A stretch of DNA of 64,000 nt, taken from the NCBI GenBank assembly GCA_964439995.1, contig CAYTQD010000002.1:1567-65566 (forward strand), given 5' to 3'. The DNA comes from an uncultured Nitrososphaeraceae archaeon. Its GTDB lineage: Archaea > Thermoproteota > Nitrososphaeria > Nitrososphaerales > Nitrososphaeraceae. The translations under genes and the position numbers were made by a program. A model generated the notes under the pieces. It worked only from the letters and a program-made list of their open reading frames with translations, ran no database searches and was not told the DNA's origin. Below, piece by piece: positions 1-64,000 of the stretch. How positions within the stretch are numbered: the first letter of the stretch is position 1; each line of letters starts with the position of its first letter.

Positions 1-2
1 TA

Positions 3-479
3 GGTAGTGTACTTGCACAGTATGTCGGCGGATTTGAAATGCGTTCGGCAGTTGGAGCTCCGGGTATAGGTGTAGTAGAGAAGATCCGATGTCCTTCTAC
101 TCTAGGAGATCTCAGGGTTGTCATTTTGTGCCTTTCCCCTGTGTCTACAAAGAAATTTCTTACTGAGCATGCAGTAAATGGCTTTGGGGAGAAAATGTTG
201 GGGAGACTTAGCGTATCTAGAGATATAGGCGACTTCCTTGATATTTCATTTGACTTTGCCAACCGTCTTGGACTAATACGAGGCAGAAGCCAACGCCTAA
301 TCAACAGACTGAGATCGCAAGGGTTTGCTTGCAGCATAGCTTTGTTCGGGGAGACAATTTTTTCGATAGTGAATTCAAGTGATGTGGAAGATGTAGTCAG
401 CTGCCTCAAGGGACACGGTGGTAGATTTTTGGTTAGCGGCATAGACCTGGATGGAGCTAGAGTAATTGAAAAAGAGTAA
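3..479 (+). CDS. pok: Pantoate kinase (GHMP family), 5'-truncated by the window edge
   Basis: Frame is open from position 3 (GSVLAQYVGGFEMR..GAPGIG); C-terminal ALFGETIF; directly upstream of PPS, panB and coaBC. Confidence 0.85.
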   Translation, partial: GSVLAQYVGGFEMRSAVGAPGIGVVEKIRCPSTLGDLRVVILCLSPVSTKKFLTEHAVNGFGEKMLGRLSVSRDIGDFLDISFDFANRLGLIRGRSQRLINRLRSQGFACSIALFGETIFSIVNSSDVEDVVSCLKGHGGRFLVSGIDLDGARVIEKE

Positions 480-1272
480 TGACCAATACAGTGGTAACTG
501 CATCGGTACTGGCATTCATAATTCACATCTTATACCCCCAACTCACCCTCGAGCAGAGTCACTCATAATCCGAAGTGCGCTAGTTCACGGATACAGGAGA
601 GGCTTAGTTATATCTGAAGGCTTGATAGCACATGGAAGAGGTGAGGCCTTCGACTATCTATTGGGCGAAAAAACCAGCAGCACCGCACAAGGTGCTATTG
701 AGGCGGCTGCTTCGTTGTTGTTGTTGTCGAAATATCCTGTCATTTCAGTTAACGGTAATCTAGTGGCGCTTTGTGCAAAGACTATAGTGGAATTAAGTAA
801 ATTGGTTGGAGCTAAAATAGAAGTTAATCTATTTTACCGGACCGTAAGCAGGGAAAGGCTTATAAAAAATGAGCTGAAGAGGCTTGGCGCAAAAGCAATT
901 CTTGGAACAGCACAAGCTGTTATCCCAGAGCTAGAAAGTGAACGGAGACGAGTTGATCCCAACGGAATCATGAGGGCGGACACTGTTCTCGTTCCGCTAG
1001 AAGACGGCGATCGGACCGAGACGCTTGTTAAAAGGGGCAAGAAAGTAGTTGCAATAGATCTTAATCCCGTTTCTCGAACTGCCCGTCTAGCAAGTATAAC
1101 TATTGTAGATAATGCGATAAGAGCCATACCAAAAATGGTCATGATGGTTAGAAAATTACAAGATCTCGAGCTAGAACAAAGAGAAAAGGTAATGAAGAAA
1201 ATTGTCGAGGGATTTGATAATCAGAACAATCTCCTTGAATCCCTATCAATTATGCGAGGAAACATCGGGTGA
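466..1272 (+). CDS. pps: 4-phosphopantoate--beta-alanine ligase (phosphopantothenate synthetase)
   Basis: HPRAESL, IAHGRGEAFDYLLGE, VPLEDGDR and IDLNPVSRT motifs. Confidence 0.95.
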   Translation: MKKSNDQYSGNCIGTGIHNSHLIPPTHPRAESLIIRSALVHGYRRGLVISEGLIAHGRGEAFDYLLGEKTSSTAQGAIEAAASLLLLSKYPVISVNGNLVALCAKTIVELSKLVGAKIEVNLFYRTVSRERLIKNELKRLGAKAILGTAQAVIPELESERRRVDPNGIMRADTVLVPLEDGDRTETLVKRGKKVVAIDLNPVSRTARLASITIVDNAIRAIPKMVMMVRKLQDLELEQREKVMKKIVEGFDNQNNLLESLSIMRGNIG

Positions 1273-2240
1273 AAGTAGACGTGGCTAGGACGATGAGAGA
1301 AAGTAGTTCCAGTAGCACTGATATTTTTAAGAAGTGCAAGGATAGAAGACTTGGATCTAAACTCAATGAATTGTCTGAAGACAGAGACGAAAAGGTTACT
1401 ATAAACCAGATCCTTGAGATGAAGAGAAGAAAAGAAAAGGTCGCTTTCGTAACTGCTTATGACTACTCGAACGCATTGATCTTTGATAGGGCAGGAGTAG
1501 ATGGGATTCTCGTAGGAGACAGTGCGGCGATGGTGATGCTGGGATATGATAGCACTATTCCAATTGGAATGCGAGAAATGCTCTTGTTCTGCGGCGCCGT
1601 TTCGAGGGCAGCTAGAAGAGCATTAATCATAGGTGATATGCCGTTTGGATCGTATCAATGTTCATCTGCAGAAGCAGTTCGCAATGCTGTGCGTTTCATC
1701 AAGACAGGCTGTAACGCGGTAAAAATCGAAGGTGGATCTAAGGTAGTATCGCTGATAAAACATATATCGGCAGCCGGCATTCCTGTTATGGGACATATTG
1801 GCTATACCCCTCAGACATCCTCTATGTGGAGTAATTGTAGGCTCCATGGAAGAACATCAGATTCAGCCATAAATCTTGTAAAAGAAGCAGAAGAATTGGA
1901 AAAGGCAGGGGTTTTTTCGATGGTTCTAGAAATGGTAACTGATGAAATTGCTGGATTAATATCTGAAAATCTTTCGATTCCTACTATCGGGATAGGCTCT
2001 GGGTCAAAGTGCGACGGTCAAGTCCTAGTGTCACATGATTTGCTCGGATTATACCAAGACGCTCAATTTAGGTTTGTCAAACGCTATGCCGACTTATATC
2101 AGATGGTATTCGACGCCATATCTCTATATAAAAAAGAAGTAAAGGAAAAAAAATTTCCTCAAGACTCTAGTAGTTTTCATATGGACAGAAATGAGCTGAC
2201 GAAGGTTTTGAAGAAATTCAAGACAAGGGGCACAATATGA
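1269..2240 (+). CDS. panB: 3-methyl-2-oxobutanoate hydroxymethyltransferase (start uncertain)
   Basis: TAYDY, LVGDS, GDMPF, KIEGG, GHIG and GIGSG..CDGQVLV motifs. Confidence 0.96.
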   Translation: MKVDVARTMRESSSSSTDIFKKCKDRRLGSKLNELSEDRDEKVTINQILEMKRRKEKVAFVTAYDYSNALIFDRAGVDGILVGDSAAMVMLGYDSTIPIGMREMLLFCGAVSRAARRALIIGDMPFGSYQCSSAEAVRNAVRFIKTGCNAVKIEGGSKVVSLIKHISAAGIPVMGHIGYTPQTSSMWSNCRLHGRTSDSAINLVKEAEELEKAGVFSMVLEMVTDEIAGLISENLSIPTIGIGSGSKCDGQVLVSHDLLGLYQDAQFRFVKRYADLYQMVFDAISLYKKEVKEKKFPQDSSSFHMDRNELTKVLKKFKTRGTI

Positions 2241-2265
2241 TCCAGAATGATAATTATTATCAAAT

Positions 2266-3693
2266 ATGTCAATGGAGCAGGAAATCAACAGTATGAATGG
2301 TGGGACAGAGAACCCCATTAATGGAACAAGTAAGGGTAATCCTCTGGTAAAGGATATTTTTTGTTCCCGTAGTAGGAACTTGTTAGGGAAGAAAATAGTG
2401 ATATGTATCACAGGAAGCGTGGCTGCGTATAAAGCTATAGACCTAACGCGCTTGCTGATAAGGCACGGTGCTGAGGTTTTCCCTGTTATGTCAAAATCAG
2501 CCTCATCTGGTCAACTGTTGGCAAGTGATATGATGAAATGGGCATCAGGTAATAATGTTGTTACCAAACTCACGGCTAACCTGGAACATATCCTTCTTGC
2601 TGATTATAATATGTCCGACCTAATACTTGTATACCCTTGCACAGCAAACACTATAGGTAAGACGGCTAACGGGATAGACGATACACCAGTTACCTCCCTG
2701 TTGAGTGTAGCCCTAGGCTCAAATATCCCTATAATCATCGCGCCAGCAATGCACAAATCTATGTATTTTAATGCATTCATAACTGCGAATATACAGAATC
2801 TAATAAAATATGGTGTTCGGTTCATTGGTCCATTCATTTCGGAAAATAAAGCTAAGCTAGCCGACCCAGAAGAAGTGCTTCACGTTATTCTAGATATATT
2901 TAACAAACCTGTTGGATCTTCAGCACCATTTCTCCATCATCATCGTAACATCCGGGGAGCATATCAGGAAAGGGAAGAAAAAGAAGTAGATACTGACAAA
3001 ATTACGGGCGAATCTTTCTTAGGAAGAAATATCCTGGTCACGGCGGGTAGTACAGTTGAATTTATTGACCCTATTAGGATGATATCCAATCTAAGTTCTG
3101 GTAGAATGGGAAACGCTATTGCGCAAGAGGCACATAAGGGGGGAGCTAATGTTACATTAGTATATGGTCATGGATCTTGCGAACCGCAAGATGGGGAGAG
3201 AATGAATATTGTAAGGGTCAGTACTAGTGATGAAATGTATGACGTAGTTATGTCTGAGCTAGGAAAGAAGCCCTATGATGCTGCTTTCATGTCGGCAGCG
3301 ATAGCAGACTTTAAACCTTCCGTAAAACTTTCAAAAAAAATGGAGACACGAAAAAAAGGACAGATTATTTTAAGACTATCTCCTACCAAGAAGATAGTAA
3401 ATGAAATAAAAAATTATAGCAAAAATTCTAGAATTTTTTTAGTGGCGTTCAAGGCTGATTACAATAAATCTAATAAGGAGATGGTAAGTTATGCCTTGAA
3501 AAAGATGAATGAATGTAGTTGCGATTTGGTTGTTGCGAATGATGTCGGCAGAAATGGGTCTGAAGCCGGCTCTGAAACCAGCGAAGTCATAATTTTGAAC
3601 AGAAAAAAACAAGTCTTCTATCTTCCACTCCAGAAGAAAGAACTTGTCGCAAGAAAATTACTAGAATTTATGGTTGCTGGATTAGAATCGTAA
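2266..3693 (+). CDS. coaBC: Phosphopantothenoylcysteine decarboxylase / phosphopantothenate--cysteine ligase
   Basis: TGSVAAYK, PCTANT, PAMH, TAGST.E.IDPIR..SN.SSG.MG, AAIADF and VVANDV motifs. Confidence 0.96.
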   Translation: MSMEQEINSMNGGTENPINGTSKGNPLVKDIFCSRSRNLLGKKIVICITGSVAAYKAIDLTRLLIRHGAEVFPVMSKSASSGQLLASDMMKWASGNNVVTKLTANLEHILLADYNMSDLILVYPCTANTIGKTANGIDDTPVTSLLSVALGSNIPIIIAPAMHKSMYFNAFITANIQNLIKYGVRFIGPFISENKAKLADPEEVLHVILDIFNKPVGSSAPFLHHHRNIRGAYQEREEKEVDTDKITGESFLGRNILVTAGSTVEFIDPIRMISNLSSGRMGNAIAQEAHKGGANVTLVYGHGSCEPQDGERMNIVRVSTSDEMYDVVMSELGKKPYDAAFMSAAIADFKPSVKLSKKMETRKKGQIILRLSPTKKIVNEIKNYSKNSRIFLVAFKADYNKSNKEMVSYALKKMNECSCDLVVANDVGRNGSEAGSETSEVIILNRKKQVFYLPLQKKELVARKLLEFMVAGLES

Positions 3694-3742
3694 AATGAAG
3701 GAGGGGCAGACTCCAGTTCCATGGTCAATCCGTACAGGCTTT

Positions 3743-4822
3743 TCATCCCTTTACGATCAACTCTTTTGTGAATTGACATAAATTTTTTACCACACTGCCT
3801 ATTATGATACTATCTTCGATTCTTACTCCAAATCGCTCCTGCAAGTAAATTCCAGGCTCAACCGTTACTGACATGTTACGCTTCAACTTCTGCCTATTAC
3901 TGGCACGCAGCCATGGAGGCTCGTGTATATCTAAACCAAACCCGTGTCCCGTGGAATGAACAAAGAACTCCTCAAAGTTTGATTGCTTGATGACTTGCCT
4001 GCAAACATGGTCGATCTCCCCGCATGCCACGCCCTCTGACAATGCTTTGAGGCCAGACTCCTGAGATTCACGAACAACATTGTATACCTTTACCATGTCG
4101 GAGGGAATTGTTCCTAAACCAAATGTTCTTGTAGCATCAGCTATATATCCTTCATGTCTGAGAGTCAAGTCCACGACGATTAGATCCCCTGACCTTAGTT
4201 TTCGATCAGAGATCTGTGCGTGAGGCTGAGCTCCATTTGGTCCACTTGCAATTATCAAGGGATCTAACGTCCATCTGTATGAAGGAGGGCTTGCTCCCAT
4301 TTTCATAGCTTGATAGATGAGTGTGGCTTGCAATTCGCGCTCAGAAATACCCTCTTTTATCTTCTCCGTGCAAGTCATAAATAACCGGTCTAGAATGGCA
4401 GCGGTCTTGCTAATAGATAATATTTCTTTTTCATCCTTAATCATTCTGGCTTCGATGAAGGGTTCGTTATTTGCTATCAATTTATGATGATTGTCAAACT
4501 TCCCTTTGTATGCCTTAAAAACAGAGTGGTCAAAGCAGTCAGTACATGTTTTCCTATTTCTTATAGCAGACAAGAAACGGGATGTCATTTTACTACCCCT
4601 CTCTACTGAGACGATGTCACAGTCTTTAGTTGAATTGATAGCCCTTTCTGTCTCTAGCAGAGGTACGAAGAGGGTGATTTTCTGGTCTTCATCGCATAAC
4701 GCAATACCTTCACCCCAAAAGTTCGTCAGATAGAATATGTTCTCGGGATTAAATGCAGCGACCGAATCACAACCGAGTTTCCTAGCATGTTTTAAGACAA
4801 TTTGCCGACGGATTTCGTTCAT
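3743..4822 (-). CDS. Xaa-Pro aminopeptidase (M24 family)
   Basis: ADATRT, HSTGHGFGLDIHE, TVEPGIY and GVRIED motifs. Confidence 0.93.
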   Translation of the reverse strand: MNEIRRQIVLKHARKLGCDSVAAFNPENIFYLTNFWGEGIALCDEDQKITLFVPLLETERAINSTKDCDIVSVERGSKMTSRFLSAIRNRKTCTDCFDHSVFKAYKGKFDNHHKLIANNEPFIEARMIKDEKEILSISKTAAILDRLFMTCTEKIKEGISERELQATLIYQAMKMGASPPSYRWTLDPLIIASGPNGAQPHAQISDRKLRSGDLIVVDLTLRHEGYIADATRTFGLGTIPSDMVKVYNVVRESQESGLKALSEGVACGEIDHVCRQVIKQSNFEEFFVHSTGHGFGLDIHEPPWLRASNRQKLKRNMSVTVEPGIYLQERFGVRIEDSIIIGSVVKNLCQFTKELIVKG

Positions 4823-4926
4823 GAGTCTTTATAAAGTATAAACTACCGGGCCCTGTTTTATCTGTACCTAAAATTGATGCTCTAGTTATAAATAGCCGAT
4901 CCTATTTCGTTTAGCTGAGAAACAGA

Positions 4927-6072
4927 ATGGATTACCTAGTCATGTTGCCTGGCTCAACTAATGTACCCAACAGAGTTATGAATGCCATGCTAGCGCCTAT
5001 AATTAATCATAGAAGCGATGACTTTCGTGTGTTGTACAGATCATTAGTTGAAAAAATCAAGAAGACATTTCAAACTCAAAACGATGTTGTTTTATTGACT
5101 GCTTCCGGGACAGGAGCAGTAGAAGCCTCGGTTGTTAACCTAATAAAAAAAGGTGACAAGGCTATTGTTCCCGTAAGTGGAGAGTTTGGATCTAGACTTG
5201 CTGATTTAATTGACAGCTGGGGCGGGCAAGCGATTCGTGTCACTGCTTCATATGGAGAAAATCCTAAATATGGTATGATCGAAGAAGCGCTAGATCAAAA
5301 TAAAGATATTAAAGCAATTTATGCAGTCTACAATGAGACTTCGACCGGCACCACTCTCAGATACATGGACAAATTAGGAGAGCTCTGTGCCGATCATGGG
5401 GCATTTTTTGTAGCAGACGCGGTCTCAATTCTCGGAGGAGACGAGCTACCAGTCGACAAGTGGAATATTGACATTTGTATGACGGCTTCGCAAAAGGCTT
5501 TAGCTGCCCCTCCAGGGGTATCTCCTATTTCAATCAGCGAGAAGGCTAAAAAGTACATCATTTCAAACCCACCCCCTATTCTCTACCTGAACCTTAAGCG
5601 GTATTTCAAATATTATACTGATAACGTTGAAACGCCGTTTACCCCTGCCCTTCCTATATTCTATGCGTTCGACGAAGCCCTCAATATTGTATTAGAAGAG
5701 GGCTTAGACAAACGTATTAGGAGACATAAATTATGCGCTCAAGCGTTCTACAGCGGCCTAATTGAGCTCGGACTTTCGCCATATGCGCAAGAGGAAGCGC
5801 GCAGCAATGTTGTAATTTCCGCTAAATATGTTGACGGAATAGATGACAAACAATTTAGAACAACGCTGGCCAAAGATTACCGAGTTCTCATTGCAGGGGG
5901 TTTTGGAGACCTCAAAGGGAAAGTCTTTCGAATAGGTTCAATGGGAGAAGTAAATAAGTATCACGTGACAAGAACAATCTCCTCTATCATATCAGCAATG
6001 AATACCCTTGGACTGACTGTCAGCTCTGAATCTGCCTCTAAGGCATTCGAAAAGACTATCTATATTCCCTAG
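4927..6072 (+). CDS. Class V PLP aminotransferase (alanine-glyoxylate/serine-pyruvate type)
   Basis: SGTGAVE, NETSTG, DAVS, ASQKAL (PLP lysine), TPFTP and FRIGSMG motifs. Confidence 0.93.
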   Translation: MDYLVMLPGSTNVPNRVMNAMLAPIINHRSDDFRVLYRSLVEKIKKTFQTQNDVVLLTASGTGAVEASVVNLIKKGDKAIVPVSGEFGSRLADLIDSWGGQAIRVTASYGENPKYGMIEEALDQNKDIKAIYAVYNETSTGTTLRYMDKLGELCADHGAFFVADAVSILGGDELPVDKWNIDICMTASQKALAAPPGVSPISISEKAKKYIISNPPPILYLNLKRYFKYYTDNVETPFTPALPIFYAFDEALNIVLEEGLDKRIRRHKLCAQAFYSGLIELGLSPYAQEEARSNVVISAKYVDGIDDKQFRTTLAKDYRVLIAGGFGDLKGKVFRIGSMGEVNKYHVTRTISSIISAMNTLGLTVSSESASKAFEKTIYIP

Positions 6073-6099
6073 GTCTCTGGATCTCCCACCTTATTAAAC

Positions 6100-6107
6100 T
6101 TAATATA
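6100..6107 (+). promoter_or_regulatory. TATA box of a probably leaderless slyD transcript
   Basis: TTAATATA begins 30 nt before ATG 6130, preceded by an A-rich BRE-like stretch; no SD. Confidence 0.5.
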
Positions 6108-6129
6108 TGGTAAATCGATAGCAATTTTT

Positions 6130-6888
6130 ATGGCGCTCGAAAAAGGATCTCTTATTCTTATCGATTATACAGCGAAAGTCAAAGATACTAATCTTACCTT
6201 CGAAACCACGAGAGAAGAAGAAGCAAAGAAATCAGATGTTTTCGACCCGACTCACAGATACGAGCCGCGACTAATTTCTGTTGGAGAGGGATGGGTACTT
6301 AAGGGACTCGACGAAGCCTTGACAAATGCTAGTACTGGTGATAAATTGAACATAGAAATTACTCCAGACAAAGGCTTTGGTGAGAGAGATCCAAGCAAGG
6401 TACGGATGATTCCCCTTCGAAAACTTGGTGACAAGGCTGATGAGGTTGGGGTGGGGGATACCATAGAACTTGATGAGCGCATTGGGACGGTAAGACTTAT
6501 AGGTTCGGGGCGGGTTCAGGTCGATTTCAACCACAGGTTTGCTGGACGCACTCTCGTTTACGATGTCAACGTGACAAAAAAAATTGATGACGATAATGAA
6601 AAAGTGCTTTCTCTAATTAAAAGGCGATTGCCGATCGAAGAACAAAAGATAAAGTTTACCATTGAAGGGTCGAGTGTACAAATAGACCTCCCCGAGGAGA
6701 CATTCCTTGTTGACGGATTGCAAATAATTAAAAGAGCTATATCAAACGATATTTTCAAATTCGTACCGAGCGTTAAGATTGTTAGGTTTGTACAAACCTA
6801 TGTGTCCCAGTCTTCTGTCCCGAAGAAGCAAGAAGAACAGCAGTCTATTGAAAAGAGCGCCAAAGCTGCTCAACCGCAATCAGCCTAG
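6130..6888 (+). CDS. slyD: Long-type FKBP peptidyl-prolyl isomerase
   Basis: FETT, GLDEAL, FGERDP and VDFNHRFAG motifs plus archaeal C-terminal domain. Confidence 0.93.
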   Translation: MALEKGSLILIDYTAKVKDTNLTFETTREEEAKKSDVFDPTHRYEPRLISVGEGWVLKGLDEALTNASTGDKLNIEITPDKGFGERDPSKVRMIPLRKLGDKADEVGVGDTIELDERIGTVRLIGSGRVQVDFNHRFAGRTLVYDVNVTKKIDDDNEKVLSLIKRRLPIEEQKIKFTIEGSSVQIDLPEETFLVDGLQIIKRAISNDIFKFVPSVKIVRFVQTYVSQSSVPKKQEEQQSIEKSAKAAQPQSA

Positions 6889-6995
6889 CCTCGTGGAGTT
6901 ATTGTCTATTCCTACTGTTTTCCGTTGTTAGTGGGCTAGACTACTGGATACACTGGTTTCCCGCTCAACCTCATTACGGCTGAGTAAAGAACGAT

Positions 6996-8060
6996 CTAGA
7001 TTACGCCCACGTCTTTCATTAGTCTTAGGGCAGAATGCTCGTCTAAGCTTATCTTATTTAATATAGTATACCGTTCAGGCCTTAAGGATTTGGCAAGTAA
7101 AAGAGCTTTCACCATATCACTTTCCTTTACGTTTATTTCTTGGGCGGTTGTTGGAGCCCCTATCTCCCTGAGGGATTTCACTATTTGCATCCAGTCAAGA
7201 CCGTAAAGTTTGGCCATCATAATTGTTCCTAGACCTACCCGTTCGCCATGAAGTCCGCAGCTATTGCCAGCAACGTATTCTAAAGCATGACTGAACAAGT
7301 GTTCGGAACCTGAGCAGGGCCTGCTACTTCCGGCGATGCAAGCGGCCACCCCAGCACTGATTAGCGCTTCGACTATGGTTCGAATACCAAATAGCTTGTT
7401 TTTTTGGAATTTATGCGATTGCTTTATTACTATCTCGGCGCTCATGCACGCCAGATGGGCTGCGTAGGTTCCATAGTATTCGTTCCTTTCATCTCTAGCA
7501 AGTTCCCAATCCTTAACTGCAGTGATTTTTGCAACAAGGTCTCCGCAGCCACTTGCTAACAGCCTTATAGGGGCTTGAGCCAGCAGCTTGGTATCAGCCA
7601 AGACCCCGATTGGTGAGACAGCTTTAATTGAGTGAGGTCGATCCAAACCCTTTACAGAGACAAAAGGACTTGCTATTCCGTCATGGGATGCAGAGCTTGG
7701 CACGCTAATAAAAGGTTTGGATAATCTAAACGCCGTCATCTTGGCAACATCCACTGAACGCCCGCCGCCCAGCCCCACTACAAAATCAGGAGAGTAATTT
7801 TCAAGACGACTCTGCAGCCTATTTACTGAGTCCATGGAGGCATCAGTAACTATATGCCATGAACTTTTCAATGACGACCCTTCAATCGAAGCGTTGCAAG
7901 GTTTTCCGACATTCGCTTGAACAGTACGACCGGTCACAACCGCGATCTTCGAGGCATTGTGGTTAAGATCAAGTAAGAATGGGCCTAGATTACCTATTAC
8001 GTTGTCTCCTATCAGGATCCTTCTGGGCAGTTCCATCAAGTGAGCCGGCGTAGTACTCAA
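6996..8060 (-). CDS. egsA: sn-glycerol-1-phosphate dehydrogenase
   Basis: GGGRSVD, SHDGIAS, SRPCSGSEHLFSH, HGERVG and RPERYTIL motifs. Confidence 0.97.
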   Translation of the reverse strand: MSTTPAHLMELPRRILIGDNVIGNLGPFLLDLNHNASKIAVVTGRTVQANVGKPCNASIEGSSLKSSWHIVTDASMDSVNRLQSRLENYSPDFVVGLGGGRSVDVAKMTAFRLSKPFISVPSSASHDGIASPFVSVKGLDRPHSIKAVSPIGVLADTKLLAQAPIRLLASGCGDLVAKITAVKDWELARDERNEYYGTYAAHLACMSAEIVIKQSHKFQKNKLFGIRTIVEALISAGVAACIAGSSRPCSGSEHLFSHALEYVAGNSCGLHGERVGLGTIMMAKLYGLDWMQIVKSLREIGAPTTAQEINVKESDMVKALLLAKSLRPERYTILNKISLDEHSALRLMKDVGVI

Positions 8061-8123
8061 ATCTCAGATTAATCCAAACTGCACAAAGAAGTGAGCACTA
8101 TCAGAATATGCGTTAAGCGGCAG

Positions 8124-8501
8124 TTAGCCTGCTTGTTCGTCACCTACACCAGTCGGTTGATCCAAAGTCTTCTCGCTAGCTCCCGCAATTTCTGCAGTCG
8201 CATAACCTCTGCCAACCTTGGTTATTCTTATTCTTACGCCATCTCCAACTTTCGTTCCAATCACAAAGATTACAAGGCCTTCCACCTTAGCAACCCCAGC
8301 GTCCCCTCTCTTACTCATTGACTCTATCCTTACGTCAAACTCTTCTCCAACCCTTACTGGTGACGGTCGAAGAGATCTCATACCTCCAAAGGCACCACGA
8401 CTCCTAGACCCATATCCACCATAATTGACATTTGGTCGATATCCACCAGCGTCCTTACTTTCGTCTAAACCTCCGTCAGAACCCGAATCCATATTTTCCA
8501 A
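8124..8501 (-). CDS. Single TRAM-domain RNA-binding protein with Gly/Arg-rich N-terminus
   Basis: PVRVGEEFDVRIESMSKRGDAGVAKVEGLVIFV...V.IRITKVG..YATA. Confidence 0.9.
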   Translation of the reverse strand: MENMDSGSDGGLDESKDAGGYRPNVNYGGYGSRSRGAFGGMRSLRPSPVRVGEEFDVRIESMSKRGDAGVAKVEGLVIFVIGTKVGDGVRIRITKVGRGYATAEIAGASEKTLDQPTGVGDEQAG

Positions 8502-8652
8502 AATTTCTCAGTGGGCTATTATGAATCTACATACTATTTCAACTTTGATATTTCGGTAAACTGGAAAACGAAACACTCTTTAACAGTGAAATTTTAATAC
8601 CTATTAGAATCGCAACGGTAACTCTTGTTGTTTAGAATAATGACGTGATAAT

Positions 8653-10533
8653 ATGCGACAGAATCTACCTTTAAATGGCCATAATAATCAGAATATAATG
8701 GCTTCTATACTTCAAAGTCTTCCCAGAGAATCGCGCCTAACTAAGATAGAATATGAGGGTCCTAACATTGCGCTGTATTCAGACAATCCGACGTATCTTT
8801 TGAGGAATAGCCAGATAATTTCTAATATGGTAAATAAGTTGAAAAAAAGAATAGTAGTTAGGACTGACGAATCTATCCGCAAGTCTGAGAATGAAACTTT
8901 ATCTCTGCTAACTGGTGTATCAAAAGAAATTCAGCGAGATAACACTTTTTTTGACCATGCTTTGGGAGAAGTAATCACATATATCGAAGATCCCTTTAGA
9001 CTTTCTAGCGCAGAAGTTAACTACGAAATAACTGAATTAACCGGCTGGAGACTGAAACTCAGAAAAAAACCATCAAGTATGCGTGTTTTAGCCAATATTA
9101 ATAAAATTCGCTTTGATAAGGCTGACGAACGCATCCAGTTCTATAAGGACGTTGGGGAACGGATATTTAGATCAAAATTGGATGAGTCGTCAGCAGAGGC
9201 CAGTATTGTCGCTCTCGGAGGATTTGCCGAAGTTGGACGATCTGCAATGTTATTGTCAACACACGAAAGTAAGATTCTGCTCGACTGTGGACTAAATCTG
9301 TATGCAAGTGAATCGTTGGATATCTTACCTAGGCTAGACATAACGGGCCTAGGAATCAACGATCTCGATGGTGTGGTCGTAAGTCATGCCCATTTATCGC
9401 ATAGCGGTCTAGTGCCCTTTCTCTTTAAGTACGATTATGACGGCCCAGTTTATTGTTCAGAACCAACCATGCCCCTAATGAATCTGGAACAAACAGACTA
9501 CGTTAGAAGATCCGATGGTAATGCGATTTATTCATATGAAGACATTGAAAAGGTGGTCATTAACACTATCCCTCTTAATCTAGGTGTGGTCACAGATATT
9601 TCCCCAGATGTAAAGCTAACTCTCGGTAATTCATCCCATATCCTAGGGTCTAGTATTATGCATTTACATATAGGGAACGGAGATCACAACGTTGTATACA
9701 CAGGCGATATACGTTTCAGAGATTCAATTTTGTTCGAAAAACCTGTTTCTAACTTCCCGAGAGTGGAAACCCTCATAATTGAGAGTACCTACGGAAATAA
9801 AGAGGACGTCTTTCCTGATTATGAGCTTGCAGTTAATCATTTAGTTGACAGTATAAATTCTGTCCTCACTAACAAAGGAGTAGTACTTATCCCGGTGCCG
9901 AAGATTGGATTAGCACAGGAGATCTTATTAATAATTGAAAGATACCTTGCCTTGGGTAGAATAGTAGAAACAGAGGTCCTGGTTGAAAAGGCTATAGCTG
10001 ACGTTTCATCGATTCATGAAGTTTACTCCGACTATCTCTCAGAAGAAATAAGGAAAATCGTATATCAAGCTGCACAAAACCCATTTCAGTCAAAATACTT
10101 TAAAACGGTCGAATCATATATCCTCCAAAGTGAGCCAGCGATTGTAATTTCTCCATTATTCACGAAGGATTCGGGGTCATCCTTACACTACCTGAAACAA
10201 CTGTCTCGAAGACAAGAAAGCAAGATTATACTGGCTTCATACCAAGTACCCGGAAGTCTTGGGAGGTTTATTGAAGAAGGAGCAAGACAGGTATCAATCG
10301 GCGGCCAGGAATTCGATATTCGTTGTATGGTAGAGAAAATTGAAGGACTAGATGTTCATTGCGATTATGGCCAGCTTATAACTTATGTTAGCAGACTCAG
10401 ACAAAAACTGAGGCGAGTTTTGGTTAATCATGGTGAGCGAACCAAGGTCCAAAATCTTGCAACGTCATTAAATAAAGTGCTAAAGATACAAACTCAACAT
10501 CCTTTAGTTTTAGAAGCAATAAAACTAGTTTAG
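8653..10533 (+). CDS. KH-domain beta-CASP ribonuclease (aCPSF1/FttA-like) with a degenerate active site
   Basis: KIEYEGP N-terminus, LGG..EVGRS, LLDCG, HILGS, YTGD, ESTYG and NHGE; motif II reads HAHLSH. Confidence 0.88.
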   Translation: MRQNLPLNGHNNQNIMASILQSLPRESRLTKIEYEGPNIALYSDNPTYLLRNSQIISNMVNKLKKRIVVRTDESIRKSENETLSLLTGVSKEIQRDNTFFDHALGEVITYIEDPFRLSSAEVNYEITELTGWRLKLRKKPSSMRVLANINKIRFDKADERIQFYKDVGERIFRSKLDESSAEASIVALGGFAEVGRSAMLLSTHESKILLDCGLNLYASESLDILPRLDITGLGINDLDGVVVSHAHLSHSGLVPFLFKYDYDGPVYCSEPTMPLMNLEQTDYVRRSDGNAIYSYEDIEKVVINTIPLNLGVVTDISPDVKLTLGNSSHILGSSIMHLHIGNGDHNVVYTGDIRFRDSILFEKPVSNFPRVETLIIESTYGNKEDVFPDYELAVNHLVDSINSVLTNKGVVLIPVPKIGLAQEILLIIERYLALGRIVETEVLVEKAIADVSSIHEVYSDYLSEEIRKIVYQAAQNPFQSKYFKTVESYILQSEPAIVISPLFTKDSGSSLHYLKQLSRRQESKIILASYQVPGSLGRFIEEGARQVSIGGQEFDIRCMVEKIEGLDVHCDYGQLITYVSRLRQKLRRVLVNHGERTKVQNLATSLNKVLKIQTQHPLVLEAIKLV

Positions 10534-10608
10534 TGTCGCCAGGCATATGGAACTTGTTACAAGTTACCATGTGTTTTTGTACCAAACAACGATGTTTGTT
10601 GTCTGCGT

Positions 10609-10869
10609 TCAAATTCCTTTCCAGATTTTTACGTCTGGTGGCGTAATAACTACGCGTTCCTCCCCTAATCGCGCTATATCTCCACCTAATGACTGTACGT
10701 ACTTATAGAGATCATCAATAGCCTTGCGTAATTCTTCGACATCCTTATGAGCGAGGGGTGTAACACGTACAATTATTATCATGTGTTTTTTAACATCATC
10801 CTTAATGTTGGATATATCGCTCATACTTTTGAGGGTCACGGCTTTCAGATAAATGTGTGTTTTTTGCAT
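10609..10869 (-). CDS. sepF: SepF family protein
   Basis: GGDIARLGEERVVITPP motif. Confidence 0.85.
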   Translation of the reverse strand: MQKTHIYLKAVTLKSMSDISNIKDDVKKHMIIIVRVTPLAHKDVEELRKAIDDLYKYVQSLGGDIARLGEERVVITPPDVKIWKGI

Positions 10870-10941
10870 ACGTTCTCCTTTATTAGTACTGAACTGAAAT
10901 TTTAAAATAAATAGCCATAGCGTTCATCATTATTCGCTTTC

Positions 10942-12000
10942 TCAGATTCGTAGCTTAACAATTTCTTCGTCAGAAGCCGAAGCAACATGTATTTCCTCTA
11001 TCTTATCATGCCCTATAGCTCGGATCCTGCCTTTGACGCCTTCGGGGGAATCAGAATATCGTAGTACGATGGTGGAAGCAACATTCAGTATTGAATCATC
11101 AAGCGTCTTACCTCTTAATAAACAAGTAGGGCCTACGTAGTCCATAGCCTCTAGTATGACATCACCACGCATCGCTAGGCTTCTTATCTTTCCATTCTCT
11201 TCCATATTTCGTCCTACAACTAACTTTGCATCATATGACATCCTAAAGTGCCTCCCCAGTTTTAGTAATTCTACATCGTTGAGGCTAGGAATATCATAGG
11301 TGTGCTCAAAAGAATCCTTGATTCTATCAGAAAAAGTGGGATCAGTGAGCAGACATCCCCCCGCTGAGCTAGCAGGTTCGATGTTAAAATGTTTTGCAAG
11401 CCCTATCTGAACCTTCCGAGACCTGCCTTTTATATCACCTAGATTTTCTCTTCTGACAAGGTGACCCTTCTCGGCGTCAGTGGGAGGGAGACATTTTGCA
11501 GATAGTGGTCTCAGAACCTTACCGGCGGTGTTAGTTTCCTCTTCAATAACACGTAAGGCATTCCTATTCTGGCTCATAGGCCTCTGAGACAAAACCTCTC
11601 CGGTGACTATAAAATCGGCGTTGATCTTTTCCATATGCTTCCTTGCTTCTCGATACATCATTTTTCTGCAATCAATGCATGGATTCATGTTAGAGCCGTA
11701 ACCGTGTTTTGGTTTTTTTAACATCTTTAGATATTCTTCTCCAAGGTATACCGTTTTTAATGGTACTCTCATTTTAGAAGCAACCTCTTTCACCCTGTGT
11801 CCGCAACCCTTCCCACAATCAAAGTCGCAAAACGGTGTCTTAATTGCGATTGCTTCAATGCTAATCCCTTCCTCTTGCATCATCCTAACAGCAAGGCTGC
11901 TATCCAACCCCCCTGAGAGCAAGGCTACCGCCTTCCCATTTCTATGCTCGCATTTAACTTGGTCATTACTTTGCATTGCCTTGGTAATTGATGTACCCAT
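10942..12000 (-). CDS. PP-loop tRNA thiolase-like protein (ThiI/MnmA-like, no THUMP domain)
   Basis: LLSGGLDS PP-loop, NPCIDC, TGEVLSQRPMSQ, GGCLLTD and GRHFR motifs. Confidence 0.82.
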   Translation of the reverse strand: MGTSITKAMQSNDQVKCEHRNGKAVALLSGGLDSSLAVRMMQEEGISIEAIAIKTPFCDFDCGKGCGHRVKEVASKMRVPLKTVYLGEEYLKMLKKPKHGYGSNMNPCIDCRKMMYREARKHMEKINADFIVTGEVLSQRPMSQNRNALRVIEEETNTAGKVLRPLSAKCLPPTDAEKGHLVRRENLGDIKGRSRKVQIGLAKHFNIEPASSAGGCLLTDPTFSDRIKDSFEHTYDIPSLNDVELLKLGRHFRMSYDAKLVVGRNMEENGKIRSLAMRGDVILEAMDYVGPTCLLRGKTLDDSILNVASTIVLRYSDSPEGVKGRIRAIGHDKIEEIHVASASDEEIVKLRI

Positions 12001-12056
12001 AGTATATTTATTTTGGGTTCGAACAATTATATTTAATTAAAAAATGAAGATTCCTT

Positions 12057-12218
12057 ATGGTAGGAGAAGTAATAGCGAATTATGAGCAGTACATCTGGAC
12101 TGCTCTAGGACTATTCGTGGTTGGTATTCTGACGATTATAACATACGATAACAGCTCGGCTGCTTCGAGACCAAAGCGGAGGAAGCTGCAACAGTCTGAA
12201 CATACTCAAAGTGATTGA
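12057..12218 (+). CDS. Unannotated 53-aa single-pass membrane protein
   Basis: MVGEVIANYEQYIWTALGLFVVGILTIITYDNSSAASRPKRRKLQQSEHTQSD; hydrophobic segment then basic cluster; stop abuts the lhr TTG at 12219. Confidence 0.7.
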   Translation: MVGEVIANYEQYIWTALGLFVVGILTIITYDNSSAASRPKRRKLQQSEHTQSD

Positions 12219-14954
12219 TTGACCACTATAGACCAGGCAATTTTTGAAAAATTCAAAAAACAAGGATTCCTAACACTTACGACAATTCAGGCCAAAGCAC
12301 TCCCAGTAATCGCTAGGAAGATTAATTGTTTGTTAGTTTCTCCTACAGGATCCGGAAAAACAGAAGCTGCTGTTATCCCTGTTTTTTCTATGCTATCCGA
12401 CACTCACACCATGAAAGGAAAAATACGAGTAATCTATGTTACTCCATTGAGGGCGCTTAACAATGACGTTCAAAGAAGAATAGTGAAATACGCCGAATCT
12501 GAAGGTCTTCGCGTCGAAATAAGACACGGTGATACGATTCCCAGGTTACGAAGAAAAATAACTGACAATCCACCCGATATATTAATCACAACCCCGGAAT
12601 CGCTGGGTGTTATTCTTACTAGCCAGAAACTGCTGCTAGCATTACACGGGTTGGAATGGGTGATTATAGATGAGGTTCATGAGCTTATCCCAAGTGAACG
12701 TGGATCTCACCTATCTCTAAGCCTCGAAAGGTTGCAGTCAGTATCTACACACACTGTCACAAGAATAGGACTCTCCGCTACGGTACGCAGCTTGATGGAA
12801 ACAGGCAAGTTTGTTGTAGGTCCAGAAAGAAAGTGCGCTATACTGGTAGATAGTAGCACACGAAAATATGATGTAGACATAGAATTCGTAGACGGTTCTT
12901 TAAACAATGTTGCGAAGTACATAGCGGATTATATCAAGATTCATCACATAGTTGGACCAGTATTATTATTTACGAATACCAGAGACGAGGCCGAATATAT
13001 GGGAGCCATTTTAAGGAACCGAGATGAAATTATTGTAGACGTTCACCACGGATCCTTGTCTCAAAATGTGCGGGAGGAAACTGAGAGTAGGCTAAGAGCA
13101 GGTTCGGCAGGAGTTGTCGTTTGCACTTCTTCCCTAGAGTTGGGACTCGATATCGGGTCAGTTCAACTCGTAGTTCACTGCGGATCTCCTCGGCAGGTTT
13201 CAAAATTGATTCAAAGAATAGGGAGAAGCAGACATACGCAGGGCAGGTCAGCTAAGGGTCTGATCGTTGTAAATAACTCGGATGATGAAATCGAGGCGCT
13301 TGCTATCATAAGAAGGATGCAGAGGCGATCAATGGAGGTTCAGATGATCCATAGAAAACCTCTAGACGTACTGGCCCATCACCTAGTAGGCCTGTCGATT
13401 CAGGCTAAACACTCAATAGATTTAGGATCAGCTTACGAGATGTTTAGAAAGGCATATCCATTTTGTACCCTCAGTTATCATGAAATGGTAGGAGTTATAG
13501 AGCTTCTTGCTTGGCAGGGGATTCTACGATATGACCAAGTAGCTCAAATTTACCGTCTAACGATGAAGTCTTACAAATATTATTTTGAAAATCTTTCAAT
13601 GATCCCAGACGTGCTAAAGTTTGAAGTTGTAGATATGATAAGTAATAGAAGAATAGGTACTCTGGACCAAGAGTTTGTGGGTGACCATGGGGAAAAAGGA
13701 AATGTATTTGTACTTAAAGGATCTCAGTGGCGTATTCTAACGGTCGACGAAGCTAAGATGCGAGTAACTGTTGAACCTCTTCGTGGTGCACCTATCAATA
13801 TTCCGTACTGGAATGGCGAAACCATACCTGTTGATTTTGAAACTGCCAGAGAAGTTGGAAAGATACGCAATAAGGCTGCAAATAATATGTTGCTGCTGTC
13901 GAGCAACGTTATAGGCCAAACATTAGAAGCTTTGGATCAGGTTGCAGACTCCTCGAACATTGTTGTGGAGGGTTCCATTTCTAGGAATACCTTAGTGATT
14001 CACAGCACTTTTGGGACTAAAGTAAACAATACGATAGCCTCGCTGATGTCGACAATAATATCGTCACAGCTTGGATATCTGGTTGACGCCAAGGCAGACC
14101 CTTACAGAATACTACTTACTTCAAGTGCCAGAATAGGAAGGCATCTAGTAGAAGCATTCTTTAACGATATCTTCGATGTAGAGACAGTTCTTATCGCCTC
14201 CATGATTGGCACCCATAATATAAGTTGGAAAGTCTGGATGGTCTCGAAGAGGTTTGGCGTCGTAGGTAAAGACGTACTTTATGACAAAAGAATTGCTCGG
14301 GTTATATACGACAGATACTCGAAAACCCCCCTCAGCAATGAGTCGATCAGAGAGTTGATTCATGACAAATACGACATTGAAGGGACGCGATATGTACTTG
14401 AAATGTTTAAGAAGAAGAGAGTTATCCTGCACTGGAAAGAGGTCGATGCGTTTTCACAGTTGGCTAAGCCAATTTTGGAGCGTTCCACAAGTTTATTGTC
14501 AAATCCTCTAAGTATAGAAAAAGGTGTAATAGAGCTTATAAGGGAAAGATTAGACAAGACAAGACATCGATTGATCTGCGTACGATGTGGGAAGTGGGAG
14601 AGATTATTACAAACAAAAGACGCATCTGATCGATTAGCGTGCCCCCGCTGCCATTCTAAACTTGTGACTTCAACGTCCCATTTTGACAATGAATTGGACA
14701 AGATAATTATCAGAAAACTCTCTGGAGCGCGGCTTTCTCCCGATGAGACCCATAAATTCGATCGAGCCTGGAAGGTAGCTTCTCTGATTAACAGCTTTGG
14801 CAGACGAGCACTCATTGTGCTGGCTGGATATGGTATCGGCGCCGATAGCGCTGCTCGCATTTTACGCAACTACGATGAAGATTCAGAATTGTACCGAGCA
14901 ATCTACGAAGCAGAAAAACAGTACGTTACAACTCGGGGATTCTGGAAGGATTAA
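12219..14954 (+). CDS. lhr: Lhr-family DEAD/DEAH helicase with C-terminal Cys motif
   Basis: SPTGSGKT, DEVHE, GLSAT, LELGLDIG and QRIGRS motifs; CVRC..CPRC. Confidence 0.94.
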   Translation: MTTIDQAIFEKFKKQGFLTLTTIQAKALPVIARKINCLLVSPTGSGKTEAAVIPVFSMLSDTHTMKGKIRVIYVTPLRALNNDVQRRIVKYAESEGLRVEIRHGDTIPRLRRKITDNPPDILITTPESLGVILTSQKLLLALHGLEWVIIDEVHELIPSERGSHLSLSLERLQSVSTHTVTRIGLSATVRSLMETGKFVVGPERKCAILVDSSTRKYDVDIEFVDGSLNNVAKYIADYIKIHHIVGPVLLFTNTRDEAEYMGAILRNRDEIIVDVHHGSLSQNVREETESRLRAGSAGVVVCTSSLELGLDIGSVQLVVHCGSPRQVSKLIQRIGRSRHTQGRSAKGLIVVNNSDDEIEALAIIRRMQRRSMEVQMIHRKPLDVLAHHLVGLSIQAKHSIDLGSAYEMFRKAYPFCTLSYHEMVGVIELLAWQGILRYDQVAQIYRLTMKSYKYYFENLSMIPDVLKFEVVDMISNRRIGTLDQEFVGDHGEKGNVFVLKGSQWRILTVDEAKMRVTVEPLRGAPINIPYWNGETIPVDFETAREVGKIRNKAANNMLLLSSNVIGQTLEALDQVADSSNIVVEGSISRNTLVIHSTFGTKVNNTIASLMSTIISSQLGYLVDAKADPYRILLTSSARIGRHLVEAFFNDIFDVETVLIASMIGTHNISWKVWMVSKRFGVVGKDVLYDKRIARVIYDRYSKTPLSNESIRELIHDKYDIEGTRYVLEMFKKKRVILHWKEVDAFSQLAKPILERSTSLLSNPLSIEKGVIELIRERLDKTRHRLICVRCGKWERLLQTKDASDRLACPRCHSKLVTSTSHFDNELDKIIIRKLSGARLSPDETHKFDRAWKVASLINSFGRRALIVLAGYGIGADSAARILRNYDEDSELYRAIYEAEKQYVTTRGFWKD

Positions 14955-15067
14955 ACCTAAATTATATTATGGTAAATATGCTAAAACTAAATTCAATCGT
15001 ACAACAATAAATCAAGTTGCGGCTTAGCGTTTGCTTGCTACAAGTCAAAAAGGTGAATAATAAGAAA

Positions 15068-16522
15068 TCAACTGATCTTTACTAAAGAAGAATACTGTCG
15101 TAAGGTAAGCTCCGGATTTCCACCCACTCTACTGTTTACTGTGACTCCGGCTACCTTTATCCTGTCTCCTAAATTCAACTTTCTCATCTCTAGACTTTGC
15201 TCCCGCCAACCTACAAGTCTAATCTCACCAGTATCATCGCCTATTATGGTATCCGTGAGTGGGACAACCTCGGAGCTTTTGGTAGTCACTTCGATTTGAT
15301 TAGGGGTTTGCAGGACTATAGCTTCTAGAAGTACTGGGTCCTGAGAGGAGTTAATATCTTTAATCTTCGATTCTAGCGAAGCCGCATAGGGAAAAGACGA
15401 GTCATCGTCCACCACTCTTAGGTAGGAGTCGTCGGCTGACAATATTATGTAATTACCTAGAACTCTACTAGGAAAACATTCTATGACGGTATCTTGATGC
15501 AATTCCTTAATCACTAAGCTCTCATCTAAATTGAGGATGTAATACTTGTGCGATCTATCAACGGCAAGGCATCTAGTTATTCCCCTGTCAGTTTGCATCC
15601 CGACGGAAATTACTCTCAATGGCATCACTTCAACTTCAAGTGGGCTTCCTGAGAATTCAACGGCTGTACCCTCATCTCCGTGTATTTCAAAATCGAAATT
15701 TCCATACTGAGGATTGCCTTCTTTAATTCTCACCCCAATCAGTTTCACCTGTACTCCACTTTCTAATACCTTTGGTAGCATATGTTCGTCTATGTTCCAG
15801 AGAACAACTCGAATAGATCTGGTTTGGTCGTCATTAGACAATTGTAGTTGGAGTGATTTACCCCGACCTCCTCTCGGGCTGGTAAACTCAGAGATACGAG
15901 GATTAGAGTTTACTTTGCCTACTACTACGATGTTGTCACGGGCCTCTTTAATCTGATCTACGCCAATCGCGATAGAATCTATATCACGAATGTTTGCATT
16001 CCCTCCATCTATTATTTCGATGGTACTACTTGAACCCAAATTAACAACAGGACTTCCGTTGAGAGATGCTTTTACAGTTCCCCTGGATATCTCTATTACA
16101 TCTCCTGGTTTAAGTCCCTTTTCCTCGGGAAAATCTGTGAGTAGATCCCATAGCTTAACTTTAATAGAGGAGTCATTATCATAGATAGTGATCGTTCGGT
16201 TTCTAATTTCATCCTGGGTTTCTCTCTTTACAAATCTACGAGTGGGATAGATATTCATAACTCGACCTGTAATGCTTATCTCCTTAGCTCCTATGTACAA
16301 ATCCTTTATTCCAGAATTAGTCCTTGGGCCACCTCCAAATGAAATTCCGAGATCTGCAGCCACAAGAAATAGAGCCCCTTGGTCTGTAAGGTATCCTGCG
16401 CCGACAGTTTTTTTCTTTTCCTCGATCATATCTTTTACCCTTTCAGCATTTATCTCAGGCTTCTCCCTAAGCACTGTTTCTATCATTCTTTTAAAGTCTG
16501 CTGACATATTGAAATCCACCAT
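15068..16522 (-). CDS. rpa: Multi-OB-fold single-stranded DNA-binding protein (RPA)
   Basis: GAGYLTDQGALFLVA N-terminus; repeated OB folds (D....IKVKLW, DDTGEIRLVGW). Confidence 0.85.
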   Translation of the reverse strand: MVDFNMSADFKRMIETVLREKPEINAERVKDMIEEKKKTVGAGYLTDQGALFLVAADLGISFGGGPRTNSGIKDLYIGAKEISITGRVMNIYPTRRFVKRETQDEIRNRTITIYDNDSSIKVKLWDLLTDFPEEKGLKPGDVIEISRGTVKASLNGSPVVNLGSSSTIEIIDGGNANIRDIDSIAIGVDQIKEARDNIVVVGKVNSNPRISEFTSPRGGRGKSLQLQLSNDDQTRSIRVVLWNIDEHMLPKVLESGVQVKLIGVRIKEGNPQYGNFDFEIHGDEGTAVEFSGSPLEVEVMPLRVISVGMQTDRGITRCLAVDRSHKYYILNLDESLVIKELHQDTVIECFPSRVLGNYIILSADDSYLRVVDDDSSFPYAASLESKIKDINSSQDPVLLEAIVLQTPNQIEVTTKSSEVVPLTDTIIGDDTGEIRLVGWREQSLEMRKLNLGDRIKVAGVTVNSRVGGNPELTLRQYSSLVKIS

Positions 16523-16696
16523 ACATTTATGGCACTCTGTTCTAACCTACATCCCACTTGCCTATATGTCTTGACGTATCGTACACGATTAGACACATTC
16601 TACTTACCTATCTGTAGGGTAGCGATCAGGATTACCAATAGAAAGCGAGGTGTCTCATGTGTGTAGCTAATACTACTACGTGTCCCCTATGAAACA

Positions 16697-17107
16697 TCAC
16701 GATCCTTTCACTATAGATCTAAGTTTTACAACCAAATCAGACATCGTAATCGGCTTTATAATGAAATCCTTTACATCAATCGAGGGCAAAACTTTGTTGA
16801 ATTCATCTTTATTAATCTCAAAGGCAGTTATGAAGGCTATCTTGATAGAGGGATTCTTTTCCTTTATTCTTCTATACAACTCAAACCCACTCATTTTTGG
16901 CATCCGAATGTCTGTCAAGATTAGATCGTAGTAATCCTTAGGATGACTGTTAAATGCTTGAAGGGCCAATTCTCCACTCTGGAATACGTCTACCTTAAAT
17001 GTATTATTATTTGCTTCGAGATCTCTTTTAATTATGCGCAAAATGTCCCTTTCGTCGTCAACAACCATCAGTTTTACAGGATTTGTATCTGATGAATTGT
17101 TGATCAT
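16697..17107 (-). CDS. Single-domain response regulator
   Basis: VVDDE, TDIRMP (phospho-Asp), ITA and IKP motifs. Confidence 0.95.
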   Translation of the reverse strand: MINNSSDTNPVKLMVVDDERDILRIIKRDLEANNNTFKVDVFQSGELALQAFNSHPKDYYDLILTDIRMPKMSGFELYRRIKEKNPSIKIAFITAFEINKDEFNKVLPSIDVKDFIIKPITMSDLVVKLRSIVKGS

Positions 17108-17189
17108 AATATTTCAAAAATAATCCTACTCCTATTAAACATTGTCGAATCATTTCAAAAGTATGTCAGTATGCAACCACTCATCTTAG

Positions 17190-19010
17190 TCAAGGTGAAT
17201 TTGAATCCTCGTTAGCAGGCACCGAAAAATAAAATGTTGCACCTGATCCAGATTTGTTGTTTTCAGCCCAGATCTTGCCGCCGTGAGCTTCAATGATGCT
17301 TTTCGAAATATAAAGCCCCAAACCAGTCCCTCTATCTGACTTTGTAGTGAATTTTGAAAAAAGCTTTGGATATACCTCTGGATCTATTCCACATCCATTA
17401 TCTCGAATCCTGACTATGACTTCTTTGTCTAATACGCGAGTATCTATAGTTATTAGGCCGTTTTCTGCAAATTTGATTGCGTTACTTACCAGATTAGCTA
17501 TCACTTGGGATATTCTGCCCTTATCTGCTTCTACAAACACATCTTTAGGAGAGTATTGTATTTCGGGGAATTGAGATACTTCGTTATCATATCTTTTTAC
17601 ATCAGCAAGAGAGGTAGTTATCACGTCTTTTAGATTGAACCTTTCCCTGTGAAGTCTTAAGGAATTGCTCTCAATCCTAGTGACATCTAAAATGTCCGAT
17701 GCCAATCTGTCTAGCCGCTTGGCATTTCTTATTAAGGAAGAAACCTGATCCTTTTCTATCTCTACTCGCAGACCCTCGCTATTGAACTGACGTTCAATAA
17801 ATTGTGCATCTCCTAATATCGGCATAATCGGAGTTCTCAGCTCATGTGCTGCTACGTTTATGAATTCATTTTGCATCCTATCGTGCACTTTCAGTTGTTC
17901 GTTGGCTACCGCAAGTAACCTATTTGATTCAGTCAAGGAATCGTTTGCTGCCTTTAACTCAAGTGTTCTGTTCGTTACTGATGTCTTGAGCCTCTTATTC
18001 CATGATAGGATAAGAAATGCGATTCCAATTGCTATTGCTCCTGTGATAATAACAACAATAGTACTGAAGTTTTTTTGCTGGTCAATTAAGAAACCAACAT
18101 CACTTGTCAAGGTGTGGGGAGACCCTACGTATAAAGTCCAAAGTCTCTTCCCATCAATTAGTATGGGTTGGTATGAGATCGTCGTTGCTTTGCCATTGAA
18201 GTAAATGTCCTCTGAACCAGATTCAGGGCCAAGTGAACTTTGTAATATGCTGTTATATGCATCCTTTATATTCACCGGAACGGTAGATTGAAAGTCTTCC
18301 GATAAGTAGTTCTTGCCAATTAGAGACTCGTTTCTTGCATAAAGAAAAATTCCGTTATTGTCCATTACTCCTACATTACTTATAAGTTCAGGCGAAAGGT
18401 TATTCTGCAAAAAATTTCCGACTTTATTGACATCAATGGTAGAAGCTATTACTCCTCTGAATGCTTCAGTCCTGTTAGATACGTCTTCATTCACCTCGAA
18501 AATTGGAAAGGCGATGAATATTTTAGGGTCAGGAGACTGCTTGACTGTGCTGTAATAGGGAAGCTTCGTGCTTTTTGGAGAAAGATAATGCTCCGCAGTA
18601 CTAAGGTCCAAACCACTCTCGTATCCCAACTGAGCGCGACTACTATTACTAGAGGAAACAACTCTTCCATCAGAGTCGAGCAAAAAATAATTGTTGGTCA
18701 ATTCGCTTGTGCTATCCTGTGCGTTGTCAAGTAGGAATTGGATGGTTCGATTTTCAGGGGCTAATTGTGGCAACGAATTTGTAAGAGCTTCCAAGTTATT
18801 CGTAATTGAACTGATGCTTTGAATTAGTATTTGTGATAAGTGATACGCCTCTATCCGCGCGTTTGACCTAACATCATTGGACGATATTCCAGCAATCTTG
18901 CTGGCAGTGAAAGAAGAATATTCGTAAGATAGAACCGATAAGATAATTGCTATTATTGCAATAAATAGGAGTAATCCTATGTTCCCTTTGGACAAGAATT
19001 TATTTGTCAC
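17190..19010 (-). CDS. Membrane sensor histidine kinase with Cache-like extracellular domain
   Basis: Two TM segments; HELRTP H-box; NAIKF, DNGCGI and GTGLGL boxes. Confidence 0.95.
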   Translation of the reverse strand: MTNKFLSKGNIGLLLFIAIIAIILSVLSYEYSSFTASKIAGISSNDVRSNARIEAYHLSQILIQSISSITNNLEALTNSLPQLAPENRTIQFLLDNAQDSTSELTNNYFLLDSDGRVVSSSNSSRAQLGYESGLDLSTAEHYLSPKSTKLPYYSTVKQSPDPKIFIAFPIFEVNEDVSNRTEAFRGVIASTIDVNKVGNFLQNNLSPELISNVGVMDNNGIFLYARNESLIGKNYLSEDFQSTVPVNIKDAYNSILQSSLGPESGSEDIYFNGKATTISYQPILIDGKRLWTLYVGSPHTLTSDVGFLIDQQKNFSTIVVIITGAIAIGIAFLILSWNKRLKTSVTNRTLELKAANDSLTESNRLLAVANEQLKVHDRMQNEFINVAAHELRTPIMPILGDAQFIERQFNSEGLRVEIEKDQVSSLIRNAKRLDRLASDILDVTRIESNSLRLHRERFNLKDVITTSLADVKRYDNEVSQFPEIQYSPKDVFVEADKGRISQVIANLVSNAIKFAENGLITIDTRVLDKEVIVRIRDNGCGIDPEVYPKLFSKFTTKSDRGTGLGLYISKSIIEAHGGKIWAENNKSGSGATFYFSVPANEDSNSP

Positions 19011-19170
19011 CGAAGTATCTCAGTGTGAGTGTACACAATAGTTAAATATTCCTTCCTTGAATTTCTTTAGTACTAATCATAAATTGTAGACTAGTTTCAT
19101 TAATCGAGATAGGGGCTTGTCGAGGCACAATTTAGCAACCTAGTTAATCCCAATCGGTCCAATGGTTTGG

Positions 19171-20214
19171 CTATTTGAATTCTTCTTCTAACACCATCTT
19201 CTTGTGACGCATATTAAACAAAGTGTCAGCTCTGGAAAGAGCATCTCCTCTACCGCGCTTGCAAACCATGGACTGTAACAGCAAGTAGTTTTCAGGAATC
19301 ACCATACCAGTTTGGTCGTCAGAATAAGGTATTTTTACTGTATCATCTTCTACTCTAACAACTTCTTGATGAATGTGCACCATGTTTGTGTCACCGTGTG
19401 AGAATCCTGCTTCCATCGCTTTTTTCCTTACTTGGGCCGTACCGGTTGCAGAAGTCAAAATTGCAATTCCAAACTCTTTCCTGAATGATTCAAGGATAGT
19501 ATCCTTTCTTGGGGCCGTCTTCTTGAATCTAACAGACATCTGATGTAGATGCATCATTCTCGAGGGAACCTTATATGCATCCACGTATAGATTAGCGTAT
19601 GGTAGGAAATCTTTGACGTCATCTCGGTGATGTGGATTGATATCCCACTCTATCGAGTCCTTCACCTGCTTGGAATCCTCAAGATCGGCCCCCCTTCTGA
19701 TCAGAGTCACGTCATATCGGATAATGTCATCGTCAAACTTTTCTATCAAAGGCTGGATAATCCGTCCCATTCCGGAAACATTGCAACTTCCTTGAATAAC
19801 ATAGGTTCTGCCGCAGGCATTATCGTAGTTGACCCTTGAGTTGTGAATCATATCTGCGACGGAATACTTACCATGTCTATCTTCACCTCCCTGGAAAATA
19901 GCAGGCTTATTGAGAGGTTCATATAATTTCTTCTTATTAAGGAATCCTCCACCTTCTTTAGCAGCATCTAGTACTATATCAGAATTTTCCACTGCGTCCT
20001 CAATAGTACCGTTAAATGGATAATGCCTTTCTGTGAAGTCCCTAACTTTTACTTTAGGAACATAAACCTCAAAATGATTGCGGATGGCTTCAAATACCTT
20101 CTCATCAGCAGTATACTTAGCTACCCCTACAACTCGGATTTCATTGTCGTGTGAAATTGCACTGGCAAGCCTTCGACCTATGCTTCCGTAACCGTTTATG
20201 AACACCTTAATCAA
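19171..20214 (-). CDS. gap: Archaeal (type II) glyceraldehyde-3-phosphate dehydrogenase
   Basis: NGYGSIGRR, IFQGGE, SCN (catalytic Cys), RRGAD and VIPEN motifs. Confidence 0.92.
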   Translation of the reverse strand: MIKVFINGYGSIGRRLASAISHDNEIRVVGVAKYTADEKVFEAIRNHFEVYVPKVKVRDFTERHYPFNGTIEDAVENSDIVLDAAKEGGGFLNKKKLYEPLNKPAIFQGGEDRHGKYSVADMIHNSRVNYDNACGRTYVIQGSCNVSGMGRIIQPLIEKFDDDIIRYDVTLIRRGADLEDSKQVKDSIEWDINPHHRDDVKDFLPYANLYVDAYKVPSRMMHLHQMSVRFKKTAPRKDTILESFRKEFGIAILTSATGTAQVRKKAMEAGFSHGDTNMVHIHQEVVRVEDDTVKIPYSDDQTGMVIPENYLLLQSMVCKRGRGDALSRADTLFNMRHKKMVLEEEFK

Positions 20215-20404
20215 GATACTCTCACAAATGAAGGTGAGTTGAGATAGTATTCCTCATTTAATATAGCTTTCCAAGTCAAATACATCTACACACAGCTACA
20301 GTTAGAGCAGTTTATTGATAGTATCCTAACAGCAATTTATTATTATTTGGTTTCCATATATGTTTTTATCTTATACTCAATCAATTACATAGTGAAAACT
20401 GCTC

Positions 20405-20992
20405 TTGAGAATTTTAATAATTGATAACTACGACTCATTTGTGTACAATATCGCTCAGATATTGGGCAAATTAAGGATTAAGACGTTAGTCAAACGAAAT
20501 GACAAGATAAGTAATACCTTTATCAGAACAATGAACCCTGACGGAATAATCATATCGCCAGGACCTGGGAACCCAGCTGATAATAAATACTTTGGGAACT
20601 GTAAAGATGTTATAGTCAACTTAGGACCAGTCATTCCTATTATGGGTGTTTGTTTAGGGCATGAGGGAATAGTTCACGCCTTCGGGGGTGGCATAGTTAA
20701 TGCGAAGAATGTTAGACATGGAAAAACAAGCCTGATAGAATATAAATCTGGTAAACTCTTCGAAAATATAGGCAATCCATTTAGAGCAACCCGATACCAT
20801 TCGCTGGTGGCAGACCCAAATAACATTCCGGATTGTCTTGAGGTTACAGCTAAGGCACTAGATGACGGCGCAATAATGGGGGTGAGACATAAACGATACC
20901 TAGTGGAGGGAATCCAGTTCCATCCTGAATCAGTTTTGACTGCTGACGGACCAATGATATTTCAGAACTTCGTCTCTATGCTGAAAAAATGA
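20405..20992 (+). CDS. trpG: Anthranilate synthase component II (glutamine amidotransferase)
   Basis: IDNYDSF, SPGPG, GVCLG, RYHSL and QFHPES motifs; upstream of trpD. Confidence 0.93.
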   Translation: MRILIIDNYDSFVYNIAQILGKLRIKTLVKRNDKISNTFIRTMNPDGIIISPGPGNPADNKYFGNCKDVIVNLGPVIPIMGVCLGHEGIVHAFGGGIVNAKNVRHGKTSLIEYKSGKLFENIGNPFRATRYHSLVADPNNIPDCLEVTAKALDDGAIMGVRHKRYLVEGIQFHPESVLTADGPMIFQNFVSMLKK

Positions 20993-20999
20993 TTCTCTG

Positions 21000-22064
21000 A
21001 TGGAGGAATTAACTCGGACGATCAGTAAGCTAGTATCCAGAGAGGATCTCCATGATGATGAAATTAGCTATGTAATGAATTTAATATTGCGAGGGGGGGT
21101 ATCTGAAGCTTCTATCGCATCTTTCCTAGTAGCGCTTAGGATGAAGGGGGAAACAGCTCATGAGCTAAATATAATCGTACGAACACTAAAGCATCACGCG
21201 ACTAAGGTTACCCCAAAAATTCACGGATTCTTGATTGATACTTGCGGAACCGGTGGTGGTAAACTAAATACGTTCAACATTAGCACGGCTTCTGCAATTA
21301 TCGCAAGTTCGTCTGGAGCTAAGGTAGCAAAACATGGCAATAGGTCAGCCTCTGGGGTCTGTGGGAGCGCTGACTTTATGGAATATCTAGGACTCAACTT
21401 AGATGCTCCAGCGGCAGAAGTTGTTAAAGCAATAGAGGAAACAGGGTTTGGTTTTCTATATGCTCCAAAGTTCCAACCTGCTATGCAAAATGTCGTATCT
21501 GCTAGGAAATTAATAGGAATCAGAAGTGTATTTAATATTATTGGTCCTTTGACCAATCCATGTACTAACCTGACTGGTCAACTAATAGGAGTTCCCGACC
21601 CACAAATAATCGAGACTTTGGCTCTTGCTTTGAACGAGACAGGTCTGAAAGACATAATACTAGTTAATCCAAAGGATGGCCTGGATGAGCTTTCCACTAC
21701 TTGCGAAAATAATATTACTTGGATAGCTGGAAATGAAACTAAACACATTAAACTTCATCCAAGAGAATTGGGGTTAGAGCCAACCAAATTAGAAACCCTG
21801 GCAGTACATTCGAAGGAAGAATCGATACGAGATACTCTAAGGGTGATATGTGGCAAGGCTGACAGACACAAGCAGGAAATCGCAATTTTGAACGCATCGG
21901 CAGCGTTGGTTATCGGACACGTGGCTACGAACTTTAAAGAAGGAATTCAGATTGCACGCGATGCCATAAAAGATGGTAGGGCCCAGAAACAGCTCTCCGA
22001 ATACATACGGCGTTGCGGGCAGAAGCAAGCATTAGTTAATGCCGAAAGAAAACTCCTCGACTAA
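21000..22064 (+). CDS. trpD: Anthranilate phosphoribosyltransferase
   Basis: DTCGTGG, NIST, KHGNR, GSAD, GPLTNP and DGLDE motifs. Confidence 0.97.
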   Translation: MEELTRTISKLVSREDLHDDEISYVMNLILRGGVSEASIASFLVALRMKGETAHELNIIVRTLKHHATKVTPKIHGFLIDTCGTGGGKLNTFNISTASAIIASSSGAKVAKHGNRSASGVCGSADFMEYLGLNLDAPAAEVVKAIEETGFGFLYAPKFQPAMQNVVSARKLIGIRSVFNIIGPLTNPCTNLTGQLIGVPDPQIIETLALALNETGLKDIILVNPKDGLDELSTTCENNITWIAGNETKHIKLHPRELGLEPTKLETLAVHSKEESIRDTLRVICGKADRHKQEIAILNASAALVIGHVATNFKEGIQIARDAIKDGRAQKQLSEYIRRCGQKQALVNAERKLLD

Positions 22065-22188
22065 CTTTAGTTTCGGCTTCTCCAATTTCCTTAGAAGGCA
22101 GTCTTCGTCTTTATCCATAGACAACGACGATTCGGCTGTTATGATCACTGAATCTAAGAGGCCATAACAATATTTATCTCATGATTGA

Positions 22189-22788
22189 CTATTCAGATAT
22201 TTTAAGTCCTAGACATACCAGATAAAGTTCACTGCTTAGCCTCCTGCTGGATTTAGGCTTTGTTAGACGGACTTTATCGAAGTAATTCTCAGTTTCTTTC
22301 TTGAAAGCATATAATAATTCTCCTTCAAAAACCTTAAGAACTGCGCTGCCACCCCCTACAAGTATTTGTGTCGCAAGGTGTAGGCTACTCTTACTCAAGG
22401 AAATCTGTCTAGCATGATCTATGCTCCATAGGCCGCTGATCTTAGGTGAAGCGTCTGATAAGAGAACATTCGCCTTACCACGAAGGGTTTTGATGAGCAG
22501 ATCAATTGTTTGAATATTCTCAATATCACCCTGTATGACAGTCACTCCATCTAGCTGTGCAACTGGTTCAATATCTATCCCTATTACCATTCCACTCTGA
22601 GCTACCGCTGTTCTCGCTACTTGAAGCCATCCTCCAGGTGCACATCCTACGTCTACTACAGTATTTCCCGGCTTTAATATGTGGTACGATTCATTAAGGT
22701 GAATTAGCTTGTATGCAGATCTACTTCTGTAACCTTTAACACGTGATAATTTTCTGTAATAGTCCCTTTTTGCGTCACTTAACTTCAT
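22189..22788 (-). CDS. rlmE: 23S rRNA 2'-O-methyltransferase RlmE
   Basis: YRSRSAYKL, DVGCAPGGW, LSDASP and KP.SSR..SSELY motifs. Confidence 0.96.
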   Translation of the reverse strand: MKLSDAKRDYYRKLSRVKGYRSRSAYKLIHLNESYHILKPGNTVVDVGCAPGGWLQVARTAVAQSGMVIGIDIEPVAQLDGVTVIQGDIENIQTIDLLIKTLRGKANVLLSDASPKISGLWSIDHARQISLSKSSLHLATQILVGGGSAVLKVFEGELLYAFKKETENYFDKVRLTKPKSSRRLSSELYLVCLGLKISE

Positions 22789-23306
22789 GAGATAATATTA
22801 AAGCATTCACATGTTATTTTTTTTGCCCTAGGACCCTCTTTGGTTTTTACGACTCAGGACTTCAACCATATTTTAATTTTGGGTTTTTTGATTATACTCA
22901 GACAAGTATGTCACTTCTATTTGGTCTCCCAGCTCGATTTACGCATTTTCGACGATTTTCTTGTTTGTGTTATGTCAACCAAGGCTGTAATTTAATCCCT
23001 AAGCAACTAGATGCGCTTGACTGGTAGACTGGCAAAGCGCCGATCCACTCTAACTCATATTAATCGGCATCTTGACAGGAAAAAGCCGGCGATAGTTTTC
23101 AAAAGTTATTACTCGCTTAACGAGGGATCGTTTCTCTAAGGGGTTAGCCCCCATGGAGCCATTTCTTATATATACATGCATCTACTTTCAGAACCTAGAG
23201 CTGACGATCTCTCGTTATTGGTTAATTCTCCCCTTTCAAATCCTCAGTACATGCCCTTTCGAGTCTAGTTAACTAGCGATTAGTCGTTCTGCAGCAGATA
23301 GTTCGA

Positions 23307-24812
23307 TCAGGTCATTCCGAAGATTTTTTCGAAATACTCGGACTGTTCGTGGCTGAATTCAGACGCTTCTCCTTCCTGAATACTTGCCAGATCCTTGGCT
23401 AACTTTTTCTTGTACTCTATTTGCATTTGGCGAGCGATCTGAATTCTCTGAGCCTGCGGTGACCCTGCGCCGTGCATAGATTCAGTAAGGTATCCTACAG
23501 CGTTCCTCCCCAAGGTCATATTTTCAATCAGTCTCAGTATCCTTACTCGATTTTCGGTCGACACCCCCTTTCTCCCCTTTAGATACCTATCTAACAGAGG
23601 GCCTGTCTCTGGGCTTCTGAAATCTCTTTCTGATGGCATTGTTACCATCAACCCTCCTGCAATGTCTTGTGCCAGTCTGCCTATCTCATAGGGAAATCTG
23701 GTGACATTATGCTTACATACATTTGCCAGCATATCGTCGTTCTGATAATTGCCAGCTGAAGTCTTACGGGCTTGGTAAGAGGAAGCAATACCTGCAGCAA
23801 ATATCGTTTCATTAAGATGGGTCATTTCGACAAGTTTATCCTTAATGTGCGACGCATTGGCTACCCCGTTATAATCCGCTATAGCCGCTGCAGCGCCGAC
23901 CAAGACATCTCCTAGACCTGTTTTGCAAACGTAACTCCTTCTGTGATAACACGTAAAACGTTCTACCAGCATAGACGCAAATTCAACTTCGCCATCCATG
24001 AAGATTAGTTCATTTGGAATGAAGACATTGTCAAAGATAATCATCGCTTCCTGTCCTGAGAATTTTGCATTACCGCTGTCCAAATCTCCTGCCTCCATAC
24101 TTCTGGTATCACAAGACTGCCTGCCATAGATGTATGTTATACCGTCAGCGTCGGCCGGTACAGCACCAACAGTAGCATAATCTTTGTCTTCTTGTCTTAG
24201 CCGCATAGTAGGCATTACGGTTATCCAGTGCGAATTAATGCAGCCCGTTTGGTGTGCTTTTGCACCGCTGATGTAAACCCCATTTTCATCCCGCTTTACA
24301 ACATGGACGAAAAGATCTGGATCTGCTTGCTGAGAAGGTGAGAGGCTTCGATCTCCTTTAACATCTGTCATTGCACCTCCGATGACTAGATTCTCAGTCT
24401 GGATCTTTTTTATGAAGTCTACGAGACGTTGATGATAGGTAGTACCATATTTGCGATCTATTTCAAAGGTCGTAGAATAGAGAGAGTTGAGTGCATCCAT
24501 TCCTACACAACGTTGAAAACAGGTACCTGTTAGCTGCCCAAGCTTTCTCTGCATCCTGTTCTGGTTTACTAGGTCTTCTGCGCTTTCAGCTATGTGAAGA
24601 AACCTATTCACTTTCCGACCCGTAAGAGAAGAACGGGAAGACGCGATTTCTGGTTCGTTGTTTGCAATATCGTACGTTTCTGCGACTGCGTTAATGGACG
24701 GCCTAATCATTGGATGGTCAACGGGCTCCCTTATGAGTTCCCCAAACAAATATACCTTGAGATTTCTCCCTCTGAGGCTTTCAATATATTCAGCCCCATT
24801 TGTTATAGGCAT
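23307..24812 (-). CDS. abfD: 4-hydroxybutyryl-CoA dehydratase (3HP/4HB carbon fixation cycle)
   Basis: TCFQRCVG, AMTDVKGDR, GAKAHQTG, YHRRSYVCK and ESMHGAGSPQAQR motifs. Confidence 0.96.
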   Translation of the reverse strand: MPITNGAEYIESLRGRNLKVYLFGELIREPVDHPMIRPSINAVAETYDIANNEPEIASSRSSLTGRKVNRFLHIAESAEDLVNQNRMQRKLGQLTGTCFQRCVGMDALNSLYSTTFEIDRKYGTTYHQRLVDFIKKIQTENLVIGGAMTDVKGDRSLSPSQQADPDLFVHVVKRDENGVYISGAKAHQTGCINSHWITVMPTMRLRQEDKDYATVGAVPADADGITYIYGRQSCDTRSMEAGDLDSGNAKFSGQEAMIIFDNVFIPNELIFMDGEVEFASMLVERFTCYHRRSYVCKTGLGDVLVGAAAAIADYNGVANASHIKDKLVEMTHLNETIFAAGIASSYQARKTSAGNYQNDDMLANVCKHNVTRFPYEIGRLAQDIAGGLMVTMPSERDFRSPETGPLLDRYLKGRKGVSTENRVRILRLIENMTLGRNAVGYLTESMHGAGSPQAQRIQIARQMQIEYKKKLAKDLASIQEGEASEFSHEQSEYFEKIFGMT

Positions 24813-25046
24813 AATAAGTCAATATAACGGCGATATTATTTATATCTTCTTAGAAGTAATTACGCGAATTATTATTTTGTATGTGGTTTGAAATAAATTG
24901 GTTGCACCTCGATATATAGTAAGTAGCATAGAAGGATATGTCTTTCAAGAGCTTCCCCAGTATCGAACTGCCACATCTTGCTGCTCAATTCTTCTAGAAT
25001 GTTTATATTCATAATCTTTTTTATAACCTATCTTTCCTTAAATTAC

Positions 25047-25583
25047 ATGAGCAAGAAGAACTTAGACTTAACCAAGATAATCAAAACCTTCCACGACTTT
25101 CCGAAGAGAGGTATTTTATTCAGAGACATAGGTCCTGTTTTTGTTGACCATGCCGCATTAGAGTACGTATCTGAAGAATTCAGCCGCCGGATATCAGAAT
25201 CCACTGTTGACTATATTGTCGGAATAGAATCGAGAGGATTTATTGTTGCTACAGCCTTGGCATTGGTTATCCGTAAGGGACTAATTCTGGTTAGGAAAGC
25301 CGGGAAGCTTCCAGGCCACACTCTGAAACAATCGTACGAAATTGAGTATGGTAATTCAACAATAGAGATCCAAGAGGATGCAATCAGTAAAGGCCAACGG
25401 GTGATAATAGCAGATGATCTTGTTGCCACTGGCGGAACGGCGATGGCAGCGGAACGTCTAGTAACTCAATTAGGAGGGAAGGTAACTGGATTCGCCTTTG
25501 TCATAGAATTAGCAAACCTAGGCGGTGCGAACAAGATTAGAGAGCAGGGATACGAAGTCCACTCTCTGGTGATCTACCAATGA
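25047..25583 (+). CDS. apt: Adenine phosphoribosyltransferase (start moved to ATG 25047)
   Basis: DFPKRGILFRDI, IESRGF, RKAGKLP and DDLVATGGT motifs. Confidence 0.96.
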   Translation: MSKKNLDLTKIIKTFHDFPKRGILFRDIGPVFVDHAALEYVSEEFSRRISESTVDYIVGIESRGFIVATALALVIRKGLILVRKAGKLPGHTLKQSYEIEYGNSTIEIQEDAISKGQRVIIADDLVATGGTAMAAERLVTQLGGKVTGFAFVIELANLGGANKIREQGYEVHSLVIYQ

Positions 25584-26377
25584 GAAAGAAGCATCGTATC
25601 GCAATCATAGGGGGCACTGGCTTAGATGATCCTAACTTTTTCAAAAACTCTAGGCAGGTTAAGATAAATACTCCTTACGGAGTAACTTCTGACCTTATAA
25701 CCCTTGGCAATTATTCAGGAACCCCAGTTGCTTTTATTCCAAGGCACGGCAGAAAACATACAATACCTCCACATAAGATAAACAGCCGCGCGAACATCTG
25801 GGCCCTAAAAGAACTTGGTGTGACCAGAATTCTATCCCCTTCAGTGGTGGGGAGCTTGAATGAAGACTTTAAGCCAGGCGATATCGTGGTCTCTGATCAG
25901 TTCATCGATTTTACAAAAAAAAGGGATTATACATACTTCGATGGTGGACAACTTTGTCACATATCTATGGATGATCCCTTCTGTCCGGAATTAAGACGAA
26001 TTGCAATATCATGTACTAAAGCGCTGAATTATGAGATTCATGGATCCGGAACCTATCTTTGCATAGAAGGACCAAGATTTTCTACTAGAGCAGAATCTCT
26101 ATTTTTCAAAGGAACTCTAAAGGCCGACGTAATAGGAATGACACTTGTACCGGAGTGTGTCCTAGCCAGAGAAGCGGAGTTATGTTACGTCTCAATTGCA
26201 ATGATTACAGACTATGACGTGTGGTCTGATTCGACTGTAAGCACTAAAACGGTGTTAGAGATACAACGCAGGAACATAGAGAGAACAAAAAATATAGTAG
26301 TAGAAGTCGCTTGTAACGTTCCAATGGAGAGAGACATATGCAATTGTTCCAACGCGTTGGATGGCGCTCTAATATGA
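25580..26377 (+). CDS. mtnP: S-methyl-5'-thioadenosine phosphorylase
   Basis: IIGGTG, PRHG..H, EGPRFSTRAES, GMT..PE and TDYD motifs. Confidence 0.95.
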   Translation: MRKKHRIAIIGGTGLDDPNFFKNSRQVKINTPYGVTSDLITLGNYSGTPVAFIPRHGRKHTIPPHKINSRANIWALKELGVTRILSPSVVGSLNEDFKPGDIVVSDQFIDFTKKRDYTYFDGGQLCHISMDDPFCPELRRIAISCTKALNYEIHGSGTYLCIEGPRFSTRAESLFFKGTLKADVIGMTLVPECVLAREAELCYVSIAMITDYDVWSDSTVSTKTVLEIQRRNIERTKNIVVEVACNVPMERDICNCSNALDGALI

Positions 26378-26692
26378 ATAATCAGGCTTAATATTATCGC
26401 TAGGTTTCAATATCGAGACGTCCCCCTCGATTAATTTTCTTTGAACCTTGAGTGCTACTCCCTCAGGATCGATCTGCATTTTCCTTATGGCTACCAATAC
26501 CTTCTTAGGAATAGAAAGACCTATGTTATGCCCTCCTATCCTACCAAATGCAACTGCCCGGAATCTAAAAATTTTCTCGCCGTTAATTACAAAATACCCA
26601 GAAAGCTTACTTGCAATCTCTGTTCCTACTACATTATTAACGTAAACGTCAATTGAAAAATCTTCTAAATTTTCATCAAACGCCGAGCTCAT
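26369..26692 (-). CDS. Hypothetical protein (start probably ATG 26692)
   Basis: ATGA overlap with the upstream gene's stop; FRAVAFGRIGGHN core. Confidence 0.7.
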   Translation of the reverse strand: MSSAFDENLEDFSIDVYVNNVVGTEIASKLSGYFVINGEKIFRFRAVAFGRIGGHNIGLSIPKKVLVAIRKMQIDPEGVALKVQRKLIEGDVSILKPSDNIKPDYSY

Positions 26693-27102
26693 CTTACATT
26701 TTGTTCCTCCGTTATCTCTACATTGCGATTTACATTTTTCTCTACCAGGAACGACCACCACTCCGGATCAATAATCCTATGGTTTTCTACTTCTACCATA
26801 ACAATCTTATTCTCAAGGACCAAAAACTGAAATTTACCATGGTTTATCAGCTTTACCAATTTCCAGCGGTCTTGTCCTCTAATTCTCCTGCTAATTGCTA
26901 CTGCCCATTTTTTGCCTTCGCCTATACTGGGCATGCCGATATGTTCAGCTATATCTAGTACTCCTAACCTTTTTTCCTCACATAATAATTCCTTGGTTAT
27001 TACATTTCGCCATATGTCTACTGCGCCTATAGTCCTCTGATTCTCATTGATATTTATCACTCCGAAATAGACTACTTTTAACTCGCTATCACTTTGTGAC
27101 AT
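26689..27102 (-). CDS. Hypothetical protein
   Basis: 137-aa ORF tightly packed between co-oriented neighbours. Confidence 0.75.
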   Translation of the reverse strand: MSQSDSELKVVYFGVININENQRTIGAVDIWRNVITKELLCEEKRLGVLDIAEHIGMPSIGEGKKWAVAISRRIRGQDRWKLVKLINHGKFQFLVLENKIVMVEVENHRIIDPEWWSFLVEKNVNRNVEITEEQNVR

Positions 27103-27130
27103 TAGCTAATACAGTAATAGCCTGCGGAGA

Positions 27131-27490
27131 TTATTTAGTCCTTGCATTTTCATAATAACCCTCCAACATGACCGCAAGATTGTCTACTACACTATTTCTT
27201 CTAAATTCTATATTCTCCTCTTCACAAAATATTTTGTACCTGTTCGATGTTGCAAATTTTGGATGTAGCGCCTCATATTCGTCCGGCGATATTTTAATTA
27301 TCATCCCCTTTTTCAATAGAGAATCAGCAGCTTCTTGTGCCTCGTTCGTAGTTATCTGCAAAGCATTACAAATCCGGCTTGGTGTCATCTTACCACTTTT
27401 CACTATGTAAATGAAGGTTTTTGACTCATTAGTTGTAAGCTTAAGTGCTGATCTTAGAACCTTGTCTAGGTTGTTGTTATTAACAGACAA
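27131..27490 (-). CDS. TrmB-like winged-HTH protein
   Basis: LTTNESKTF...SL.KKGMI...YEALHP pattern. Confidence 0.75.
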   Translation of the reverse strand: MSVNNNNLDKVLRSALKLTTNESKTFIYIVKSGKMTPSRICNALQITTNEAQEAADSLLKKGMIIKISPDEYEALHPKFATSNRYKIFCEEENIEFRRNSVVDNLAVMLEGYYENARTK

Positions 27491-27573
27491 TAGAGGTATT
27501 CACTAGAGGTGTTTCTTTAAGATAGATCTGAATGAATCTAATGTCTGCAAAATAGTAATATGCATTGGACCCT

Positions 27574-28794
27574 CTAACCACGCAACAACCAAGGTCCAGC
27601 GATAAGCATAATTATCATAGCTATAATAATAATATTCATAGCACTATTCACAGTCGATGGATTAAGTTTTCGTCCCTTAAACCTTAACTTCGTCTCAACA
27701 AGAGTCCCATATAGCTGCCCACCATCAAGCGGACCGATAGGAAGTGCATTGAATATCCCAACATTAAAGTTGACAAACCATAACCAAAAAAGTAGATTAG
27801 CTATCACTGGGAAATAAGATCCAAATAAAGCTGATTCATATTTTGGTACCATAGATTCAGAAAAAGGTATTGTGTCGACAGTGGTCGGTAGGGTCGGGGG
27901 AGCAAGCAGAAGGACATAATTTCTCGGATCAAGGAAAGCGTTCCTGTAGATATCTAATGCTACAGAAGGAGGAGGAATAGGAGTGACCCCTAGTCGACCT
28001 TCATCATTTAGACCAGATTTAGTCAAAACATTTCCATCTTTGTCCTTCCATATTACTTCAATGTCCTCTCCCTCGCTCGATTGAATAACTTTTCTTATGT
28101 CATTGACATTTACTACTTCCTGTCCATCTATGAATTGTATTTCAGAACCTTGCGTGATACCTAGCTGTTCAGCGAGGGACCCAGGTTCAACATATACGAT
28201 CTTTGCGCTGGGGCTTTCGTCAAATTCAGGTAACGGACTGAGAGTAGACACAACGAGGTAAAGAGCAATTAATGATGCCGCGGCTAATATCATGTTGTTG
28301 AGTGGGCCAGCAGTTAAGATTGAAATTTTGCTCTTGAGAGAAGTCTTTTCTAATTCTTCTCTCTGAATATTTACAAATGCTCCAATCGGAATTATCAAAA
28401 AAAATACTAAGCCTGTGGAGTCCACCTTAGCGTTATGAACTCTAGCCACTATTCCGTGTCCAGCTTCGTGGATAGTTATCGTAACCACAAGAGCTACCAA
28501 GCCATAGCCTACAGGAAGCAATGGATTTAGGCCTGGGATCAATAAATTTGCCTGTGGGCCGATATCACGGACTCCTTCTCTTGCCTCAGAGCTAGAGAGC
28601 AAACTAGTTAGGGCGATGAAGAAAAGTACAATTGCCAACGCTGTTATCAGTGGCATAAGAAACGTGCTGAACTCGGAGTAGATTCGAGCAATTCTAGTTT
28701 TAGATACTTTATCGAAGAATGTCAAGCCATACGGTGTATGAATAAGAAATAAAACAAATTTCCTTTCCACACGAAACTTATTCTGCTGCTGCAA
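27574..28794 (-). CDS. Site-2 protease (M50) with PDZ domain
   Basis: HEAGH, AGPLNN and NALPIGPLDGG motifs; multiple TM segments. Confidence 0.95.
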   Translation of the reverse strand: MQQQNKFRVERKFVLFLIHTPYGLTFFDKVSKTRIARIYSEFSTFLMPLITALAIVLFFIALTSLLSSSEAREGVRDIGPQANLLIPGLNPLLPVGYGLVALVVTITIHEAGHGIVARVHNAKVDSTGLVFFLIIPIGAFVNIQREELEKTSLKSKISILTAGPLNNMILAAASLIALYLVVSTLSPLPEFDESPSAKIVYVEPGSLAEQLGITQGSEIQFIDGQEVVNVNDIRKVIQSSEGEDIEVIWKDKDGNVLTKSGLNDEGRLGVTPIPPPSVALDIYRNAFLDPRNYVLLLAPPTLPTTVDTIPFSESMVPKYESALFGSYFPVIANLLFWLWFVNFNVGIFNALPIGPLDGGQLYGTLVETKLRFKGRKLNPSTVNSAMNIIIIAMIIMLIAGPWLLRG

Positions 28795-28997
28795 CCTTAG
28801 CTAAGTTGTTGTGTTACTGTATTTAAATTAATCCACTGTTTAAGATCAAAACTGCAAGGTTAGACCAATATGGTAAAAGCTCTAAGCTGTAACCTAGGAA
28901 TATGATAGAATTGGGTGCATACACGATTCAAGTTTAAGTTACTAGTCTAAAATTCATCACTACTCTACTATATTAAGAAGGCCGTAAGTAACCTGAG

Positions 28998-29648
28998 TTG
29001 TTGTCGGGAGCAGCAACGATGGATAATGATCCAAAAAAAATTATAGCCAAACCACCGCTAAATTTACTATTTAACCCGACTTTTGTCAGGAGGAAGGATA
29101 TATGGAATGTTGATATTACAACCCTTTTAGAAATGCTTCTAGAAGTTATTAGCAAGGCTAATGATAAAGACTTGAGGGTATGTGGAATAGCGGCCCTTTC
29201 ATCAGCAATGATTCATAGAATAAAAGTTGAGAGTATATTTGATCTTGAAAGGATAGCTATGCAGCGCAAAGGTCTGGAATACCCAAAAGTATATCGGTCA
29301 ATACCTGAGCTTAAGCCAATTGAAGTGCCTTTTAGGATCGGATCACCTTATCCAGTATCTTTGACAGAATTGTTACTTGCTTTGGAAAATATAATCTCTG
29401 AACTAGCAAATCCGAAACAGAAAGAGGGACAGATCGATTTGGTATCTCATCCAGGATTCGATTTTGATCAATACCTAGTGAAGCTTGAGGAAATATTGAA
29501 ACAATATCAGGATCGAATTTTGTATTCACTTAAGAATCAAGGGTCGGAATTATTTAGGAATTTAATCGATGGTTTACAGCCTATAGAAATAGTTAGAACA
29601 TTCATGGCAGTTCTCTATTTGTGCAATAGCAATACGCTTGATATATAA
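28998..29648 (+). CDS. scpA: Segregation/condensation protein A (kleisin); C-terminus appears cut by a premature TAA
   Basis: DIWNVDI N-terminal kleisin motif, FMAVLYL winged helix, adjacent scpB; frame continues to TAG at 29696. Confidence 0.85.
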   Translation: MLSGAATMDNDPKKIIAKPPLNLLFNPTFVRRKDIWNVDITTLLEMLLEVISKANDKDLRVCGIAALSSAMIHRIKVESIFDLERIAMQRKGLEYPKVYRSIPELKPIEVPFRIGSPYPVSLTELLLALENIISELANPKQKEGQIDLVSHPGFDFDQYLVKLEEILKQYQDRILYSLKNQGSELFRNLIDGLQPIEIVRTFMAVLYLCNSNTLDI

Positions 29649-29718
29649 CAGAAAGAAGAAGTCGACGACATAAGATTGATCCTTAAAAGTACGTAGTTCG
29701 ATCTAGCGGGGTTTCTAC

Positions 29719-30234
29719 GTGACCACATATTTCTCTCACGATGAAATACGAGCAAGAATAGAGGCTGCCCTTTATTCAGCTGGAAGACCACTTACGCTAG
29801 ATGAACTAGTTAGAGCAAGTGGAACAAATTCTAAAAAGACACTAAAGATAATTCATGACCTTATGGAAAAAACAAACACCATTTTTAGGGCTTTAGAAAT
29901 TAACCAGTTGGAGGATAAGACTTTTGTATTTCAATTGAAACCTCAATATACCCCTATCATTAGAAGGTTTGCAAATCGGCCCATGGTTTCTGGTGGTGCC
30001 CTCAAGACGTTGTCGTACGTAACCTATGAACAACCCGTTCTATCAAAAAGGCTAGCTCATATTAGGGGAAGTCAAGTTTATTCTCATCTAAAGGAACTCG
30101 AACGTCTCGGATTCATCCAATACGAGAAGATGGGGAGACTAAAAATCTTCAAGACAAGTAAAAAATTCGAAGATTATTTCGGTATAGATGATGTCGACAA
30201 TTTAAAGGGCAAGCTTTTGGATAATAATAATTAG
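29719..30234 (+). CDS. scpB: SMC-Scp complex subunit ScpB
   Basis: IEAALY..GRPL, LKTLSY.TYEQP, IRG and F..YFG motifs. Confidence 0.93.
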   Translation: MTTYFSHDEIRARIEAALYSAGRPLTLDELVRASGTNSKKTLKIIHDLMEKTNTIFRALEINQLEDKTFVFQLKPQYTPIIRRFANRPMVSGGALKTLSYVTYEQPVLSKRLAHIRGSQVYSHLKELERLGFIQYEKMGRLKIFKTSKKFEDYFGIDDVDNLKGKLLDNNN

Positions 30235-30285
30235 CTATAATTATAATAGAAGCATTAATAATAATGATGAGGTCATTAGATTTAC

Positions 30286-30672
30286 ATGCGTAAATCTATA
30301 GAAAACTTATCCAAGCGAAAATATACTGGTGGTCGTAAAGTAGCTCTGAGAGGGAGACGGAAGTTTGAAGTCGATAGATATCCTAATGAAGCTGTATTAG
30401 GCAATAAATCCATAACAAAGAGACGCGTAAGAGGTAACAATAAAAAGACAGCCCTGAAATATGGTGACTCCGTTAATATTGCCGACCCCGTATCGAAGAC
30501 GACGACAAACTCTAAGATATTGCAGGTCGTTAAGAATCCTGCCAATAAGGACTACGAAAGAAGAGGAGTAATTAGCAAGGGAGCCATCGTGGAGACATCC
30601 TCTGGTACTGCGAGAGTAATCTCTAGGCCTGGACAAGATGGTTGTATTAACGCAATGCTCTTAAACCGCTAA
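30286..30672 (+). CDS. rps8e: 30S ribosomal protein S8e
   Basis: KRKYTGG, RVRGNN.K, NPAN and SRPGQDG motifs. Confidence 0.97.
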   Translation: MRKSIENLSKRKYTGGRKVALRGRRKFEVDRYPNEAVLGNKSITKRRVRGNNKKTALKYGDSVNIADPVSKTTTNSKILQVVKNPANKDYERRGVISKGAIVETSSGTARVISRPGQDGCINAMLLNR

Positions 30673-30729
30673 TCTCGCACCTGTTATCGTTAGCCCTCTA
30701 GAATGTGACCTTATTTTGAATTCCCCGAT

Positions 30730-31518
30730 ATGTTAGAGGTTCGTCCACTATACCCAGATCCTGTGTTACTGGTAGATAGTAAATCAAATAAACAGAATAG
30801 AAGATTTATCGTGGCGAGTGATCTTCATATAGGCTCTGAAACCTACGGTGTCATGACAGGGATTTCCCTAAGTAGTAAAGTCATTAGTGAAGATATTTCC
30901 AAATATTTCCTTAAATTAGTTAGTTCAACGAACGCTGATGGAGTAATATTACTCGGAGATCTCAAATCGAGCATTTCGCATATAACACAATTTGAAAGAG
31001 ATAATATACCTAAGGTTTTAAGCTCTATTTCAAAGTATTCAGATGTATATCTTATACCAGGGAATCATGACAGTTTCATTAATTACGTAGTACCGAAGAA
31101 CGTTAATCTTGTTTCTTCTGGTGGGATCATATTAAGAGATGTCCTCTTAATGCACGGACACACTATGCCGTCCATGACAAGGTCTCATGTCAAAAGGATC
31201 GTAATGGGCCATATTCATCCCATTCTTCTAAAGCCTAACAACATTGCGAATGGACAAAGAGTGTGGGTATACATGAAGGTTCGAAAAGAAGCGGTTTTTC
31301 CTTATTGTGCCGGTTTTCTAGAAATAATAATAATGCCCTCCTTTTATACTAGTCCCACACCATCTCGATATAACATACGTATGTCTATGCCACCTATAAT
31401 CGAGAGAGTCTTCAAGAACAGTGCTGTTGAAGAGATACTGCTACTTACATTGGACGGTTCTGTGGTTGGCGATACTTCATCTTTGGAGGGATTGCTATTC
31501 AATTGTGCCAGGAATTAG
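30730..31518 (+). CDS. Calcineurin-like metallophosphoesterase
   Basis: DLHIG, GD, GNHD, HGH and GHIHP motifs. Confidence 0.92.
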   Translation: MLEVRPLYPDPVLLVDSKSNKQNRRFIVASDLHIGSETYGVMTGISLSSKVISEDISKYFLKLVSSTNADGVILLGDLKSSISHITQFERDNIPKVLSSISKYSDVYLIPGNHDSFINYVVPKNVNLVSSGGIILRDVLLMHGHTMPSMTRSHVKRIVMGHIHPILLKPNNIANGQRVWVYMKVRKEAVFPYCAGFLEIIIMPSFYTSPTPSRYNIRMSMPPIIERVFKNSAVEEILLLTLDGSVVGDTSSLEGLLFNCARN

Positions 31519-31525
31519 GCCTATA

Positions 31526-34500
31526 TCATGCCAAGCTTCTATAAGGTTTCAAGTAATCTACGGTAGGTTGAGATGAGGTGAGCCACTCAAGTGTCTTTAG
31601 AAATGAGGATGCTCCTTCTATGGTAGTCAAAACAGGAACTCCCAATTCAACTGCCTTTCTCCTTATCAAGTACTCATCATAAAGCATTCCTACGTATTTT
31701 TCCATTGTAGACGTCGCGGGAATGTTAATTATGAAGTCAATTTTGCGTTCAAAAAGCAGGTCAGTAATGTTAGGTTTTCTGTCAGGCTCACTTATCTTAT
31801 AGACTTTCTTTACCGGTTTAACAAGGCTAGATTCTAGGAATTCAGCAGTATGCTCAGTTGCGCTAATACTAAACCCTAATGATGAAATAAGTGAAATTAG
31901 AGGCCTAATTCTGAGTTTATTTTTCTGTCCTCCAATACTGATTAGGGCAGAACCTGATAGGGGAAGCGAATAGCCTGCTGCCAGATAGGCCTTAGAAAGG
32001 GCATCATAAAAACTATTGCCAAAGCAGGCTACCTCTCCAGTAGATTGCATTTCTACTCCGAGGACAATGTCCGCACCCTCTAACTGCATAAAAGAAAACT
32101 GGGGGACTTTTATTCCAAAGGCTGTCGTCTTAAGCCATAAATCCCTAGCGGAATCGGGAAGACTTTTGCCCAACATAGCTCTTGCGGAAAGGCCTATTAA
32201 GTTTGCTTCAATAAACTTTGAAACAAACGGCATAGATCTGGATGCTCTCACATTGGCCTCGATAACAAATACTTCCTCATTTTTGACCAGATATTGAATG
32301 TTGTATGGGCCTAGAATATTTAGGGCGGTTCCTATTTTTGCTGAATATTCTTTAATAGTCTCCAAGGTTTTTCTGTCCTGCTTCCAAGGTGGGATACACA
32401 TTATCGCGTCACCAGAGTGAATTCCAGCATTGTCTATGTGTTCAATAATCGATCCAACAATGACACCATCCTTTCCTGATACTGCATCTACCTCCACCTC
32501 AGCAGCTTCCTGGATGAATTTACTTATCACAATCGGGTATTGAGGGCTGATACTCGTTGCAGTTCTCAAGTACTGCTCTAATTGATCCTTTCCCCAAATC
32601 ACCTTCATTGCCGCTCCACTGAGGACATACGAAGGCCTGACCATAACCGGGTATCCTACACCTTCCGAGAATTTCTCTGCCTCTCTTACATCAGAAAATC
32701 TTTTCCAAGCTGGCTGTCTTATATTAAGTGTATCTAGAAGTTTTCCAAATTTTGCACGGTCTTCGGCACTATCAACGTCTTCGCTCCTGGTCCCTACTAT
32801 TTTGACTTTCGTGCTAGCCAGTTTGGGAGTGAGATTATTTGCAGTCTGTCCCCCCACACATGTAACTATTCCATAAGCCTTCTCTCTTTCATATATATCG
32901 AGCACTCGTTCAAAGGTTAACTCTTCGAAATAGAGCCGGTCTGAAATGTCATAGTCGGTTGAAACGGTTTCTGGATTACAATTAATTACAGATACATTGT
33001 CGATCCCATTTTCTTTAAGACTCCATACCATGTTGACGGTTGCCCAATCGAATTCTACACTGCTCCCGATCCTATATGGGCCAGCTCCTACAACAATTAT
33101 GCTCTTCTCCTCCTTTTCGAATTCAATATCGTCACCATCACCGTTGTAGGTCATATAGAGGTAGTTAGTCTTGGCGGGCCACTCAGCAGCAAGCGTGTCT
33201 ATCTGTTTGACCACCGGTCTTATTCCAAATTTGTCTCTTAAGCTTCTCACCTGGTTCTCATCAATATTCATACATTCGGCGATTTGTTTATCGGAGAAAC
33301 CATTTTTTTTGGCCTCGATAATTAGCGATTCATCGAATCTTGTGGTGCGAAGACGATTTTCTATTTTTATGATATGATTAATACAAAATAAGAACCACGG
33401 GTCAATATGGGATAGCTGGCTTACTCTAGAAACGGTGACTCCAGCCTTTAACGCCCTAAAAACTGTAAACATTATACCGTCATTTGGCTGAAGGAGAGAT
33501 TGCTCGATTTTTTCTATATCCTCAGGGGAGTATGTTTCATTAATTTCGTCAGTAGATGTAAGTCCGTTACTTTCTATATCGCACATTCGAATTGCTTTCT
33601 GTATTACCTCTTCAAAATTTCTTCCTATGGCCATTACCTCCCCTACCGATTTCATTGTACTGCCTAGCCTGCGTTTAACATTCTCAAATTTTTGAAAATC
33701 CCAACGAGGCATCTTCAAAGTAATATAATCAAGAGAGGGTTCAAAGCAGGCAGTGGTTATTTTAGTTATTCTATTAACGAGCTCTGGAAGTGAGTACCCA
33801 AGACCAATCTTTGCTGCCATGTATGCTAGCGGGTAACCAGTAGCTTTACTAGCCAAAGCAGAAGATCTGGACAGTCTAGCGTTGATTTCAATAGCACAGT
33901 ATTGATCGGAAGAGGGTTCTAACCCGAACTGAATATTGCATTCCCCAACTATATCACAATGCGCGGTAGCCCTCTGGGCTGCAGAGCGAAGCATTTGATA
34001 CTCAGTATTGTTGAGAGTTTGAGACGGAGTTACTACAATATTGTCACCCGTATGGACTTGCATCGCAAGCACGTTTTCCATATTACAAATCACCACATTG
34101 TTTCCACGACTGTCACGCATCAACTCGTATTCGATCTGCTTCCAGTTTCCGACATATTTTTCAATTAATACCTGATGTACAACACTTAGTGACAATCCAC
34201 GCTGTACAATCTCCTCTAATTCGTACTCGTTGTGAGCTAAGCCGCTGCCTTTTCCGCCGAGTGTGTAGGCGACACGAATCATGACTGGAAAACCTATTTC
34301 CTTAGCTGTCTTCCTAGCCTCGGATGTAGAATACGCCGGAGAACTGGGCAAGACAGGAACACTACTCCTCTGCATAGCATCCTTGAATAGTCGCCTATCC
34401 TCTGTAATTCTGATCCCGTTGATTTGTGTACCTAAAACTTTTATTCCGTATTTATCTAGTATACCTTGACTCTCTAAGGACACTCCACAGTTGAGAGCGG

Positions 34501-34802
34501 TCTGTCCTCCAAAACTTAGCATTATAGAATCCGGTCTCTCTTTTTCTATGACTTTTTGTACATATGATAGGTTCACTGGTAGCAGGTACACCCTATCAGC
34601 AAATCTGCTGTCAGTTTGGATTGTGGCTATATTGGGGTTTATTAATACGCTTCTGACGTCATCCTCCCTCAGAGCTTTGAGGCACTGTGAACCAGAGTAG
34701 TCGAATTGGCGGTCAGTTCTAGTGACTTTCGCCCGCTTCTCCGATTTTAATAGCGCCGCTCCCGATAACGAGGACCTTTTTTATGGATTCATGTTTGGGC
34801 AA
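31526..34802 (-). CDS. carB: Carbamoyl-phosphate synthase large subunit, two exons: join(34802..34728, 34705..31526), 1084 aa after splicing
   Basis: Exon 1: TTG start with GGAGG SD, MPKHESIKKVLVIGSGAIKIGEAGE. Exon 2: FDYSGSQCLKAL..NPNIATIQTD, two ATP-grasp domains and MGS domain. Confidence 0.95.
34706..34727 (-). other. Candidate 22-nt bulge-helix-bulge mRNA intron in carB
   Basis: mRNA GGCG-AA^A-GUCA-CUAGAAC-UGAC-CGCC-AA^UUC; removal gives GGC GAA UUC GAC (GEFD). Confidence 0.85.
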
Positions 34803-35970
34803 TTTTTCCTCCGTTCTTTGATCTAGGTTTTTTTATAGTCTCACTGCTGATCTCAATTAATTCTCTAAACTTATCAAACACAAATTCACAGTCATACGGA
34901 CCTGGAGAAGCCTCAGGATGAAATTGAACCGCAAGAATTGGCTTCTTCTCATGCTGTATTCCTTCTACTGAAGTATCATCAATATTTGAAAACCAAGTTC
35001 TAAATCCGGTCCCCTTTAAGCTCTCAGGATTAATTCCATAACCGTGGTTCTGCGTTGTGATATAAGTTTGTCCACTATTCAAGTCTTTACACGGTTTGTT
35101 CTGTGCCCTATGTCCAAATTTCAATTTGAAGGTGTTTGCACCGGCAGCCAGGGCTAGTATCTGATTTCCAAGACATATGCCCAGCGTGGGAGTAGAGGTA
35201 TCAATTAACTTGGCTGCAGTCTTGATTGTCTCTACGCAATAGGTAGGATTCCCCGGACCATTGCTTATCACAACACCTGCAGGACTATATTTCATGATCT
35301 GCTCGAAAGTCGAATCCCAGGGAAGTATTACAGCGCTGTAACCGGCATTTAATACGTTCCGGATTATGCTATATTTGGTACCCGTATCTAGAATCACAAT
35401 ACAACGATCCACTGCAGCCCTGTAATGACGTGCACCAGGCACTGAGACCTCTTCCATAAAATTTCTTCCCTCATAATTTTCGTTATCAATAAGTTGTAGT
35501 AGTATTGATTCGTCTGTTATACGATTCTTAGAGACAGACAAGGCCCCCATCATCACTCCTCTGACTCTCAATTTCTTCGTAAGTTCTCTTGTGTCAATTC
35601 CATACATTCCAGGAATTCTCTCCTCATATAACCACTGGTCCAATGTTTTGATGCAGGCCCAGTGACTAGCTACACTTGACAAATTATTAATCAACATGCC
35701 TTTGGCTTGGATCTTGTCAGATTCAAAGTATTTTGGAAGACCATGGGAATCCTGTATTTTCTTGCTAGGAACCCCGTAATTTCCAATTAACGGATAGGTC
35801 ATACAGATGATCTGGCCCCTATAGGACGGATCAGATAACGTTTCTATATATCCAACCATGCCCGTATTGAAGACCACTTCACCCGCGGTATCCCGAGGAT
35901 ATCCGAACCCAATGCCTGAAAAAGAACTACCGTCGTCAAGCAATAGTCTCGCTTTGTAGCCACTATACAA
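34789..35970 (-). CDS. carA: Carbamoyl-phosphate synthase small subunit
   Basis: GEVVFNTGMVGY, DPSY, SNGPG, GICLG, QNHG and QFHPE motifs. Confidence 0.97.
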   Translation of the reverse strand: MYSGYKARLLLDDGSSFSGIGFGYPRDTAGEVVFNTGMVGYIETLSDPSYRGQIICMTYPLIGNYGVPSKKIQDSHGLPKYFESDKIQAKGMLINNLSSVASHWACIKTLDQWLYEERIPGMYGIDTRELTKKLRVRGVMMGALSVSKNRITDESILLQLIDNENYEGRNFMEEVSVPGARHYRAAVDRCIVILDTGTKYSIIRNVLNAGYSAVILPWDSTFEQIMKYSPAGVVISNGPGNPTYCVETIKTAAKLIDTSTPTLGICLGNQILALAAGANTFKLKFGHRAQNKPCKDLNSGQTYITTQNHGYGINPESLKGTGFRTWFSNIDDTSVEGIQHEKKPILAVQFHPEASPGPYDCEFVFDKFRELIEISSETIKKPRSKNGGKIAQT

Positions 35971-36063
35971 TTTTTCTAATGTCGGAATTTTAAACCCTAA
36001 AAAATTATCTGTCGATGGAAATTTAAGTGTTACACCCTACATTTTGGGATGTATGTTCAGACA

Positions 36064-36555
36064 TCACTTTAACCAATCAGCAGGTATATTTTGATACACC
36101 CCATTTGGTAAAACTCTTCTAATTGAAATCGGTAGAGCCTTGGCATCTAATTCCATACAAGCCAGGGTCACAGAATCTTTAGCTTGACCAAGGATTTCGA
36201 CCAATGCAGGTGCACCTAAGGACAGCTGCAACGACCTTGCCCCTGTTATCCTTGCTCTTTCAAATCTAGTAAGAAAGGGGGGTCCTACTAAAACTTGCTT
36301 ACCGCTAGGAACTATTTCTCTGACCCGGAAATCAATTTCGTCGTATGTGACAACTTCGTCCTGCAGTCTAGGCGTCTTTTCTTCTTCCATCTTAGCAGGG
36401 CTACTGGATGCTTTTTTGAAACCAGCTCTGCTCTTGTTCAAGGTGACTTTCTTGGCAGGTTTTGGTTTGTATTGTGTGGCTTTCTTGGCAGGTTTTGGTT
36501 TGTATTGTGTGGACTTCTTGTGGGAACTAGTACTACTTGAAGATTTTACTACCAA
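36064..36555 (-). CDS. rpo6: RNA polymerase subunit Rpo6 (K) with basic N-terminal extension (start 36555 or 36561)
   Basis: LTRFERARI.GAR.LQL..GAP and LPISIRR motifs. Confidence 0.93.
   Translation of the reverse strand: MVVKSSSSTSSHKKSTQYKPKPAKKATQYKPKPAKKVTLNKSRAGFKKASSSPAKMEEEKTPRLQDEVVTYDEIDFRVREIVPSGKQVLVGPPFLTRFERARITGARSLQLSLGAPALVEILGQAKDSVTLACMELDAKALPISIRRVLPNGVYQNIPADWLK
36447..36512. repeat. Perfect 33-bp tandem duplication in rpo6
   Basis: ctttcttggcaggttttggtttgtattgtgtgg occurs twice; encodes TQYKPKPAKK twice. Confidence 0.95.
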
Positions 36556-36671
36556 GAACACTGCAAAAGGTAATAAATATATAATTAAATGTTGCGAATT
36601 TTACAAATAACACTTAGGCCGTTTTAATTTATATCTTAGTATTATTTCTCATAATTCGCCGGAGTGCAATC

Positions 36672-37052
36672 ATGATCGCATCAAGTTCGGTTTCCAGAAT
36701 TAAGGTAATTCTTGAAATTTTGGGCAAAGGCGTGGCGAAGGGCGTAATAGTGCGTCATTTGTCACCACTGACCTCTTCAGTACTACTAAACTCCTTGCCA
36801 ATCCAGAAAAGGGCAAACAAGTTTAAGGATAGATTTGTATATATCGAAACGGAGTTAGACCTTGGACGCGAAAAGCAGAGAACGTACTTTAAAAAGGGTG
36901 AATTGGCGTTCATGACTTTTCATGGTTCGATATGCGTGTTTCTCAATGAGACCGTATCTACACCTATGAATCCAGTTGGGCTAATAACAGACAATCTAAA
37001 GCTGCTAGAAATGCTAGAACAAGGAGACTTGCTTGCTATAAGGCGTGATTAA
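36672..37052 (+). CDS. Cyclophilin-like fold protein
   Basis: RHLSPLT..LP, F.KGELAF, SICVF and MNPVG pattern. Confidence 0.75.
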   Translation: MIASSSVSRIKVILEILGKGVAKGVIVRHLSPLTSSVLLNSLPIQKRANKFKDRFVYIETELDLGREKQRTYFKKGELAFMTFHGSICVFLNETVSTPMNPVGLITDNLKLLEMLEQGDLLAIRRD

Positions 37053-37102
37053 GTCTCAACTTTCAGAGCTCAAACGTAACTAGCTCTTTCAAATGATGAC
37101 TG

Positions 37103-37429
37103 CTATTCTTGTTTAATTAATTTGTAGACTCTATGGCCGCTGTATCCGCCAACTCTAGTTAACACCCCTTTTGATTCTAATGATTGTATAAAGTCGTTTG
37201 CTACAGATACTTTAACACCAGAGGTCCTCGCGAAGGCTTGCGCCGTAATCGACCTCATATTTTGAAGAGTTTTTCTACCCAGAGAATCTTCCACATAAAC
37301 GGCAAGACTTTGTTTTTGCCTTCCTCTATCTTCTGACTTGGTACGTTCTTCTCTCCGTTCCTTCTTTTTTTCTTCTCCTGATGACGCAGATTTTTCTGAT
37401 GTGCTGGACCTGTTCCTGCTTGCTCCCAT
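37103..37429 (-). CDS. rps25e: 30S ribosomal protein S25e-like protein
   Basis: Basic N-terminus; winged-helix core ITAQAFAR..GVKVSVAN...L..KG...GGYSGH.VY. Confidence 0.8.
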   Translation of the reverse strand: MGASRNRSSTSEKSASSGEEKKKERREERTKSEDRGRQKQSLAVYVEDSLGRKTLQNMRSITAQAFARTSGVKVSVANDFIQSLESKGVLTRVGGYSGHRVYKLIKQE

Positions 37430-37589
37430 CTAGGAATATTGACTCCACCCCAATTTATATTATATATACAGTCGATAGAATAAGCATAAGCGCGACTGGC
37501 GCTAGGAAGCCGGATAACCCTAAAAAGCGGGGAGGTGAAAAAATCAGTTAGATGGCCTTCAACATATCACTTTTAAATAGGTTTCCGAG

Positions 37590-38393
37590 ATGATATGTAT
37601 GGTCATAGGTAGGGAGATTCGACTGAATCGAATAATGAAGGGTGGGAAGATGCTCTGTATACCTATGGATCATGGGATTAGTAATGGACCAATTAAGGGA
37701 ATAGAAAATCCTCAATCTTTGATCTATAAATGTGAACCTGCGGGTCTAACGTGTGTTCTAGTAAATAAGGGTATCATAAAGGCCATGCCAAAACCAATCG
37801 GGATTGGCTTGATAGCCCATATGTCGGCTAGTACTTCACTTGCTTTATCTCCTAATAAGAAGGTCCTTATGGGGCGAGTAGAGGAATCGATAAGACTTGG
37901 GGCTGATGCCGTATCTGTTCATGTGAACGTAGGAGCAAAAGAAGAACCGGACATGTTACATGATTTAGGACTCGTTTCAGACGAATGCACTGAGTGGAGC
38001 GTTCCACTGGTTGCAATGATGTATCCAAGAGGCGAGAATATTAAGGACCCACACGATGTCGAAGTAGTGGCCCACGCTGCAAGAATAGGCGGTGAAGCTG
38101 GAGCAGATATCGTGAAAGCGGTTTACACTGGTGATATTGACTCCTTTAGGAAAGTCACAAGTTCGTGTCCGGTTCCGGTGGTGATAGCAGGTGGTCCAAA
38201 GGTGAATAACGATTATGAGATTTTAGAAATGTGTGAGTCAGCGATGAAGGCAGGTGCTAAAGGTGTGACCTTCGGACGGAATATTTTTCAGCATCATAGC
38301 CCAGTTTCTATAGTTCGGGCTTTGCATAGGGTCGTCATAGATGGTGTGAGCCATGAGGACGCATTTGAGGTGCTTCAACGTGCTCAAGGGTAA
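37590..38393 (+). CDS. aroA': 2-amino-3,7-dideoxy-D-threo-hept-6-ulosonate synthase (start may be 37599)
   Basis: PMDHG, GADAVSVH.N, MMYPRG, GADIVK, AGGPK and GRNIFQ motifs; next to DHQ synthase II. Confidence 0.92.
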   Translation: MICMVIGREIRLNRIMKGGKMLCIPMDHGISNGPIKGIENPQSLIYKCEPAGLTCVLVNKGIIKAMPKPIGIGLIAHMSASTSLALSPNKKVLMGRVEESIRLGADAVSVHVNVGAKEEPDMLHDLGLVSDECTEWSVPLVAMMYPRGENIKDPHDVEVVAHAARIGGEAGADIVKAVYTGDIDSFRKVTSSCPVPVVIAGGPKVNNDYEILEMCESAMKAGAKGVTFGRNIFQHHSPVSIVRALHRVVIDGVSHEDAFEVLQRAQG

Positions 38394-39441
38394 AACGCTA
38401 GTCGTCAAACCTGCAAGATCGATCACTGACATCCAATCGTTCCTCTCAAGCCTAAAAAAGCGGAACGTGAGGCAATTGTATTTAGACCCAAAGCTTGTTA
38501 AATCTCAAGACTTTAAGACAATCTACCCTTCACATGAAGCCAATGTCGTCATATGCGAAACCATTGAAGAGCTGCAAAGATTAAGATCTATGAAGAAATC
38601 ATGCGGATTCGCAAAGAAGGTATATAACAATGAAGATTTAGAAGAAATCGTTAGAGCATCTTCCTACGGCCCAGATCTCGTGATAATTGAAACTACAGAC
38701 TGGAAAATAATTCCCTTAGAGAATATTATTGCAAGACTTCACAAATCAGGTACAAAAATATACACTACCGCAAGTAGTGTTGATGAGGTAAGAACGATGT
38801 TTGGCGTATTAGAACTAGGAACCGACGGAGTGATTTTCACCACTGAGAACGAAAATCATTTAAACGAACTAGATTTACTTCTAGATGATTTCAGCGTATC
38901 ACTTCAAGCAGCAAGAGTGGTAGAAATCAGGGATGTGGGGGCAGGAGAAAGAGTCTGTATTGACACAGCCTCAATGCTCAAGAAAGGAGAAGGAATACTT
39001 GTTGGTAGTAGAGCAAACTTCCTTTTTCTAATTCATAACGAGTCTGTGGGCTCATCATTTACATCACCACGTCCATTCAGGGTAAATGCAGGCGCAGTTC
39101 ACTGCTATACACTTCTGCCCGACAGTAAGACTAAGTATCTTTCGGAAGTCGAGTCAGGTGCCGAAGTTCTGATAGTTGACATCGAAGGATCATCACGGCA
39201 AGTGACTGTAGGACGATCAAAGATTGAAACCCGCCCTTTACGCTGGATAAAAGCTGAATTGGATGGTGAACAAGGCAGTATTATCGTCCAAAACGCGGAA
39301 ACAATACGAGTAGTTACTAAGGAAGGAACATTGGTATCGGTAACGGATCTCAACATTGGTGATGAGATCTTGGCTCATATTTCCCAACGCTCTGGCCGCC
39401 ATTTTGGAATGGAGGTTGAGGAGTACATTTTAGAAAAGTAA
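38380..39441 (+). CDS. aroB': 3-dehydroquinate synthase II (GTG start after GAGGTG SD)
   Basis: DWKIIPLENIIA, RVCIDT, RPFRVNAG, QNAETIR and GRHFG motifs. Confidence 0.95.
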   Translation: MLKGKTLVVKPARSITDIQSFLSSLKKRNVRQLYLDPKLVKSQDFKTIYPSHEANVVICETIEELQRLRSMKKSCGFAKKVYNNEDLEEIVRASSYGPDLVIIETTDWKIIPLENIIARLHKSGTKIYTTASSVDEVRTMFGVLELGTDGVIFTTENENHLNELDLLLDDFSVSLQAARVVEIRDVGAGERVCIDTASMLKKGEGILVGSRANFLFLIHNESVGSSFTSPRPFRVNAGAVHCYTLLPDSKTKYLSEVESGAEVLIVDIEGSSRQVTVGRSKIETRPLRWIKAELDGEQGSIIVQNAETIRVVTKEGTLVSVTDLNIGDEILAHISQRSGRHFGMEVEEYILEK

Positions 39442-39534
39442 TGGCTCCACCTACGAGGAAAGATAATCTTTGTTTATCTGAAAGTTCAATATTTTAAAGT
39501 ATACCGAATATTCATAAGACATCAATTCATTATC

Positions 39535-40422
39535 GTGTGCCTTGATAAGGTAGACCAAATAATTACTGGAAATTGCAAGAGGGTTCTATTATGTATTCCT
39601 GCCGACTCTATCCAGTTAACTATAACTTCACCTCCGTACAGAAATGCCATAGATTATGATTTGCATGTATTGGGTAAAGGGCAATATTATCGTGGGAAAA
39701 CCAAAATCGGCACTGCAGCATATTTGGAAGAAATGTCTGAAATTTTCAATAATCACATATATAGAGCAACTAAGAAAGGGGGCTATTGTTGTATTGTAAT
39801 CGGCAACGAAGTAGTAAATGGTACCATTCTACCGTTGCCGCATATGTTACTGTCAAAAATTGTGCAACCCATGGGTAACTGGTACCTACATGAGGAAATT
39901 ATCTGGCACAAAGTTACTGGTGGAACTAATAGGTACGGCTCGTTTGTCATCAATCCTTATCCAAAATATTATAGAGCAAATATCATGCACGAATTTGTAC
40001 TGGTGCTGAGGAAAGGTGACGTAACCAGCGGAAGGACAAATAAAAGTGAAATGTTACCTGCCACTCACGAGGAGTGGACGAAAGAAATAGCAAATTCTGT
40101 ATGGCATGTACCCCCGGTTCCCCCCGGATATATTGATCACCCATGTCCGTTCCCTGAAGAAATCCCTTATCGTCTAATGAAGTTATATTCTTATGAAAAT
40201 GATACTATACTAGATCCATTTAACGGAAGTGGACAAACCACTAAAGTCGCCTTTCATTTTCGTCGGCACTATATCGGCATTGAAGTAATGGAACGCTACA
40301 ATAGATTAGCTTTATGTAGGCTTGCAAAAGAGAAGGTTCACATAAGACCTGAGGCATTAATTGCAAAGTGGAAAAAAATCCCGTCTCATTACGTATATAA
40401 AAACTCAAACCTAGGTGCTTGA
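39535..40422 (+). CDS. Orphan beta-class N4-C/N6-A DNA methyltransferase
   Basis: TSPPY (motif IV) precedes HPCPFP and DPFNGSGQT (motif I). Confidence 0.92.
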   Translation: MCLDKVDQIITGNCKRVLLCIPADSIQLTITSPPYRNAIDYDLHVLGKGQYYRGKTKIGTAAYLEEMSEIFNNHIYRATKKGGYCCIVIGNEVVNGTILPLPHMLLSKIVQPMGNWYLHEEIIWHKVTGGTNRYGSFVINPYPKYYRANIMHEFVLVLRKGDVTSGRTNKSEMLPATHEEWTKEIANSVWHVPPVPPGYIDHPCPFPEEIPYRLMKLYSYENDTILDPFNGSGQTTKVAFHFRRHYIGIEVMERYNRLALCRLAKEKVHIRPEALIAKWKKIPSHYVYKNSNLGA

Positions 40423-40544
40423 ATTTAGTCTTGTCTGGCCTAGTTGTTGTACCTACGTCATCATCCCGATATCCGATAACCTTATCACCAAGGTCGCAAT
40501 ACTGACTCGAGTATTTTATAAACGGCCTGAAGCAAGGACATCTG

Positions 40545-41246
40545 TTGATGAGAATTTGTGGATCAATAGGTGAGGTAAATGTTGAGGCTTTAAGAAGCCA
40601 AATTCGAAACGCTTTTTCTTACGGGGCAGACTATATAGAGATTCGTTTTGACTATCTAAGTAGATCAGATATTGAACGTGCGATAAGAATGGCAGAATCA
40701 ACAAAGGCTAGAGCAATATATACATTAAGGTCGACACGAGAAGCAGGCAGATTCGAGGGAAGCGAAAATGAAAGAATTGATTTTCTAAAAAGGTTGTGTT
40801 TGGCTGGTCCAATGCTTCTTGACGTCGAATATTCTACTGTCAAAGAAAACGATAACTTGGCAGATTTCTTGGTGAGTCAACGAACACCTATTCTCATATC
40901 TTGGCATGATTTCAAATGCACTCCTTCAAATACTCGATTACGGGATGTGCTAAATGGAATGAGGATGTATAGTAATTATGCAAAAATAGTAACAACAGCC
41001 AATGACACTCAAGACGCTTTCCGAGTACTCGATCTTTATGAAGGTATTACAGGATTCAAGTTAATTGCCTTTGCTATGGGTGAGTTTGGTGTCATATCTA
41101 GAATCCTCTGTGCAATAGCAGGCAATGCTCCATTCACTTACGCGACAGTAAACAGGCATACCGCGCCAGGCCAATTGGACCTTGCCCAGATGAGACGGCT
41201 GTTCGATAGAATCGACGTCTTTTGTAACCCTAAACCAAATGAATAG
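40545..41246 (+). CDS. aroD: Type I 3-dehydroquinate dehydratase
   Basis: EIRFD, T.R...E.G, SWHDF, AKIV, FAMG..G..SR and APGQ motifs. Confidence 0.95.
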   Translation: MMRICGSIGEVNVEALRSQIRNAFSYGADYIEIRFDYLSRSDIERAIRMAESTKARAIYTLRSTREAGRFEGSENERIDFLKRLCLAGPMLLDVEYSTVKENDNLADFLVSQRTPILISWHDFKCTPSNTRLRDVLNGMRMYSNYAKIVTTANDTQDAFRVLDLYEGITGFKLIAFAMGEFGVISRILCAIAGNAPFTYATVNRHTAPGQLDLAQMRRLFDRIDVFCNPKPNE

Positions 41247-42084
41247 TAAAGCGTCTAAGACATATTATATTATAGGCGACCCTATTCAACATTCACTCTC
41301 TCCAGCTATGCAAAATACAGCGTTCAAAGCAGTAGGACTAGATAGCTCGTATATCGCGTTTAGGGTGAGAAGAGGTGAGCTTCAGGAATCTATTGACTCA
41401 CTGCGTGCTATTAGCGCCTCTGGCTTCAATATCACGGTTCCTCACAAAGTTGAAGCCATGAGATATATGGATGAATTCGATACTAGCGCCCTCAAAGCAA
41501 ATGCTGTAAATACGGTTCACAACGTGGGAGGAGCTCTCAAAGCATACAACACAGATATCTATGGGTTCATTCATCCCTTGCATTTGCGCAAAGTTGATTT
41601 TGTAGGTATGAAAGTACTTATCATCGGAGCTGGGGGTGCTGCAAGGGCGGTACTAGCAGCTTTGGCTGATGAAGAAGGACTCTTGGAAATCAGGATTGCT
41701 AATCGCTCTGAAGAAAAGGCTAGGTCTTTATTAGAATCGCTTGCATTTAGCCTGAATTGCAAGAGTGTACCATGGGAAAGACGAACAGAATATTCCAAAA
41801 CGTCAAATCTGATTGTGAATGCGACGACGGTTGGAATGAATAATGATGGTAGTGTGGTGGAACAGCAGGATATAAAAAAAGGCGCCATAGTCTATGACGT
41901 TGTATATAGACCTGTAAACACTGACTTGCTAAAAAATGCAAAACGTGCAGGGGCTGATGTGGTCCATGGATATGAAATGTTACTTTATCAAGGAGCTAAG
42001 TCATTCGAAATATGGACTGGCTTGCCCGCTCCGGTTGATGCTATGAGGAATGTGTTGCTAGGTACTGCAGGTGGCCCATTGTGA
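41239..42084 (+). CDS. aroE: Shikimate dehydrogenase
   Basis: HSLSP, NIT.PHK, NTD, GAGGAA, NAT and ML.YQG motifs. Confidence 0.96.
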   Translation: MNSKASKTYYIIGDPIQHSLSPAMQNTAFKAVGLDSSYIAFRVRRGELQESIDSLRAISASGFNITVPHKVEAMRYMDEFDTSALKANAVNTVHNVGGALKAYNTDIYGFIHPLHLRKVDFVGMKVLIIGAGGAARAVLAALADEEGLLEIRIANRSEEKARSLLESLAFSLNCKSVPWERRTEYSKTSNLIVNATTVGMNNDGSVVEQQDIKKGAIVYDVVYRPVNTDLLKNAKRAGADVVHGYEMLLYQGAKSFEIWTGLPAPVDAMRNVLLGTAGGPL

Positions 42085-42935
42085 ATACCAAAGTTCAATC
42101 GACTGTACATGGGGCTATTTCAGTAGTTAACGCAATTGCTACTGGATATGGTTCGGCCCTTGGCATCTCCTTAAAGGTAAGAGTTGATATAGAATTACGA
42201 AAAGGCTGCGGTATTCTATTTCAGCCCGGGGCAGGAAACAGATTGCTCAAATATATAATAAACAAAATCGTTCCAAGAGAAGTAAGAAGATGTAACCAAG
42301 TACTAGTGAATGTGGATTCAGCAATTCCCCTTGGAGTGGGGCTGAAAAGTTCTAGTGCTGTATCAACTGCTACTGCGCTGGCTTGCTCTGGACTTGTTTG
42401 TAACAACTTAGACGACAGGATTATTTTGAATGCGGCAGTTCGTGCGTCATTAGCTACTGGAGTTACAATTACTGGAGCTTATGATGATTCTGCCGCTTGT
42501 TACTTCGGAGGATTCGTTGTAACAGATAACTATAGACTCGACCTGATCCATAGGGAAGAAGCACCAGACGACTTATACGTTCTGGTATTTGTTCCTGCTA
42601 ATAACAGACGCGGAAATATTCATAATCTATATGCCTTATCTGACCTCTTTATGGACGCATTTAACTTGGCTAAAAATAGACAATACTGGAGAGCCATGAA
42701 GTTGAATGGCCTGCTTACTGCTACCGCTCTTTCTGGGAAATACGAGCCTCTCTTGACAAGCATTAGGAAGGGAGCATTGGCTGCCAGTATTTCTGGAAAT
42801 GGTCCGTCGCTAGCTGTAGTAACGTATAAAGAACATCTAGAGGACCTAAAACAAATATTTTATAAATATGATGGCGAAACCGTCGTTTCCAAAGTTAATA
42901 ATGAGAAGGCAACAGTTAAGGTAGTAGTTGGTTAG
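42081..42935 (+). CDS. aroK: Archaeal shikimate kinase (GHMP family)
   Basis: GAISVVNAIATG, GLKSSSA, TGAYDD and SGNGPS motifs. Confidence 0.95.
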   Translation: MNTKVQSTVHGAISVVNAIATGYGSALGISLKVRVDIELRKGCGILFQPGAGNRLLKYIINKIVPREVRRCNQVLVNVDSAIPLGVGLKSSSAVSTATALACSGLVCNNLDDRIILNAAVRASLATGVTITGAYDDSAACYFGGFVVTDNYRLDLIHREEAPDDLYVLVFVPANNRRGNIHNLYALSDLFMDAFNLAKNRQYWRAMKLNGLLTATALSGKYEPLLTSIRKGALAASISGNGPSLAVVTYKEHLEDLKQIFYKYDGETVVSKVNNEKATVKVVVG

Positions 42936-44217
42936 AATTCAAATAGGTAGGTCAAGAATCAATGGAACAATACGATGTCCATCCAGCAAAAGCTATACTC
43001 ATAGAGCAATTGCCATAGCTTCACTTGCTAAAGGAAAGTCTATCATTAGTATGCCATTGATATCTCGAGATACTATCGCAACATTGTCAGCTTCAACTGC
43101 GCTAGGGGTAAAGATTAACCAGCAGCCATCGAGAATGTTAATTTCGGGAAAACACACTTTGAACACGCCTGATAACATCATTAATGCGGAGAATTCAGGA
43201 ACTACAATGAGAATTTTCGCTTCAATGGCCGCACTTGCCAAGAGGGGATTTTCGGTCTTGACTGGAGATGCAAGTCTTCGCAAAAGGCCGATGCAGCCTA
43301 TCATTGATGCTTTGGATCAGCTAGGCGTTGTGTGTTTTTCCTCTCGGATGAACGGGTTAGCTCCCCTTTTAATAAAGGGAGGTGGTATACAAGGGGGTAC
43401 TGTTACAATTGACGGAAATATTTCAAGTCAGTTTCTATCTTCGTTGTTAATATCAACGAGTTATGCAGATTCCCCTGTATCAATCCGTGTCAGAGGAAAG
43501 CAGGTATCGAAACCTTACGTTAAATCAACAATAGCTACTATGGAAAGATTCGGAGTATCTATTGATTATAGAAAGGATTTCTTAAGGTATTACATTGAGA
43601 ATAAAAAGTACAAGCCCACACTGTTCAACATCCCTTCAGACTTCTCCTCCGCGGCGTTGCTTCTTGCAGCCGGCGTTCTAGCGGGCGGTCGCCTCACCGT
43701 AAAAGGATTGAATTTCTCACTGCCCCAGCCGGATTCAAAGATATTGGAAATTCTGGAGAACATGGGGGCTGAAATAAATGTCAATAAGAATGAGAAGGAG
43801 GTAAGTGTAAAGGGTTCCAAGATTATAGAAGGAGGCAGTTTCGATCTTACTGATACTCCTGATCTCTTACCAGTTGTTGCGATATTATCATTGAAAGCTA
43901 GGTCCCCGGTCAAGATAACAGGAATCGCCCACACTCGTTTGAAAGAGACAAATAGGGTAGCAAATATATCATCCCAACTAAGGAAATTTGGGGCTGCAGT
44001 TGTTGAAGAGAAGGATAAATTGGTGATAGCTGCTCCACAGGTTCTTCAGAATTCAAGAATTCAATCCTTTAGTGATCATAGGTTATTCATGGCTTTTACA
44101 GTCGCATCCTTAATAACAGAGAGATCAGAGGTTGAAGGGGCAGAATCTATTGACGTCTCTTACCCAAACTTCCTGTTAGACCTGAAACGACTTGGAGCAA
44201 GGATAGGCTTTCGCTAG
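42928..44217 (+). CDS. aroA: EPSP synthase
   Basis: SKSYTHR, NSGTT.R, SSQF, KETNR, DHR and SYP motifs. Confidence 0.96.
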   Translation: MVRIQIGRSRINGTIRCPSSKSYTHRAIAIASLAKGKSIISMPLISRDTIATLSASTALGVKINQQPSRMLISGKHTLNTPDNIINAENSGTTMRIFASMAALAKRGFSVLTGDASLRKRPMQPIIDALDQLGVVCFSSRMNGLAPLLIKGGGIQGGTVTIDGNISSQFLSSLLISTSYADSPVSIRVRGKQVSKPYVKSTIATMERFGVSIDYRKDFLRYYIENKKYKPTLFNIPSDFSSAALLLAAGVLAGGRLTVKGLNFSLPQPDSKILEILENMGAEINVNKNEKEVSVKGSKIIEGGSFDLTDTPDLLPVVAILSLKARSPVKITGIAHTRLKETNRVANISSQLRKFGAAVVEEKDKLVIAAPQVLQNSRIQSFSDHRLFMAFTVASLITERSEVEGAESIDVSYPNFLLDLKRLGARIGFR

Positions 44218-44299
44218 CATGAAAGTTGTTATAGCCGTAAATTTTCCATTTCCATGCCATCGCATATATAGAGTACAATAAACCTTGGTGTACTAGCAG

Positions 44300-45430
44300 A
44301 TGAGTGGGGGCCTAATCGGCGAGCGTTTCACTTGCATGAGTTTTGGAGAGAGTCATGGAAGATGTGTAGGGATAGTTGTTGACGGATGCCCGGCAGGACT
44401 AAAGCTCAGTGAAGCAGATATTCAACCCAACCTCGACCTCAGACGACCAGGACGAACGATAATTGCTACGCAGAGGAAAGAAGAAGACAAGGTTGAAGTT
44501 CTGTCCGGTGTTTATCAAGGATTCACTACCGGTGCTCCAATATGTATGATCATATGGAACAAAGACTCTGATTCTCGTCCTTACGAAGTAATAGTAACAA
44601 AACCACGTCCGGGTCATTCAGATTACCCGGCGCAAGTAAAGTACGCAGGATATGCAGATTATAGAGGAGGGGGAAGATTTTCCGGTCGGTTGACTGCCAC
44701 ATTTGTCATGGCAGGAGCTGTTGCACAGAAATTGCTTTATCAGAGTTTAGGCATAGAAGTTACTGCTTATACTGTCCAGATCGGACAGGTGAGGGCAAAA
44801 GATATCGATTTGGAAAATGCAAGAAAGAAAAGGTATAAGAATGAGATTCGATGTCCTGATCTAGCTGCCGCGGATCTGATGAAAGAAGCAATACTGAAGA
44901 CCAAAAAAGAAGGAGACTCACTGGGAGGGGTTATTGAATGTGTATGTACAGGTATGCCGGTAGGTCTGGGTGAGCCCATATTTTCGTCATTGGAGGCAGA
45001 TATCAGCAAAGCAGTATTTAGTATTCCTGCAGTCAAAGCGATCGAATTTGGTTCAGGTTTTGCCGGTAGTGAAAAAAAAGGCTCAGAAAATAATGATTTG
45101 TATACGATCAAGGACAATAAGATTGTAACAAGAACAAATAACGCAGGAGGTATCTTAGGTGGATTGTCCAACGGGATGCCTATAAAAATGCGAATCGGTT
45201 TTAAGCCAGCATCTTCAATTAGCCGAAAACAAAGGACTATAGATCTTTCTACCCTTCTGGAAACGGATCTCAATGTCCCCGGGAGGCACGACCCATGTGT
45301 GGTACCGAGAGCACCGCCAGTGGTGGAATCCATCGTATCTATTATCATTGCGGATCATGCCATCAGATCGGGGTTTATAGGGCCAGTCTTGGCGAAATGG
45401 TCAAAAAAACGAGATCTCTTGCAGAATTAG
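44300..45430 (+). CDS. aroC: Chorismate synthase
   Basis: FGESHG, RPGHSD, GGGRFSGR and GRHDPC motifs. Confidence 0.97.
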   Translation: MSGGLIGERFTCMSFGESHGRCVGIVVDGCPAGLKLSEADIQPNLDLRRPGRTIIATQRKEEDKVEVLSGVYQGFTTGAPICMIIWNKDSDSRPYEVIVTKPRPGHSDYPAQVKYAGYADYRGGGRFSGRLTATFVMAGAVAQKLLYQSLGIEVTAYTVQIGQVRAKDIDLENARKKRYKNEIRCPDLAAADLMKEAILKTKKEGDSLGGVIECVCTGMPVGLGEPIFSSLEADISKAVFSIPAVKAIEFGSGFAGSEKKGSENNDLYTIKDNKIVTRTNNAGGILGGLSNGMPIKMRIGFKPASSISRKQRTIDLSTLLETDLNVPGRHDPCVVPRAPPVVESIVSIIIADHAIRSGFIGPVLAKWSKKRDLLQN

Positions 45431-46803
45431 GCAAGCTACGAGCCGAGATCCGTGATGTTACGCTTGATATCATCGCAAAGGTCCATAAAAGGATGGAACT
45501 ATCCGAACAGATCGGATCCATTAAAGACATCTTGGAGATCGAAATAGAGGACGAAAGGGTTGAACAAGAGGTCCGGGATTCTGTTACTGAGCTCTCTAAT
45601 ACACTGGGAATAGATCCTGCCTTCTCTGGAAGACTTTTGAATATACTATTAATGGAATCGATTCGTCTACAGCAAATGCGACAAAAAAAACAAGAACAAA
45701 CTCGTTCGAATCCAACCCATCTTAGTGTTTTTATGAAAGCCAAGGAAATGGAGAGCTCGGGAAAAAAAGTCATACATTTGGAGGTGGGAGAGCCGGATTA
45801 CCAGCCTCCTAGAAACGTCAAGAAAGCACTAGTTGAGGCATATGACAAGAAGCAGTATCATTACACCGACGCTAGAGGCCTGCCAAAGCTACGCCAGGCC
45901 ATCGCGAAAAAAGTTGGGCATAGAGTTGTACATGACGAAGTTATCGTAACTTCGGGAGGAAGGTTCGCCATATTTTCTGCCCTTCTTTCACTAATAAAGC
46001 CAGGGGAGGAGGTAATTTCCATCGAACCGTCCTGGCCCGCCTATCGCGAGTTCGTAGATTTTGCTGGCGGCAAGATGAAGATCCTAGGAACTACTCTGGA
46101 AGAAAAATGGACTCCTGCTATAAGACAGCTAGAGGAGTTGATAGGTGGTCATACTAAGGTAATTATTCTGAATTACCCGAATAATCCTACAGGCAAGGTT
46201 TTGAAAAAGAAAGATCTCGCAAGAATTGTCTCCCTAGCTAACGACAACGGCCTGTATTTGATAAGTGATGAGGTTTATTCGGACTACGCGTTTAGGAGTT
46301 TCACGAGTTTGATGCACTACGAATACGAAAGGAGTGTAGTAGTTTCGTCATTTTCCAAATCGTGCGCCATGACAGGATTCAGGGTTGGGTACGCCGTTGC
46401 TAACAAAGAGGTAATTAACGAAATGGCAAAAATTCAGGCAACCGCTTTGACCAGCGTTGCCGAACCAATGCAGCATGCAGCGTTAAGCGCAATAGATTAT
46501 GATCCAGCTGGGAACGTCCGAATAACTAAGGAAAGAATAGAGTTAATATCAGAAAAGCTAAGTAATATGCCCCTAGACTTTATGAACCCTGAAGGAGCCA
46601 TGTATGTTTTCCCTCGATTAAACGGTTCGATCCGAAATGACGTAACTTTAGTTGAGAGATTACTAGAGTTGGGTGTTGCTGTTGCACCGGGAAGCGGTTT
46701 CGGACAGAATTACGGACAGTTTGTCAGAATTTCGGCCTGTAAGCCAAAAAAACAATTAGAACGGGGATTAGAACTCATGCGCTCAGTTTTGTTTACACGT
46801 TGA
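45397..46803 (+). CDS. Chorismate mutase-like domain fused to class I aminotransferase
   Basis: N-terminal LR.EI....IG.IK....D..VE AroQ-like helices; NYPNNPTG, DEVY and SFSK...MTGFRVG motifs. Confidence 0.88.
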   Translation: MVKKTRSLAELGKLRAEIRDVTLDIIAKVHKRMELSEQIGSIKDILEIEIEDERVEQEVRDSVTELSNTLGIDPAFSGRLLNILLMESIRLQQMRQKKQEQTRSNPTHLSVFMKAKEMESSGKKVIHLEVGEPDYQPPRNVKKALVEAYDKKQYHYTDARGLPKLRQAIAKKVGHRVVHDEVIVTSGGRFAIFSALLSLIKPGEEVISIEPSWPAYREFVDFAGGKMKILGTTLEEKWTPAIRQLEELIGGHTKVIILNYPNNPTGKVLKKKDLARIVSLANDNGLYLISDEVYSDYAFRSFTSLMHYEYERSVVVSSFSKSCAMTGFRVGYAVANKEVINEMAKIQATALTSVAEPMQHAALSAIDYDPAGNVRITKERIELISEKLSNMPLDFMNPEGAMYVFPRLNGSIRNDVTLVERLLELGVAVAPGSGFGQNYGQFVRISACKPKKQLERGLELMRSVLFTR

Positions 46804-47663
46804 TGGAAATGGTCCAACATGTATCTATCGTGGGAGCTGGGGGAAGAATGGGCTCATGGTTCTTAGAATACTTTTCTAAAAAATCACGTACAAGGGTTTC
46901 GGCGTACGACAAGCAAGCACTACGTAATCCCCCCAGATATGTAACCCTGTGTCATTCTCTGGAGGTTTGTGTAAGTGAAGCCGATGTCGTACTGGTCTGT
47001 GTGCCACTTGCAAGTACACCATCCATCGTAAAGGAATGTGCTTTAAGTATGAAACATGGAGCCGTACTAGCTGAGATCTCCTCAATCAAATCCAAAACTT
47101 TCTTAACGCTGAAGAAATATTCCAAAAATATTCTTCCCCTTTGCATGCACCCTATGTTTGGGCCAGGTGCATCTAGACTTAGCAGAACAAGGATACTTCT
47201 GATACCCGTCAGAGATGCGAAATTAGAATTGCAAGTGCTGTCGTCTCTAATGAGAGGATCGGAGATTATAATACTTCCTAGTGCGCGAGTGCATGATAGG
47301 TACATGGCGTTAATTCTTGGACTAACTTATTTTGTAAATATGATATTCGCTAAGATCTTATCCAAGAAAGACATCATGTTTTTGGAGAACATCTCGGGAG
47401 CCTTTTTTAGAATCCAACTTCTTTTGATGCAAGGAATTATAAGCGATGATCCTAGTCTAATTAATTCAATTATTTCTTGTAATCCTTACACTGAAAAGTA
47501 TATCTCTGAATATTTTGCTGAAGCAAACAAGCTTAGAAAGATGATAAGGGAAAGAAAGGACGTTGGATTGTCAAGAGATCTACTCTCTGTCAAATCAGTT
47601 TTTGGACAAAGCATCGACTTACAAATGTCTTATCGAAAAATATACGCCACATTCGGAAAATAG
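46800..47663 (+). CDS. tyrA: Prephenate dehydrogenase
   Basis: GAGGRMG, EISSIK, HPMFGP and HD..MA motifs. Confidence 0.92.
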   Translation: MMEMVQHVSIVGAGGRMGSWFLEYFSKKSRTRVSAYDKQALRNPPRYVTLCHSLEVCVSEADVVLVCVPLASTPSIVKECALSMKHGAVLAEISSIKSKTFLTLKKYSKNILPLCMHPMFGPGASRLSRTRILLIPVRDAKLELQVLSSLMRGSEIIILPSARVHDRYMALILGLTYFVNMIFAKILSKKDIMFLENISGAFFRIQLLLMQGIISDDPSLINSIISCNPYTEKYISEYFAEANKLRKMIRERKDVGLSRDLLSVKSVFGQSIDLQMSYRKIYATFGK

Positions 47664-47727
47664 ACGCCTTGTCATTCGCCATACATAACGTCTCTACAAG
47701 TAGTTGTCCCAATAGAGATGAACTACC

Positions 47728-48711
47728 ATAAAAAGGCAATTTGCTAACCATCTATTTTGTCTTCAACATGAAGACAAAAGAGTGCGGCTTTCATTGGTTC
47801 CCCTTTATTTAGCTGATGAAAACGAATGTATTGAAGGATTTTTGCAATGTTCACATTGTGAAACCATATATCCTATAATAGAAGGTGTAGCTATTGCTGT
47901 AAAAAACCTTTCTGCGTATGTTCAAAGTAGAACTATAAGTTATGGCAAATGGATATTGAAAACAAAAACAGACAAGATGAGACGCTTCTTAAAAGAAGCA
48001 AGTACGAATGTAAATAGATCATATCTTGGAAACGACCGCTACGAAGAAGATGGTGTTTGGTTTGCACCATATAGATGGACACACTATAACCACGAGCCAA
48101 CAGATAGACTTCTTAGCTCTTTAAGGTGGCGGTTAAAACCGAACGAATTATACAACAGAGTGGTTCATGGGGTTAGTCCAAAGATGGATGGGATAGCCCT
48201 TGACATGGGTTGTTCAGTAGGGTACAGCACGTTGACAGTTGCAAAAAAGTTCGCCTTTACTATTGGAATAGATTTGTCGTTTTCTTTTATAAAAGAAGCG
48301 AGAAGGAGAATGTTTGAATACGGGGACGAAAATGTAGAATTCTGTGTCGCGGATTCTCTTTCAGCTCCCTTTGCTTCCGGAAAATTCGATTTAGTCCTAG
48401 TATTCAATATGATAAATCTGGTGGATGCATCAAAACTACTTGCTTCTATTCATTCTCTCTTGAAACCTGCTGGTTACACCATCATAACAGACCCTTTTGA
48501 TTTTAATCATGATCCGAAGTTCCAACGCAGGTTCGATAGTCATTCATTCAGAAAATTCCTTGAAGAATCTAAGTTCAGAGTTGAAGACAGAACTAGCGTA
48601 AAAGAGTCCTATATTCCTTGGATTTTAAAAATAAGTGAGAGATCCTATATATTCTATTTCGTTGATTACATCAAAGCAAGAAAAGTTTCAAAGCACAAGA
48701 TGCATTCTTAA
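47728..48711 (+). CDS. SAM-dependent methyltransferase with N-terminal Trm112-like domain (start ATA 47728 or GTG 47782)
   Basis: EGFLQCSHC..YPIIEGV; ALDMGCSVG, GIDLS and FDLV motifs. Confidence 0.8.
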   Translation: MKRQFANHLFCLQHEDKRVRLSLVPLYLADENECIEGFLQCSHCETIYPIIEGVAIAVKNLSAYVQSRTISYGKWILKTKTDKMRRFLKEASTNVNRSYLGNDRYEEDGVWFAPYRWTHYNHEPTDRLLSSLRWRLKPNELYNRVVHGVSPKMDGIALDMGCSVGYSTLTVAKKFAFTIGIDLSFSFIKEARRRMFEYGDENVEFCVADSLSAPFASGKFDLVLVFNMINLVDASKLLASIHSLLKPAGYTIITDPFDFNHDPKFQRRFDSHSFRKFLEESKFRVEDRTSVKESYIPWILKISERSYIFYFVDYIKARKVSKHKMHS

Positions 48712-48780
48712 TATTGGTATACCGCACAACTAATAATCTGAATAGCATATCTACAAGTGGCCATTATATTTTGGAGTAGG

Positions 48781-49605
48781 CTACGAATATCTGCATCTAC
48801 GACCTGATTTGTCCCTATACTCCAGGCCAAACTCTGATAAGGAAGACAGATCCTCACCTGTAAATATAGGACCATCAGTGCAAACAAGCCTATCTCCTAT
48901 GCAACAGCTAGCACATATGCCTATTCCACATTTCATATGCCGTTCTAGGCTTGCTTGAAGGGGTATAGAACTTGCTGAAGCAAGATCATAAACCTTTTTC
49001 ATCATACATTCGGGCCCACATGTGTATACGGCATCAAATCGCTGAGTACTGATTAGATTCTGCATAGCATCTGTGTTCTGTCCTTTCATTCCGTAGCTGC
49101 CATCCTCAGTAGTTACTATCACTTGGTGGTTAGTATCTGCTAAAGATTTGATCGCCAGATTTTCGAAGAATACATCTGAGCGATTTCTTGCTCCTATTAT
49201 GAGAGTCGTATCGATTCTAGCACTATTTAGATGGACCACTAATCTTAATAGCGGGACAAGTCCGGTTCCACCTCCCACAAGCATTACTTTCCTTGTATCA
49301 CTCGGAATTACAAATGTGTTCCCGTAGGGCCCTCTCACACCCAGCCATTCACCTACTTTCTTGTCATATAATGAGGTTGAGCCGAACCCCCTCTTACGTA
49401 CAGTTACCGCTCCATATGATTGGTCATCCCATATCATCACGCTCATAGGTAACTCCTCCGCCCTCGGGATCCAGACCATCAAGAATTGCCCTGCACCTGC
49501 TATCGAACTCATCTTATCTCGAAAAGCCAGTGTTCGTATCGTGGGTGTCTCCTCTACAATTTCTTCGATCTTAACAATGCGAAGCTTATCAATATTTGTG
49601 CGCAA
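48781..49605 (-). CDS. pyrK: Dihydroorotate dehydrogenase electron transfer subunit
   Basis: GQFLM, RGPYG, GGGTG, CGP and MKCGIGICASC..C.DGP motifs. Confidence 0.96.
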   Translation of the reverse strand: MRTNIDKLRIVKIEEIVEETPTIRTLAFRDKMSSIAGAGQFLMVWIPRAEELPMSVMIWDDQSYGAVTVRKRGFGSTSLYDKKVGEWLGVRGPYGNTFVIPSDTRKVMLVGGGTGLVPLLRLVVHLNSARIDTTLIIGARNRSDVFFENLAIKSLADTNHQVIVTTEDGSYGMKGQNTDAMQNLISTQRFDAVYTCGPECMMKKVYDLASASSIPLQASLERHMKCGIGICASCCIGDRLVCTDGPIFTGEDLSSLSEFGLEYRDKSGRRCRYS

Positions 49606-50527
49606 GGCCTATAATTTCCATCAAACTCTTTGCGTTCTTCCTTTTCAGATAAGTTTGTATTCCCAGGCAGATCGTGTAAAAGCAAGATAATCCTTCTCTA
49701 GCTATAACACTTCCCAGCTGTACTGCTGAAGCTCCCGCTAGTATCGCTTCTACTGCATCCTCCCAATTGAAGATCCCACCACAAGCGACGACTGGGACTC
49801 CAATATATTTAGTAATTTCATAAACACACCTTATTGCTAGAGGTTTGATTGGCCTACCTGAAAGTCCACCGATCTTATTACTGAGTATCGGCACTCCAGT
49901 TTCTATATCTATTGCCATCGCCCTGAGTGTATTGATTGCAGTTATCCCATCCGCTCCGGCGTCTTTGGCAGATCTAGCGATTGAAAGTACATCAGCATTT
50001 CCTATTCCCACTTTTACTAAGACTGGTCTAGTTGTATGCGACTTAGTCGCCTTGACGATTTTATAAACCATTTCTGGATCGTCACCTACCTCCATGCCCA
50101 TCTTCGCCACATGTGGACACGAAAGATTGATCTCGTAACCGGTGATATTCAATTCATCAAATCTTTTTACTAACAAAGGGAAATCTTTATCTGATGATCC
50201 CACTAGACTTACTATAATAGGTAGATCATTGTTCTCTCCGATTTCTTCTGCAAAGGCATCTGCCCCTGGATTTGCTAAACCTACCGCATTTAGATAACTC
50301 GAGTCGTTCAAAGAAACTATGGTTGGATTTCTATATCCATCTATAGGTGATGCGCTGATCGACTTACTAACCATGGCCCCTGCATTTGATCGATGCAACC
50401 TGCGGAATAGGCTCATCGAGATGCCCAGAAAACCAGAAGCAAGAATAGTTGGATTACGCAAACACATCCCTGCAAAATTTACGGAAAGACCAGTACATTC
50501 CATATGTTGTTTTCGCATCCTTAGCAA
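49589..50527 (-). CDS. pyrD: Dihydroorotate dehydrogenase family 1B catalytic subunit
   Basis: LASG, NAVGLANPG, NLSCPH, AINT and GGLSG..IKP motifs. Confidence 0.96.
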   Translation of the reverse strand: MLRMRKQHMECTGLSVNFAGMCLRNPTILASGFLGISMSLFRRLHRSNAGAMVSKSISASPIDGYRNPTIVSLNDSSYLNAVGLANPGADAFAEEIGENNDLPIIVSLVGSSDKDFPLLVKRFDELNITGYEINLSCPHVAKMGMEVGDDPEMVYKIVKATKSHTTRPVLVKVGIGNADVLSIARSAKDAGADGITAINTLRAMAIDIETGVPILSNKIGGLSGRPIKPLAIRCVYEITKYIGVPVVACGGIFNWEDAVEAILAGASAVQLGSVIAREGLSCFYTICLGIQTYLKRKNAKSLMEIIGLAHKY

Positions 50528-50746
50528 ACTACGTTATACCGGTATAAACTTTTTTCATCTGCTTGCATTACTATGGGGTAGTATCGCGGAACAGGAGGTA
50601 ACATGTACCAGCGCAGTTGCGTCTGACTTGCTGATGCCCATCCATGGAGAAAACATATTTAAGTAAGAATTTACGGTGGAGAAATTGAAATTCGCTCCTG
50701 ATAATGGCGGGGACGATCTGATGTTCAATAACATATATGTATTATT

Positions 50747-51571
50747 ATGAAACTGGGATTTAGTAGTAATGCGTTCAAGAAATTTTCTTTGGAGCAATGC
50801 ATGTGGTTAATATCTTCAATAGGGTATTCTGCTATCGAAATACTCTGCGATACTCCCCATGCATACCCGCCTGGTGAGCAGGACGTAAAAAAGATTAAAG
50901 CTTTGCTCTCGAGGAACAACTTGGGAATTTCCAATCTAAACGCTTTTACGATGTATGCGGTTTGGGACACCTATCGTCCATCATGGGTTGAAGATGCAAG
51001 TAAGCTAAGGCAACTGCGTGTTGAACATACAAAAAATTGTATAGTACTTGCAAGTAAATTGGGGTGTAGGAACATATCAACCGAACCAGGAGGACCCAAA
51101 AAGAGAAGAAGTCAGTATGTGTCAAGATCTCGTTTCGTAAAGGAGATGAATGTGATATCACGATTCGCAGAAGCCCATGGAATAAAGGTACTCGTGGAAC
51201 CTGAGCCCGGCCTATTGTTGGAAACATCTGATGACTTTCTATCCTTTATCAAAGAGGTCGAATCCGAGTATATTAGGCTAAATTTTGACATAGCCCATTT
51301 TTATTGCTCAAGGGAGGACCCAGCGAAAGCGGTCCATAAGTTATCAGATTTCATCGAACATGTTCATCTGTCGGATATCGCTATGGATAGAGTTCATAAT
51401 CATTTGATCCCTGGGGATGGAACTATTGACTTCAAATCAGTACTCAAGGCAATTGCTAGCATCGGGTACAAGGGGTTCGTGACGGTTGAACTATATCCAT
51501 ATCAGAATGCGCCTCTATTTGCAGCTACTAAAGCCTTTGAATTCCTAAAGCGTCTAGAACTAGATCTCTAA
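50747..51571 (+). CDS. Xylose isomerase-like TIM-barrel protein (sugar phosphate isomerase/epimerase)
   Basis: EPEPG, NFDIAH, HVHLSD, H.HLIPGDG and TVELY motifs. Confidence 0.88.
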   Translation: MKLGFSSNAFKKFSLEQCMWLISSIGYSAIEILCDTPHAYPPGEQDVKKIKALLSRNNLGISNLNAFTMYAVWDTYRPSWVEDASKLRQLRVEHTKNCIVLASKLGCRNISTEPGGPKKRRSQYVSRSRFVKEMNVISRFAEAHGIKVLVEPEPGLLLETSDDFLSFIKEVESEYIRLNFDIAHFYCSREDPAKAVHKLSDFIEHVHLSDIAMDRVHNHLIPGDGTIDFKSVLKAIASIGYKGFVTVELYPYQNAPLFAATKAFEFLKRLELDL

Positions 51572-51714
51572 CATCAACAGAGGCAGAATTAGATCACTTC
51601 TCTTCAGATCGATGATAGAGTAGCTGACTAGTTCATGTTGCAATAAAGAAGCCAAGTACAGCCTGGCCGCGAAGTGATACATATAAATGATGCGCGCGTC
51701 GGAAAGGAGCGGCG

Positions 51715-53052
51715 TTGGTAAAGCATGTAATACTTCTTGATGTAGTAGGGCTAGAAAGTAAACACCTTGAATCTGGAGATCTCCTGCCGAACATTTCAAA
51801 AATTGCAGCGACAGGCGAATATTGTAGAATGGAACCTGTTTTCCCGGCAGTTACCTGTACTGTTCAAGCCAGCATATTATCAGGAAAGTATCCAAACGAG
51901 CACGGAATTATCTGTAATGGCTTGTATGACAGGAACAAGCGCGAGGTCTCTTTTTGGGAGCAAGCAAACAGTCTAGTCCAGGCAGAGAGGGTGTGGGACT
52001 TGATAAAGAAAAAAACACCATATTCAAGAAGCGCTGTCCTTTTCGGTCAACACGCTATGTATTCAAATGCAGATCTTGTAGTCACACCTAGACCAATTCA
52101 TCTGGCAGATGAGATGATAATGTGGTGCTATTCAAAGCCTCCCGGCTACTACGAAGAACTCAAAAGCAAATTCGGTGAATTTAATCTGGCCCACTATTGG
52201 GGTCCTTTAGCTTCTCACGAGTCGAGCGACTGGATAGTAAAAGCGGCGTTATATACTTTGGAATATCATCGACCTCATTTTATGTTTACATATATACCGC
52301 ATGTTGATTATTCTGCTCAAAGGTTTGGCAAGGACAGTAAGGCAGCACAAAGCGACTTGAAAAAGGCTGATGAGTTAGTCGGGACTATTGTCCAGAAGGT
52401 AAAAGATCTAGGAGTAATAGACGAAACCCTATTCATAATTTTCTCTGAATACCCTTTTAATGATGTGAAAGGTTCTGTCCCCGTGAACCAGAAACTTCGG
52501 GATGAGAGTTTGCTTGCTATTCGTAATATCAACGGGAAGGATTACCTAGATTTAGAATATAGCACTGCATTCGCTATGGTGGATCATCAGATAGCGCATA
52601 TCTATGTGAAAAAGGGTTTCGAGGACAAAACAAGAAAAGTACTCGAAAACATTGATGGTGTTGAGCGGGTATTGAACTCAGTTGAGAAAAGAGAACTCAA
52701 GGTAGATCATATGGAGAGGAGCGGAGATTTCATTACGATATCTAATAGAGATAAATGGTTCAACTATAATTGGTGGTACGATAACGAAAAGGCCCCTAAG
52801 TTTGCGAGGACAATTGACATACACAGGAAACCCGGATACGACCCGTTGGAGTTATACTTAGATAGTAATTCCAAAACCATATCTCAAGACACTAGCCTGA
52901 TCAGAGGATCCCACGGACTTCTACCCGATCTCCAGAAAAATGAAGGGTTTGCAGTTTGCATTTCTAGTCGCCGAACCGGAATGAACGAGAATAATCAAAA
53001 TATAAATTCAGTAAAGGTCGGTAGGTATCTCATAGACATGCTCGCAACCTAA
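51715..53052 (+). CDS. Alkaline phosphatase-superfamily nucleotide pyrophosphatase (EboF-like)
   Basis: LDVVGL, FPAVTC, HGII.NG, DHQIAHIY, DIHRKPGYDP.EL and RGSHG motifs. Confidence 0.88.
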   Translation: MVKHVILLDVVGLESKHLESGDLLPNISKIAATGEYCRMEPVFPAVTCTVQASILSGKYPNEHGIICNGLYDRNKREVSFWEQANSLVQAERVWDLIKKKTPYSRSAVLFGQHAMYSNADLVVTPRPIHLADEMIMWCYSKPPGYYEELKSKFGEFNLAHYWGPLASHESSDWIVKAALYTLEYHRPHFMFTYIPHVDYSAQRFGKDSKAAQSDLKKADELVGTIVQKVKDLGVIDETLFIIFSEYPFNDVKGSVPVNQKLRDESLLAIRNINGKDYLDLEYSTAFAMVDHQIAHIYVKKGFEDKTRKVLENIDGVERVLNSVEKRELKVDHMERSGDFITISNRDKWFNYNWWYDNEKAPKFARTIDIHRKPGYDPLELYLDSNSKTISQDTSLIRGSHGLLPDLQKNEGFAVCISSRRTGMNENNQNINSVKVGRYLIDMLAT

Positions 53053-53076
53053 TGGAGGTTAGAGGAAAAACGAGGA

Positions 53077-54144
53077 TTGACATTATTAAGAGAAAGAATT
53101 GACTGTTCAATAGATGAAGGACAGGGCTACAAGAACAGGAAACGCAATCACAAAGGGGTAAACATCCGCAGCAATCATGAGGAGTTTGCTTGTCATATTA
53201 GGAATAATCTTAGCCAAAGCGTTGGCGAGAAATGGATAGATCCAAAGTTTCTTTATGACAAAAGGGGATCAAATCTTTTCGAACAGATATGTCTCCAACC
53301 CGAGTACTATCTATCCAGGAGCGAAGTTGAGATATTAAGACGGTTTTCTAAGGATATTGTTTCAAGTCTTAATTGTGTTGACGCAAGCATGGTCGAATTC
53401 GGAAGCGGCAATTCCATCAAGACTAGGATCATCCTAGAGCAATTTGTCTCGCAGGACATAGCTGTTTCATATTTTCCAATAGATATCTCTCATTCCGCAC
53501 TTGTATCCAGTGTGAGAAAGCTTTCATCGGAATTCAACAACTTAAATATTATTGGAGTTTCATGTGAATATCTGGAAGGCATAAAGAGGATCTGCAGTTT
53601 GATGAACTCAAGCACTAGTATGCCGCCGAAGAAGGTAATGTTTTTTCTTGGGTCAAGCATTGGAAACTTTGAACCCGATAAGACAAGATCTTTTCTTAAA
53701 TCAATGAAAGCTAATCTGCGCTCAGATGCTAGAGATAGTCTATTTATCAGTTTCGACCTCGAAAAGGATTTTCGCATATTGGAATCGGCTTATAATGACA
53801 AAGCCGGCAAAACTTCAGAATTTAACTTAAATCTATTGGAACGAATAAATCGCGATCTTGGTGGTAGGTTTAAGTTAAAGAATTTCTCTCACTGTGCTAC
53901 ATATAATAGGATTAAGAAAAGAATAGAGATGTATATTGTATCAAAACGCGACCAGGAAATATATGTGCGAGATTTAGGGCAAACAATAAGTCTGAAACAG
54001 AACGAAAGAATACACACAGAAAATTCTTATAAATATTCAGTGGAGGAAATTAGCCAGATGGCGGATGAGAGTGGGCTTGTCATAACAAGAAATTATTTTG
54101 ACTCAAAGATGCGCTTTGATCTAGCATCATTTTCTACAGGTTAG
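53077..54144 (+). CDS. egtD: L-histidine N-alpha-methyltransferase
   Basis: PKFLYD.RGS.LFEQIC.QPEYY, EFGSG, FLGSSIGN, AYND..G and IHTENSYKY motifs. Confidence 0.9.
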   Translation: MTLLRERIDCSIDEGQGYKNRKRNHKGVNIRSNHEEFACHIRNNLSQSVGEKWIDPKFLYDKRGSNLFEQICLQPEYYLSRSEVEILRRFSKDIVSSLNCVDASMVEFGSGNSIKTRIILEQFVSQDIAVSYFPIDISHSALVSSVRKLSSEFNNLNIIGVSCEYLEGIKRICSLMNSSTSMPPKKVMFFLGSSIGNFEPDKTRSFLKSMKANLRSDARDSLFISFDLEKDFRILESAYNDKAGKTSEFNLNLLERINRDLGGRFKLKNFSHCATYNRIKKRIEMYIVSKRDQEIYVRDLGQTISLKQNERIHTENSYKYSVEEISQMADESGLVITRNYFDSKMRFDLASFSTG

Positions 54145-54196
54145 TTCTCCCGCTCAGTTGCATAACCGCCGGATTAGGATAATTGGTTCCTTAGAT

Positions 54197-54409
54197 TCAC
54201 GCTGTCCTATTGGCCCAGCATATTACCGTAAAAGTACTGATGGCTGATCCTGCCATTCCTGCGATAAGTGCTCCTACCATAGACTGATTGAAGAAACTAG
54301 GCATCGTATTTGAGAACCAAACCGTCAAGAAAGGTAAGGATAGATATCCTACAAAACCTATGCAAAACCCAAGCATCCAGAATAATAATATGACTAATTT
54401 TCTAGTCAT
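54197..54409 (-). CDS. Small two-TM membrane protein
   Basis: 70-aa hydrophobic ORF with ATG start. Confidence 0.7.
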   Translation of the reverse strand: MTRKLVILLFWMLGFCIGFVGYLSLPFLTVWFSNTMPSFFNQSMVGALIAGMAGSAISTFTVICWANRTA

Positions 54410-54749
54410 GATATCCGAACACTGTATGGGGTATTAAATCAGATAGTCAACATTTGTAAATAACGGGAGTCTAGAGGATAGTTCAATAGCAAAACATCAG
54501 TCTTATTATCTAGATTTATTTTCTATGATGATAAATTTCTTGTGACATACCCGAATATATACAATGGTATTCCTGCCATACTTGAATATGGCAGAAGTAA
54601 AGTTTTACTGTTGTTTTTGCACAATTATTAGGCTCTATGTGATGTTTTCATTTAGCCTAACATCATCAAGGCTAGTTCAAATGACAGTGGTCAGCTTGGA
54701 CATTTTATAAGTGTTAGAAAGCTTTTGGGAATCCTGTGAGTGAGTCCAT

Positions 54750-55790
54750 ATGGCGCTAGACTATAACAATACATGCCCTGAATGCCAGTCACATCTTGTT
54801 CATGACCATAATAAGGGTGAGTACATATGCCAGAACTGCGGTTATGTAGTTATGGACCAGGCTTTAGATTATGGCCCTGAATTACACTCTTTTGATTTGG
54901 AAGAAAAATCTAAGACTGTGCGGGCTAGCGGATATACGAGTGTTTCGCTACATGATTACGGCTTGCGAACCGAAATCGGCGTCGGCTCGAGGGATTACAG
55001 TGGTAAATCAATTAACCACCAGATAGCGGAACAGATGAATAGTATGAGAAGGTGGCATTCGCGCATAAGAGTTGCGTCTCCAAAAGAGAGAAGGCTGTCT
55101 AATGTTCTTTCCAGAATTAAAGAGATATGCTCTGTAATGTCGCTATCCAAAACAGTCATGGAAACTGCCGCTATGCTCTACCGGAATTTTGAAACAACTA
55201 ATGAAGCAAAGGGAAAGTCGATCATGTGTATAGCAGCGGCCTCAATATATTTAGCATGCAAGAGATGCTCTGTAGTTAGATCCCTAGAAGAGATTGTTAA
55301 TGCTGAAGGGATAATAGAGGAGGACAGATCAACATTGAAGCTTGCGTCGAAGTACTATCGAATGATGGTTATCGAAATGGGTGTTTTTACATCGACTGAG
55401 CCAGTGGGTAACGACGCCATCCAACCCATCTCTCACTCTACACTCAATAGTTCACTGATCGATCAGTTTAGACCTATGACGGTAACTCTTGCGATTGACC
55501 AATATATCTCTAAACTTACCAACATTGCAAAAATCGATACAAGAGTTGAAAGGCTGGCAATTGACCTAGCTCATAAGACTAATAACAACCTTATAGCCGA
55601 TGGTAAAGCGCCAAATGGTCTAGCCGCGGCCTATATTTACCTATCCGCGTTATTACTAGGGATAAATCTGTTGCAAATGGACATATCCACCCTTGCTAAT
55701 GTTACAGAAGTTACTATTCGAAACAGATGTAAAGACATCTTGTCGAATTTCAAACTCAAAGTTACGGTTAAAGGATATATGGGAAGCTGA
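54750..55790 (+). CDS. tfb: Transcription initiation factor IIB
   Basis: CPEC..CQNCG Zn ribbon, HDYGL, two cyclin folds and VTEVTIRNR. Confidence 0.95.
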   Translation: MALDYNNTCPECQSHLVHDHNKGEYICQNCGYVVMDQALDYGPELHSFDLEEKSKTVRASGYTSVSLHDYGLRTEIGVGSRDYSGKSINHQIAEQMNSMRRWHSRIRVASPKERRLSNVLSRIKEICSVMSLSKTVMETAAMLYRNFETTNEAKGKSIMCIAAASIYLACKRCSVVRSLEEIVNAEGIIEEDRSTLKLASKYYRMMVIEMGVFTSTEPVGNDAIQPISHSTLNSSLIDQFRPMTVTLAIDQYISKLTNIAKIDTRVERLAIDLAHKTNNNLIADGKAPNGLAAAYIYLSALLLGINLLQMDISTLANVTEVTIRNRCKDILSNFKLKVTVKGYMGS

Positions 55791-55847
55791 CAGATCTTGC
55801 CAGCGAAATACTGTTATATTATTCTAGTTAGTATAAGATATAATGTT

Positions 55848-56063
55848 ATGGGCAAAATAAATGGAGAGACTATTACAGGGATAGCCCTTATCTTTCTGGC
55901 AATATTGTTTATCATCGCAGGAACGGTAAATGCTGTATGGGCTTTGCTATTCTGGGCCGATATTCTAATTCTTGCAATTGGCGTCGCCTTTGTTATTCTA
56001 GGAATAAGGAGTTTCTGGGAAGAGCCGAGACATATGCGTACTGAGTCAAAGAATACCGCGTAA
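55848..56063 (+). CDS. Small two-TM membrane protein
   Basis: MGKINGETITG followed by two hydrophobic helices. Confidence 0.7.
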   Translation: MGKINGETITGIALIFLAILFIIAGTVNAVWALLFWADILILAIGVAFVILGIRSFWEEPRHMRTESKNTA

Positions 56064-56184
56064 GAGAGCGCAATTAAGCGCTATAGGATGAAGTTTAATT
56101 GCTGGTAGGCAAAAGTATTAAATGGCAAGACCCTTTAATTTTAACGGTTTGAGCTTAACCTATTTTTGTAAGCGAGGAAATCAT

Positions 56185-56295
56185 ATGGAATGTCCAGGGA
56201 TATGGCCCGAGGACTACAGAGATGAATGCACCCACGATTGTTCGTTTGATATTGCGATCTCAAAATGTGATTGTCAATGTCATGGATCAACCTAG
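56185..56295 (+). CDS. Unannotated 36-aa Cys/His-rich protein
   Basis: MECPGIWPEDYRDECTHDCSFDIAISKCDCQCHGST; GAGG upstream; 6 Cys and 2 His. Confidence 0.62.
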   Translation: MECPGIWPEDYRDECTHDCSFDIAISKCDCQCHGST

Positions 56296-56359
56296 ACCCA
56301 AAACGAAAATAATCTTATAAACATTAACCCTGACAATTATGTCCATTGGTCTAGCAGTG

Positions 56360-56883
56360 TTAACTTAGTTCCCTTATATCATATATTAGATCCTGCGCTT
56401 TCTGGCGAATAGTTCCGTTGACTTTTACTATAACCATACCCTTAAGAGGCTGACCATAAATAACAATTGACCCATCGGGTGCCATCGAAAGGAGTGGAAG
56501 GGCAAGCATGTCTTCCTCACCGTATACAAAGATTCGAACTGGAAAAGGCTTTTTCAGGGAAGCCCTAACTGTTTCTAAGGCGAATCTTGAAACCGAGCCT
56601 GGTTTATTCGAGCATACCATATGGTAGAACATATGTCGATCTTTGTTTAAAGTTAGAGATTTAACTGTGTCTATTCTTCTTCTTCTCTCCTTTCCATCTA
56701 TGATAGATAAATCTGGAACTATTCCAATCGAGAGTAATTTGGAAGTTGTGGCGTCTCCCACCGTAGCGGTTAATCGAGCAGATCTCACATAACTCTTGAT
56801 TTTTTTTTTGTTACTATACCATCTGGGATAAGTTCGCCAAACGGTTCTTTAAGTAACCTTTTTAACTCAAGAGATATGACCAT
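56360..56883 (-). CDS. GTP-dependent dephospho-CoA kinase (DUF359), frameshifted at an A10 run
   Basis: First frame MVISLELKRLLKEPFGELIP; second frame VGDATT, IIDGKERR, N.PG, GEED and YGQP..G. Confidence 0.85.
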
Positions 56884-57991
56884 TTTCTTGCTCTGCTGAC
56901 ATGGATGATGGAGCTGACGATGGCTCGCCTGTTGACATCTGACTTGATAACCCAGATGCAATTATACTAATTCTACCTGCTGTAATTTTTGATATTCTAT
57001 TTAGCGCATTTGCTTGGACAGAATCAGGATCAGAGATCAGGACTGGCTTACCCATATCACTTCCTTCCATAATCTGAGGAAACAATGGAACCTCACCAAG
57101 AAATGGGATATCAAACTTCTCACTTATTTTTTGGCCTCCCCCCCGACCAAAAATGTTTACCTGCTCATTGCAATGAGGACATTTAAGATAGCTCATATTC
57201 TCTATCACCCCTACGATAGGCACATTTAATTTGCTAAACATGCCTAAAGCTTTTGCAGCAACATTCATTGCGACATCTTGGGGTGTAGTTACTACTAGGA
57301 TTCCAGTCACAGGTATGGTTTGAGCCATTGTTAAGGGAGCATCTCCAGTTCCAGGAGGGAGATCTATTATCAAATAGTCAAGGGATCCCCACTCGACATC
57401 TGTCAAAAACTGTTTCACTATTCCTGAGACTATAGGGCCCCTGTAAATCCCGGCCTGCTGGGATTGCTCGTAAAAAAAACCCATTGATATAACTTTAATC
57501 CCCTCCACTAGAGGTGGCTGAATCTTGTTATTAACAACCTGAGGTGCTTCTTCAGCACCTAACATTAGCGGTACAGTGGGCCCATAAACGTCGGCATCCA
57601 ATAGGCCAACTTTGGCTCCGCTCCTCGCCAATGAAATTGCTAGATTTACAGCGATAGTCGTCTTGCCTACCCCTCCCTTTCCGCTAGCTATTGCAATTAT
57701 GTTTTTAACATCTGGAATTAACTCATCCATGGATATGGCACGGCCCTCCATCACACGGGCAGTAACTTTTAGATCAAGTCTTTCGACACCTATACTTGCT
57801 ATCGCAGAGCGAACGTCCTGTTCGATATCACTATTAAAAGGACAGGCTGGAGTAGTAAGCTCTAACGTAAACGAGACCTTGCCGTCAGTCACCTCAAGAT
57901 CTTTAACCATATTCATCGACACAACATCCTTGTGCAACTCGGGGTCGACAACCTTTCGTAAGGAGGACAAAACTTGATCGACTGTCACCAT
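56867..57991 (-). CDS. apbC: Mrp/NBP35 Fe-S cluster carrier ATPase with N-terminal DUF59
   Basis: DPEL, TTPACP, SGKGGVGKT, DLPPGTGD and ENMS..CPHC motifs. Confidence 0.95.
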   Translation of the reverse strand: MVTVDQVLSSLRKVVDPELHKDVVSMNMVKDLEVTDGKVSFTLELTTPACPFNSDIEQDVRSAIASIGVERLDLKVTARVMEGRAISMDELIPDVKNIIAIASGKGGVGKTTIAVNLAISLARSGAKVGLLDADVYGPTVPLMLGAEEAPQVVNNKIQPPLVEGIKVISMGFFYEQSQQAGIYRGPIVSGIVKQFLTDVEWGSLDYLIIDLPPGTGDAPLTMAQTIPVTGILVVTTPQDVAMNVAAKALGMFSKLNVPIVGVIENMSYLKCPHCNEQVNIFGRGGGQKISEKFDIPFLGEVPLFPQIMEGSDMGKPVLISDPDSVQANALNRISKITAGRISIIASGLSSQMSTGEPSSAPSSMSAEQENGHIS

Positions 57992-57995
57992 TTCT

Positions 57996-58949
57996 CTATA
58001 AAAAATTGTCTGACAGCCTATTTAAATCCTTCATGCGCTGAGCGATACAAAAAAATTGTTTCACATCCTGCACCCTTTTCCTTAGGGTCACAATACTCGT
58101 ATCCCCAGCGACTGCTATCTGCGCTTGGCCAACCTTTTCTCCTTGTTTTAGACATGCGGCGTATAACACAGCAACAGCAAGAGCGTAAGGGTCCTTGCCA
58201 AATGAAATCGGATTCTCCTTAATCACGCTGAGCATTTCTAGTCCGCAGCGGTATGTGGTTGCACTTACTCCTGCTTTATTTGCTATCTTAGCAAGGTAAG
58301 CGTTGGAATCTATCACCGGCAAATCAAGCTTCATATAACGTACTAGAAGTCGGTAGCACTTTCCTGCGAATACCAAGTCCGTATTCGCTGCCTCGGCAAT
58401 TTCATCTAGAGTCCTAGGTATGCGTAATTCTCTACATGCGGCGTATACTGATGCTACGACAACTGCACGTATCGACCTTCCCTTAATAATATGCTTGTCG
58501 AGAGCCTTGCGGTAGTTATAAGCGGACTTCTCTATTAACGCGTCACTTAAAGAAAGCTTGCCTTTTATGGTTCCGAGAATGGAAAAAGCGTTCTTAAGAT
58601 TTCTATGATAACTCCTATTGTTGTTCGAAATTTTATTCCATCTTCTCATTCTGTGTACTTTGCTTAGTTGTTCTGGACTAATTGTGGCTCCGTTAGCATC
58701 TACATTGGAGTAAGAGATGAATGTTGATAGTCCCATGTCGTGAAAAGCGAGTGAGGTAGGAGTCCCGATTCTACTTTTGTTTTCTATGTCAAATCCAGAG
58801 TAGGTTCTACATTCAGGTGATAAATATTCGATATTATCATGCAATACCATTCCACATTCACTGCATACTACCTCGCTATTGTCCACGTCGTATACCACCG
58901 CCTTACTGTTGCATAGACTGCATTCTTCCTTGTCCAGAGCTAATCTCAT
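57996..58949 (-). CDS. tfb: Transcription initiation factor IIB paralogue
   Basis: CSLC..CSECG, HDMGLST, KGRSI, PRTL.EI and GKDP motifs. Confidence 0.93.
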   Translation of the reverse strand: MRLALDKEECSLCNSKAVVYDVDNSEVVCSECGMVLHDNIEYLSPECRTYSGFDIENKSRIGTPTSLAFHDMGLSTFISYSNVDANGATISPEQLSKVHRMRRWNKISNNNRSYHRNLKNAFSILGTIKGKLSLSDALIEKSAYNYRKALDKHIIKGRSIRAVVVASVYAACRELRIPRTLDEIAEAANTDLVFAGKCYRLLVRYMKLDLPVIDSNAYLAKIANKAGVSATTYRCGLEMLSVIKENPISFGKDPYALAVAVLYAACLKQGEKVGQAQIAVAGDTSIVTLRKRVQDVKQFFCIAQRMKDLNRLSDNFL

Positions 58950-59089
58950 GCAGAAAAAAGCTTATGAGCCAGTAGATATAAGTTTTTTTTGTAGGATGAT
59001 AATTACAAAACTGCGAAATCTGCTAAAAACAGAAATGGGACTATCAAAAGGTTCATAAATTGAACTACTACCAAGATTTGTGAATAGGG

Positions 59090-59695
59090 ATGTTTACAAT
59101 CATACATATGTCCGACGTCGTCAGAATTCCGCCTAACAAGCTTACTGAATCTCTAAAGGAGACTGCTATTGCCATATTGAAGGAAAAATATGAAAGAATG
59201 ATTAGTCAGGAAATAGGATATGTGATAATGATCATAGATGCTTATGCCAATCACACAGGAAAGCTCATTGCTGGTGATGGAGCCACATACCATAAGGTAA
59301 GTTTCAGAGCCTTAACCTACTTTCCGGTCTTACAGGAAATAGTTGAGGGCGAATTAGTAGAGATTACTGACTTTGGAGCATTCGTCCGGATTGGACCTAC
59401 TGATGCATTGTTACACCTCTCGCAAATTACTGATGATTACCTTAGAAGTGACGTCAGACAAGGGATAATCGTAGCAAATCAAACAGCTAAATCTCTAAAA
59501 ATAGGATCCAGAATTCGTTCACGAATAACTGCGGTGAGCCTAGGCAAGGGAGCAGCAATGGGTAAGATAGGTATAACCTGCAGACAACCATTTTTGGGAG
59601 CCCTAGAGTGGATCGAACAGGAAATAAAGAGAGCTAGGCAGCCACAGCCTCCGGTTCCTGCCAAGGAGAAGAAAGGAGGAAGCGTCAGGCAATGA
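59090..59695 (+). CDS. rpo7: RNA polymerase subunit Rpo7 (E')
   Basis: VRIPP, GDGA, FGAFVRIGP.DALLH.SQ and RQPFLG..EW motifs. Confidence 0.96.
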   Translation: MFTIIHMSDVVRIPPNKLTESLKETAIAILKEKYERMISQEIGYVIMIIDAYANHTGKLIAGDGATYHKVSFRALTYFPVLQEIVEGELVEITDFGAFVRIGPTDALLHLSQITDDYLRSDVRQGIIVANQTAKSLKIGSRIRSRITAVSLGKGAAMGKIGITCRQPFLGALEWIEQEIKRARQPQPPVPAKEKKGGSVRQ

Positions 59696-59880
59696 CTAAA
59701 GAAGTTGCCTGCAGAAAGTGTAAAGCTGTATCTATAGGAAAGGTCTGTCCCATCTGTAAGTCTTCTGAATTGACTCCGGACTGGTACGGTATTATCTTGA
59801 TATTTGATTCGGGTAGATCGAAGGTGGCGTCCCTGCTGGAGATTCACACTCCACACAAATATGCACTGAAGGTTTCATAA
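59692..59880 (+). CDS. spt4: Transcription elongation factor Spt4 (RpoE'')
   Basis: ACRKC..CPIC..W.G..YALKV. Confidence 0.95.
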   Translation: MTKEVACRKCKAVSIGKVCPICKSSELTPDWYGIILIFDSGRSKVASLLEIHTPHKYALKVS

Positions 59881-59885
59881 TATGT

Positions 59886-60758
59886 TTGCATAAGATGAGA
59901 AGTCTTGCCGACTACCTTGAAAGGCGAAATTCGATAATCCGATTCCTAGAGGAAGATATAGGCGCAGGAGATATTACTAGTTGTAGTGTTATCCCTTCAG
60001 ATAAAATAGTAAATGCGACCATTCAATGCCACGATTCAAACGAAACTATATGTTGCGGCCTTCCAGAAGCCCAAATCGTCTTCGATGTGTGTAGGTGTAG
60101 CACTAGTACGGCGGTAAATGATGGTTCTACAGTTAGGAGTGGAGATACTGTTATGCATATTCATGGTGAAGCGAGATCTGTGCTTAAGGCAGAAAGAACT
60201 GCGCTCAATTTGATCATGAGGATGAGTGGAATAGCTACGCTTACTAGGACACTCGTTAACCTGGTCGGAAGACATGATTCTAAAGTCAAAATTGCAGGCA
60301 CAAGAAAGACTGCGCCGGGATTACGATCTTTTGACAAGAAGGCAATAATAATTGGAGGAGGCTACGCTCATAGGATGAGGTTAGATGATATGGTGTTGAT
60401 AAAGAATAACCATCTAGCGATCGCGGATTCAATAGAGAATAGCATCAGCAGGGCTAAGGCTACCTTGGGCTCTGCCGTAAGAATTGAATGTGAAGTGAAG
60501 AACACAGAGGAGGCAATGCGTGCAGCGAAGGCTGGAGCCGATGTGATTATGCTCGATAACTTCACCCCTTCTGAAGCAGAAATAGGAATAAAAAAAATAA
60601 GAGAACATGCCTTCGATGACATTGAGATAGAATTGTCTGGCGGAATAACTGCTAAAAATATTACAGACTATGTAAAAGCCCAACCTGATCTCATCTCTGT
60701 GGGCTTCCTGACACATTCTACTACGGCAGTTGACTATAGCTTAGAGATTGTGTCGTAG
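59886..60758 (+). CDS. nadC: Quinolinate phosphoribosyltransferase
   Basis: ED...GDIT, SGIAT, TRKT.PG, HR..L.D, MLDN and SGGI motifs. Confidence 0.96.
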   Translation: MHKMRSLADYLERRNSIIRFLEEDIGAGDITSCSVIPSDKIVNATIQCHDSNETICCGLPEAQIVFDVCRCSTSTAVNDGSTVRSGDTVMHIHGEARSVLKAERTALNLIMRMSGIATLTRTLVNLVGRHDSKVKIAGTRKTAPGLRSFDKKAIIIGGGYAHRMRLDDMVLIKNNHLAIADSIENSISRAKATLGSAVRIECEVKNTEEAMRAAKAGADVIMLDNFTPSEAEIGIKKIREHAFDDIEIELSGGITAKNITDYVKAQPDLISVGFLTHSTTAVDYSLEIVS

Positions 60759-60814
60759 TCCCATCATTCGTAGTAGATACTTGAAATAATTATTGAATCT
60801 CGTGATAGTTCGAC

Positions 60815-61786
60815 CTACGTCAATTCCATCATTCTCTGGATTGAGAGTCTTGCCTTCTCAGCAACTCTAACCGGAACCTTCACTTCGTAGACGTCGTTAC
60901 AAATCGACCTGTACACCTTTTCGAGCGTTATCTTTTTCATATATTTGCAAACAGCATCTTTCTTAATGGGAATAAATTCCTTAGCTATATTCTCCTTTTG
61001 CATTCTATGCAGGATTCCAGTTTCGGTTGCTACCAAGAATTGCCTTGAATTTGAAGTCCTTGCATGCTTAGTCATACCTTCAGTAGACAGGATGTGGGCT
61101 TTTTTCATTAATTGACCCGTGGATATGTTATACAAAGTGGATGATGTACAGCTGCACTCTGGATGCACTAGCAACTCTGCCGAATCATACCTTTCCAGCA
61201 TCTCATTGATATCCTGTGCTCGGATTCCAGCATGGACATGGCACTCTCCTGGCCAGACATACATGTTCTTCCGCTTTGTTATCTCTGCAACATAAGAACC
61301 TAGAAACATATCTGGTAAAAAGAGTATTTCTTTACTAGCCGGTATGCTATTTACAATCTGAACTGCATTAGAGGAGGTGCAACAATAATCTGATAGAGAC
61401 TTTATTTCAGCGGTAGAGTTAACGTAACTAACTACAACAGCGTTTGGATGGTCCGCCATCCAGGCTTTAAGTTCAGCCGCATTAATGCTTGATGCAAGCG
61501 AGCAGCCAGCTTCGGGGTCAGGAATTAAGACTTGCTTTTCTGGACAAATAATAGCGGCTGTCTCAGCCATAAAATGGACTCCGCAGAAAATTATCGTGTC
61601 AGCAGTGGTTCTAGCAGCAGCGTGAGAGAGAGCTAGTGAGTCGCCTACGAAGTCAGCTATATCTTGAACTTCTGGCACTTGATAGTTATGTGCCAGAATA
61701 ACCGCTTTTTTTTCTTTCTTTAGATGAGTGATTCTTTCTCCAATATCCCGTACAGAGTTTAGCGCCACATTAATTTCACATGACAC
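60815..61786 (-). CDS. nadA: Quinolinate synthase
   Basis: LAHNYQ, GDSL.L, CGVHFMAE, YVNS, CCTSSNA, HPEC and C.YMK motifs. Confidence 0.97.
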   Translation of the reverse strand: MSCEINVALNSVRDIGERITHLKKEKKAVILAHNYQVPEVQDIADFVGDSLALSHAAARTTADTIIFCGVHFMAETAAIICPEKQVLIPDPEAGCSLASSINAAELKAWMADHPNAVVVSYVNSTAEIKSLSDYCCTSSNAVQIVNSIPASKEILFLPDMFLGSYVAEITKRKNMYVWPGECHVHAGIRAQDINEMLERYDSAELLVHPECSCTSSTLYNISTGQLMKKAHILSTEGMTKHARTSNSRQFLVATETGILHRMQKENIAKEFIPIKKDAVCKYMKKITLEKVYRSICNDVYEVKVPVRVAEKARLSIQRMMELT

Positions 61787-61910
61787 AGGACATTTAAAGT
61801 TGGATAATCGAGGTCAAGCTTGCCTTGTGGACGTACTTTGCAGCAAGTTTTGCCAGTCTATCAGATTAGGGATCACATATATATTGGCCCTAACAGAGAT
61901 AATTTCTATT

Positions 61911-62084
61911 ATGCCAACACATGGCTCACTCACGAAGGCTGGAAAGGTTCGAGGTCAAACCCCAAAAATTGAAGGTAGGAAAAGGGTCAATCCAATCGCT
62001 AGGATACGGAACAGAAATAACTTTGTCAAGCGGTTTGAAAAAAGGAGATCGCCGGGCCAACAGAAGTACGAGCGTAGACGGTAG
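61911..62084 (+). CDS. rps30e: 30S ribosomal protein S30e
   Basis: MPTHGSLTKAGKVRGQTPK. Confidence 0.96.
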   Translation: MPTHGSLTKAGKVRGQTPKIEGRKRVNPIARIRNRNNFVKRFEKRRSPGQQKYERRR

Positions 62085-62189
62085 GATTCATTCTCACCTT
62101 AAAAAGCCCTTTAAAGGCTTTCTTCACTATTGTTTCACTAATTTAGGTTAGATTAGTGCTTTTTATAGGTCGAAGGCTATTGACTACAA

Positions 62190-63029
62190 GTGTCCAAAAG
62201 GATTGGATTGATAGGATGCGGGACGATAGGGAGTGAGCTGGCGATAGCCGTCGATAGATCTCATGTTAAGAACGCCAGATTAGTTTTCATATTCGATTCA
62301 ATACCTAAGTCCGCGGTAGCCTTAAGAGATAAACTTATCAAAAATCACCCTTCCATCTTTTCAGAATTTTCAGAACTCGAATCCTCATCTGAATTTAAGG
62401 AGGCAGATATTATAGTTGAAGCCGCGTCCCAGGTTGCGGTTAAAGCATTTGCTAATAAAATCGTTTCATCAAATAAGGCCCTCATGATAATGAGTACGGG
62501 TGCATTGTCTAATGCTAGTTTGTTAGACGAACTGTACGATACTGTCATGAAACATGACGGCCGCATCTACTTTCCAACAGGTGCAATCGCGGGAATAGAT
62601 GCCTTAAGTAGTGTAAGGGACCTTCTCACCTATGTTAGCCTCACGACTACGAAAAACCCTAAATCTTTGGCAGGTGCCCCATTTTTTGATTTAACTAGCA
62701 CCAATCCAGAGGCGATAAAGAGAAGAAGAGTGCTTTATGACGGAAACGCTTCAGGAGCTATCAAGATGTTCCCTACTAACATTAATGTTGCCGTGTTACT
62801 TAGCTTGGTGGGACTCGGAACTGAAAAGACCAGAGTGAGAGTAATAGCGGACCCTAAAACTGATAGAAACGAACACAAAATTATTGCGAGGGGTAAGTTT
62901 GGAGAAATTTTGACAGTCGTCAGGAATGTTCCTAGTCCACAAAATCCTAAAACTAGCTATCTGGCCTCATTGTCTGCTATCGAATGTCTACGTCGAATCT
63001 GCGATTGCAGAATCAGGTTAGGCACTTGA
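62190..63029 (+). CDS. nadX: L-aspartate dehydrogenase
   Basis: GCGTIG, EAAS, GAIAGID, FP.N.NVA, N.H and NPKTS motifs; near nadA/nadC. Confidence 0.94.
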   Translation: MSKRIGLIGCGTIGSELAIAVDRSHVKNARLVFIFDSIPKSAVALRDKLIKNHPSIFSEFSELESSSEFKEADIIVEAASQVAVKAFANKIVSSNKALMIMSTGALSNASLLDELYDTVMKHDGRIYFPTGAIAGIDALSSVRDLLTYVSLTTTKNPKSLAGAPFFDLTSTNPEAIKRRRVLYDGNASGAIKMFPTNINVAVLLSLVGLGTEKTRVRVIADPKTDRNEHKIIARGKFGEILTVVRNVPSPQNPKTSYLASLSAIECLRRICDCRIRLGT

Positions 63030-63126
63030 CAAACAAATTCAACCTTGCTTCTAATTCGCAATGATATATTTTTGACAGTTTATATGGGGTTTTGTTATAT
63101 GTCGTTTTTGGGACGAGGTAGAAAAA

Positions 63127-63390
63127 ATGAGTGACGGAGGATTCAGAAGAAATGGAAATTTGGGCCCTAAACCTGTGGAACCAGGAAAAGAATATGACGT
63201 GCAAATCACTGAGATAAGTAGAAAGGGCGAAGGAATTGCTAGAATACAGGGTTTTGTGATTTTCGTAAAGGATGGCAAAGTCGGCCAGAATGCTAAGATC
63301 AGGATAACACAAATAGGGAATAGATTTGCCACCGCAGAAATTGTTGACGTTACATCTAAGGAAAGCGTTGCTGGCGAAGCATCAGGCTGA
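63127..63390 (+). CDS. Single TRAM-domain RNA-binding protein
   Basis: PKPVEPGKEYDVQITEISRKGEGIARIQGFVIFV. Confidence 0.93.
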   Translation: MSDGGFRRNGNLGPKPVEPGKEYDVQITEISRKGEGIARIQGFVIFVKDGKVGQNAKIRITQIGNRFATAEIVDVTSKESVAGEASG

Positions 63391-63471
63391 TCTTAACGTT
63401 CTTATTATTAGTTCATCTTTTGCATCATGAAATCGTAGGTATTAGGAATTCAGACTCTTTGGTTGGCTGAG

Positions 63472-63999
63472 TTATTTTCTCACTTCATCGACATAAAATA
63501 TCGAATCGTTCGTGTTTCCTAGCTGATTAGCAAGTATCCGCGCGACAGAGAGGGAAAGCAATTGATCGTCAGATCCAGATCCATCTATAGTCCCAGGTAG
63601 TACTAACAACAACCTAATATTTGAACCCAATACGTCAAAGAGTTCTTGGTTAACTGTAGCTGTATATGGCCTCAGCGCACCCCTAAAAATTTCCGATCGA
63701 GCTCGGACAACGCCAGATATCTTCGTTCCCGATGGGCTATCTGGACCTATCAGAATAATCTTTCCGTTTGAATTCCTGTACTTGGCCGGATCGATAGCCG
63801 CATCGGGACACATTACATTTACCGACTCCTTCGTGACCAATGCAGGTACATTGATGAATTTGTCGACCAGGGAGTCCCATTCCTTTCTAGAAAAAGAAAG
63901 AATAGATCGACTATAGTCATAGCTTCCTGTCAGATAAATGACTGCGTCGATAACTCCAAATCTTTTTCTTACCTCATGAAGATGAATCTTCATCTGTTC
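63472..63999 (-). CDS. C-terminal part of a long SDR-like oxidoreductase (runs off the window edge)
   Basis: Frame is open to the window end; FGVIDAVIY, GKIILIG and LVLPG resemble degenerate SDR elements. Confidence 0.6.
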   Translation of the reverse strand, partial: EQMKIHLHEVRKRFGVIDAVIYLTGSYDYSRSILSFSRKEWDSLVDKFINVPALVTKESVNVMCPDAAIDPAKYRNSNGKIILIGPDSPSGTKISGVVRARSEIFRGALRPYTATVNQELFDVLGSNIRLLLVLPGTIDGSGSDDQLLSLSVARILANQLGNTNDSIFYVDEVRK

Positions 64000-64000
64000 T

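What the first reader, a model, noticed from the sequence alone, without database searches (positions are those of the whole stretch)
34690..34746. Candidate bulge-helix-bulge mRNA intron splitting carB
Seen: the ORF track's CarB lacks its N-terminus. The missing part is a separate 25-codon exon (TTG 34802, GGAGG SD) ending in GEAGE. It is separated from FDYSGSQ by 22 extra nt (mRNA AGUCACUAGAACUGACCGCCAA) inside the conserved CarB motif GEFDYSG. The RNA folds as a 4-bp central helix GGCG/CGCC, a 3-nt bulge AAA, an inner hairpin GUCA-(CUAGAAC)-UGAC and a second bulge AAU(U). An outer exon-exon helix AAUCGGAG/CUCUGGUU closes it. Known: archaeal tRNA splicing endonuclease (EndA) cuts 2 nt 3' of the central helix on each strand and RtcB ligates. 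Here those cuts (GGCGAA^A and CGCCAA^U) yield exactly GGC GAA UUC GAC, i.e. an intact 1084-aa CarB. Archaeal mRNA introns are well established mainly for crenarchaeal cbf5; I know of no description in carB or AOA metabolic genes, but could not search the literature. Inference: a tRNA-type spliced intron that pipelines would call a frameshift or pseudogene.
Basis: partly seen in the sequence, partly recalled or inferred. Interest (0 to 1): 0.95.

Follow-up and report, generated by a model that had tools for sequence, protein, structure and literature searches.

The report
tRNA-type mini-intron splitting archaeal carB
The only carbamoyl-phosphate synthase large-subunit gene (carB) of this ammonia-oxidiser-type archaeon is broken by a 22-base hairpin shaped like a tRNA intron; it sits at the same spot in most related archaea and almost certainly must be cut out of the mRNA, which the papers I could search report for the coding sequence of only one other archaeal gene (cbf5).

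Summary
Observation confirmed; interpretation supported. carB (minus strand) consists of a 25-codon exon (34802-34728), a 22-nt insert with an in-frame TAG (34727-34706) and a 1059-codon exon (34705-31526). An insert of 17-52 nt lies at exactly this codon boundary in most genomes searched of both ammonia-oxidiser families, Nitrososphaeraceae and Nitrosopumilaceae. All three length classes modulo 3 occur, and most inserts carry stops. The inner hairpin and one central-helix pair show compensatory changes. Exon synonymous sites are far less variable in the intron-bearing genes sampled. The genome has a heteromeric-type EndA pair, RtcB, many predicted intron-bearing tRNA genes, and only one carB.

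Seven public contigs from at least five Nitrososphaeraceae-like lineages carry the exact predicted joint. Two of them are about 98% identical to genomes that hold the intron. I could not verify that their libraries are RNA, and no RNA run holds this organism. Splicing is therefore strongly inferred, not shown.

No paper found describes it. This scan has noted the same intron before on other genomes. It is a new member of a known kind (the second coding-sequence BHB intron, after cbf5). Nothing rests only on the unpublished genomes G004 and G009.

The parts
34808..34812 (-). GGAGG ribosome-binding site, 5 nt upstream of the carB start
   Evidence: Read directly. The same GGAGG-N5-TTG arrangement is seen in same-genus loci.
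34728..34802 (-). carB exon 1: TTG start plus 24 codons, (M)PKHESIKKVLVIGSGAIKIGEAGE
   Evidence: Translation. It is colinear without gaps with the N-terminus of intronless full-length CarB P0130.
34706..34727 (-). 22-nt BHB-type intron with an in-frame TAG
   Evidence: An insert sits at the same position in relatives. Deleting it restores one 1084-aa frame.
31526..34705 (-). carB exon 2: FDYSGSQ... 1059 codons plus stop
   Evidence: Open frame. It is the only carB in the genome.
34730..34733 (-). Central helix, 5' strand (GGCG, in exon 1)
   Evidence: Pairs with 34708-34711 in the minimum-energy fold. 4 pairs in 72 and 3 pairs in 14 of 86 homologous introns. GGUG/CACY compensatory variants occur.
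34727..34729 (-). 5' bulge AAA; predicted cut between 34728 and 34727
   Evidence: The bulge is AAA, AGA or AAU in 86 of 86 introns. Only this cut position reproduces the joints seen in L166, L179 and L034.
34712..34726 (-). Inner hairpin GUCA-CUAGAAC-UGAC (helix h' and loop)
   Evidence: Four of its five aligned pairs show changes on both sides.
34708..34711 (-). Central helix, 3' strand (CGCC, in the intron)
34705..34707 (-). 3' bulge AAU; predicted cut between 34706 and 34705
   Evidence: The bulge is AAU, AGU or AUU in 85 of 86 introns. In the consensus structure 4-5 nt are unpaired here.
34739..34746 (-). Exon-exon (outer) helix, 5' strand AAUCGGAG
   Evidence: At least 6 of 8 pairs in 47 of 49 intron-bearing genes, against 8 of 21 intronless ones.
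34690..34697 (-). Exon-exon (outer) helix, 3' strand CUCUGGUU
   Evidence: Synonymous sites are far less variable in intron-bearing genes.
34789..35970 (-). carA (small subunit), overlapping the carB start by 14 nt; same operon
   Evidence: Pfam CPSase_sm_chain plus GATase. ORF coordinates.

Best explanation
The 22 nt at 34727-34706 are a bulge-helix-bulge intron in the carAB mRNA.

- Transcription: carA and carB are transcribed together.
- Folding: around the carB codons GEAGE|FDYSG the RNA forms a long exon-exon helix, a 4-bp central helix (an exon-1 strand paired with the 3' end of the intron), a 3-nt bulge, and an intron hairpin.
- Cutting: the heteromeric archaeal splicing endonuclease (EndA) cuts 2 nt 3' of the central helix on each strand (GGCGAA^A and CGCCAA^U).
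- Joining: RtcB joins the exons to GGC GAA UUC GAC, which gives one 1084-codon frame.
- Unspliced mRNA: it stops at the intron's TAG after 27 codons, so no CarB can be made without splicing.

Shown here: the anatomy, conservation, covariation, the presence of the enzymes, and public contigs with the exact joint. Inferred: that EndA and RtcB are the enzymes, and that the joint-bearing contigs are cDNA.
For: 1. Anatomy. The minimum-energy fold gives the BHB. Removing exactly 22 nt yields an N-terminus 78% identical, without gaps, to an intronless 1084-aa CarB.
2. Comparative. 86 distinct homologous inserts of 17-52 nt lie at the same boundary. Their lengths modulo 3 are 38 (0), 30 (1) and 18 (2). 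76 of 86 carry a stop in the exon-1 frame. The central helix has 3-4 pairs in all, and the inner helix 3-11 bp.
3. Covariation on 47 sequences. 97.2% of cells are paired. 77 cells show changes on both sides, against 25 in shuffles (0 of 500 shuffles reach this). Structures slid by 1-3 columns drop to 20-51% paired.
4. Constraint on exons. The third codon positions that lie in the predicted exon helices show majority frequencies of 0.90-0.98 with the intron, against 0.33-0.62 without. The outer helix has at least 6 of 8 pairs in 47 of 49 intron-bearing genes, against 8 of 21 intronless ones.
5. Machinery. There are two EndA paralogues; one is closest to the catalytic subunits of the crenarchaeal heteromeric enzymes (E about 1e-40). 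RtcB is present. 13 of 31 predicted tRNA genes have predicted introns.
6. Need. This is the single carB in the genome.
7. Joint. Contigs L034, L166, L179, L169, L175, L036 and L037 lack exactly the intron. L034 is 97.7% identical to intron-bearing genome G008, apart from one 22-nt gap. L166 is 98.4% identical to G016 and lacks its 27-nt intron. In three genome/contig pairs only the canonical cut positions reproduce the joint. Intronless junctions occur in only 8 of 238 genomes of the family, all in one genus unrelated to these contigs.
Against: - No RNA run holds this organism, so splicing of this transcript was not observed.
- The library type of the seven joint-bearing contigs could not be verified. 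Some other contigs with the same joint are 39-376 kb long, so they are DNA of intronless lineages. Precise loss in DNA therefore does happen.
- The 3' bulge is not a clean 3-nt bulge: 4-5 nt are unpaired in the consensus. The motif is thus a relaxed BHB, and cleavage by the host EndA is untested.
- The exon-exon helix shows only one-sided changes.
- Related genomes are not independent samples.
Confidence: 0.88

Rival explanations
1. The insert is translated around rather than removed: a programmed +1 frameshift (giving GE-VTRTDRQ-FDYSG here) or a ribosomal bypass of the hairpin.
For: In this window the exon-2 frame stays open through the insert. A stable hairpin just after a Glu codon could in principle stall ribosomes.
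Against: Homologous inserts fall in all three length classes modulo 3. 54 of 86 have a stop in the exon-2 frame, including 11 of the 30 that would need a +1 shift. What is conserved in the insert is base pairing, not peptide sequence. There are no matching take-off and landing codons. Contigs exist that lack exactly the insert.
Confidence: 0.03
2. The hairpin is a regulatory or processing site only. It is cut but not re-ligated, or simply blocks translation, and this carB is non-functional or works as separate pieces.
For: EndA also processes non-intron substrates such as rRNA precursors, and it removes an intron from a 5' UTR in Haloferax (PMC7714728).
Against: This is the single carB copy. 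Exon 2 has no start codon or ribosome-binding site of its own before residue 39, and on its own it would lack the conserved glycine-rich N-terminus. Both exons are kept intact and colinear with intronless CarB in hundreds of genomes.
Confidence: 0.05
3. An assembly or sequencing artefact, or a recent pseudogene of this metagenome-assembled genome.
For: The genome is a 100-contig assembly from a metagenome, 87% complete. Laying public DNA runs gave no contig across the insert.
Against: An insert is present at the same site in hundreds of independent assemblies, including complete single-contig genomes. It covaries. The 1059-codon exon 2 is intact.
Confidence: 0.01

Closest known systems
cbf5 pre-mRNA introns of Crenarchaeota (Watanabe 2002; Yoshinari 2006; Yokobori 2009, PMC2738675)
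   Same: A BHB-type intron inside a protein-coding sequence, often with a relaxed motif. The hosts have heteromeric EndA. Distribution is patchy, with gains and losses.
   Different: The gene differs (carB, a core metabolic enzyme, not an RNA-modification enzyme). The lineage differs (mesophilic ammonia oxidisers). The intron is only 17-52 nt and sits 25 codons into the gene. cbf5 in this genome lies in an uninterrupted 342-aa frame. Splicing of cbf5 was shown experimentally; splicing of carB was not.
Archaeal tRNA introns with canonical or relaxed BHB motifs (hBHBh', HBh')
   Same: A 4-bp central helix, a 3-nt bulge and cuts 2 nt 3' of the helix. The presumed enzymes are the same (EndA, RtcB). 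The size range matches short tRNA introns; ARAGORN predicts introns in 13 of 31 tRNA genes of this genome.
   Different: The host RNA is an mRNA. The outer helix is formed by coding exons, whose synonymous sites are constrained. The 3' bulge is enlarged.
BHB intron in the 5' UTR of Haloferax volcanii HVO_1309 mRNA (PMC7714728)
   Same: An mRNA substrate of the archaeal splicing endonuclease.
   Different: That intron lies in the untranslated leader and does not interrupt a reading frame. Here the frame is broken, so splicing is obligatory for the protein.
HAC1/XBP1 mRNA splicing in eukaryotes (Ire1 plus tRNA ligase/RtcB)
   Same: Non-spliceosomal cut-and-ligate splicing of an mRNA at paired stem-loops, which changes the reading frame. 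RtcB is the ligase in metazoans.
   Different: The endonuclease and the motif differ, and that splicing is regulated by stress. No evidence of regulation here.

Membership tests
Archaeal BHB (EndA/RtcB-spliced) intron | Central helix of 4 bp between the two splice sites | tested here: met
   GGCG/CGCC in the minimum-energy fold. 4 pairs in 72 and 3 pairs in 14 of 86 homologues. One pair shows compensatory CG to UA changes.
Archaeal BHB (EndA/RtcB-spliced) intron | Two 3-nt bulges on opposite strands flanking the central helix | tested here: inconclusive
   The 5' bulge is 3 nt in all 86 introns (AAA, AGA or AAU). On the 3' side, the A-N-U triplet is followed by 1-2 further unpaired nt in the consensus structure. 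This is a relaxed motif.
Archaeal BHB (EndA/RtcB-spliced) intron | Flanking helices h' (inner) and h (outer) | tested here: met
   The inner helix is 3-11 bp, and 4 of its 5 aligned pairs are compensatory. The outer exon-exon helix is 98.6% paired but shows only one-sided changes. It is much better kept in intron-bearing genes than in intronless ones.
Archaeal BHB (EndA/RtcB-spliced) intron | Cuts 2 nt into each bulge give a functional joined RNA | tested here: met
   The joined frame is colinear with intronless CarB. In three genome/contig pairs only these cut positions reproduce the observed joint.
Archaeal BHB (EndA/RtcB-spliced) intron | Host encodes the splicing endonuclease and RtcB ligase | tested here: met
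   Two EndA paralogues and RtcB score above the Pfam cut-offs. One paralogue is closest to crenarchaeal catalytic subunits.
Archaeal BHB (EndA/RtcB-spliced) intron | Intron absent from the mature RNA | tested here: inconclusive
   Seven public contigs lack exactly the intron and are closest to intron-bearing lineages. Their library type could not be verified, and no RNA run holds this organism.
Programmed frameshift or translational bypass site | A fixed shift, or matched take-off and landing codons, conserved among homologues | tested here: not met
   All three length classes occur. Stops lie in both frames in many homologues.
Self-splicing group I or group II intron | Ribozyme core of hundreds of nt | tested here: not met
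   Introns are 17-52 nt. There is no Rfam match in 34500-35000 at E up to 1.

The most novel reading that the evidence does not exclude
The intron is not a passive passenger but a maintained checkpoint. Unspliced carAB mRNA ends at a stop inside the intron, so CarB output (carbamoyl phosphate for pyrimidines and arginine) would be gated by the activity of the tRNA-splicing machinery. The exons have co-evolved with the intron to keep the substrate fold. This would explain its retention across both ammonia-oxidiser families, and the near-universal stop codon in its loop. A further possibility comes from earlier notes of this scan and was not tested here: that the same site is also occupied in unrelated archaea and the intron is, or was, mobile.
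Probability: 0.15. Interest if true: 0.85.

Novelty: new member of a known kind. Interest (0 to 1): 0.75.

Why it matters
- Rarity: protein-coding BHB introns have been treated as a curiosity of one gene (cbf5) in hyperthermophilic Crenarchaeota. Reviews and papers up to 2025 cite only that case, plus one 5'-UTR case.
- Scope: here an essential metabolic gene of the globally abundant ammonia-oxidising archaea appears to depend on the tRNA-splicing enzymes.
- Annotation: gene callers truncate or mis-start this gene. One example is the JGI product P0098, which reads through the intron in the wrong frame. Metabolic reconstructions may therefore score carB as broken.
- Testability: cultured strains with and without the intron exist, for example Ca. 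Nitrosopumilus salarius BD31 with it and Ca. Nitrosopumilus limneticus without. These are natural controls for asking what an archaeal mRNA intron is for.
- Evolution: the constraint on exon synonymous sites is a clean example of RNA structure shaping a coding sequence.

Tried and rejected
- **RNA evidence for this organism.** The look-up of sequencing runs on 33200-36200 listed no RNA holder. Laying four DNA runs gave no contig across 34438-34709. Neither result is evidence for or against the intron.
- **Library type.** I looked for the library type of SRR29193635, IMG 3300011332 and Ga0126317 in the papers library and found no paper. My recollection that Ga0126317 and Ga0126318 are soil metatranscriptomes is unverified memory and was not used as evidence.
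- **Full-length spliced proteins.** No joint-bearing full-length protein is closer than 72% to this CarB. The nearest ones come from intronless lineages.
- **Other mRNA introns in this genome.** A crude scan (4-bp helix, 3-nt bulge, hairpin of at least 4 bp, plus restoration of a reading frame) gave 908 raw hits. Eleven passed a carB-like filter. Of those only carB is convincing; the three others I looked at in detail read like non-coding frames. The scan is insensitive, so this does not show that no other mRNA intron exists.
- **Homing endonuclease (a lead from earlier notes).** The Pfam-scanned neighbours, 13 ORFs between 27.6 and 42.1 kb, are ordinary housekeeping genes, and none is a homing endonuclease.
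- **Pairing next to the central helix.** A pair between the third base of the Ala codon and the third base of the Phe codon shows no consistent covariation.
- **Rfam.** No family matches.
- **Literature.** Five searches combining carB or carbamoyl, BHB, intron and Thaumarchaeota, Nitrososphaera or ammonia-oxidising archaea found no description. Subscription-only papers were not searched.

Full report
**1. Observation**

On the minus strand, a GGAGG (34812-34808) precedes a TTG at 34802. This opens 25 codons, (M)PKHESIKKVLVIGSGAIKIGEAGE, and reading on gives S-H-stop. Twenty-two bases later, at 34705, the frame FDYSGSQCLK... opens and runs 1059 codons to the stop at 31526. The two pieces are the N-terminus and the rest of the large subunit of carbamoyl-phosphate synthase. 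carA lies directly upstream (34789-35970) and overlaps the TTG by 14 nt.

- exon-exon helix AAUCGGAG/CUCUGGUU;
- short pairs AG/CU and CG/CG;
- central helix GGCG/CGCC;
- bulge AAA;
- hairpin GUCA-CUAGAAC-UGAC;
- 3' bulge AAUU.

The energy is -27.1 kcal/mol, z = -2.57, and no shuffle out of 200 folds as well. Reading the region with the 22 nt skipped gives an 82-residue N-terminus (P0002). It aligns without gaps, at 78% identity, to the first 82 residues of an intronless CarB of the same total length, 1084 aa (P0130).

**2. It is not an artefact and not private to this genome**

A DNA search of 40 relatives found carB in 37 of them. In 29 of the 30 loci fetched, an insert lies at the same codon boundary. 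The insert is 17-32 nt long.

A pattern search of 401 genomes of the order matched 342. Among the 150 rows listed:
- inserts occur in the families coded f10, f13 and f14, all three of which also have intronless rows;
- the rows shown for f7, f9, f12 and f18 are all intronless.

A no-gap pattern search of 238 genomes of the window's own family found an intronless junction in only 8. All 8 are in one genus (g14), and none of the 10 genomes of the window's genus has one.

Named records show the same picture:
- With the insert: Ca. Nitrososphaera maunauluensis, Nitrosopolaris, Nitrosocosmicus, TH1177, TH1920, Nitrosotalea, Nitrosotenuis, Nitrosarchaeum, Ca. Nitrosopumilus salarius BD31, Nitrosopumilus sp. 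b1 and a Cenarchaeum genome.
- Without it: Ca. Nitrososphaera sp. FF02, Ca. Nitrosopumilus limneticus, some Nitrosopelagicus, Ca. Nitrosocaldus schleperae, and every Bathyarchaeia, Jordarchaeia and Nezhaarchaeales record listed.

The simplest reading is one gain in the ancestor of the two ammonia-oxidiser families, followed by repeated precise losses. I built no tree, so this is inference.

**3. What is conserved is an RNA shape, not a peptide**

I analysed 86 distinct intron-bearing sequences, leaving out the unpublished genomes G004 and G009:

| Feature | Result |
|---|---|
| Length | 17-52 nt |
| Length modulo 3 | 38 (0), 30 (1), 18 (2) |
| Stop in the exon-1 frame | 76 of 86 |
| Stop in the exon-2 frame | 54 of 86, including 11 of the 30 that a +1 shift could otherwise rescue |
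| Central helix | 4 pairs in 72, 3 pairs in 14 |
| 5' bulge | AAA, AGA or AAU |
| Inner helix | 3-11 bp, starting at the second intron base in every case |
| 3' triplet | AAU, AGU or AUU in 85 of 86 |

In the earlier set of 49, which includes the two unpublished genomes, all 20 inserts whose length is a multiple of 3 carry an in-frame stop.

RNAalifold on 47 sequences returns the BHB as the consensus structure. Counting pairs on that structure gives:
- 97.2% of cells paired;
- 77 cells changed on both sides, against 25 in shuffles (0 of 500 shuffles reach this);
- 20-51% paired when the structure is slid by 1-3 columns.

Four of the five inner-helix pairs and one central-helix pair (CG to UA, matched to a Gly GGC to GGU change in the exon) are compensatory. 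The outer helix varies on one side only.

**4. The exons carry the imprint of the intron**

In intron-bearing genes, the third codon positions that lie in the predicted exon helices (those of Ile, Gly, Glu and Gly before the joint, and of Asp and Tyr after it) have majority frequencies of 0.90-0.98. In 21 intronless genes from several families they are 0.33-0.62. The 8-bp outer helix keeps at least 6 pairs in 47 of 49 intron-bearing genes, against 8 of 21 intronless ones. Relatedness inflates such contrasts. Even so, the intron-bearing set spans at least eight family-level groups.

**5. The machinery is there and the gene is needed**

- The genome holds two EndA paralogues of 198 and 215 aa, each with both Pfam domains.
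- The first paralogue is closest to the catalytic subunits of the Aeropyrum, Sulfolobus and Pyrobaculum heteromeric enzymes (E 1e-36 to 1e-40).
- The second is more distant, and its hits include the Pyrobaculum structural subunit.
- This fits the (alpha-beta)2 type. Only that type and the epsilon2 type are reported to cut non-canonical introns (abstract of PMC5829648).
- RtcB is present.
- ARAGORN predicts introns in 13 of 31 tRNA genes.
- There is only one carB in the genome.
- cbf5, the classic host of an mRNA intron, lies in an uninterrupted 342-aa frame here.

**6. Evidence for the joined form**

No RNA run holds this organism, so I looked for the joint in public assemblies.

A protein search with the virtually spliced N-terminus found P0003. 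It is encoded on Logan contig SRR29193635_78562 (L034). L034 matches the intron-bearing same-genus genome G008 over 1613 nt, with 37 mismatches and a single gap of exactly 22 nt.

A scan of JGI contigs for the joint with intron-type flanks gave 22 contigs. The informative ones:
- L166 is 98.4% identical to G016 and lacks its 27-nt intron.
- L179 is 91.6% identical to a Nitrososphaeraceae genome, lacks its 26-nt intron, and has a complete 1098-aa frame.
- L169 and L175 (both from Ga0126318) and L036 (from Ga0126317, the same dataset as L179) are also Nitrososphaeraceae-like.
- L037 is 85% identical to G011 and lacks its 32-nt intron.

In the pairs G016/L166, L095/L179 and G008/L034, only cuts after the second bulge nucleotide on both strands reproduce the observed joint. 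These are the canonical EndA positions. The argument assumes the contig's strain had the same bulge sequences as the reference genome.

These seven contigs belong to at least five lineages. The four whose nearest genome lies in a coded genus (g1, g3, g8, g15) fall in genera with no intronless genome among those searched. That fits cDNA better than five independent precise DNA losses.

I could not confirm any library type. Other hits of the same scan sit on 39-376 kb contigs of other families, so intronless DNA with similar flanks does exist. I therefore treat splicing as strongly inferred, not demonstrated.

**7. Rivals**

- Frameshifting or bypass fails on the length classes and stops.
- A cleave-only site, or a split protein, fails on the single copy, the lack of a start for exon 2 and the colinearity with intronless CarB.
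- An artefact or recent pseudogene fails on the comparative data.

**8. Comparison with what is known, and novelty**

The papers I could search name cbf5 of Crenarchaeota as the one coding-sequence BHB intron, and HVO_1309 of Haloferax as a 5'-UTR case (PMC2738675; PMC7714728). The reference list of a 2025 paper still cites only the cbf5 work. Five searches for carB or carbamoyl with intron, BHB and ammonia oxidisers found nothing. Rfam has no family here.

Earlier notes of this scan report the same carB intron on at least 19 other genomes. They are AI notes, not publications.

I file this as a new member of a known kind: the same mechanism as tRNA and cbf5 introns, in a new host gene and lineage, with a relaxed 3' bulge.

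**9. Unpublished genomes**

L008 (G009) and L009 (G004) appear only in the lists and in the 49-sequence counts. Alignment A1 and the 86-sequence statistics exclude them, and no conclusion depends on them.

Noticed in passing
window 39535-40422 (+): A DNA methylase gene (Pfam N6_N4_Mtase) sits among archaeal shikimate-pathway genes. The DeoC-type aldolase and DHQ synthase II lie upstream; dehydroquinase and shikimate dehydrogenase lie downstream.
   Followed up: no
L081 and L085 (Nitrososphaerales/Nitrososphaeraceae MAGs), upstream of position 400: In these two genomes the carB intron is 52 nt long, with a long AT-rich extension of the hairpin. This is more than twice the usual 20-22 nt.
   Followed up: partly
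L036 (Ga0126317_10116664), about 1420: The joint-bearing contig has an in-frame TAG in carB (VPVL*SSSAY) where this window has Pro (VPVLPSS). It may be a sequencing error or something else.
   Followed up: no
L106 (JALUTL010000388.1, labelled Heimdallarchaeota); L139 (labelled bacterium); L142 (labelled Ca. Acidoferrum): L106 is a 2.5-kb contig carrying a Nitrosopumilaceae-type carB whose intron is identical to that of a Nitrosarchaeum MAG (L108). L139 and L142 carry an archaeal-type CarB N-terminus. These are probably mis-binned contigs.
   Followed up: no
L005 (G006) exon 2; L035 (ENA ERZ28548099 pilon contig); L166: L005 has three in-frame stops in the first 600 nt of exon 2. In L035, carA is called in three pieces and carB in four. 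L166 has a 1-nt indel. These look like long-read or assembly errors, not further introns.
   Followed up: partly
G000 whole genome: ARAGORN predicts introns in 13 of 31 tRNA genes, several as short as 12-15 nt. The splicing machinery therefore has many substrates here.
   Followed up: partly
intron loops, 86 homologues: The hairpin loop very often reads UAA or UAG in the exon-1 frame (a stop in 76 of 86). This may be selected to end translation of unspliced mRNA, or may only reflect A-rich loops.
   Followed up: partly
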